Positions 1-39,513 of a stretch of 39,513 nucleotides of DNA are shown one piece after another. This DNA is from Oscillospiraceae bacterium (GTDB lineage Bacteria > Bacillota > Clostridia > Oscillospirales > Ruminococcaceae), in assembly GCA_045133675.1 (NCBI GenBank), contig JBGUUS010000084.1:1-39513 (forward strand). Direction: 5' to 3'. The position numbers and the translations under genes were made by a program. Within the stretch, counting starts at the first letter, position 1; every line of letters begins with the position of its first letter. Below the pieces are notes generated by a model, which did no database searches, had not been told where the DNA came from, and worked only from the letters and a program-made list of their open reading frames with translations.

Positions 1-661
1 GAAATCGTTTTGTTTCTGTCTGGTGTATTCGGGTGTGTATCTTGCATTGCAGCAGACCGAACTGAGCTTTTTGCAGTACGATGCACAGGGTCATGATACT
101 GTGTTCCCTGTAATCATCAGCGGCTTAATCAGCGGTCTCGTATACGGCGCGTGTATGCGCTTAAATGCTTCGACCGGCGGAACTGATATTGTTTCGAAGT
201 ATATCAGTAAGAAAAAGCCGAACTTGAATTTCTTCTGGATCACCTTCACGCTCAACGCAATCGTTGCCGCAGTTTCGTTCGTCGTTTATGCGGAAACGGC
301 AGCTGACGGGACGATGATCTTTAACTACAAACCGGTTTGTCTGTGCATCCTGTATTGCTTTATTTCGAGCTATATGGGAAATGCGATCATTCGCGGTACA
401 AAGAAAGCTTATAAATTTACGATCATAACTACACATGCCGAGGAGATTAACCGCGAAGTTATCACAAATCTGCATCATAGCACCACACAGATTCAGGCTA
501 TTGGTTCGTATACACAGGATACACGCGAAGTATTGATCTGTGTTGTGAATGCATATCAGGTGACCGATTTTCAGAATATTCTGAAAAAATACGACAATAC
601 TTTCGCCTTTTCCGAAATGGTAAATGAGACGTACGGAAATTTCGTGCGCGCAAAGTCGTAA
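1..661 (+). CDS. YitT family membrane protein with C-terminal DUF2179-like domain (5' truncated by window edge)
   Basis: Hydrophobic helices, the ASTGGTDI motif and a C-terminal 'IGSYT...LICVV...DNTFAF' pattern typical of YitT; the frame appears open to the window start. Confidence 0.8.
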   Translation, partial: KSFCFCLVYSGVYLALQQTELSFLQYDAQGHDTVFPVIISGLISGLVYGACMRLNASTGGTDIVSKYISKKKPNLNFFWITFTLNAIVAAVSFVVYAETAADGTMIFNYKPVCLCILYCFISSYMGNAIIRGTKKAYKFTIITTHAEEINREVITNLHHSTTQIQAIGSYTQDTREVLICVVNAYQVTDFQNILKKYDNTFAFSEMVNETYGNFVRAKS

Positions 662-843
662 GCTGTGGTGCCGGGAACGCGGGTGTGCAAATTCTGCATA
701 TTGCCTTTACAAAAGCGAGAAAAACGGGTATAATAATCAGTGTATAACATAGATTGATTCGTACGCCCGTCACAGAGAAGAAGACGCGGCTTTATAAAGA
801 GAGAAAAAGCAAAAATACTTTATCGGGAAAGAAGGCGTGTATT

Positions 844-1959
844 ATGCAGGATACCCTGAACTATGCGGCACGGCAGCAGGCGCTGGACGCATACGATTTT
901 GGCGGTCCCGTGCTCGACCTTGCGCGTTTCGGCGGCGGTCACATCAACGAGACGTACTGTGTACGCGCAGAGCAGGCGGACGGCTCGATCCAGCGCTTCG
1001 TTTTGCAGCGTGTAAACAACAATGTATTCAAACGACCGGAAGATGTTGCGGAAAATATCGCAAACGTCACACATTATCTGCGTAAGATCATCCGTGCGGA
1101 AAACGGTAATCCGGAACGCGAAACGCTCCGTTTTTTGAAAACAAAACAGGGAAAAGACATTTTCCGTGACGGCGCCGGCGGTTACTGGCGTGTATATGTT
1201 TTCGTGGATGGTTCGTATACGCTGCAGCAGGTTGAAAAACCGGAGGACTTTTACAGTGCGGCAAAGGCGTTCGGCGGCTTTTTGTACCGTCTGCGCGATT
1301 TTGACGCTTCCATCCTGCACGAGACGATTCCGCAGTTCCACGATACACCGAAGCGCTTCCGCGATTTCTGCCGCGCTCTGGGCGACGATCCGTTCGGCCG
1401 TTCAAAAACCGTTTCCGATGAGATCGATTTCGTTCTCTCGCGCCGCAAGGACTGCTCGGTGATGATGGATCTTCTGGATGAAGGCAAACTGCCGCTGCGC
1501 GTTACGCACAACGACACGAAGCTCAACAACATCCTCTTTGACGAGAACACCGGCGATGCGCTCTGCGTTATCGACCTGGATACGATCATGCCGGGACTTT
1601 CGCTCTCCGATTTCGGTGATGCGATCCGTTTCGGTGCAACGACCGCCGCGGAGGATGAACCGGATCTTGATCTTGTTCATTTCGACCTGAACCTCTATGA
1701 GGTCTATGTAAAAGGTTATCTCGAGGGCACGAAAGGTGCGCTGACCGATACGGAGATCGAATATCTGCCGTGGGGCGCAAAGCTTTTGACGTTTGAATGC
1801 GGTATGCGATTCCTTGCCGACTATCTGCAGGGCGATACATATTTCCGCACGCGTTATCCGGACCATAACCTCGTTCGCGCACGCACCCAGTTCAAGCTCG
1901 TTTCCGATATGGAGGCACACTGGGACGAAATGCACGAAATCGTCAAAAAATATCGATAA
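844..1959 (+). CDS. Aminoglycoside-phosphotransferase-fold kinase (N-acetylhexosamine 1-kinase-like)
   Basis: GGGHINET glycine loop, FVLQRVN, THNDTKLNN catalytic loop, VIDLDT metal motif; ATG at 844 after GAAGG. Confidence 0.8.
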   Translation: MQDTLNYAARQQALDAYDFGGPVLDLARFGGGHINETYCVRAEQADGSIQRFVLQRVNNNVFKRPEDVAENIANVTHYLRKIIRAENGNPERETLRFLKTKQGKDIFRDGAGGYWRVYVFVDGSYTLQQVEKPEDFYSAAKAFGGFLYRLRDFDASILHETIPQFHDTPKRFRDFCRALGDDPFGRSKTVSDEIDFVLSRRKDCSVMMDLLDEGKLPLRVTHNDTKLNNILFDENTGDALCVIDLDTIMPGLSLSDFGDAIRFGATTAAEDEPDLDLVHFDLNLYEVYVKGYLEGTKGALTDTEIEYLPWGAKLLTFECGMRFLADYLQGDTYFRTRYPDHNLVRARTQFKLVSDMEAHWDEMHEIVKKYR

Positions 1960-1965
1960 GGACGG

Positions 1966-2003
1966 AGCACGGGATGTAAAAATCCCGTGCTTTCCTGTTT
2001 TTT
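1966..2003 (+). terminator. Probable intrinsic terminator
   Basis: AGCACGGGAT/ATCCCGTGCT 10-bp stem followed by a T-rich tract. Confidence 0.7.
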
Positions 2004-2114
2004 ACGAGAATTTTCACGATTTGTTCACCCATTCGGGAGAAAATGTGCTATACTATAATTATAAATTGGTTCATTTTATTTACTCAATTCAAAAACACAG
2101 AGGAGAGATCGGAC

Positions 2115-2822
2115 ATGGCTTTTGAAAAAATCATGGTAGTGGATGACGACCAGAACATCTGCGAGCTGCTTCGTTTATATCTCGAAAAAGAGGGTTACAA
2201 CGTGATCCTTTGTCACGACGGCCAGGAGGCTGTTGCAAAATTCGGTGCGCTGAACCCGGATATGATGCTTTTGGACATCATGCTTCCGTCGCTTGACGGC
2301 TGGCAGGTCTGCCGCGAGATCCGCAAAAAATCGAATGTGCCGATCATCATGATCACGGCAAAAGGCGAGACCTTCGATAAAGTTCTCGGTCTTGAGCTGG
2401 GCGCGGACGACTATGTCGTAAAACCGTTTGATACCAAAGAGGTTGTTGCCCGCATCAAAGCCGTTCTGCGCCGTATCGGCCAGAACGTACAGACCGAGGA
2501 GGTCAAAGAGGTGTCCTACGACAAGCTCACGGTCAATATGACGCGCTATGAGCTCAAAGTCAACGGAAAGGTCGTTGACACGCCGCCCAAAGAGCTGGAG
2601 CTCTTGTTCCACCTTGCGGCAAACCCGAACCGCGTGTATACGCGCGATCAGCTTCTTGATGAAGTATGGGGCTTTGAATACTACGGTGACTCGCGCACCA
2701 TCGACGTGCATATCAAACGTCTGCGCGAAAAACTCGAAGGCGTTTCGGAACAGTGGTCGCTCAAAACCGTATGGGGTGTCGGCTATAAATTCGAAGCGAA
2801 GGACGCACAGGGCGCGGAATAA
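2115..2822 (+). CDS. OmpR/PhoB-family response regulator
   Basis: VVDDD, LLDIMLP phosphoacceptor, GADDYVVKPF, winged helix RTIDVHIKRLREKL..TVWGVGYKF; RBS GAGGAG. Confidence 0.95.
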   Translation: MAFEKIMVVDDDQNICELLRLYLEKEGYNVILCHDGQEAVAKFGALNPDMMLLDIMLPSLDGWQVCREIRKKSNVPIIMITAKGETFDKVLGLELGADDYVVKPFDTKEVVARIKAVLRRIGQNVQTEEVKEVSYDKLTVNMTRYELKVNGKVVDTPPKELELLFHLAANPNRVYTRDQLLDEVWGFEYYGDSRTIDVHIKRLREKLEGVSEQWSLKTVWGVGYKFEAKDAQGAE

Positions 2823-2846
2823 CCGCCGAAACGAAGAGGACTGCGA

Positions 2847-4292
2847 ATGCAAAAGAGTATCTTTTCGAAATATTTTTCCATCTGTGCGGCGCTCGTCCTT
2901 GCCAGTGTTCTGATCCTCGGTGTGGTATTCCTCGTTTCTGCGATGCAGTTTTTTAAAGAAGATCAGCTTGAACGCATGGAAACCGCCGCAGAGCACACCG
3001 GCGAAATGGTTGCCGAATACTGGCACAGCAGCGATCCGGCGGATGCGGTCGTTTTAAAAGAGTATTTCGATACTGTCGCGGATTCGATGGGATCGGATAT
3101 TTTTGTAACCGACCGAAACGGCAACACGCTCTACTGCACCGAACACGCGCCGTGCACGCATACCGACAGCGAGATCCCGCGCGATATTCTGCTGAAGATC
3201 CGCGACAACGGCAGCTATGCCGAAATGGGCAAGCTGGGCGCTTTATACAGCGAGCGGTATTACACCGTCGGTATTCCGGTTCAGACGAACGGCGGCACGC
3301 TGTACATCTTCGTATCGGCGCATGCAACGGGAAGGCAGCAGAATTTCATGGGCGAAATGACGGAGATCTTTCTGATTTCCGCCGTGCTCGTTCTGATCTT
3401 AACCTGTATTGCGGTGTATTTCATTACGATGCAGATGGTCAACCCGCTCAGAAAAATGGCGGAGGCGGCAACGAAATTCGGCCGCGGCGAGTTCGATACC
3501 CGCCTGGAGGTCACGGATTACGACGAGGTCGGTCAGCTGGCGATGGCGCTGAATAATATGGCGCAGTCGCTTTCGACAACGGAGAGTGCGCGCAGAAGCT
3601 TTACGGCGAATATCTCGCACGAGCTGAAAACGCCGATGACGACGATCTCCGGCTTTGTCGACGGTATTCTGGACGGCACAATCCCGCCGGCAGAACACAA
3701 GCACTATCTCTCGATTGTATCGGATGAGACAAAGCGCCTTTCGCGCCTTGTCCGCACGATGCTGAATCTCTCGCGCATTGAAGCCGGAGAGATGGAGATC
3801 AAACGCTCGAAATTCAATATGCTGGACACAATCGTGCAGTCACTGCTGCCGTTTGAGCGGCAGATCGAGGATAAACGCCTCGATATCCGCGGTCTCGATC
3901 ACGAGAAGGTTGTTGTTGATGCCGATCCGGATCTCATCCATCAGGTGGTGTACAACCTGATCGAAAATGCGGTCAAGTTCGTAAACACGGACGGCTATCT
4001 GGAGTTCGGCTTTTCGAGCGATGTGCGCAACACGTACATCAGCATCAAAAACAGCGGCGAAGGACTCACAAAGGAAGAGATTCCGAAAATTTTCGACCGC
4101 TTTTATAAGACGGACCGTTCGCGCGGTCTTGATAAAAACGGCGTTGGTCTCGGCTTGTACATCGTTCGTTCGGTGGTTAAGCTGCACGGCGGCGAAATCG
4201 TGGTGAGAAGCAACGAAGGCGAATTTGTCGAGTTTGTTTTCTCGATCCCGCACAACCGCACGATGCCGAAATTCAGAAAGAACAATTCCTGA
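2847..4292 (+). CDS. HAMP-domain sensor histidine kinase
   Basis: Two TM segments, HAMP (DEVGQLAMALNNM), H-box SHELKTPMT, N-box NLIENAVKF, G-box GVGLGLYIV. Confidence 0.95.
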   Translation: MQKSIFSKYFSICAALVLASVLILGVVFLVSAMQFFKEDQLERMETAAEHTGEMVAEYWHSSDPADAVVLKEYFDTVADSMGSDIFVTDRNGNTLYCTEHAPCTHTDSEIPRDILLKIRDNGSYAEMGKLGALYSERYYTVGIPVQTNGGTLYIFVSAHATGRQQNFMGEMTEIFLISAVLVLILTCIAVYFITMQMVNPLRKMAEAATKFGRGEFDTRLEVTDYDEVGQLAMALNNMAQSLSTTESARRSFTANISHELKTPMTTISGFVDGILDGTIPPAEHKHYLSIVSDETKRLSRLVRTMLNLSRIEAGEMEIKRSKFNMLDTIVQSLLPFERQIEDKRLDIRGLDHEKVVVDADPDLIHQVVYNLIENAVKFVNTDGYLEFGFSSDVRNTYISIKNSGEGLTKEEIPKIFDRFYKTDRSRGLDKNGVGLGLYIVRSVVKLHGGEIVVRSNEGEFVEFVFSIPHNRTMPKFRKNNS

Positions 4293-4320
4293 TTGTCACA
4301 GAAGGGAGCAGTAAACGGGT

Positions 4321-5646
4321 ATGCATGAGGAATTTCATTCTCCCGAAATAAACCAGAATCGGAATCCGCAGCCGCAGCAGCCGCAACAGCCGCAGGGCTG
4401 GGGCAATCAGCAGCAGTGGAATTTTTACGATTACGGCCCGATCGGTCAGCCGGCACCGCAGGAGCCGAAAAAACCGAAAAAGGAGAAAAAACCGGGCGGC
4501 GGAATCCGTGCGCTTGCGATCATTATGACGATTCTTTTCGTCATAACGGCGGCCGCCTTTGCCGGATATATCCTGATGGCGCCGGGTGTTTTGCCGCAGG
4601 ATCAGCCGGACGTGAGCAGACCGGCGGTTGACGGCGATCTTTTTACCGAAGAAAAAACACCGGACGGCAATCTGAGCGAAGGTGTTGAAGGTGAGATCCT
4701 GACGAACCGACAGATCTATAAAAAGGTAAAACCGGCGGTTGTCGGCATCGTCTGCTATAACCGTTCTTCGATCGGTACACAGGCGGGCGGACAGGGTTCG
4801 GGCGTTATTATGCGCGAAGACGGCTATATCGTGACGAACAACCACGTCGTTCGCAGCGACGAGACGGGCGAACCGTATGACCGCATTGAAGTCATTCTCG
4901 CAAACGGCGACAGCTATTTTGCACAGTTCGTCGGCGGCGACCGGCAGTCCGATCTCGCTGTTTTGAAAATTGCGGCGGAAGGTCTGACACCGGCGGTGTT
5001 CGGACAGTCGGTTAAAATGCAGGTCGGCGACGAGGTTATGGCGATCGGCAATCCGAGCGGTATGGCGCTTGCGAGCAGCTTTACGCACGGCTACGTTTCG
5101 GCGATGAACCGCGAGGTCTATGTCTCGACGATCGGTTCCCATGTGGAATTCATGCAGACGGACGCGGCGATCAACCCGGGCAACTCCGGCGGTGCGCTCG
5201 TCAATGCATACGGACAGGTGATCGGCATCACGTCCGCAAAAATCGTGGAAGAGGGCTTTGAGGGTATCGGCTTTGCGATCCCGATCGATAACGCCAAACC
5301 GATCATCGAATCGCTGATCGCAAACGGATATGTTTCCGGCCGTGTACAGATCGGTATTACGTATACACCGGTATCCGAGGCGATTGCGGAATTAAACGGC
5401 ATTCCGCGCGGTCTGCGTGTCATTGATTTTGACGAAAACGCCGACGTTGCCAAAAAAGGAATCAAACGCGGCGATATCATCACGAAGCTCGACCGCGTTG
5501 AAGTATATGACAGCGAGACAGTTGCACAGGCGCTTGTCGGCAAAAAACCGGGCGATACGATCACGCTGACGATTTACCGCGTTGACAGCGAAGGCCATGC
5601 GGAAATCCTGATGATCCAGGCGCTGCTTTCGGAAAAAGTTGAATAA
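4321..5646 (+). CDS. htrA: HtrA/DegP-family membrane-anchored serine protease with PDZ domain
   Basis: TNNHVV, DLAVLK and QTDAAINPGNSGG catalytic triad motifs; C-terminal PDZ; Q/P-rich N-terminus followed by a TM anchor. Confidence 0.92.
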   Translation: MHEEFHSPEINQNRNPQPQQPQQPQGWGNQQQWNFYDYGPIGQPAPQEPKKPKKEKKPGGGIRALAIIMTILFVITAAAFAGYILMAPGVLPQDQPDVSRPAVDGDLFTEEKTPDGNLSEGVEGEILTNRQIYKKVKPAVVGIVCYNRSSIGTQAGGQGSGVIMREDGYIVTNNHVVRSDETGEPYDRIEVILANGDSYFAQFVGGDRQSDLAVLKIAAEGLTPAVFGQSVKMQVGDEVMAIGNPSGMALASSFTHGYVSAMNREVYVSTIGSHVEFMQTDAAINPGNSGGALVNAYGQVIGITSAKIVEEGFEGIGFAIPIDNAKPIIESLIANGYVSGRVQIGITYTPVSEAIAELNGIPRGLRVIDFDENADVAKKGIKRGDIITKLDRVEVYDSETVAQALVGKKPGDTITLTIYRVDSEGHAEILMIQALLSEKVE

Positions 5647-5993
5647 TTGAAAAAGCAGAGACACGTCAAAAGCGCGTCTCTGCTTTTTTATGCGAGCGGA
5701 GCGTCCTGCGGGCCGCTTTTCTGTGGGCGTGCGCCACGGCCTTCGCCGTTTCCGCGAAACGTCCTGCAAACTATCGTATGCCGGAGGCGGCGCGGCGGTG
5801 CAGACGGACGGAAACGCCCGAAAGCTGAAAAACGGCGGTGAATGTTTGAAAAAACGGTGTATAATCCGTAAAAATCTGAGAAATCACCGCTTTTTCCTTG
5901 ACGGAGGAAGTGGAGTTTAGTAAAATAAAGATGGTGTATTCTCTCTACACCGCAATCATGAAAGAATCAACCCTTGATAAAGGAGTATTTATT

Positions 5994-6635
5994 TTGAATA
6001 TCGTTTCCCCATCTATTCTTTCGGCGGACTTTGCGCGTCTTGCCGATGAACTCAAACGTATTCCGTCCGCACAGTGGGTGCATTTTGACGTTATGGATGG
6101 CCATTTCGTACCGAACATCACCGTCGGTATGCCGGTTCTGCTTTCGGTAAGAAAGGCAACGCACCACTTTCTCGACGTGCATCTGATGATCTCCGATCCG
6201 CTCCGCTATGCACCACAGTTTGCGAAAAACGGTGCGGGCATGATCTGCTTCCATCTGGAATCGGACAGCGACCCGATGGAGACGATTCGCGCAATCCGCG
6301 AACACGGCGCACAGGTCGGCATTGCAATCAAACCGGGCACGCCGGTTGAAAAGGTGTTCCCGTATCTGCCGGAAGTCGATATGGTTCTCGCCATGACGGT
6401 TGAACCGGGCTTTGGCGGACAGGCGTTCATCCCGTCGGTACTGCCGAAAATCCGTGCACTGCGCGAAAAAGCGGAAGAAATCGCACCGAACCTGCTGATT
6501 CAGGTTGACGGCGGCGTTAACCTTGAAACGGCAAAACTCTGCGTTGAAGCCGGTGCAAACGTGCTGGTTGCAGGCGCATACGTATTCAACAGTCCGGACC
6601 CGAACTCGACGGTCCGTATGCTGCAGCGCGCGTAA
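5994..6635 (+). CDS. rpe: Ribulose-phosphate 3-epimerase
   Basis: SPSILSADF, HFDVMDGHFVPN, MTVEPGFGGQ, QVDGG; probable TTG start after AAAGGAG. Confidence 0.95.
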   Translation: MNIVSPSILSADFARLADELKRIPSAQWVHFDVMDGHFVPNITVGMPVLLSVRKATHHFLDVHLMISDPLRYAPQFAKNGAGMICFHLESDSDPMETIRAIREHGAQVGIAIKPGTPVEKVFPYLPEVDMVLAMTVEPGFGGQAFIPSVLPKIRALREKAEEIAPNLLIQVDGGVNLETAKLCVEAGANVLVAGAYVFNSPDPNSTVRMLQRA

Positions 6636-7155
6636 ATCCGGCGAGTATGCCGACGGCATCTTTGCCGATCAAAAGCTCGGCGTGTTCCGAGAGAATCTGC
6701 TGGGCGTTCTCGCTTTCCTGCAGCAAAAAGCCGCTGTGGGTATTCAAAGCGGAGTCGGGACACTCCCGGTCTGTCAGCAGGACGTATCCGCCGCTGACCC
6801 GGTAGACGGCGCTTTCGCCGGTATGAACCGGCAAAAGCTCGGTGCACAGCGCGATCAGATGTTCAAAGGAATCCGCAAAGAGCGCTTTGACGGTCGTTTG
6901 AGGTGTTTGGCGCGATACACAGAGCAGACATCCGCCGTCTATATACGGATATGCTTCGATATGAATGCTCTGTGCGGCGGCATCAAACTGCAAAAGCAGG
7001 CCGGCCGCCCGGGACAGAGCAAGCAGAAATGCACGCGCTTTCGGATCGCGTTCGTTCAAAGCGGCGAACGTAAAGCCGTTTCGCTCCAGCTCTTCGGCTG
7101 TGAGAACGATGCGAAGATTGGCGGAATCGATGATTTCCGCTTTCAGATCAACCAC
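6586..7155 (-). CDS. MecA-like adaptor protein (divergent)
   Basis: N-terminus 'LKAEIIDSANLRIVLTAEEL...IEAYPYIDGGCLLCVS' resembles the clostridial MecA N-domain; purine-rich GAAAGGGA next to the start; start codon uncertain; 3' end overlaps rpe. Confidence 0.55.
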   Translation of the reverse strand: MVDLKAEIIDSANLRIVLTAEELERNGFTFAALNERDPKARAFLLALSRAAGLLLQFDAAAQSIHIEAYPYIDGGCLLCVSRQTPQTTVKALFADSFEHLIALCTELLPVHTGESAVYRVSGGYVLLTDRECPDSALNTHSGFLLQESENAQQILSEHAELLIGKDAVGILAGFTRAAAYGPSSSGPDC

Positions 7156-7240
7156 TCCCTTTCAAAGATAACGGGATGCCCGTTTATTGTATGCAAACCG
7201 CGGCGGATTGATGATGCGCGGTGTTTTATGGAGGAAGAAT

Positions 7241-8245
7241 ATGGTTCAGACACAAGAAATTCAAACCGGTCTGACCCGGCAGAGACACGACGTGGATATC
7301 CTCGTCGTACTGATCGCGGTCAGCGTTATGCCGCTGTTTTTATACGGCATGCCGGCGTTCTGGCTGCTGCTGACGACGGTTCTCACTGCGGTTGCGGCGG
7401 AATATATCTGCCAGCGTGTCGCGGGAAAAAGACGCATTGAAAAAGGTGACCTCTCTTATCTGATTACGGCGTTTGTCACCGCGCTGCTGCTTCCGGCTTC
7501 TGCTCCGGTATGGGTCGGTGCGGCGGCGGTTACCTTCGCTCTTTGTGTGGCAAAGCACCCGTTCGGCGGACGCGGCGCCAACATTTTCAACCCGGCGGCT
7601 GCCGGTGTGGCTTTTGTCACGCTCTGCTGGCCGGAATTTTTCAAAAAATATCCGATCCCGTTTTCGCTGATTGACGGCGTGTATTCCTATATGGATTCGC
7701 CGGCGAGCACACTTCGTGTCGGCGGTACACCGAAAATCGGCAGACTGGATATGATCCTTGGCAATTTCGCCGGTCCGATGGGTGCAACCTGCGTGATCGT
7801 GCTGCTGTGCTGCCTTCTGTTTTTGGCTTATCGCCGCTCGGCCTGCATCCGTGCGATCATTCCGGCTTTCGGCGTTGTCGCAGTGGTCGCTGTTTTGTTC
7901 CCGCGCCTTGCAACCGGCAGAATCAACTCGCTTATTTTCGAGCTCTGCTCGGGCGCTTTGATGTTCGGCCTTACCTTCATGGTCAGCGATCCGGGTACAC
8001 TGCCGAAGCTGAAATCCGGCCGTGTGGTATACGGCCTGCTGATCGGTGTTCTCGTTGTCATCTTCCGCCGTTTCGGTGCATTTGACATGGAAATGGCGTT
8101 CGTTATCCTGCTCGCAAACGCGCTGGCATCCGCCTGCGACGGTTATGCACTGTTTGTAATCAAACGGTTCAACCGCGTGAAAGCGCGCCTGTTCGAGAAA
8201 AAAGCCGCAAAAGCGGAGGAAAAGGCGGGTGACGGCAATGCTTAA
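7241..8245 (+). CDS. rnfD: RnfD/NqrB-family membrane protein (divergent)
   Basis: AKHPFGGRGANIFNPAAAG, GNFAGPMGAT and FMVSDPGTLP match RnfD; RBS GGAGG. Confidence 0.85.
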   Translation: MVQTQEIQTGLTRQRHDVDILVVLIAVSVMPLFLYGMPAFWLLLTTVLTAVAAEYICQRVAGKRRIEKGDLSYLITAFVTALLLPASAPVWVGAAAVTFALCVAKHPFGGRGANIFNPAAAGVAFVTLCWPEFFKKYPIPFSLIDGVYSYMDSPASTLRVGGTPKIGRLDMILGNFAGPMGATCVIVLLCCLLFLAYRRSACIRAIIPAFGVVAVVAVLFPRLATGRINSLIFELCSGALMFGLTFMVSDPGTLPKLKSGRVVYGLLIGVLVVIFRRFGAFDMEMAFVILLANALASACDGYALFVIKRFNRVKARLFEKKAAKAEEKAGDGNA

Positions 8246-8879
8246 AGCGTATTATCAGAAAAACCGCGAAAAGCTGCAGCGCTATAACGGTCTTTTGATG
8301 ACCAACCCGATCACTGAGCGCGGCTTTATTCTTGCACCGGTTATCGTGGCGAGCTACAGCACGAAAAACGCACTTGCACTCGGCATTGCGTTTTCTATCA
8401 TCACGTTTATCACCGTTATGCTCTCTGCGTTTATCCCGAAGAGCGTTCCGTATACGCTGCGTACGATCTTCTATTCGCTGATTGCGTGCGCGGTGTTCGT
8501 ACCGACGGCAATGCTTGTGGAATGGATGTTCCCGGGCACGACGTATTCGCTCGGCGTATTCCTGCCGCTTCTTGTTGCCAACTCGCTGATCGTGATCAAG
8601 AGTAACTCGCGTTTCCATCAGCACAGCTACGGCTATATGGCGGTTGACGTATTCATGCACGCGGTTGGCTTCTTTGCCGTTATTGTACTGGTCGGTCTTG
8701 TGCGTGAGTTTTTTGGAAGCGGAACGCTGTTCGGCGCTCCGATCCATTCGTTCACCGTTCCGGCGCTGCTTCTGCCGTTTGCCGGTTTCATCGTGGTCGG
8801 CTTCTTTGCGGCAATTTCGCAGAGAATCCGCAATCATCTGGAAAGCCCGATTGAGGAGAAAAAGGAGGAACGCAAATGA
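8238..8879 (+). CDS. rnfE: RnfE/NqrD-family (Rnf-Nqr) membrane protein (divergent)
   Basis: NP..ALALG, LGVFLPLLVAN, VREFFGSGTLFG and LLPFAGF follow the RnfE pattern; overlaps the rnfD stop. Confidence 0.8.
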   Translation: MLKAYYQKNREKLQRYNGLLMTNPITERGFILAPVIVASYSTKNALALGIAFSIITFITVMLSAFIPKSVPYTLRTIFYSLIACAVFVPTAMLVEWMFPGTTYSLGVFLPLLVANSLIVIKSNSRFHQHSYGYMAVDVFMHAVGFFAVIVLVGLVREFFGSGTLFGAPIHSFTVPALLLPFAGFIVVGFFAAISQRIRNHLESPIEEKKEERK

Positions 8880-9499
8880 ACGAATTCTTAGAAGCGCTCG
8901 GTCTGTTCTTCCGCGATATGTTCTATTACGCGCTGATCGCAATTCTCGTTGAAAATACGGTCTTTACGCGCGGTCTCGGCACCTCCACGGCGCTGTTTGC
9001 AACGCGCAAAAAGCACGACGTTTTCCTGCTTGGCGGTATTATGACCGTGCTCGTTGCGGCTTCGGCGCTGATTCTGTACTTTATCTTCCCGCATCTGCGC
9101 TCCTTGCAGTATTCCTACTACATCATTCCGCCGGTATACGTTCTGATCGTCGGTGCGGTCTATGCAATCGCGCTTTTGATCACATACCGCCTTGCGGACG
9201 AAGAAAAACGCCTGCGCATCCTGCGCGTGATCCACGTTTGTGCATTCAACTGTGCAACGATCGGCGCGCTGATGCTTGCAACAAACAACGCAAACGGCAG
9301 CTTCGGCGCTTTCATGGGTTTTGCGATCGGTTCGGCACTCGGTTTTACCGTTGCAACGTACTTTATCGGCCTCGCATACGAGCGCCTTTCGAGTGAGGAA
9401 GTTCCGGCGTCCTTCCGCGGCTTCCCGATCACGCTGATTTATATCGGCCTGGTCTCGCTTGCGCTGTACGGCCTGATCGGTCACGAACTGCCGATGTAA
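8876..9499 (+). CDS. rnfA: RnfA/NqrE-family (Rnf-Nqr) membrane protein (divergent)
   Basis: ENTVF..GLG, NCATIG, GSALGF and VPASFRGFPITLI follow the RnfA pattern; ATGA overlap with rnfE. Confidence 0.8.
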   Translation: MNEFLEALGLFFRDMFYYALIAILVENTVFTRGLGTSTALFATRKKHDVFLLGGIMTVLVAASALILYFIFPHLRSLQYSYYIIPPVYVLIVGAVYAIALLITYRLADEEKRLRILRVIHVCAFNCATIGALMLATNNANGSFGAFMGFAIGSALGFTVATYFIGLAYERLSSEEVPASFRGFPITLIYIGLVSLALYGLIGHELPM

Positions 9500-9599
9500 C
9501 GGCATAGAAGCAGGACTGTCTGCATACAATGTACGGGTGAGCCCGTACAGGTCAAAATAAAAGGGACAAGATCACAACATACGAAAAGAGGAAGGCACT

Positions 9600-10784
9600 A
9601 TGGCCAAAAGAAAAAAAGTTGTGCGTACAAAGCGGATCTATCGCGGACCTTCAAAACGGACGCGGTCTGTTTTGCGTGCCCTTTTGTTTTTGCTGATCCT
9701 GCTGGTTCTGGTTGTTGCCGGATATTTCCTTTCCATGGGCTTCAGCGCGCTGTTCGCAAACGGTGATAACGCGCCGGAATCCTCGGCTGAATCCGCGCTT
9801 TTGCCGGAATCTTCGGAGGAGGGCACACCGGAATCTTCGGAGGAATCCTCCAAAGAGGAATCGAGCGAGCCGCCGGTTGAAGAACCGGATATCAAAGGTC
9901 TCACCGTGTCGTTCGATGCGGCACGTCTGAGCGGTGATGCACTCGATAACTATCTCAACGAACGCAAAGCCGAGGGATACACCCATATCTTTGTTGAACT
10001 CAAAAACGTGAACGGCTACGTTCTGTTTAAAACGGATGCACCGCAGGCTGTCGGCTTCGGCTCGGTTACAAACGGTGCATTCGATGCCGAGGTGTTTACC
10101 GCGGCGGTCAAGAAAGCCGGCATGATCCCGGCGGCGAAGATCACCACACTGCGCGATCCGCTGGTTGCACACGTCAGAAACGGCAACTCGTTTGCGCATT
10201 CGAGCTCGCGCGAGGTCAACTGGCTCGACTATTCGCCGGAGCTTGGCGGCAAACCGTGGCTCAACCCGTATATGGAAAAAGCGCGCGGCTATATCGTGGA
10301 ACTCACGGAGGATGCGATCGATAAAGGTTTTGAAATGATCGTGCTTTCGGACGTGAACTTCCCGACGCGCACTTCGCCGAGCATGGATACGATCCTAAAA
10401 GAACCGTCGCGCAATGCGATCCTCGGTCAGCTTTTAAACGAGGTGCAGGCGGCGGCAGGCGACGTTCCGGTGCTCAACAGCGTAAACCTCGCCGAGCAGT
10501 TCATGCTGACGGACAAGGTTCCGTTTGCGGATATGCTGGAGATCGGCTATACCACGAACGCGCCGTATATCAGCCTTGCGGCAATCGAATGGAACAAGCC
10601 GTATCTCGCGGAGAAGTTCAGCGTTGAAAACGACGGTGTCGCAATCGCACGTGCAATGCTCACGCGCTTTAAATCCCAGACCGCTCTCACCGAAATGTTC
10701 GTTCCGATGATCGCGCAGTCGGATGCAGATGTGCTCCTGCCGATTCTCAAAGAGCTCGGCATTGAGGAGTATATCGTCCTTTAA
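9600..10784 (+). CDS. Membrane-anchored putative glycoside hydrolase-like (DUF4015-type TIM barrel) protein
   Basis: Basic N-terminus plus TM helix, S/E/P-rich linker, VELKNVNGYV, LRDP, WLNPY...GFEMIVL pattern. Confidence 0.6.
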   Translation: MAKRKKVVRTKRIYRGPSKRTRSVLRALLFLLILLVLVVAGYFLSMGFSALFANGDNAPESSAESALLPESSEEGTPESSEESSKEESSEPPVEEPDIKGLTVSFDAARLSGDALDNYLNERKAEGYTHIFVELKNVNGYVLFKTDAPQAVGFGSVTNGAFDAEVFTAAVKKAGMIPAAKITTLRDPLVAHVRNGNSFAHSSSREVNWLDYSPELGGKPWLNPYMEKARGYIVELTEDAIDKGFEMIVLSDVNFPTRTSPSMDTILKEPSRNAILGQLLNEVQAAAGDVPVLNSVNLAEQFMLTDKVPFADMLEIGYTTNAPYISLAAIEWNKPYLAEKFSVENDGVAIARAMLTRFKSQTALTEMFVPMIAQSDADVLLPILKELGIEEYIVL

Positions 10785-10860
10785 TTTGTATTATAGCGGA
10801 GGTCCGCTTTAATAAAGCTTCATCTATTACCGAAAATTCTGCAGAAATGAGGAAATCGTC

Positions 10861-12579
10861 ATGAAGGAAATGGAACTCTACAATCTTTGGACCAAATACG
10901 AGCTGGAAGATGCTGACCTGAGCGAAGAGCTCGCAGCGATCGCCGGCGATACCGATGCGATCAAAGATCGCTTCTACCGCGATCTCGAGTTTGGCACCGG
11001 CGGTCTGCGCGGCGTTATCGGCGCAGGCACCTACCGCATGAACATCTACACCGTTCGCAAAGCAACCCAGGGTCTTGCAGACTACCTGAACGAGACCTGT
11101 GAAGCACCGAGCGTTGCAATCAGCTACGACAGCCGTATCAAATCGGACAAATTCGCAGTTGAAGCAGCACGCGTTCTCGCTGCAAACGGCATCAAAGCGT
11201 ATATCTATGACCGTCTTATGCCGACTCCGTGCCTCTCTTTCGCAGTAAGAGAGCTCGGCTGTGATGCAGGTATCATGGTTACCGCATCCCACAACCCGGC
11301 AAAATACAATGGCTATAAAGTATATGGCAACGACGGCTGCCAGCTGACTCTGGAAGCTGCTGACCGCGTTCTTGGCTTCATCAACAAGACCGACATCTTC
11401 GGCGGCGTAAAACTCGTTGGCTTTGAAGAAGCACTCGAGGACGGCACCATCGAATACATCAAACCGGAAGTTGAAGAGAAATTCCTCGCCAACGTAAAAG
11501 CACAGTCCCTCGATCCGGAAGCTGTTGCAAAAGCAGGCCTTAAAGTTGTTTACACCCCGCTCAACGGCACCGGCAACATCCCGGTTCGCAAGATCCTGGC
11601 TATGCTCGGCATCGAAGACGTTGTTATCGTTAAAGAGCAGGAAATGCCGGACGGCACCTTCAAAACCTGCCCGTACCCGAACCCGGAGATTCCGGAAGCT
11701 CTCGCACTCGGCCTCGAGCTCTGCGCAGAAGAAAAACCGGACCTCCTGCTTGCAACCGACCCGGACGCTGACCGCGTTGGTATCGCAGTTCCGGATAAAG
11801 ACGGCAAATACGTTCTCGTAACCGGCAACGAAGTCGGCGCGCTCCTCGTTGAGTACATCTGCAAGACCCGCACCGCTATGGGCACCATGCCGAAAGATCC
11901 GATCGCAGTTAAAACGATCGTTACCACCGAGCTTGCTAAGAAAGTTGCTGCTGACTACGGCGTTAAAGTTATCGACGTTCTCACCGGCTTCAAATTCATC
12001 GGCGAGCAGATCCTCTTCCTCGAGCAGAAAGGCGAGACCGAGCGTTACCTCTTCGGCTTTGAAGAGTCCTACGGCTACCTCGCAGGTACCTACGCACGCG
12101 ATAAAGACGCAGTTGTTGCAGCAATGCTCATCTGCGAGATGGCTGCAAGCTACAAACTGCAGGGTATCTCCATCCTTGATGCACTGAATGCACTCTACGC
12201 AAAATACGGCTACTACATCCACCGTCAGCAGAGCTTCACCTGTGAAGGCGCTGCAGGCATGGAGCAGATGAAAGCAATCATGGCTTCTCTGCGCACCGAG
12301 ACCCCGAAAGAGATCGCAGGCGCAGCAGTTGTCACCTTCAGCGACTACCTCGCAAGCAAGACGGTAAGCTTTGTTGACGGTTCCGAAGAAGTGATCGAAC
12401 TGCCGAAATCCGACGTTCTGACCTTCAACCTCGCAAACGGCAACAGCATCGTTCTGCGTCCGTCCGGCACCGAGCCGAAGATCAAAGCATACTACACCGG
12501 TATCGCAGCAACTGAAGAAGCAGCTCTCGCAGCAATCGACGAGATGAAAGCTTCCTTCACCAAGATCCTTGGCTTCTGA
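10861..12579 (+). CDS. pgm: Phosphoglucomutase/phosphomannomutase
   Basis: FGTGGLRG, TASHNP phosphoserine, ATDPDADR, FEESYG, RPSGTEPKIK. Confidence 0.95.
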   Translation: MKEMELYNLWTKYELEDADLSEELAAIAGDTDAIKDRFYRDLEFGTGGLRGVIGAGTYRMNIYTVRKATQGLADYLNETCEAPSVAISYDSRIKSDKFAVEAARVLAANGIKAYIYDRLMPTPCLSFAVRELGCDAGIMVTASHNPAKYNGYKVYGNDGCQLTLEAADRVLGFINKTDIFGGVKLVGFEEALEDGTIEYIKPEVEEKFLANVKAQSLDPEAVAKAGLKVVYTPLNGTGNIPVRKILAMLGIEDVVIVKEQEMPDGTFKTCPYPNPEIPEALALGLELCAEEKPDLLLATDPDADRVGIAVPDKDGKYVLVTGNEVGALLVEYICKTRTAMGTMPKDPIAVKTIVTTELAKKVAADYGVKVIDVLTGFKFIGEQILFLEQKGETERYLFGFEESYGYLAGTYARDKDAVVAAMLICEMAASYKLQGISILDALNALYAKYGYYIHRQQSFTCEGAAGMEQMKAIMASLRTETPKEIAGAAVVTFSDYLASKTVSFVDGSEEVIELPKSDVLTFNLANGNSIVLRPSGTEPKIKAYYTGIAATEEAALAAIDEMKASFTKILGF

Positions 12580-12605
12580 GTGGGCAACGCCCGGATTATT
12601 CCGGT

Positions 12606-12645
12606 AAAAAAAGAGTGGAATCAAACGATTCCACTCTTTTTATTT
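12606..12645. terminator. Bidirectional intrinsic terminator between pgm and cysK
   Basis: AAAAAGAGTGGAATC/GATTCCACTCTTTTT inverted repeat between convergent genes. Confidence 0.85.
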
Positions 12646-12660
12646 GCAGATTATTGCCGG

Positions 12661-13590
12661 TTATTTGAAAAGCTCCGTCGAGAGATAGCGGTCGCCGGTG
12701 TCCGGAAGGAGGACGACGATCGTTTTGCCGGCGTTTTCCTCGCGTTTTGCGACTCCGATTGCCGCGTGCAGTGCCGCACCCGACGAAATGCCGACCAATA
12801 CGCCTTCTCTTACACCGAGCAGGCGGCTTGCGGCGTACGCCTCCTCGTTTTCAACCGGGAAGAGCTCATCGTATACGGTGGTATCGAGCACCTCCGGAAT
12901 GAATCCGGCGCCGATACCCTGCAGGTTGTGTTTGCCCGCCGGTTTTCCCGAGAGAACGGCGGAGGCAGCCGGTTCGATGCCGATGATCTGCACTTCCGGC
13001 TTTTTCTCTTTGAGATAACGGCCCGTGCCGGTGATGGTGCCGCCGGTGCCGACACCCGCAACAAAGATATCGACTTCGCCGTCGGTATCCTCAAAAATTT
13101 CCGGACCGGTCGTGTCGTAGTGTGCTTTTGCATTTGCCGGATTGACGAACTGGCCCGCAACAAAGCTGTTCGGGATTTCGGCGGCAAGCTCTTCTGCTTT
13201 TTTGATCGCGGCCGTCATACCGCCGGCGCCATCGGTCAAAACGAGTTCGGCGCCGTACGCTTTCATCAGAACGCGGCGTTCTTCGGACATGGTTTCCGGC
13301 ATAACGATGATGCAGCGGTAACCGCGCGCCGCCGCAACGGATGCAAGACCGATGCCGGTGTTGCCGGAGGTCGGCTCGATGATAACGGAATCGGGTTTGA
13401 GTTTTCCGGATGCTTCGGCGTCGTCGAGCATTGCTTTGCCGACGCGGTCTTTTACCGAGCCGGCCGGATTGAGATATTCGAGCTTGGCGAGAAGACGCGC
13501 CTTCAGGCCGAGCTGTTTTTCAAGATTGGTGAGCTCAAGAAGCGGCGTTCTGCCGATGAGCTGATCGGCGGAGGTGTAAATACGGGACAT
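12661..13590 (-). CDS. cysK: Cysteine synthase A
   Basis: [12 protein letters not shown] lysine, [30 protein letters not shown]; ATG at 13590 after AAAGGAG. Confidence 0.96.
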
Positions 13591-13751
13591 GCAAAGGACT
13601 CCTTTTTTCGTCGGGATGATGATTGTATTATACCACAAATCTATGCAAAAAGGCGAATTGTTCGGAAATTTTGTTCGTTCGCTTGTAATTTTCTTTTGGG
13701 TGTGATAGAATGATATCCGGTCCAAAAGGATCGAAAAAAGGAGGAAACACC

Positions 13752-14228
13752 ATGAAAACCATGATGAAACGCATTGCGGTTCTTGCTCTCGCTCTGGTTA
13801 TGCTGTTTGCTGTAACGGCTTGTGGTTCCAGCGCTGCAGAAGAACTGAAATACAGCCAGGACATCGTAAAACTGATGAACGAGCTGACCGATTCTGCCAA
13901 CACTTTCTCGGCTGACCTCAACACGTTTTTTGAAGACATCACTGAGGAAAACCGCGAAATGATTATGTCTGACCTCGACAAAATGGAGACGGCATATAAA
14001 AACATCAGTGCACTGAAAGCACCGGCAAACTACGCTGAGTTCCAGAAACTGCTTAACGAGAGTGCAGACAGCGCTTTCAAAGCAATCGAGGTTTATCGCA
14101 CCGAGCTCGGCACCGTTACCGAGGATACTCTGGACCAGGCATTCCTGGACCGCGTTACCGAAGGCGACGTTCACATGCAGGCAGCAGCACAGAAACTGCT
14201 CGATGCATCTGCTCTGATGGACGAATAA
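13752..14228 (+). CDS. Small alpha-helical lipoprotein, function unknown
   Basis: RBS AGGAGG; signal peptide with lipobox VTAC; acidic helical mature part. Confidence 0.8.
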
Positions 14229-14327
14229 TAATAATTCTTTAAATTTCTCGAAAAACTGCTTGCAATTTTCGAATTTATATGTTATGATATTGTCTTGCAG
14301 GACCATACTTTGAAAGAGGTGAACACA

Positions 14328-14525
14328 GTGAAACAGGGAATTCATCCGAACTACGAACAGACTACAATCAGATGTGCTTGCGGCGAGGTTATCGAAACCG
14401 GCTCCACTAAAAAGGATATCAGAGTTGAGGTATGCTCCAAATGCCACCCGTTCTTCACCGGTCGTCAGAAGCTGAATGATGCTGGCGGACGCGTTGATAG
14501 ATTTAAGAAACGTTTTGGTATGTAA
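14328..14525 (+). CDS. rpmE: 50S ribosomal protein L31 (Zn-binding type)
   Basis: [32 protein letters not shown]; GTG start after GAGGTG. Confidence 0.97.
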
Positions 14526-14533
14526 GCAAAATG

Positions 14534-14570
14534 AAGCGATGCAGAACTCCTGCATCGCTTTCTGTTTATT
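14534..14570 (+). terminator. Intrinsic terminator after rpmE
   Basis: AAGCGATGCAG/CTGCATCGCTT stem followed by a T-rich tail. Confidence 0.75.
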
Positions 14571-14599
14571 ATAAAAAAGCAGGAAGGGCGGCGAAAACC

Positions 14600-15229
14600 A
14601 TGGCGCAAAAGGACTATCGCACAATCAAAGATTTTGCGACCGATCAGTTTATCGAGCGCAAATCCCGCTTTATCGGTTATATCGCACCGGTCTCAACCGA
14701 AGAGGAAGCACAGGCTTTTGTTGCGCGGATCTCGAAGGAGCACCGCGACGCAACGCACAACGTCTATGCATATGTGCTCAGAAAAGACAACATCTCGCGC
14801 TGTTCCGATAACGGTGAACCGCAGGGAACGGCGGGTGTTCCGACGCTCGACGTTTTGCTCAAAGAAGGTCTGACCGACGTATGCTGTGTCGTTACGCGTT
14901 ATTTTGGCGGCACGCTTCTCGGCACCGGCGGTTTGGTGCGCGCATATTCACACGCGGCAAAGATCGCGGTCGATGCGGCGCAGATCATGAATATGACCAC
15001 CTGTGCAACCGTGATGGTCGAGTGCAGCTACAGCTTTTACGGCAAGCTCACGTATATGCTGCCCGACTATAACGTGCTGGTCAAAGACACGAGTTTCACC
15101 GATACGGTTACGCTGACGCTGCAGATGAAGGAAAGCGGACGCGAAGCGTTTGAAAAAGCGCTGACTGAGGCTTCGAACGGTCAGGTGGAATCGATCCTGA
15201 TCGAGACATTTTTCGGTGACCTCTCGTAA
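14600..15229 (+). CDS. YigZ/IMPACT family protein
   Basis: IERKSRFIG, HRDATHNVYAY, SDNGEPQGTAG, VTRYFGGTLLGTGGLVRAY. Confidence 0.92.
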   Translation: MAQKDYRTIKDFATDQFIERKSRFIGYIAPVSTEEEAQAFVARISKEHRDATHNVYAYVLRKDNISRCSDNGEPQGTAGVPTLDVLLKEGLTDVCCVVTRYFGGTLLGTGGLVRAYSHAAKIAVDAAQIMNMTTCATVMVECSYSFYGKLTYMLPDYNVLVKDTSFTDTVTLTLQMKESGREAFEKALTEASNGQVESILIETFFGDLS

Positions 15230-15250
15230 AAAAGCGAAAATTCCGGAGTT

Positions 15251-15283
15251 AAAAAGACGCTGCGGCGTCTTTTTTCTTTCTTT
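15251..15283 (+). terminator. Probable intrinsic terminator
   Basis: AAAAAGACGC/GCGTCTTTTT hairpin followed by a T tract. Confidence 0.65.
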
Positions 15284-15396
15284 GGCGCAGTTTTTTGCGG
15301 AATTTTCGAATTTTTTTCAAAAGAAAAAAGGGAAAACGCAGGTTTTGCTGTATATAGATTATGCAAGGTTTTTTCGGACGAAAGGGAGTGGAAAAT

Positions 15397-16392
15397 GTGA
15401 TCCGGGAAGAGATTGAAAAAATGGAGTTTTCGATGCTCTCGCCGTATGCGGCGAAGGCGGCTGATTCCCGCGGAAGGGTACGCGAAGAAAAGCCGTGTGA
15501 GCTGCGCACCTGTTTTCAGCGCGACCGCGACCGCATCATCCACTGCAATGCGTTCCGGCGGTTAAAGCACAAAACGCAGGTCTTTCTTTCGCCGCAGGGC
15601 GACCACTACCGCACGAGGCTGACGCACACGCTTGAGGTTTCGCAGATCGCAAGAACGATCGCGCGGGCGCTCAACCTAAACGAGGATCTGACCGAGGCGA
15701 TCGCGCTCGGACACGACCTTGGACATACGCCATTCGGTCATGCGGGCGAGCGCACGCTTGCAAAGCTCTGTCAGCACGGTTTCCACCACAGTCTGCAGAG
15801 TGTCCGTGTGGTTGATCACGTTGAAAAAGAAGGCGCAGGTTTAAACCTTACTTACGAAGTGAAAAACGGCATCGCGTGTCATTCGGACCATGTGCCGCAG
15901 GCATCAACACTGGAAGGCAGAGTTGTTCGCATTGCCGATAAAGTGGCATACATCAATCACGACATCGAAGATGCGGTTCGCGCCGGTGTATTGCGCGACA
16001 GCGATCTGCCGTATGACTGTGTATACGTGCTTGGCAGAACGAAGAGCGCGCGCATTTCGACGATCATTCACTCGCTCATTAAAAATTCGGGCAGCGATAT
16101 CCGGATGGCGCCGGAGGTTCTTGACGCACATCTGCGGCTGCAGACGTTTATGTTCGAGGCGGTTTACCGCAACCCGGACGCAAAGTCCGAGGAAAGCAAG
16201 GCCGAAGAGATCGTTGCGGCGCTCTATCACCACTATATGAAAGATCCGGCGAAGCTGCCGGAAATGTATCGGCCGATCATGGCGCGCTTTGGCGAAGAAG
16301 AAGCCGTATGTGACCACGTTGCCGGTATGACCGATCAGTATGCGGTCGAATTATACAAGGACTTATTCATTCCGAAATTCTGGACGAAATAA
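15397..16392 (+). CDS. dgt: Deoxyguanosinetriphosphate triphosphohydrolase-like HD protein
   Basis: FQRDRDRIIH..FRRLKHKTQVF, RTRLTHTLEV, HDLGHTPFGH; start uncertain (GTG at 15388 or 15397). Confidence 0.92.
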   Translation: MIREEIEKMEFSMLSPYAAKAADSRGRVREEKPCELRTCFQRDRDRIIHCNAFRRLKHKTQVFLSPQGDHYRTRLTHTLEVSQIARTIARALNLNEDLTEAIALGHDLGHTPFGHAGERTLAKLCQHGFHHSLQSVRVVDHVEKEGAGLNLTYEVKNGIACHSDHVPQASTLEGRVVRIADKVAYINHDIEDAVRAGVLRDSDLPYDCVYVLGRTKSARISTIIHSLIKNSGSDIRMAPEVLDAHLRLQTFMFEAVYRNPDAKSEESKAEEIVAALYHHYMKDPAKLPEMYRPIMARFGEEEAVCDHVAGMTDQYAVELYKDLFIPKFWTK

Positions 16393-16410
16393 AAAAGGAG
16401 GTGCACGCTT

Positions 16411-18162
16411 GTGATTCCACGCGGGTTTATCGAACAGCTCGTTGCACAGTGCGATATCGAAGAGATCATCCGCTCATACGTCGCGGTCAAGCGTGCCGGA
16501 CGTACAAGCAAGGCGCTTTGTCCGTTCCACTCCGAAAAAACGCCGTCGTTCGTCATTTATCCGGACAACCAGTCGTTTTACTGCTTCGGCTGCGGAAAAG
16601 GCGGCGACGTTATCCGCTTTATCATGGAGGCGGAACATCTCGATTATCCCGAGGCGGTCCGTTTTCTTGCCGCGCGCTGCGGTCTGACGGTGCCGGAGGA
16701 CGGCGACGATAAAGCAGCCAAGCGCAAGATGCGCGTTTACGAAATCAACCGCGAGGCGGCGCGATTTTTCCATAAGTGCTTGAAATCGCCCGTGGGAAAA
16801 GAAGGCTACGACTATCTGCGCAGGCGCGGCCTGTCCGATCAGACGATCGTGACCTACGGACTCGGCTTTGCGCCGAACACGTGGGACAGCCTTCGCAATC
16901 ATCTGCAGAAAAAAGGCTTTACGCGCGAGGAGATGATCGATGCCGCCGTTTTGTCGCAGGGCAAAAACGGCAGTGCGTACGACAAATTCCGCAACCGCGT
17001 GATGTTTCCGATCATTGACCTGCGCGGCAACGTTATCGGCTTCGGCGGCCGCGTTATGGACGACAGCAAGCCGAAATACCTGAACACGGACGACACACCC
17101 GTGTTCAAGAAAAGCCGCAACCTCTTTTCGCTCAACTTCGCAAAAAACGAAGGCAGCGGACGGCTGATCCTTGCGGAAGGCTATATGGACGTTATCGCGA
17201 TCCACGCCGCGGGCTTTAAAAACGTTGTGGCAACGCTCGGCACGGCCCTCACCGAAGAGCAGGCGCGCCTGATGAGCAAATATGCAAAGGAAGTTATCAT
17301 CGCGTACGACTCCGACGGAGCGGGACAGGCGGCAACGCGCCGCGCACTCAACATCCTCTCGGAGGCCGGTCTGACGGCACGTGTACTGCATATGGAAGGC
17401 GCGAAGGATCCGGACGAGTACATCGGAAAATTCGGTACGAAGCGCTTTGAGATGCTTTTAGACGATGCCGGTGACCCGATCGTTCATGAATTGGAGTCGA
17501 TCAAAAAATCCGTGGATATCAAAACGCCGGAGGGCAAGATCGAGTTCATCAAACGTGCGGTATTCGTGCTGAGCGATGTGGCGGATCCGCTGTCGCGCGA
17601 GGTATATGCCGCAACGGCCGCAAAAACCGCGGAGGTCACCGTGGAGACGCTGATGACGCAGGCGGAAAATATCCGCAAAAAGCGCATCCGGCAGGCCGAA
17701 GCGCGCGAATGGCGCGATATCGAGATGAATCGCGAGATGGTGCGCGACCGTATAAATCCGGAGAAAGCACAGAATATAAAAGCGGCAACGGCGGAGGAAG
17801 GCATTCTTTCGTATATGCTGCGGCACCCGGACGAATGCGGCCGGATTCTGGAGGCGGTTTCGGAAGAGGATTTCGTAACGGCATACGACAAAAAGGTGCT
17901 TTCCGCCATGCGTGTGCTGCACAGCGAGCACGACGAGATCACGCTTTCAACGCTTTCGACACTGCTTTCGCCCGATGAGGCAAGCGGCGTTGCGAGAATC
18001 CTGGCGCGGTCTTCGGAAGCACCGGTGACGCAGGAGATGGTCGGTGACTATATCCGCGTGCTGGAGCAGGAGCGGCAGAAGCTCAAAAAAGAGTCGATCG
18101 CTTCCATTGATCCTGCCGAGATCGAACGGTATCGGCAGAAGCTCAGGGAGAAGAGAAAATAA
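16411..18162 (+). CDS. dnaG: DNA primase
   Basis: [15 protein letters not shown] zinc finger, KYLN, EGYMDV, TOPRIM YDSDGAG. Confidence 0.97.
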
Positions 18163-18214
18163 AGGAAAACACACCGTTCAAAAGAATGGGATAGGGATAA
18201 AGGAGAATTTACTT

Positions 18215-19294
18215 ATGGCAGAAAAGAAAAGTGCACTTGCAGAGCTTGTTGAACAGGGCAAAAACGCCGGCAAACTCACCACGCAGGAGATCAACGACGC
18301 GCTCGAGGATATGAACTTCGACGTCGACCAGGTTGAAGAGCTGTATGAATCGCTCAAAAACATGAACGTTGAGGTTGTTGAGGTATACAATGCCGACGAC
18401 ATCTCGCTCGACTTCCCGACGATCGATCCGGACACCGCTGAACTGCAGCTGCAGGCAGAGGGTATCAGCATTGACGACCCGGTTAAAGTTTACCTCAAAG
18501 AGATCGGCCGCGTTCCGCTGCTTTCCGCAGACGAAGAGACTGTTCTTGCACGCAAAATGGCGGACGGCGACCTCGCCGCACGCAAACGCCTTTCCGAGGC
18601 AAACCTGCGTCTTGTTGTTTCCATCGCGAAACGCTATGTTGGCAGAGGCATGCAGTTTTTGGACCTGATCCAGGAGGGTAACCTCGGTCTGATCAAAGCG
18701 GTTGAAAAATTCGACTACACCAAAGGCTTCAAATTCTCGACTTACGCAACATGGTGGATCCGTCAGGCAATCACCCGTGCGATCGCGGATCAGGCAAGAA
18801 CCATCCGTATCCCGGTTCATATGGTTGAGACGATCAACAAAGTGAAAAAGGTATCGAGCCAGCTTCTGCACAAAAACGGCCACGAAGCAAGCGCAGAGGA
18901 GATCGCAGTTGAGCTCGATATGCCGCTCGACAAAGTGCGCGAGATCATGCGCGTAGCACAGGAGCCGGTTTCGCTGGAGACTCCGATCGGTGAGGAGGAA
19001 GACAGCCATCTTGGCGACTTCATCCCGGACGACGAAGCACTCGCTCCGGACGATGCAGCTTCTCACATCCTGCTCAAAGAGCAGCTTTCGAGCGTTCTCG
19101 CAACGCTGACCGACCGTGAGGAGAAGGTTCTCCGTCTGCGTTTCGGTCTGGAAGACGGCCGTTCCCGCACGCTTGAGGAAGTCGGCAAAGAGTTCAACGT
19201 AACCCGCGAACGTATCCGCCAGATTGAGGCCAAAGCGCTGCGCAAGCTCCGTCACCCGAGCAGAAGTAAAAAATTGAAAGATTTTCTCGATTAA
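18215..19294 (+). CDS. rpoD: Primary RNA polymerase sigma factor (sigma-A)
   Basis: [67 protein letters not shown]. Confidence 0.98.
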
Positions 19295-19296
19295 GT

Positions 19297-19325
19297 TTGA
19301 CATCCGGCAAACAACCTGTTATAAT
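19297..19325 (+). promoter_or_regulatory. Sigma-A promoter of the Rrf2 regulator
   Basis: TTGACA-N17-TATAAT, perfect consensus, with an extended -10 TG. Confidence 0.85.
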
Positions 19326-19364
19326 ATATATCAATAAGGTATAGTTTGAACCGGAGGGATCTGC

Positions 19365-19763
19365 ATGCATATTACGTTGGAATCGGATTACGCTATCCGA
19401 ATTGTACTTTGTCTGGCACGGCGCAAGGAGCGCACCGATGCCGGCACAATTGCGGAACTCACCGGAGTAACCCTGCGTTTTGCGCTGAAGATTCTGCGCA
19501 ATCTGGTCGGAAGCGGCCTTGTGCGTTCGTATAAAGGTACACAGGGCGGATATGAGCTGAACTGCGATCCGAAGGAGATCACGCTCAAGGATATTCTTGA
19601 GATCGTGGAAGGCGAGTATCATTTCAGCCGCTGCCTCGGCAGCGATTGTTGCACGCGCCCGGATCACAGTACGTGTATCTGCAAAGTGCAGGAGGTTTTT
19701 GCACAGATCAGTATGGAGGTTCAGCAGAAGCTGGACGCCGTTACGATCGCTGAATTGATGTAA
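19365..19763 (+). CDS. Rrf2 family transcriptional regulator
   Basis: DYAIRIV, LVRSYKGTQGGYEL..PKEITLKDILEIVEG, Cys-rich C-terminal segment. Confidence 0.92.
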   Translation: MHITLESDYAIRIVLCLARRKERTDAGTIAELTGVTLRFALKILRNLVGSGLVRSYKGTQGGYELNCDPKEITLKDILEIVEGEYHFSRCLGSDCCTRPDHSTCICKVQEVFAQISMEVQQKLDAVTIAELM

Positions 19764-19804
19764 TTTTTTCTTTTCGTGTGTTGTGTGTTGGTAAAAGACC
19801 GGGA

Positions 19805-20182
19805 TCAGCGGATCCCGGTCTTTTGCTTTTCTTTTTTGGAGAAAAGCTCTTTTAGCCCGACGGCACCGATCAGCAGAGCGAACGCTTTCGTAAGCCACGG
19901 TCCTGTGAGAAAGCGGCCGAGCCAAACGCCGAGAAGAACACCCGGGATTCCGCCCAGAAGTGTGAAGAAAACGGGTTTTGCCGGGATCAGACCGTTTTTG
20001 CGGTGGCGGTAAACGGAAAGCGCGGCAACCGGCAGAAAAAAGAGCAGATTGAACAGCCGCGCTTCTTCCGGAGAAGTTTCGGTCAAAAGCGTGAGGTACA
20101 GCATGAGAACGAATCCGCCGCCGATTCCCATCGAAGCCGCTGTACCCGCAAGAAAACCGACGAAAAGCAAAATCCAGTTCAT
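19805..20182 (-). CDS. Half-size TauE/SafE (TSUP) sulfur-compound transporter
   Basis: MGIGGG motif and four hydrophobic helices. Confidence 0.75.
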   Translation of the reverse strand: MNWILLFVGFLAGTAASMGIGGGFVLMLYLTLLTETSPEEARLFNLLFFLPVAALSVYRHRKNGLIPAKPVFFTLLGGIPGVLLGVWLGRFLTGPWLTKAFALLIGAVGLKELFSKKEKQKTGIR

Positions 20183-20529
20183 CGCAAAAACAACCTGACG
20201 GCGCTTATGAGCATAACTGCGCCGAAAATACGCTTGAGCAGATCCGGGCGGATGCGGCTAAGAAGATATGCGCCGAGAAAAGCACCCGGCAGACCTGCGG
20301 CGGAGGCGAGAAGCAGATCGGGGATGCTGATCTTCTGTCCGGAAAAAAGCAGCAGGAACGACGTGATGCACGAGAGCGGCAGGGTGACGGCGATGGAGCC
20401 GGCGTGCGACTGCTGTGCGGTGAGACCGCATTTTTGCAGCATCGGTACGGCAAGCAGACCGCCGCCCGAACCGAATATTCCATTGAACAAACCGGCAAAC
20501 AGCCCGGCGAACAGACAGCGAAGCTTCAT
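20179..20529 (-). CDS. Half-size TauE/SafE (TSUP) sulfur-compound transporter
   Basis: NGIFGSGGG.LAVP motif; ATG at 20529 after AAGGAG; ATGA overlap with the next gene. Confidence 0.75.
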   Translation of the reverse strand: MKLRCLFAGLFAGLFNGIFGSGGGLLAVPMLQKCGLTAQQSHAGSIAVTLPLSCITSFLLLFSGQKISIPDLLLASAAGLPGAFLGAYLLSRIRPDLLKRIFGAVMLISAVRLFLR

Positions 20530-20593
20530 ACGATCAACTCCTTGCAAAGGTAAACGGCACATTCTGTCAGTAGAATGTGCCGTTTGATTCATT

Positions 20594-21298
20594 TTATGCA
20601 AGAAGCGTGTTTACTGCCCATGAGGCGAGAAGCAGACCGGCGGCCGGCGGACAAAAGCTGATGCTTGCCGGAGAATGGCGGCCGTTTTCCGAAGAAGTGA
20701 TGACCTGACGCGGCAGTTCGGTGGAAAAAAGCACCGGCTGGCGGTGGAGCTCACGCTTTTTGAGCTCGCGGCGCATGACCTTTGCAAGGCCGCATCCGCA
20801 TCCGGCGGTATCTTCGATCACGCCGATTTTAAATTTGGAGGGATCAAGGCGGTTGCCGGTGCCCAGACAGGTGATGCACGGGATGTTCCGTTCGCGGCAG
20901 GCCGCGGCGAGATCGAGCTTTGAGGTGACGGTGTCGATCGCATCGATCACGAGCATTGGCTGATGGGAAAAGAGAACATCGCGGTTTTCGGCGCTGTAAA
21001 AATCGTCGACGACGACCGTTTTGCAAAAAGGTGCCGCCTGCGAAAGGCGGTTTGCGGCCGCTTCGGTTTTCGCCTTGCCGATCATATCGGCGGTTGCGAA
21101 CTGCTGACGGTTCAGGTTCGTAACATCCACGGTGTCGTGATCCATCAGAATGAGCGTGCCGATGCCGCAGCGAGCGAGCGCTTCGGCACAGCTGCCGCCG
21201 ACACCGCCGAGTCCGACAACGGCAACGCAGGCGTTTTGCAGTTTCTGCACCGCGTCATCGCCCAAAAGCGCGCGGGTGCGGTCGAGTGCGTGCTGCAT
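20594..21298 (-). CDS. tcdA: tRNA threonylcarbamoyladenosine dehydratase (ThiF/E1-like)
   Basis: VGLGGVGG, DHDTVDVTNLNRQ, IDAID, GTGNRLDP, LAKVMRRELKKR, FSTE. Confidence 0.9.
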   Translation of the reverse strand: MQHALDRTRALLGDDAVQKLQNACVAVVGLGGVGGSCAEALARCGIGTLILMDHDTVDVTNLNRQQFATADMIGKAKTEAAANRLSQAAPFCKTVVVDDFYSAENRDVLFSHQPMLVIDAIDTVTSKLDLAAACRERNIPCITCLGTGNRLDPSKFKIGVIEDTAGCGCGLAKVMRRELKKRELHRQPVLFSTELPRQVITSSENGRHSPASISFCPPAAGLLLASWAVNTLLA

Positions 21299-21335
21299 AT
21301 ATCAAAACTCCTTTGCAAGAGAAATCGATAAAAAC

Positions 21336-21358
21336 AAAAGGGAGACCGAAGTCTCCCT
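21336..21358 (-). terminator. Intrinsic terminator of the 6S RNA
   Basis: On the minus strand: AGGGAGAC-UUCG-GUCUCCCU followed by UUUGUUUUU. Confidence 0.8.
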
Positions 21359-21362
21359 CTTG

Positions 21363-21550
21363 GATCCGCCCTGCCGTTTAATGTGCAGTAAACTACAAAC
21401 CCGCAGTCCAGCAGGTGGGAACCTCCTTGCTGCTTTTGCGCTCCCAACGTCCGCATAAAGCGGGAGGTCTGCATCCCCGGCAGAAGAGTCCGGTTCCCGA
21501 TAATATAAGTGTTGGATTTATATTATCCGCACGACGCACAGGGCAGAAAT
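21363..21550 (-). ncRNA. ssrS: 6S RNA
   Basis: About 185 nt with paired ends (UCUGCCCUG/CAGGGCGGA); contains the CCAACAC..GGGAAC..CCCACCUG..GCGGGUU..AACGGCAGGG pattern typical of clostridial 6S; followed by a terminator. Confidence 0.85.
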
Positions 21551-21612
21551 AAAACGGTTTCACCGTTCGGGTATCAGTATATCCCGAACATTGCGAAAAA
21601 ATGCCCGGAAGT

Positions 21613-21918
21613 TTATTCTTCTTCCGTGTTTTCGAAGAGATCTGCAAGTCTCTCGAGGAACATACGGCCGACGCGCTGATATTCTTCTTCATCGTCGATG
21701 GAGATCATCATCTCTTCTTCGTCGTTGCCGTCGCTTTTTAATACAACGAGCTCAGCATCGTCATCGAGCAGGTCTTCCGGCTGCTCGTAATACGGCATCA
21801 GAGCGAAATAACGGTCGTCGCCGATTTCCATAACGTCGAGCAGTTCAAAAGCCTGTTCCACGCCTTCTTCGTCAACCAGGGTGAAGATTTCCGGATTGTA
21901 ATCCATTTCGTTGGACAT
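21613..21918 (-). CDS. DUF1292 domain protein
   Basis: FTLVDEEGVEQAFELLD...YFAL...SIDDEEEY; very acidic; RBS AAAGGAGG. Confidence 0.88.
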   Translation of the reverse strand: MSNEMDYNPEIFTLVDEEGVEQAFELLDVMEIGDDRYFALMPYYEQPEDLLDDDAELVVLKSDGNDEEEMMISIDDEEEYQRVGRMFLERLADLFENTEEE

Positions 21919-22067
21919 AATGTGTCCGCCTCCTTTATAAAACGGTGCAAAAATTGATGCACCATAGATTTCTATTTTAATAGTAACAACTTTGGAATGC
22001 AATGTCAAGCGAAAAAATTTTGTTGTTAATTTTAAATAAAACAGCGAAAAAATTTTTCGAAAAACTG

Positions 22068-22096
22068 TTGACAAACCTGTTGACCTGTGGTATATT
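22068..22096 (+). promoter_or_regulatory. Strong sigma-A promoter driving the 22.1-23.1 kb transcript
   Basis: TTGACA (22068-73), 17-nt spacer, TATATT (22091-96) with TG extension, and an A/T-rich UP-element-like region upstream. Confidence 0.8.
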
Positions 22097-22495
22097 ATAA
22101 CCAGGATAAGAGAAGGGAACGAAGAGAACAGAGAAGACCTTCATAGGATCCTCAAAAACTGAATACAAGGAGGAACAGCATAATGTGCTTTGACGAACCG
22201 ATCGGCCAGTTCCGTATGGTAAGAGCACAGAGCTGCATCCGCTGAGTAAAAAGAATATCGGAGTAAAACAGAAGGCAGAGATCCTTCGACCGATACAATC
22301 ACAACGATTAGAACTTACTGGCGGATTGCACCGAAGCCGAAAGGCCGATCCGCTCTTACCATACTAAAACGAAAAGCGGCACATCCGCCGCAAAAACACC
22401 GGATGTTAGGATATAAATCAAAGGTATCCAAAAAACAGCCAGTGAAAGGAGAAAAGGTGATACCCGATGTACAGCTGATCTGTATAATCGACCAT

Positions 22496-23040
22496 TTCAA
22501 AAGAAAAAGGTGTTACCAATGAAATAGTCATGGCGGCCCCAGAATTTCATCCGTGAAACGAAAAGGACCACAATGTTGACAAATGTGAAAACTTTCGTGT
22601 AAGCCAATCATCGACCGTAACGAAAGGATGATGACGATGTTCACAACCAGAGTGCTCATTGAAAAATCGGAAAGGAGACAATCCACCGAAAGTCTTCACC
22701 CGTAAGGGAACCATGGCAGCCAATAGGGTGTCATGGAATAAGTAGGGCCACATCGTTATAGTAAAAAAACAAATCTCAGGTAAAAACCATAAATTCAAAA
22801 AGAAATAGGTGTTACCAATGAAATAGTCACGGCGGCTCCTGACCATTCTATAAAGAAAAGGTGAGTCCAATGTACTAAAAAGCTTTCGTTCGACCCATAA
22901 CGAGCCAACGAAAGGACGATGACGTATGTACAGTAAAAGAAAGGTTACACGAGCAGAAACGGCAAAGAGGAGTTTTTCCACCGAACACGCTCGCCCGTAA
23001 GGGAGCCCGATGAAGGTCGGGCAGAAAAACATCCGTCATA
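22496..23040 (+). repeat. Two diverged tandem units (~22496-22760 and ~22794-23040, offset ~299 nt)
   Basis: AGGTGTTACCAATGAAATAGTCAYGGCGGC at 22508 and 22807 (29/30 identical); CTTTCGT, ACGAAAGGAYGATGACG, TCCACCGAA and CCCGTAAGGGA occur in the same order in both units. Confidence 0.85.
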
Positions 23041-23061
23041 GGAAATCAAAACTGAATAGCT

Positions 23062-23093
23062 AAATGAGCCGCCTGAGAATAGGCGGCTCATTT
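23062..23093 (+). terminator. Hairpin terminator closing the candidate RNA
   Basis: AAATGAGCCGCCT/AGGCGGCTCATTT 13-bp perfect stem; the U-tract is short. Confidence 0.7.
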
Positions 23094-23120
23094 CGTCTTA
23101 GTGAAAAAGGAGGTAGTATT

Positions 23121-23717
23121 GTGAAAAAAAGAATATTCGCTGTATTGGCTGCCTTGATCCTCCTTTTTATTGCATGCAGCTCAGCGCCGGAAGTCGAATA
23201 CGGTCCGGACGTGGAAAATCCGTATCCGGAAGTGCGGGGTCCTGCTTTGGGTTGTCCGATGCTGATAACACCGCAGGAGATGCTCAAAGACGGTGGCTCT
23301 TACGTGGAGGGCGTTATAAAAACGATCAATCCGCCCACGACAAAAGAAACGAAAGCTGAATGGTTTGAGGTACTGCTGGACAAAAATCCGGATGCGAAAT
23401 TGCCGGATACTACGTATTATTCTTTCGATTTCGAAGTGAAACGTGTGCTTGCCGGTGAGAAGGTACCCAATGAAATCACTGTGTATACCATTTTTCAAAG
23501 TGCGCTCCCTCCGGAAATGAAAGAAGGCGACCGGTTTGTTGTTGGGATAGAAGCATCGGAAACGGAACATACATGCAGTTTATTGAACGTTTTTGATTCG
23601 TTCTACTACATCTCCGAGGAAAACCGCATATATCCCGGCTGTCGTTTCGGCTATTCGTTAGAGTGCACCGGAATGACGGTGGATATGTTCAAAGATGCGC
23701 TGAACAAAAAAGAATAA
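23121..23717 (+). CDS. Lipoprotein of unknown function
   Basis: RBS AAAGGAGGT, GTG start, signal peptide with lipobox FIAC. Confidence 0.8.
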   Translation: MKKRIFAVLAALILLFIACSSAPEVEYGPDVENPYPEVRGPALGCPMLITPQEMLKDGGSYVEGVIKTINPPTTKETKAEWFEVLLDKNPDAKLPDTTYYSFDFEVKRVLAGEKVPNEITVYTIFQSALPPEMKEGDRFVVGIEASETEHTCSLLNVFDSFYYISEENRIYPGCRFGYSLECTGMTVDMFKDALNKKE

Positions 23718-23728
23718 GGACAATTCAG

Positions 23729-23765
23729 CAAGAGGACATCGCGCCGTGTCCTCTTGTCTTTTTTA
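23729..23765 (+). terminator. Intrinsic terminator
   Basis: CAAGAGGACA/TGTCCTCTTG stem followed by a T tract. Confidence 0.8.
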
Positions 23766-23812
23766 TAAAAATCGGGTATGATAGTAGCAGACCATTGCAA
23801 AGGGGTTTTTTT

Positions 23813-25576
23813 ATGGCACTTGACGGTGCATTCTTATATCTCACCGCCGCCGAATTGCGCGAAACGCTGATCGGCACACGCGTTGAAAAAATCGCACAGC
23901 CCTCAAAAGAGGAGCTTGTGTTCACATTCCGCCTGCGCGGCGGAAGCAAAAAGGTGCTGTTTTCGGCAAATGCGGCAAGCCCGCGCGTCCATTTCACGCA
24001 GATTCCGCTGGAAAACCCGAAAACACCGCCGATGTTCTGTATGCTTCTGCGCAAGCATATCGGCTCGGGCAAGCTGCTTGCTATTCACCAGGACGGGCTC
24101 GACCGCATCCTCTCGTTCGATTTTGAGACGGTCAACGAGCTGGGCGATACCGTCGTCATCACGCTGACGGCGGAGATCATGGGACGTCACTCGAACCTCA
24201 TTCTGATCAATCACGACGGCCGCATCATCGACGCGATCAAGCGCGTATCCGACGAGGTTTCGAGTGTTCGAACGGTTTTGCCGGGCGGAACGTATAAAAA
24301 ACCGCCGGAGCAGGACAAACTCGATCTCATCACTGCCGAGGACAGCGAGATCATGCAGCGGTTTCTCGCGCTCCCGGGTATCGACTGTGCAAAATCGCTG
24401 ATGCAGACGCTTTCGGGCATTTCGCCGATTCTTTCGCGTGAGGTGATCTACCGCGCGCTCAAAGGACAGGACATCGACAAGCCGCGCCTTTCCGAATACT
24501 ACAAAAACCGCATCCGTGAGGAGATCGCACAGCTGCGTGACCGGCTGAAAACGGGCGAAACGGAGCTTGTGACCGTACTGGATGAGGAGAAAAAGATCCG
24601 CGAGTTCACGATGTACGATATTCAGCAGTACGGCGCGGTCGAAAAGAAAGAGACGTTCGCTTCGCCGAGCGAGCTGCTCGATCAGTTCTATGCCGAGCGC
24701 GACCGCGTTGCGAGAATGAAGCAGCGTTCGCACGATCTTTTGAAGCTGCTGCTCAACGCGACCGACCGCATCACGAAAAAGCTCGCACTGCAGGAGGAAG
24801 AACTCCGCACCTGCGCCGACCGCGAACAGCTCCGCATCTGCGGCGATCTGTTAAACGCGAACCTCTGGCAGATGACGAAGGGTGACCGCGTGGTAACGGT
24901 GCAGAATTTCTATGAGGAGGACTGCCGCGAGATCGAGATCAAGCTGGATCCGCGCCTGACCCCGGCGCAGAACGCGCAGAAATACTATTCCGAGTACCGC
25001 AAAGCTGCAACCGCAGAAGATATGCTCAAGGATCTGATGGCAAAATCGCGGCAGGAGCTCGAATATCTCGACAGCGTGTTCGACGCCGTTTCGCGAACCG
25101 AAGGCGAGAGCGAACTGCTTGAGATCCGCGAGGAATTGGCGGAACAGGGTTACATCCGTCTGCCGAAGAAGCAGAACCGGATGCTCAAGGCACAGCCGCC
25201 GCTTGAATATATCTCCTCGGACGGATTCACGATCCTCTGCGGCAGAAACAACAAGCAAAACGACAAGCTGACGATGAAGATCGCGAAGAACTACGACCTC
25301 TGGCTGCACACGCAGTCGATCGCCGGTTCGCACGTTATCGTCATCGCCGACGGAAAAGAGATCCCGGACCGCACCATCACCGAAGCGGCGATCATTGCGG
25401 CGTATCATTCGAAAGGCCGCGAATCCTCGCAGGTTGCGGTCGATTATACGCGGATCAAATACGTCAAAAAGCCGGTCGGTGCAAAACCGGGCAAGGTGAT
25501 CTTCACCGATTACTACACCGCGTTCGTAACGCCGGATGAGGCGCTTGTTCAGTCGCTTTCGGCACAAAAGGCTTGA
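23813..25576 (+). CDS. rqcH: NFACT family ribosome quality control protein RqcH (FbpA/PavA-like)
   Basis: MALDG, PPMFCMLLRKHI, LDRI, EIMGRHSNLIL, NAQKYY, GRNNKQND.LT, WLH...GSHV, VKKP.GAKPG.V. Confidence 0.93.
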   Translation: MALDGAFLYLTAAELRETLIGTRVEKIAQPSKEELVFTFRLRGGSKKVLFSANAASPRVHFTQIPLENPKTPPMFCMLLRKHIGSGKLLAIHQDGLDRILSFDFETVNELGDTVVITLTAEIMGRHSNLILINHDGRIIDAIKRVSDEVSSVRTVLPGGTYKKPPEQDKLDLITAEDSEIMQRFLALPGIDCAKSLMQTLSGISPILSREVIYRALKGQDIDKPRLSEYYKNRIREEIAQLRDRLKTGETELVTVLDEEKKIREFTMYDIQQYGAVEKKETFASPSELLDQFYAERDRVARMKQRSHDLLKLLLNATDRITKKLALQEEELRTCADREQLRICGDLLNANLWQMTKGDRVVTVQNFYEEDCREIEIKLDPRLTPAQNAQKYYSEYRKAATAEDMLKDLMAKSRQELEYLDSVFDAVSRTEGESELLEIREELAEQGYIRLPKKQNRMLKAQPPLEYISSDGFTILCGRNNKQNDKLTMKIAKNYDLWLHTQSIAGSHVIVIADGKEIPDRTITEAAIIAAYHSKGRESSQVAVDYTRIKYVKKPVGAKPGKVIFTDYYTAFVTPDEALVQSLSAQKA

Positions 25577-25601
25577 CAACCGCGGTGCGTTTGCATATAA
25601 T
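25573..25601 (+). promoter_or_regulatory. Sigma-A promoter of the valS leader
   Basis: TTGACA-N17-TATAAT, perfect consensus. Confidence 0.88.
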
Positions 25602-25614
25602 AAAAGAGATATCG

Positions 25615-25885
25615 AACCGGCTTTGACGGGGAGGAGTACGTTTTATCCGGACGTACAGAGAGAAGATGGTTGGTGCAAATCTTCCGGCGGATAGGACAGA
25701 AGGTAGCCCCTGAGCTTTGAACCGAACGGCGCGCATGCGCTCAGTAGACTTCAACGGAATCCCACCGTTAACGGGGAAGCGGCGTATTTGCGCCGGACGA
25801 GTGCGGCATTTTGTGCCGAATTCAGGTGGTAACACGGAACTTTTCCGCCCTGAGCAATTTTGCTTCAGGGCGGTTTTCTTTTTTA
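25615..25885 (+). promoter_or_regulatory. T-box riboswitch (Val)
   Basis: AGAGA/GGTGC stem I motifs, probable specifier GTA (Val) at 25703-05, T-box AATTCAGGTGGTAACACGG at 25819, terminator GCCCTGAGC..GCTTCAGGGC plus T tract; lies upstream of valS. Confidence 0.92.
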
Positions 25886-25902
25886 AGAAAGGATTGAAAA
25901 AC

Positions 25903-28521
25903 ATGAGCAGAGAACTGGCAAAAACGTATGATCCGAAAAGCTTTGAGGATCGAATCTATCAGTTCTGGGTTGACGGCGGCTATTTCACCGCTGAATGCGA
26001 CCCGGAGAAAACACCGTATACGATCGTTATTCCGCCGCCGAACATCACCGGTCAGCTTCACATGGGTCATGCACTGGACAACACCCTGCAGGATATCCTG
26101 ATCCGCTTCAAGAGAATGCAGGGCTTCGACACCCTGTGGCTGCCGGGCACCGACCACGCATCCATCGCAACGGAAGCAAAAATCGTTGAGAAAATGCGTC
26201 AGGAAGGCATCACCAAAGCCGACATCGGACGTGAAGGCTTCCTCGAGCGCGCATGGGCATGGAAAAAACAGTACGGCGGCCGCATCATTGAGCAGCTCAA
26301 AAAGCTCGGCTCTTCCTGTGACTGGACCCGCGAGCGCTTTACGCTCGACGAAGGCTGCAACAAAGCCGTAAACGAGGTTTTCGTACGCCTGTATGAAAAA
26401 GGCCTGATCTACCGCGGCGAGCGCATCATCAACTGGTGCCCGCACTGCAAAACCTCCATCTCCGATGCAGAGGTTGAGTATGAAGAGCAGGCAGGTCACT
26501 TCTGGCACCTGCGCTATCCGTTTGCGGATGGCAGCGGCTATCTGGAACTGGCTACCACCCGTCCGGAGACCCTCCTGGGCGATACCGCGGTTGCGGTAAA
26601 CCCGAACGACGAGCGCTATAAAGACATGGTCGGCAAAATGCTGATCCTGCCGCTTGTTGGCCGCGCGATCCCGGTTGTTGCGGACGACTACGTAGAAATG
26701 GATTTCGGTACCGGTGTTGTTAAGATCACGCCGGCACACGACCCGAACGACTTTGAGGTTGGTCTTCGCCACAACCTGCCGATCATCAATGTAATGACCG
26801 ACGACGCACACATCAACGAAAACGGCGGCAAATACGCAGGTATGGACCGCTACGAGGCAAGAAAAGCAATCGTTGCTGATCTCGAGGCAGAAGGCGCGCT
26901 CGTCCGCATCGAAAACTACACCCACAACGTTGGCACCTGCTATCGCTGTGCTTCCACCGTTGAGCCGCGCGTTTCCAAACAGTGGTTCGTTAAAATGAAA
27001 CCGCTGGCAGGTCCGGCAATCGACGCGGTTAAGAACGAAGAGACGAAATTCGTTCCGCAGCGCTTCGAGAAGGTTTACTTCCACTGGCTCGAGAACATCA
27101 AAGACTGGTGCATCTCCCGTCAGCTTTGGTGGGGTCACCGCATCCCGGCGTGGTACTGCGCTGACTGCGGCGAAATCACCGTAGCAAAAGAAGCACCGCA
27201 CGCTTGTGCACACTGCGGCAGCAAGAACATTGAGCAGGATCCGGATACGCTGGATACCTGGTTCTCCTCCGCTCTTTGGCCGTTCTCCACGCTCGGCTGG
27301 CCGGAAGAAACCGACGATCTGAAACACTTCTACCCGACCAATACGCTCGTTACCGGTTACGATATCATCCCGTTCTGGGTTATGCGTATGATGTTCTCGG
27401 GCATTGAGCAGACCGGTCAGGTTCCGTTCGACACCGTTTTGATCCACGGTCTCGTCCGCGATGCACAGGGCAGAAAGATGTCCAAATCGCTCGGCAACGG
27501 CATCGATCCGCTGGAAATCATCGACCAGTACGGCGCTGACGCACTGCGTCTTGCTCTCGTTACCGGCAACAGCCCGGGCAACGATATGCGTTTCTCCGAC
27601 GATAAGATCAAAGCGGCACGTAACTTTGCAAACAAACTCTGGAACGCAACCCGCTTTATCCTCATGAACCTCACCGACGAGGTAACCGACTGCGCACTGC
27701 CGGCAACGCTGGCGATCGAGGACAAATGGGTTCTCTCGCAGTACAACCGCCTTGTTAAAGAGGTCACCGAGAACCTCGATAAATACGAGCTCGGCATCGC
27801 AGAGCAGAAGATCTACGACTTCCTCTGGGATGTTCTGTGCGACTGGTACATCGAGCTGACGAAAGCACGTCTGCAGGCAGGCGGTGAGACCGCACTGAAC
27901 GCACAGAAAGTTCTCGCGTTCCTCATGTCCAACACCGCAAAACTCCTGCATCCGTTCATGCCGTTTATCACCGAGGAGATCTGGCAGGCTCTGCCGACTT
28001 CCGAAGAGACGATCATGAAATCGGCTTGGCCGGTATACGACGAAGCACTCAACTTTGCCGATGAAGAGCGCGAGTTCACCCGTATCATGGAAGCGATCAA
28101 AGAGATCCGCAACACCCGTTCGGAGATGAACGTTCCGCCGTCCCGCAAAGCGGCTGTCTATGTTGCAACCGACTTTGAGGCGATCTTCAACGACTGCGCA
28201 CCGTTCTTTGTCCGCCTTGCTTCCGCATCCGAAGTTAAGGTTGCAAAAGAGCACGCTATCGACGGCGCGGTACAGATCGCAACGCAGAGCGCACGCATCT
28301 TCCTGCCGATGGACGACCTGATTGACAAGGACAAAGAGCGCGAGAGACTCACCCGTGAAAAGGAAAAGGCCGAAAAAGAGGTCATGATCCACACGAACAA
28401 GCTCGCGAACGAGAACTTCGTCTCCAAAGCACCGGAGAAGGTTGTAAACGAGATTCGCGAAAAACTCGCAAAAGCAAAAGAACTCCTCGAGAAGATCGAG
28501 TCGAGCCTTGCAGCGCTGTAA
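25903..28521 (+). CDS. valS: Valine--tRNA ligase
   Basis: [13 protein letters not shown] (HIGH), [20 protein letters not shown]-terminal coiled coil. Confidence 0.98.
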
Positions 28522-28533
28522 TTGAAAAGATAG

Positions 28534-28577
28534 AAACGCCGTCCGGATTTTCCGGGCGGCGTTTTTGTGCTTTTTTG
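28534..28577 (+). terminator. Intrinsic terminator after valS
   Basis: AAACGCCGTCCGGA/TCCGGGCGGCGTTT stem followed by a T tract. Confidence 0.8.
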
Positions 28578-28759
28578 ATGCGAAAACCCGTCAAATAACA
28601 AGAGAAAAACGGAAAATATCTCCTTGCTTTTTGGTCTGTTGATATCTATAATGAAAACAGAGAGATTCCGGTTTGCGGGATCGAATATCGAAAAAAGCGG
28701 CGCCGAAAGGGTGTGCCGCGAAAAATATAACGCCGGTTTCCGGCAGAAGGAGATATCCT

Positions 28760-30319
28760 ATGGCAAGTGTAGTAAGAGTACACAAGGAAGAGATCATGGC
28801 GCGCTTTGGCGGCATGGGCTTCCATAATACCGAGGCAAATCTGTACCGTCAGATGAGCGACCGCCAGTTCAACGAAGTTGTCGGCAAGATTTTTGCTGAG
28901 CTTTCGCCGAGCTTTTCGAGAATGTGGGGCGGTTTTCCGACATGGACGAAAGAGGAAATGGACGACTTTGCAGAATACTGCGAGAAAACGCACTGCAAAG
29001 CAGGCACGACCATCTATCTGACCGGCCGCACCGTTCGTTATCACACCGAAGAGGAACTCAACGAGTACGCGAAAAACGTTGCTGACCGCCTCGAATACCT
29101 CATCGTTGAAAAAGGCATCAAAAACATCCAGATCTACTGCATGTCCAACGAGCTTTCTCTGGACGACTGGGGCGATCTGAACTTTGAGATGGCAACCTTT
29201 AAACGTTACCACACCCACCTGTACAACGAGTTCAGAAAACGCGGTCTGCCGGTCAAACTGCTTGCAACCGACGCTTCGCCGTTGGTGCGCTGGGAGACCA
29301 TCGAATGGGCAATCGCAAACGGCATGGTTCCGATCTCCGGCGTTTTCGGCGGCCACCACTACGTTAACGACTTTGAACCGGAAGACCTCGAGTTCTATAA
29401 AATCTTCTGGCGCCACTGCTACGACGTCGTTCAGATGCTCAAACCGCACGAGAGAAGCTTCATTCTCGGCGAGTTCGGTCTGGCACAGATGTTCAAACAG
29501 GGCTTCCGCACCATCAACGGCGTAAAAATGGACGTATGCCACGCGTTCTTCAACGGCAAAGAGGCATATTCCGCACTGCAGGTTGTTGAGATGGCACTTG
29601 CTGCAATGAACGCAGGCGTTTATGCAACGGCTCTCTGGACCTTCACCGATATCCCGAATCCGGACGGACTTGCGGCACGTCTCAACAAATGGGGCCTCAC
29701 CCGCTGGGATGGCGAGGACTATTCCGCACGCGATTGGCTCTATGCGTACGGCCTGCTCGTCAAATACCTCAAATACAACGGCAAACCGTTTACCATTAAA
29801 TCCGATGACTTCCTGCTCAGAAGCGGCGGCGTAATCAACGATGACGGCTCCTTCTCCGTTGCCATCGTCAACCGCCACAAGGAAGAAACCGAGATCGAAG
29901 TCGTTCTCGATAACTTCAAAGCTGACAAGAAAGTTCGCCTGTACCTGTACGATTCCGCAAACGTTCCGCGCAGCGAGTTCGCTGAACTGCAGGAGCCGTC
30001 CGCTCTGCTCTGCGCTTGCGACGGCACGGTTAAATTCACGGTTCCGGGCAGCTCGATCGTTATGCTGACCACCGACTACACCGATGCAAAACCGGCAGCT
30101 GTTACCGGCGTTAAAGTTGAAAACGGCACCGTTACCTGGGACGAATCCGCAGATGCAAGCCACGTATACTACCGCGTATACAAAGGCGAGACCGCAGACT
30201 TTGTTCCGGAGAAAGCAAACCAGATCGCTTCCACGATCGCAACGAAATGTGCGGCAACCGACGGCGAAGGCTTCTACAAAGTTTGCTCGGTCAACCGCTC
30301 GGGCAATCTTTCGGAATAA
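28760..30319 (+). CDS. Putative clan GH-A glycoside hydrolase with C-terminal beta-sandwich and Fn3-like domains
   Basis: MSNE (acid/base-like), GHHY, ILGEFG (nucleophile-like), SVAIVNR, C-terminal VTW..YYRVY..YKVCSVNRSGNLS; RBS AAGGAG; no signal peptide. Confidence 0.65.
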   Translation: MASVVRVHKEEIMARFGGMGFHNTEANLYRQMSDRQFNEVVGKIFAELSPSFSRMWGGFPTWTKEEMDDFAEYCEKTHCKAGTTIYLTGRTVRYHTEEELNEYAKNVADRLEYLIVEKGIKNIQIYCMSNELSLDDWGDLNFEMATFKRYHTHLYNEFRKRGLPVKLLATDASPLVRWETIEWAIANGMVPISGVFGGHHYVNDFEPEDLEFYKIFWRHCYDVVQMLKPHERSFILGEFGLAQMFKQGFRTINGVKMDVCHAFFNGKEAYSALQVVEMALAAMNAGVYATALWTFTDIPNPDGLAARLNKWGLTRWDGEDYSARDWLYAYGLLVKYLKYNGKPFTIKSDDFLLRSGGVINDDGSFSVAIVNRHKEETEIEVVLDNFKADKKVRLYLYDSANVPRSEFAELQEPSALLCACDGTVKFTVPGSSIVMLTTDYTDAKPAAVTGVKVENGTVTWDESADASHVYYRVYKGETADFVPEKANQIASTIATKCAATDGEGFYKVCSVNRSGNLSE

Positions 30320-30350
30320 CCAAACGCAAAATTTGAGAGGGTATGAAGGA

Positions 30351-30388
30351 GAACCGGGTCCGGAAGGATCCGGTTCTTTTTTCTTTCT
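30351..30388 (+). terminator. Intrinsic terminator
   Basis: GAACCGGGTCC/GGATCCGGTTC stem followed by a T tract. Confidence 0.8.
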
Positions 30389-30445
30389 TGAAGAAAATCC
30401 GATGCTGTGATACAATGAATTTATCTTCGAAAGGGAGTTGACCGT

Positions 30446-31729
30446 ATGTTCAGAACCGAAACTGAGGCTTTGCAATATATCCATACCCGCACGCGCTTTG
30501 GCTCGCAGAAGAGCCTGGACCGCATCCGCGCGCTGATGAAGGCGCTCGGCGATCCGCAGAAGCAGCTGAAATTCGTACATGTTGCCGGAACGAACGGAAA
30601 AGGTTCGGTTTCCACGATGACGGCCGAGATCGCGAAAGAGAGCGGATACCGCGTCGGCTTATACACCTCGCCGTATCTCGTGCGCTTCACCGAGCGTTTT
30701 CGCGTAAACGGTGAACAGATGCCGGGTGACAAGCTCGCCGAGCTCGCAAACCGCGTGAAAGCGGCGGCGGACGGCCTTTTGAACGAAGGCATGGAATGCA
30801 CCGAATTCGAGATCGTTACGGCGATCGGCTTTTGCTGGTTTGCGGAGGAAAAATGCGACCTCGTTGTGCTGGAGGTCGGTCTTGGCGGCAGACTTGACGC
30901 AACGAATGTGATCGATACACCGCTTTGTGCGGCGATCGTTCCGGTTTCGCTCGACCATACGGCGATCCTCGGCAATACGGTGGAGCAGATTGCGGCGGAA
31001 AAAGGCGGCATCATCAAAACGGGCGGCACGGTCGTCTGTGCGGCGGATCAGCCGGATGAGGCGGTCAGCGTATTGGAAGCGATCTGTGTTGAGCGCGGCG
31101 CACGCCTTGTAAAAACCGAAAAGCAGGCGGTGGAATGCATCGAAACGGGACTTTCGGGTACGGTCGTCCGCTATAAAGGCGAAACGTATCGGCTGGCAAT
31201 GGGCGGTGCGCATCAGGCATACAACGCCTCCTGCGTGCTTGAGATCGTCGGCGTTTTGCGGGAAAACGGCTTTGCGCTTTTGGAAGAAGCGGTAAAAGCG
31301 GCGCTGAAAAAGGCGCGCATTCACGGCAGACTCGAGATGCTGCGCGAAAAGCCGATGCTGATCGTGGACGGTGCGCATAACCCGGCGGCTTCGGCGGTAT
31401 TGCGCGAGGCGATCAAAAAGCTCCCGGTCAAGCGGCGGATCGCGGTCATGGCTGTGATGGAGGACAAGGATTTCACCGCGGTCGTTGCGGATATTGCCGG
31501 TGTATGCGATGCGGTGGTTTGCTGTGCGGTGCCGGATATGCCGCGCTCGTGCAAGGCGCAAAAGCTTGCGGAAGTCGTACGCGGATGCGGCACAGCGGCA
31601 GAGGCCGCCGATTCGATCGATGAAGCGCTCGAAAAGGCGCAGGAGCTCGCCGGAGAAGACGGCGCGGTGATCGTCTGCGGCTCGCTCTATCTGGTGGGAA
31701 CGGTTTGCGGAAAAGTCGGCGTGGAGTGA
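30446..31729 (+). CDS. folC: Folylpolyglutamate synthase/dihydrofolate synthase
   Basis: HVAGTNGKGS, YTSPYL..FTER, EVGLGGRLDATN, DGAHNP, CGSLYLVG. Confidence 0.95.
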   Translation: MFRTETEALQYIHTRTRFGSQKSLDRIRALMKALGDPQKQLKFVHVAGTNGKGSVSTMTAEIAKESGYRVGLYTSPYLVRFTERFRVNGEQMPGDKLAELANRVKAAADGLLNEGMECTEFEIVTAIGFCWFAEEKCDLVVLEVGLGGRLDATNVIDTPLCAAIVPVSLDHTAILGNTVEQIAAEKGGIIKTGGTVVCAADQPDEAVSVLEAICVERGARLVKTEKQAVECIETGLSGTVVRYKGETYRLAMGGAHQAYNASCVLEIVGVLRENGFALLEEAVKAALKKARIHGRLEMLREKPMLIVDGAHNPAASAVLREAIKKLPVKRRIAVMAVMEDKDFTAVVADIAGVCDAVVCCAVPDMPRSCKAQKLAEVVRGCGTAAEAADSIDEALEKAQELAGEDGAVIVCGSLYLVGTVCGKVGVE

Positions 31730-31735
31730 ACAGAA

Positions 31736-31742
31736 TTCGACA
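31736..31742. promoter_or_regulatory. Putative Spo0A box upstream of the spoIIA operon
   Basis: TTCGACA is the reverse complement of the 0A-box consensus TGTCGAA; about 105 bp upstream of spoIIAA; short motif, could be chance. Confidence 0.5.
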
Positions 31743-31847
31743 CGCTTTTTGCGGACAAGCGAATATAATGAGGATGTCACGGACATCTTTACGGGCAGGT
31801 GCCATGCGGCGCCTGTCCGTTTTTTATTTTGCAAAGGAGGAATTGCT

Positions 31848-32168
31848 ATGCTGCAGATACAGCAGGAAAACGAAAATTTACGCGCGGTGATCGGCGGCGA
31901 GATCGACCATCATACCGCCCGGAATATCCGCGCGCAGATCGACGCGGCGATCGGTATGTGCGAACCGAAGCGGCTGATCCTGGATATGGGCAACATCACG
32001 TTTATGGATTCCAGCGGTGTCGGTCTGATCATGGGCCGGTATCGGCTGATGCAAAGCCACGGCGGCGAGGTGGCGGTGGAGAATGTGTCACCGCGGATCG
32101 AGAGGATGCTGCGGCTCTCCGGAATCGGACAGCTCGCGCGCATCAGCGGAAAGGAGCAGACAGAATGA
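31848..32168 (+). CDS. spoIIAA: Anti-sigma F factor antagonist
   Basis: GEIDHHTA, FMDSSGVGLIMGRY STAS motif; RBS AAAGGAGG. Confidence 0.95.
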   Translation: MLQIQQENENLRAVIGGEIDHHTARNIRAQIDAAIGMCEPKRLILDMGNITFMDSSGVGLIMGRYRLMQSHGGEVAVENVSPRIERMLRLSGIGQLARISGKEQTE

Positions 32169-32602
32169 AGATTATCAATGAAGTGAAACTTACATTTTTG
32201 AGCCGGTCGGCCAACGAAAGCTTCGCGCGCGTTTCGGCAGCGGGATTTTTCATGCAGCTCGATCCGACACTTGAGGAGCTGAACGATATCCGCACGGCGG
32301 TGAGCGAGGCGGTGACGAACGCGATCGTGCACGGATACCGGAACATGAGCGGAAATGTGTATATCACGCTGCGGATTCTGGAAGGAAATATCGCGTATAT
32401 CCGGGTGCGCGACAGCGGCTGCGGGATTGCGGACGTGGAAAAAGCGATGGAACCGCTTTTTACCACGGCACCGGAGGAGGAACGGAGCGGTCTCGGCTTT
32501 GCGATCATGCAGAGCTTTATGGATAAGGTGGCGGTGCGCTCGGCGGTCGGAAAAGGCACGACCGTTACGATGACGAAAGCGCTGCGGACGCGCGATGTAT
32601 AA
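32165..32602 (+). CDS. spoIIAB: Anti-sigma F factor
   Basis: NESFAR, DPTLEEL.DIRTAVSEAVTNAIVHGY, AMEPLFTT..ERSGLGF. Confidence 0.96.
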   Translation: MKIINEVKLTFLSRSANESFARVSAAGFFMQLDPTLEELNDIRTAVSEAVTNAIVHGYRNMSGNVYITLRILEGNIAYIRVRDSGCGIADVEKAMEPLFTTAPEEERSGLGFAIMQSFMDKVAVRSAVGKGTTVTMTKALRTRDV

Positions 32603-33260
32603 ATCCGCACAGGAGACCGAAGCGTTCGTCGCAAAAAATCTCGGGCTTGTGCACAGCTGCGCAAACCGCTTTCGCGGCCGCGGTATCGAATATGACGATC
32701 TTTACGGCGCGGGATGTATGGGCCTTGTCAAAGCGGTTGCCGGATTCGATGAGTCGCGCGGCCTTTGCTTTTCGACGTATGCGGTTCCGGTTATTTTGGG
32801 CGAGATGCGGCGGCTGTTCCGCGACGGCGGTGCGGTAAAGGTGAGCCGCGGGCTGAAAGAATTTTCGCTGAAAGTAACGCGGGAGCGCGAGCGCTTTATG
32901 AAAACACAGTTCCGCGAGCCAACCGTGTCGGAGCTTGCGCAAATTCTCGGCACCTCCGCCGAACGGATCACGGAGGCAATCGCGGTGAGTGCGCCGCCGG
33001 TTTCGCTGACCGCGGAAGACGGAGACGGCGAGGAGTTCGACGTGGTACAGGAGAGCGGATGTGACGCGGTTTGTGAACGGCTGGCGCTGCAAACGGCGCT
33101 CGAAAGGCTCGAGGAAAAGGATCGGACGCTGATCGCGATGCGGTATTACGGCGAAAAAACGCAGACACAGGTGGCGCAAATGCTTCATATGACGCAGGTT
33201 CAGGTATCTCGCCGGGAGAAAAAGATCCTTTTGCTCCTGCGCGCAGGATTATCGGAATAA
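32595..33260 (+). CDS. sigF: Sporulation sigma factor F
   Basis: NLGLVH, FSTYAVPVILGEMRRLFRD, TQVQVSRREKKIL; third gene of the spoIIA operon. Confidence 0.9.
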   Translation: MYKSAQETEAFVAKNLGLVHSCANRFRGRGIEYDDLYGAGCMGLVKAVAGFDESRGLCFSTYAVPVILGEMRRLFRDGGAVKVSRGLKEFSLKVTRERERFMKTQFREPTVSELAQILGTSAERITEAIAVSAPPVSLTAEDGDGEEFDVVQESGCDAVCERLALQTALERLEEKDRTLIAMRYYGEKTQTQVAQMLHMTQVQVSRREKKILLLLRAGLSE

Positions 33261-33287
33261 AAAACGCATTTTTTTTGAAAAAAACTG

Positions 33288-33337
33288 TTGACAAATCGGA
33301 AAATATCGGTATAATAAAGATAACGATAATGATTATC
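33288..33337 (+). promoter_or_regulatory. Sigma-A promoter with adjacent Fur/PerR box
   Basis: TTGACA-N16-TATAAT (33288-33315), then GATAACGATAATGATTATC (33319-37), a 17/19 match to the classical Fur box. Confidence 0.8.
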
Positions 33338-33363
33338 GATAATAAATGAGCGAGGTGAGGCGG

Positions 33364-33747
33364 ATGCGCTACTCCAGACAGCGGGAAATGATCTTAAACG
33401 AAATGAAAGATCGCTACGATCATCCGACGGCGGATACCCTGTATGCGGATCTGCGCGAAAAGGAACCGAACCTGAGCCTTGCGACTGTGTATCGGAATCT
33501 CAATCAGCTCGCGGATTTGGGCACCATCCGCCGGATGCATACGACCGACGGAAAAACCCGTTTTGACGGAACGCTCGCACCGCACGAGCATATGCACTGT
33601 GTACAGTGCGGAAGAGTGGTGGATTGTCCGCCGGAATTTTGCAGCGTACTGCAAAATCAGATTTTCGAGCACACCGGTTTTTCCGTTGCGGCATATGAGC
33701 TGTTTATCACGGGAACCTGCCCGGAATGTGCAAAAGAAGTTGTATAA
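33364..33747 (+). CDS. Fur family regulator (PerR-like)
   Basis: SRQR, DHPTAD, SLATVYRNL, HEHMHCVQCG, CPEC; RBS GAGGTG; upstream of rubrerythrin. Confidence 0.9.
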   Translation: MRYSRQREMILNEMKDRYDHPTADTLYADLREKEPNLSLATVYRNLNQLADLGTIRRMHTTDGKTRFDGTLAPHEHMHCVQCGRVVDCPPEFCSVLQNQIFEHTGFSVAAYELFITGTCPECAKEVV

Positions 33748-33800
33748 AACCCAATTTTGGGTTAAAATAAGAATATCAAAGTCAAAGGAGCGTTTTTGAA

Positions 33801-34343
33801 ATGATGAATCTGAAAGGCACCAGAACCGAAGCTAACCTGCTTGCAGCATTTGCAGGCGAATCCCAGGCAAGAAACAAATACACCTTCTATGCTTCCAAAG
33901 CAAAAAAAGAGGGCTATGAGCAGATCGCAGCGATCTTTACCGAGACTGCGGACAACGAAAAAGAGCACGCAAAACTTTGGTTCAAATTCCTCCACGATGA
34001 GGCGATCCCGACCACAACCGTAAACCTGCTGGATGCGGCTGAAGGCGAGAACTACGAGTGGACCGAAATGTACGACGAGTTCGCAAAAGTTGCAAAAGAA
34101 GAGGGCTTCGACAAACTCGCATACCTCTTTGAAGCAGTTGGCAAAGTTGAAAAAGAGCACGAAGAGCGCTACCGCAAGCTTCTTGCAAACGTTGAAGGCG
34201 GTCTCGTATTCTCCAGAGACGGCGATATGGTATGGCAGTGCAGAAACTGCGGCCACATCCACATCGGCAAAGCAGCTCCGGAGCTCTGCCCGGTATGCGC
34301 ACATCCGAAAGCATACTTCGAAATCCGCAAAGAGAACTACTAA
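33801..34343 (+). CDS. rbr: Rubrerythrin
   Basis: [28 protein letters not shown]-terminal WQCRNCG..CPVC rubredoxin domain. Confidence 0.97.
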
Positions 34344-34400
34344 GATCAAAGCCGGTTTTTCCGGTGTGATATGACGCACCAAACCCAATAATCCACCTGA

Positions 34401-34439
34401 AACGGCGCTCCCACTACGCTGTGGGAGCGTCGTTTTTTG
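34401..34439 (+). terminator. Intrinsic terminator after rbr
   Basis: AAACGGCGCTCCCAC/GTGGGAGCGTCGTTT stem followed by a T tract. Confidence 0.75.
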
Positions 34440-34449
34440 CGAAGGAGTA

Positions 34450-35277
34450 ATGACAAACATGGATCCCATCGACGTAAAAATCCCGTCTGAAACCGCGAAA
34501 AAGATCAAAACCGGCACGATCGTGCTGATCGTACTGGCACTTCTTGTTTTTGCGGCAATCAACAGCGTTGTGATCATCGATGCCGGCCACACCGGCGTTG
34601 TTGTAACGCTTGGTAAGGTAAACGAAGGCGTACTGCAGGAAGGTATGCACTTCAAAGTTCCGTTTGCACAGCAGGTTGTCACGATCGACAACCGCATCGT
34701 TAAGCTTGAGGTGACGACCGAAGCGTTCTCGAAGGACCTGCAGACCGTAAACACCACGCTTGCGATCAACTACCGCGTTGATACGACCAAATCGTTCAGC
34801 ATCTATAAAAACATCGGTCCGGACTATGAGAGCGTTCTTGTTGTTCCGGCGGTTAACGAGGTGCTCAAAGCGACCACCGCGAAATACACCGCAGAAGAGA
34901 GTGTTACGAACCGTGCGCTTGTATCCGAAGGTTTGATCGAAGGTCTTAACGCAAAACTCAACGCGATCGGCCTGTATGTAACGGACGTCAACATCATCAA
35001 CTTCGATTTCTCCGAGGCGTTTATTGCCGCAATCGAGGAAAAACAGGTTGCACAGCAGAAGCTTTTGACCGCAGAGACCGAGAAACAGACCGCGATCACG
35101 AATGCAGAAGCGGAAGCAGAGACCATCCGTATCCGCGCAGAGGCAGAGGCGGCTGCAAACGAACGGTTGAACGAATCCATCACCGACCGCATTATCGAGT
35201 ATAACAAGGTCGATAAATGGGATGGCAAGCTGCCGCAGGTTACCGGCAACGCCAGCTCCATGATCAATATTGAATAA
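34450..35277 (+). CDS. SPFH/prohibitin (Band 7) family protein
   Basis: TM anchor, GHTGVVVTLG, EGMHFKVPF, SKDLQ, AIEEKQVAQQ coiled coil, KWDGKLP. Confidence 0.92.
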   Translation: MTNMDPIDVKIPSETAKKIKTGTIVLIVLALLVFAAINSVVIIDAGHTGVVVTLGKVNEGVLQEGMHFKVPFAQQVVTIDNRIVKLEVTTEAFSKDLQTVNTTLAINYRVDTTKSFSIYKNIGPDYESVLVVPAVNEVLKATTAKYTAEESVTNRALVSEGLIEGLNAKLNAIGLYVTDVNIINFDFSEAFIAAIEEKQVAQQKLLTAETEKQTAITNAEAEAETIRIRAEAEAAANERLNESITDRIIEYNKVDKWDGKLPQVTGNASSMINIE

Positions 35278-35302
35278 ACGGTACGATATTCTTACATAAC
35301 GG

Positions 35303-35341
35303 AAAACGGGAGATCCGCAGAGACGGATTTCCCGTTTTTTG
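35303..35341 (+). terminator. Intrinsic terminator
   Basis: AAAACGGGAGATCCG/CGGATTTCCCGTTTT stem. Confidence 0.8.
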
Positions 35342-35425
35342 CTTGCTGTTTTCGTGCAAATGCGGTATGATTACAGTAGAGTATTATGCGGAAGCAATGG
35401 AACAAAAACAGAGGAGAGAACAGAA

Positions 35426-36625
35426 ATGAAATACGATTTTACCAGTATTATTGACAGAACCGGTATGGATGCGATCGCCGTCGATTCGATCCCGATCCCG
35501 GGTGCATCGATCAAAGAAGGCTTTTCGAGACTGCCGATGTGGGTTGCGGATATGAATTTTGCGACCGCACCGTCGATCCTTGCGGCTATTTCCAAACGCC
35601 TGGAGCATCCGTGCTTCGGCTATTTCCCGATGCGCGATGAATACTACGACGCGATCATCAACTGGCACAAAGAGCGCAACGGCGTTGAAGGTCTCACCAA
35701 AGAGGCGATCGGCTATGAAAACGGCGTTCTCGGCGGTGTGGTTGCCGCGATGGCCGTTCTGGCGGAGCCGGGCGCAAAGGTACTTGTTCACGCACCGACG
35801 TATGTCGGCTTTACCGGAAGTCTCGGCAACGCGGGCTACCGCATTGTTCACAGCGAGCTTATCCGCGATGAACAGGGCGTATGGCGCATGGACTATGAAG
35901 ATATGGACAGAAAACTCAAGGAAGAGAAGATTCACGTTGCGGTTTTCTGCTCGCCGCATAACCCGTGCGGACGTGTCTGGGAGCGCTGGGAGATCGAAAA
36001 GGCAATGGAGGTATACCGCGCGAACGACTGCTATGTTATCAGTGACGAGATCTGGTCGGATATCACGCTGAACGGCAGCCGCCATATCCCGACACAGAGC
36101 GTCTCCGAAGATGCAAAAATGCGCACGGTTGCGATCTATGCGCCGACAAAGACGTTCAACCTTGCGGGTCTGATCGGCTCGTACCATATCGTATACAACT
36201 CCTATATCCGCGACCGTATGGCAAAACAGAGCTCGCTCTCGCATTATAACAGCTGCAACGTGCTTTCGATGCACGCGCTGATCGGCGCATACAGCGAAGA
36301 AGGTGCCCAGTGGACGGATGAGCTGAAAGCGGTTCTGAGCGAGAACGTAAACTTTGCATACGACTATATCTGCGAGCACTTCAAAGGCGTTACCCTTGCA
36401 AAACCGGAGGGTACGTATATGCTCTTCCTCGACTGTGAGGAGTGGTGCAAGGCGCACGGAAAGACGATGGACGAACTGCTGAAAGCCGGTGTTGAAGTCG
36501 GCGTAATCTGGCAGGACGGCCGCGCGTTCCACGGAAAATGGTCGATCCGTATGAATCTCGCGCTGCCGAACGCGCTCGTAAAAGAGGCGTTTGACCGCCT
36601 TGACCGGTATGTATTCAACGCGTGA
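35426..36625 (+). CDS. MalY/PatB family PLP-dependent C-S lyase/aminotransferase
   Basis: PMWVADMNF, CSPHNPCGRVW, ISDEIWSD, APTKTFNLAGL, EGTYMLFLD. Confidence 0.92.
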   Translation: MKYDFTSIIDRTGMDAIAVDSIPIPGASIKEGFSRLPMWVADMNFATAPSILAAISKRLEHPCFGYFPMRDEYYDAIINWHKERNGVEGLTKEAIGYENGVLGGVVAAMAVLAEPGAKVLVHAPTYVGFTGSLGNAGYRIVHSELIRDEQGVWRMDYEDMDRKLKEEKIHVAVFCSPHNPCGRVWERWEIEKAMEVYRANDCYVISDEIWSDITLNGSRHIPTQSVSEDAKMRTVAIYAPTKTFNLAGLIGSYHIVYNSYIRDRMAKQSSLSHYNSCNVLSMHALIGAYSEEGAQWTDELKAVLSENVNFAYDYICEHFKGVTLAKPEGTYMLFLDCEEWCKAHGKTMDELLKAGVEVGVIWQDGRAFHGKWSIRMNLALPNALVKEAFDRLDRYVFNA

Positions 36626-36632
36626 GGTGAAA

Positions 36633-37217
36633 ATGAAACAGAGAGCGTTTTTGAATCTGCCGGAAAATTACCGTCCGATCCGGTCGGTGGACCTGCAGAA
36701 GAATAAAAAAGAGATGCTGCTTGTAAACGGCATTGCACTGGCGATCGGCGTGCTGATGGCGGTGCCGATGCATTTCGCCGTATCGATCGGCACACTGTTT
36801 GATATGAGCGAAGGACTTTTGGCGTATGGTATCCGCTTTGTTGTGATGCTTGCCGGCATGATCGCGTATATCGTCTTGCACGAAGCGGTTCACGGCATTG
36901 CGATGAAAGGCTTCGGCTGTAAAAAGGTGCGCTTCGGCTTTACGGGAATGTACGCCTATGCCGGATGCGACGAGTATTTCGACAAGCTGAGCTATCTGGT
37001 GATCGCGCTTGCGCCGGTCGTTGTATGGGGTATTGTGCTCGGTGTGATCCAGTGTTTTGTTCCGGTTTCGTGGCTTTGGGTCGTATATCTGATCCAAATC
37101 ACGAACATCAGCGGTGCCGCAGGCGATCTCTACGTGTTCTGCCTGTTTTCAAAGCTGCCGAAGGATATCCTTGTAAAAGACGTCGGCACAAGTATGACGG
37201 TTTACAGTGCAGAGTAA
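36633..37217 (+). CDS. DUF3267 family putative membrane zinc metalloprotease
   Basis: HEAVH (HExxH) after a TM helix, IALAP, NISGAAGDLY; RBS GAGGTG. Confidence 0.8.
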   Translation: MKQRAFLNLPENYRPIRSVDLQKNKKEMLLVNGIALAIGVLMAVPMHFAVSIGTLFDMSEGLLAYGIRFVVMLAGMIAYIVLHEAVHGIAMKGFGCKKVRFGFTGMYAYAGCDEYFDKLSYLVIALAPVVVWGIVLGVIQCFVPVSWLWVVYLIQITNISGAAGDLYVFCLFSKLPKDILVKDVGTSMTVYSAE

Positions 37218-37230
37218 AGAGGAAACGGGA

Positions 37231-38466
37231 ATGGAAAAATTCAAACGGACGAAGTTTGCCTGCTTTTATACATATTTGGCGATGTCGTCGATTTTCGTAC
37301 TGCCGCCGCTTCTGTTTGTGACCTTCCGCGAGATGTACGGCATATCTTACACCCTGCTCGGCACACTCGTGCTGATCAATTTCTGCACACAGCTGACAGT
37401 CGATCTGATCTTCTCGTTTTTTACGAAGTGGTTCAACATCAAAAAGACGATCCGCGTGATGCCGCTTTTGACAACGCTCGGCCTTGCCGTTTATGCGATC
37501 GTACCGGCATGCTTTCCGCAGTTTGCGTACGTGGGCTTTGTGGCCGGAACGGTGATTTTCTCGATCGCGGCGGGACTTTGCGAAGTGCTTTTGAGCCCGA
37601 CGGTTGCGGCACTGCCTTCGGATAATCCGGAGCGCGATATGAGCACGCTCCATTCGCTGTATGCCTACGGCGTTTTGACGGTCATAATCGGCAGTACGGT
37701 TTTCTTCGTGCTGTTCGGCCGCGAAAACTGGATGATCCTGACGCTCTTCTGGGCGATCCTGCCGATCGGTTCGACGGTGCTGTTCTGCACCTCGCCGCTG
37801 CCGGAAATGGATATGACGCAGAGCGTTTCGAAAGAGAAAAACAGACACCGCACGGTCGGTATGCTTTTGTGTGTATGCTGCATCTTCCTCGGAAGCGCGG
37901 CGGAGAACACGATGACGAACTGGATCTCCGGCTATATTGAGAGCGCGCTGCAGATCCCGAAAGCGCTCGGCGATATCCTCGGTATCGCGCTGTTTGCCGT
38001 GCTTCTCGGCTTTACGAGAACGTGGTACGCAAAATACGGCAAGAACATCCACCGCTTTTTGCTTTGCAGTATGTGCGGTGCGGTCGTCTGCTATCTGATC
38101 GTGGCGCTTTCGCCGAATGCGGTCGTTTCGCTGATCGCGTGCGTGCTGATGGGCATCACGACGTCGATGCTCTGGCCGGGTATGCTGATCTATATGGAAG
38201 AAAAGATTCTGAATCCGGGTGTCGTCGGCTATGCGCTGATGGCGGCAGGCGGCGATTTCGGCGCTTCTGTCGCGCCGCAGATGCTCGGCATCGTTGTCGA
38301 TAACGTTTCGGCAAGCGGATGGGCAACCGACCTCGGCGCGATGCTCTCGCTTTCGCCCGAGCAGGTCGGTATGAAAGCCGGAATGCTGCTTGCGGCGCTG
38401 TTCCCGGCGGTCGGCGTGCCGATGCTTTTGTATATCAGGCACTGGTTCAAAAAGAAAAAGGCATAG
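37231..38466 (+). CDS. MFS transporter
   Basis: About 12 hydrophobic segments in two halves; EVLLSP..LHS.Y pattern of clostridial MFS proteins. Confidence 0.85.
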   Translation: MEKFKRTKFACFYTYLAMSSIFVLPPLLFVTFREMYGISYTLLGTLVLINFCTQLTVDLIFSFFTKWFNIKKTIRVMPLLTTLGLAVYAIVPACFPQFAYVGFVAGTVIFSIAAGLCEVLLSPTVAALPSDNPERDMSTLHSLYAYGVLTVIIGSTVFFVLFGRENWMILTLFWAILPIGSTVLFCTSPLPEMDMTQSVSKEKNRHRTVGMLLCVCCIFLGSAAENTMTNWISGYIESALQIPKALGDILGIALFAVLLGFTRTWYAKYGKNIHRFLLCSMCGAVVCYLIVALSPNAVVSLIACVLMGITTSMLWPGMLIYMEEKILNPGVVGYALMAAGGDFGASVAPQMLGIVVDNVSASGWATDLGAMLSLSPEQVGMKAGMLLAALFPAVGVPMLLYIRHWFKKKKA

Positions 38467-38545
38467 GAAAGTTCTGCGGGATGAAAATCAGCAGGATGTT
38501 GAAACTTAAAGATTTCAATAATTCCCCAAAAAATCAAGAATATTG

Positions 38546-38574
38546 TTGACAAAAAAGAGATGCAGTAGTATAGT
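38546..38574 (+). promoter_or_regulatory. Sigma-A promoter
   Basis: TTGACA-N17-TATAGT. Confidence 0.75.
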
Positions 38575-38624
38575 GTGAATATAGATTGTAATAACAATCG
38601 TTTTATTTGGAAGGAGAAATTTCA

Positions 38625-39053
38625 ATGAAAAAGATTTTCAAAAAAACTCTCTGTGTTGCTTTTGCGCTGTGCTTGTTTTTGAATGCGAGTGCAATGCTCG
38701 GACAAAAAGCGTATGCTTTGACCATTTATGAGAATGCTACGAATTCATATGCTTCCAAAGCGTATGGTAACTATATATTTAGTGGAAGTGTCAGCATGGC
38801 AGGAAAAGCTGCTAACGCAACCAGCACTTACGGAACTATGGCGGGGCTTTCTGTCGGTATTCGATTTTATTATTTCAGCAATTCTGGTTTGACTAAGGTT
38901 ACCAGTGAAACATTCTTTAATTCCAATGCTTCTACAACAGTGTCTGTTTATACCGGAAATTGCGGTTACGGAGGAAGAACAGCATATGCTGCACATGAAG
39001 CAAGCAACGGTACAACACCGGCTCATATCGAGACAGTAGATTCCCAACCGTAA
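38625..39053 (+). CDS. Small secreted protein, Ser/Thr/Gly/Asn/Tyr-rich, function unknown
   Basis: RBS AAGGAG, Sec signal peptide ending AYA; AT-rich codon usage. Confidence 0.75.
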   Translation: MKKIFKKTLCVAFALCLFLNASAMLGQKAYALTIYENATNSYASKAYGNYIFSGSVSMAGKAANATSTYGTMAGLSVGIRFYYFSNSGLTKVTSETFFNSNASTTVSVYTGNCGYGGRTAYAAHEASNGTTPAHIETVDSQP

Positions 39054-39073
39054 GAATGAAACTGACCGTAAGT

Positions 39074-39513
39074 ATGAAACTGAAACTAATTGCGCTTTTG
39101 TTTGTATGCGTGTTGCTTCTGACTTCTTGTCAGACTGATTATTCGGCGCTGCCCGAAACATATCAGGCGTACGTTGACAGTGCATATTCATTCAGCAGCA
39201 ATTCAACTCTTGCACCTTTTGTTACTCCCGCAGAAAATGGTTACTACACGATGATCGGTCGCTACATTTATTATGTGGATAAAGAGACGCTGCAGGCAGT
39301 TCCTCTTTGTAACAAACCGGAGTGTGCACATTCGCAGGAGACGAGCGATGAGCGTATTTTTTCGTGCAATGCGTTTGTGTTTACGGAACGTTCGCCTTTT
39401 TTGCAGTATTATGACGGAAAACTGTATACGATCGGACAGTGCAGTGATGAAAACGGACGGTCGTTTCACGCATTGATTCGGATTTCACCCGATGGGATCA
39501 ATCGCGAGTATCT
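39074..39513 (+). CDS. Lipoprotein, probably beta-propeller (3' truncated; not in the ORF track)
   Basis: My translation: MKLKLIALLFVCVLLLTSC (lipobox) ...ENGYY...PLCNKPECAH...CNAF...YDGKLY..., open to the window end. Confidence 0.75.
   Translation, partial: MKLKLIALLFVCVLLLTSCQTDYSALPETYQAYVDSAYSFSSNSTLAPFVTPAENGYYTMIGRYIYYVDKETLQAVPLCNKPECAHSQETSDERIFSCNAFVFTERSPFLQYYDGKLYTIGQCSDENGRSFHALIRISPDGINREY

Follow-up and report, generated by a model that had tools for sequence, protein, structure and literature searches.

We have identified, in an Oscillospiraceae contig of 39,513 nt (the window, that is, the whole stretch of DNA that was analyzed), a transcription unit that is real, apparently expressed and apparently undescribed, and whose conserved feature is an ordered series of translation-start modules with immediate stop codons. 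It carries eight Shine-Dalgarno (SD) plus AUG modules, four of which are minigenes of two or three codons (MYS, MK, MK and MY); these eight SD-led small open reading frames (ORFs) overturn the statement, in an earlier reading made from the sequence only, that the unit holds no real gene. Ribosomes very probably read the modules, judging from conservation of frame and stop codons only. What the RNA does is a more tentative matter: at somewhat less than an even chance, we favor an undescribed multi-site RNA that would load and hold ribosomes, likely as a store or sink. The sequence-only reading had proposed an undescribed structured RNA with a dedicated function. A stand-alone, apparently expressed and conserved RNA outside Rfam is indeed what we find; the core of that proposal, that the overall fold is the function, is not supported, since sequence and length vary while the ordered start modules with immediate stops are kept.

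The transcription unit and its expression

The promoter hexamers, TTGACA (22068-22073) and TATATT (22091-22096), match the consensus at 11 of 12 positions, the best of five sites within 20500-24500, in agreement with the near-consensus, TG-extended sigma-A promoter proposed earlier; similar promoters head the units of relatives. The terminator claimed in the sequence-only reading is present as a 13-bp perfect inverted repeat, but the terminator search found too weak a U-run on the + strand at 23062-23093; in relatives, a hairpin with a U-run occupies the equivalent position. Inside 22103-23060, the longest sense ORF has 39 aa and none reaches 60 aa, and the A content of the unit is 37.9%, compared with 21.7%, 28.1% and 20.0% in three flanking genes, both as previously remarked. 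The two tandem units of about 300 nt that had been noticed align at 163 of 241 letters (E 1e-22); they are duplicated module blocks, whose folding is modestly above that of shuffles. The unit is present as a single copy in its own genome. The features are collected in Table 1.

Table 1. Features of the RNA unit and its neighborhood (positions in the window)
Feature	Position	Strand	Remarks
6S RNA, conserved neighbor	21359..21552	-	directly behind DUF1292
DUF1292 gene, conserved divergent neighbor	21613..21918	-	
Sigma-A-type promoter, TTGACA-17 nt-TG-extended TATATT	22068..22096	+	start predicted near 22103
Whole RNA unit, about 960-990 nt	22103..23093	+	RNA contigs of near-equal extent in three studies
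AAAACTGAATA element, first copy	22155..22165	+	also in rRNA operon spacers of relatives
Module A, strong SD and 20-codon leader ORF, AUG 22183	22167..22245	+	overlaps 5' arm of helix P1
Structured 5' domain	22195..22435	+	P1 22214-22226/22352-22364, inner helices, H-type pseudoknot 22376-22406
Minigene, SD and Met-Tyr-Ser-stop, AUG 22467	22455..22478	+	
Tandem block 1	22490..22788	+	block-to-block alignment
Minigene, SD and Met-Lys-stop, AUG 22519 (block 1)	22508..22527	+	
SD and 9-codon ORF, AUG 22573	22562..22602	+	aligns with Met-Tyr module of block 2
Module C1, SD and 22-codon basic ORF, AUG 22637	22623..22705	+	
Module D1, SD (GGAG) and CCA-CCG	22674..22688	+	CCA-CCG replaces CCR-AUG; no start codon
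Tandem block 2	22789..23060	+	block-to-block alignment
Minigene, SD and Met-Lys-stop, AUG 22818 (block 2)	22807..22826	+	
Minigene, SD and Met-Tyr-stop, AUG 22870 (block 2)	22859..22878	+	
Module C2, SD and 24-codon basic ORF, AUG 22926	22911..23000	+	
Module D2, SD and CCA-CCG	22969..22983	+	no start codon
AAAACTGAATA element, second copy	23048..23058	+	immediately 5' of the terminal hairpin; several relatives share this placement
13-bp end hairpin, probable terminator	23062..23093	+	perfect inverted repeat; weak U-run; RNA contigs end at 23041-23070
Lipoprotein-like gene between unit and rqcH	23121..23717	+	no Pfam or NCBIfam match

Twelve runs recorded as RNA, from three studies, contain the stretch, and contigs from five of them were compared, together with three runs whose kind is not recorded. 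Near-identical contigs extend over 22126-23070 (X1, depth 64), 22117-22962 (X2, depth 53; X6, depth 216), 22138-23041 (X9, depth 455; its loose ends resemble, and presumably are, library adapter) and, in three pieces, 22125-23060 (X3, depth 18-34). The neighboring 6S and DUF1292 genes are found in the same runs only as short pieces at a depth of 2-4.5, a sparse cover that is no proof of silence, the runs having been selected for holding the stretch. In runs X16 and X17, cover of the region is patchy, at a depth of 2-4, and extends across the predicted start. The unit is thus apparently expressed, but the data amount to a weak hint: contigs carry no information on strand, start or level, and the runs were themselves found by means of this stretch.

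A 161-aa ORF on the - strand was considered as a gene and rejected: it has no Pfam match, no ORF longer than 62 aa occurs on the corresponding strand of the nine relatives measured, and each of the five RNA-run contigs, like X15, has one extra base at 22893, inside the ORF. Two contigs have one base fewer at 22392. Either difference may reflect variation between strains or a slip in the assembly of the window.

The Rfam covariance-model search suggested earlier returned no family for the unit at the gathering score of Rfam 15, and none credible at E values up to 10. The absence of tmRNA, RNase P, SRP, intron, T-box and raiA matches at that score upholds what had been judged by eye; OLE likewise gave no match, and ARAGORN found nothing in the unit and no tRNA in the window. 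Across 40 related loci, Rfam found only the neighboring 6S RNA, tRNA, T-box, pemK and weak chance matches. The best matches to the unit (17-22 bits) were terminator-like or weak hits to rli47; the two to Rli47/SbrE (RF01478) scored 18.7 and 17.3 bits against a gathering score of 200 and lie on an A-rich SD-AUG motif. The RF01478 consensus has, like the unit, an SD-AUG at the matched place, with most of the model unmatched. According to PMC12596718, Rli47 is an antisense RNA of the sigma-B regulon that occurs only in Listeria sensu stricto. Elsewhere in the window, an ordinary T-box leader precedes a valyl-tRNA-synthetase-like gene (25614-25855, + strand).

Start modules and their conservation in the family

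The modules far exceed chance. Shuffled versions of the unit contain a mean of 0.75 SD-AUGs, 0.14 of them short, and four short modules were reached in none of 1000 shuffles; the strict motif with an early stop has four matches genome-wide, all four inside the unit. The modules have the composition of two-codon minigenes, namely SD, start, one sense codon and stop. The 9-codon ORF at 22573 looks, from its alignment, like a decayed copy of the Met-Tyr module. The SDs of the minigenes average -9.2 kcal/mol, compared with -10.9 for ordinary genes selected for having an SD, and that of module A, about 65 nt from the predicted transcript start, reaches -11.2 kcal/mol. A perfect extended complement to the 16S tail does not occur in any of 41 units, and in a single-sequence fold prediction the SDs have an unpaired probability of 0.20-0.46, that is, they are mostly paired.

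The divergent DUF1292 gene served as an unbiased anchor for picking regions in the family and was located in 29 of 30 genomes; the unit was judged present in 22 of these 29 and absent in 7. The 29 regions hold 85 SD-AUGs, of which 41 lead into ORFs of at most three codons, whereas shuffles gave 3.5 of 20, with a maximum of 10 in 200 shuffles. BLAST against 60 relatives found alignable homologs in only five and motif-size matches in three more, two of them arrays. A GTDB scan with a pattern of two motifs, in which no stop was required, returned 100 loci. Short ORFs of at most three codons follow 80 of 94 motifs in the 28 loci titled Oscillospirales or Clostridia (Ruminococcus, Oscillospiraceae, Acutalibacteraceae, Merdimmobilis, Clostridia and similar), compared with 0 of 25 in nine loci of other Bacillota and 11 of 150 in 63 non-Bacillota loci, mostly coding repeats, the loci having been grouped by record title after the motif results were seen and some of them duplicating genomes.

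We then compared 41 hand-bounded units, in which 92 of 161 CC-AUG modules are exactly two codons long. Their common order is promoter, leader ORF, folded spacer, minigenes, short basic ORF, AUG-less SD and hairpin, and the module blocks of relatives also duplicate in tandem. Of the 93 intervals between modules, 67 fall within 43-65 nt and the others are all longer, 13 of the 41 units coming from a pattern that fixes the spacing range; one array-like locus of the GTDB scan outside the 41 (L130, titled Defluviitaleaceae) has 39-nt spacing. The copy number ranges from 1 to 10 among loci; an array of five minigenes is present in a record (L106) of Merdimmobilis hominis, a cultured species. Stops are interchangeable (76 TAA, 31 TAG and 11 TGA in 118 modules), some modules start with TTG or GTG, and the second codon encodes at least 16 residues, dominated by Lys, Tyr and Glu, which differ between close relatives. 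Because stops interchange, second codons vary and starts alternate, the product looks unimportant and the start and stop important. The longer peptides are not conserved either: the leader ORF of module A keeps a length of about 14-26 codons in relatives but not its peptide sequence. Selection thus appears to act on ribosome engagement and not on the product.

The context of the start is also constrained. CC stands at -3,-2 in 78 of 86 short-ORF modules from 28 units to which no CC filter was applied, and CCR precedes the start in only 14 of 916 ordinary SD-led genes of the own genome. SD modules without an AUG occur 31 times in 23 of the 41 units, against 0.4 in shuffles. Around these fixed elements, primary sequence and unit length vary freely in the family, from about 350 to over 1300 nt. 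Since sequence diverges while modules persist, such a family escapes both gene callers and covariation screens.

Outside the family, the pattern revealed no arrays in an order-level sample of 301 genomes. Beyond the order, the strict pattern did not rise above control in 251 genomes sampled from the class, with 7 single-hit genomes and 7 hit by the control. Scanning viral sequences with the pattern yielded 13 stretches, which are for the most part coding repeats and include no array like the unit, and a second pattern scan gave 64 stretches, of which 59 were apparently chance and 5 carried a single module. In viral contigs L050, L058 and L061, two motif copies with 9- and 2-codon ORFs lie in non-coding sequence after a capsid-like ORF; they are probably unrelated to the unit.

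Folding is best supported at the 5' end. The whole strand has a fold z score of -9.55 against 20 shuffles, the 5' domain -4.65 and the repeat blocks -2.2 and -2.4. In six close homologs from about three lineages, five helices, in a model drawn from the query unit with one misaligned inner helix left out, keep 98.5% of cells paired, whereas slid controls keep 33-43%. Three pairs are altered on both sides, two of them in the stem of the H-type pseudoknot, which lends substance to the pseudoknot-like 5' domain proposed earlier. A metagenome scan for further homologs passed 4 of 120 loci through the first filter, of which the 2 complete ones were near copies of known sequences; the covariation therefore rests on six sequences in about three lineages. 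This pairing favors a structured 5' domain, as support and not as proof, and no sequence conservation of the domain is recognizable beyond the six close homologs.

A putative ribosome-loading RNA and the competing explanations

It can be supposed that a stand-alone RNA with a row of ribosome start sites would load several ribosomes side by side. The spacing, close to one footprint, and the variable copy number both suggest several ribosomes per RNA, with intervals of 43-65 nt corresponding to about one ribosome per module. A ribosome that terminates after one or two codons while still held by the SD would re-initiate or idle there, so that each module would retain one ribosome, tandem duplication would set the capacity, and the bound ribosomes would shield the RNA from RNase J. 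A ribosome translating the leader ORF would also open P1. Such a store or sink would probably act when growth slows; the sigma-A-type promoter gives no pointer to stationary phase.

We read the unit as ribosome holding because a ribosome on a strong-SD minigene is described as re-initiating without dissociating (PMC8708949), and because an SD-bound ribosome, even without a start codon, is reported to block RNase J1 (PMC5737220). This reading is weakened by SDs that are moderate, lack a perfect 16S complement and are predicted to be paired. In addition, minigene cycling is described as consuming GTP and as able to drain tRNA (PMC8708949), and storage therefore fits poorly unless the cycle is slowed.

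The CC(A/G) before the AUG might provide an extra small-subunit contact, either with the 16S tail 5' of the anti-SD or in the E site; possible pairing with the tail just 5' of the anti-SD has a computed mean gain of 3.7 kcal/mol. We also considered EF-P as the reason for CC(A/G). Although efp is present and the first two E-site bases are contacted, the available accounts are unfavorable, describing a preference for G at the E-site bases and no effect on initiation (PMC11611912, PMC12856214), and this explanation is weak.

The modules have precedents. The mini-ORFs of lambda bar, axe-txe, LEE1/LEE4 and ycbK likewise consist of an SD, an AUG, one or two codons and a stop, and known two-codon minigenes act, as we propose for the unit, through ribosome engagement and not through the peptide (PMC8708949); the phage lambda bar minigenes are also cited in PMC8012679. 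Unlike the minigenes described in PMC8708949, which are single elements in leaders or phage transcripts, the unit would be a dedicated chromosomal RNA that carries up to 10 modules at set spacing, each in a fixed CC(A/G) context, and whose transcript includes no downstream gene. STAB-SD or hbs-type blocks share with module D that some of their SD sites have no start codon; in the account of PMC5737220, however, a STAB-SD is one very strong 5' site before an mRNA, while the unit has many internal moderate sites.

This comparison leads to the first alternative, which we consider improbable but which fares best of the rivals: that the modules are STAB-SD-like stabilizers or chaperones and that the folded domain, which would bind a partner, performs the real function. 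It would draw on the block of RNase J1 by SD-bound ribosomes (PMC5737220), on the stabilization of mRNAs in cis by minigenes (PMC8708949), on the covariation of the 5' domain and on other non-coding units headed by a single module (L029-L031 and L206, described below). Yet the folded domain precedes most of the modules, and a 5' block at those sites would leave it unprotected; one block would be enough, whereas up to 10 copies occur; and the folded domain is unrecognizable in sequence past the six close homologs.

The prevalence of two-codon modules (92 of 161), with Lys, Tyr and Glu leading the second codon, would also suit a translation-stress sensor or tRNA sink resembling lambda bar, in which each ribosome would test a single codon, and a stringent or dormancy response would be set off by hungry codons or by drop-off of peptidyl-tRNA. 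Two-codon minigenes are described as the most toxic class (PMC8708949), and rqcH follows the unit in its own genus. We nevertheless judge a sensor distinctly unlikely: the at least 16 second residues change between close relatives, the AUG-less modules are left without explanation, and rqcH/NFACT is not the neighbor in other genera, where other genes occur.

Alternatively, the eight SD-led ORFs could form a polycistronic micropeptide mRNA whose 20-aa leader, 22- to 24-aa basic peptides and formyl di- or tripeptides are the active products. Synonymous changes in the leader peptide among close homologs, and an 'LIE' stretch that recurs in some module C peptides, point this way; but across genera the leader and module C peptides share length and composition and not sequence, an NCBIfam search gave no match, and the AUG-less modules yield no product, which makes this explanation highly unlikely.

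CsrB and RsmZ sponges carry repeated SD-like GGA motifs in hairpin loops, in variable copy number. A sponge of this kind, for a protein recognizing GG-N5-CC whose mRNA targets the AUG-stop would mimic, fits the short repeated motif, its variable copy number and a possible tiny GG/CC hairpin, clearest in the D modules. However, most minigene modules have GGUG instead of GGA, with an in-frame start and stop, and in the D modules the GGA sits in a possible stem and not in a loop. Targets are missing, since the motif stands at the start of only 1 of 916 ordinary genes, and protein binding does not need stop codons that interchange in frame; the chance of such a sponge is very small.

Least credible is an ornate RNA or ribozyme of the ROOL or GOLLD type, or a leader controlling the downstream gene, despite the size, A-rich linkers, fold z score and pseudoknot: the ROOL and GOLLD models (which we take to be RF03087 and RF02032) match neither the unit nor 32 related array loci, BLAST against phages and plasmids found nothing, neither sequence nor length is conserved, the following gene varies, rqcH has its own promoter-like site and the RNA contigs end at the hairpin, unlike a cis-acting leader or attenuator. 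ROOL and GOLLD are likewise large, A-rich and pseudoknotted, with a conserved multi-stem fold that assembles into homo-oligomeric cages, but they are described as encoded in phages and prophages, often near tRNA islands, and GOLLD is reported to pull down ribosomes (PMC12286853). The unit, by contrast, is chromosomal, between DUF1292/6S and rqcH, has no phage or tRNA link and apparently no conserved fold, an alignment being possible for the 5' domain of the six close homologs, and is defined by its start modules.

A search of the literature found single minigenes and STAB-SD elements and no bacterial RNA class of tandem start-stop modules, large supplementary candidate lists being outside its scope; that an unnamed earlier listing exists we think rather unlikely. 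If the unit holds ribosomes, a major gut anaerobe family would possess a means of storing them that is based on RNA. The invariant CC(A/G) before the AUG points to an unrecognized determinant of initiation-complex binding.

HPF, the neighborhood and related single modules

The hibernation factor HPF is otherwise near-universal. No HPF (PF02482) was found in the own genome (92% complete) or in single-contig genome G008, nor in 59 of 201 family genomes (about 30%; mostly 95% complete), whereas it was found in 11 of 14 controls. The strict core motif occurs in 19 of the 59 HPF-negative and 11 of the 142 HPF-positive genomes. A further set of DUF1292 loci was drawn for the most part from genomes in which the strict motif had no match; after 4 truncated loci were dropped, at least two modules were present in 15 of 27 HPF-negative versus 6 of 28 HPF-positive genomes (p 0.013). 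When the samples are pooled, 37 of 46 HPF-negative genomes have the unit, as do 20 of 44 that are HPF-positive (p 0.0009, kin not being independent); by genus, the figures are 18 of 25 versus 17 of 41 (p 0.022, a tree-free count); many unit calls were made by eye, and MAG gaps can hide genes. Nine genomes have neither HPF nor the unit at the locus, and 20 have both. The presence of the unit thus tracks the absence of HPF loosely, which we regard as a lead. Spo0A was found in 33 of 35 genomes, a distribution that does not follow that of the unit.

Ribosome buffering or preservation might relax the need for HPF, and the upkeep of idle ribosomes in HPF-less bacteria becomes directly testable if the unit holds ribosomes. 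The neighboring 6S RNA (RF00013) suggests an analogy, since 6S RNA mimics its substrate and thereby parks its machine; the two RNAs share no sequence or structure, and the proposed target of the unit is the ribosome. In its fullest form, the idea would be an RNA-based ribosome storage, a '6S RNA for ribosomes' back-to-back with 6S, with a dedicated CC(A/G) contact, allowing HPF loss in many Oscillospirales; we hold this extended version to be doubtful.

6S RNA also lies behind DUF1292 at 17 of 20 syntenic loci (5 below the gathering score) and was found at 7 of 12 array loci found by pattern. On the other side, the lipoprotein-like gene is missing from the equivalent place in close relatives. 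The element AAAACTGAATA, presumably a boxA-like antitermination element, occurs in 31 copies in 20 of the 41 units, compared with 2.4 in shuffles, and both true 16S loci that were examined have it in their rRNA spacer. A further copy lies between two tRNA-like sequences in the own genome (C65, about 9460, + strand).

Single modules were observed in other contexts. In the own genome (C43, about 10008, + strand), one module (GGTGAGTCCG-ATG) follows a promoter, in frame with a lipoprotein-like gene, and at L023 and L036 single two-codon modules precede secreted or lipoprotein-like genes. L029, L030 and L031 (about 1450-2200) carry a separate non-coding unit, in another family, about 350-680 nt long and without an Rfam match, which starts with one Met-Gly-stop module directly after the promoter. 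In L206, L213, L216, L232 and L239 (about 660-960), a prophage-like region is bordered by a conserved unit some 270 nt long, which combines a single Met-Tyr-stop module with a structured body and a terminator; in four of the five, the downstream gene is one that we take to be mreB-like. L018 and L038 (about 1500) have an SD and a Met-Phe-stop module, with a pemK RNA motif further on in L018, where the downstream gene is presumably of a mobile-element sigma-factor-like type.
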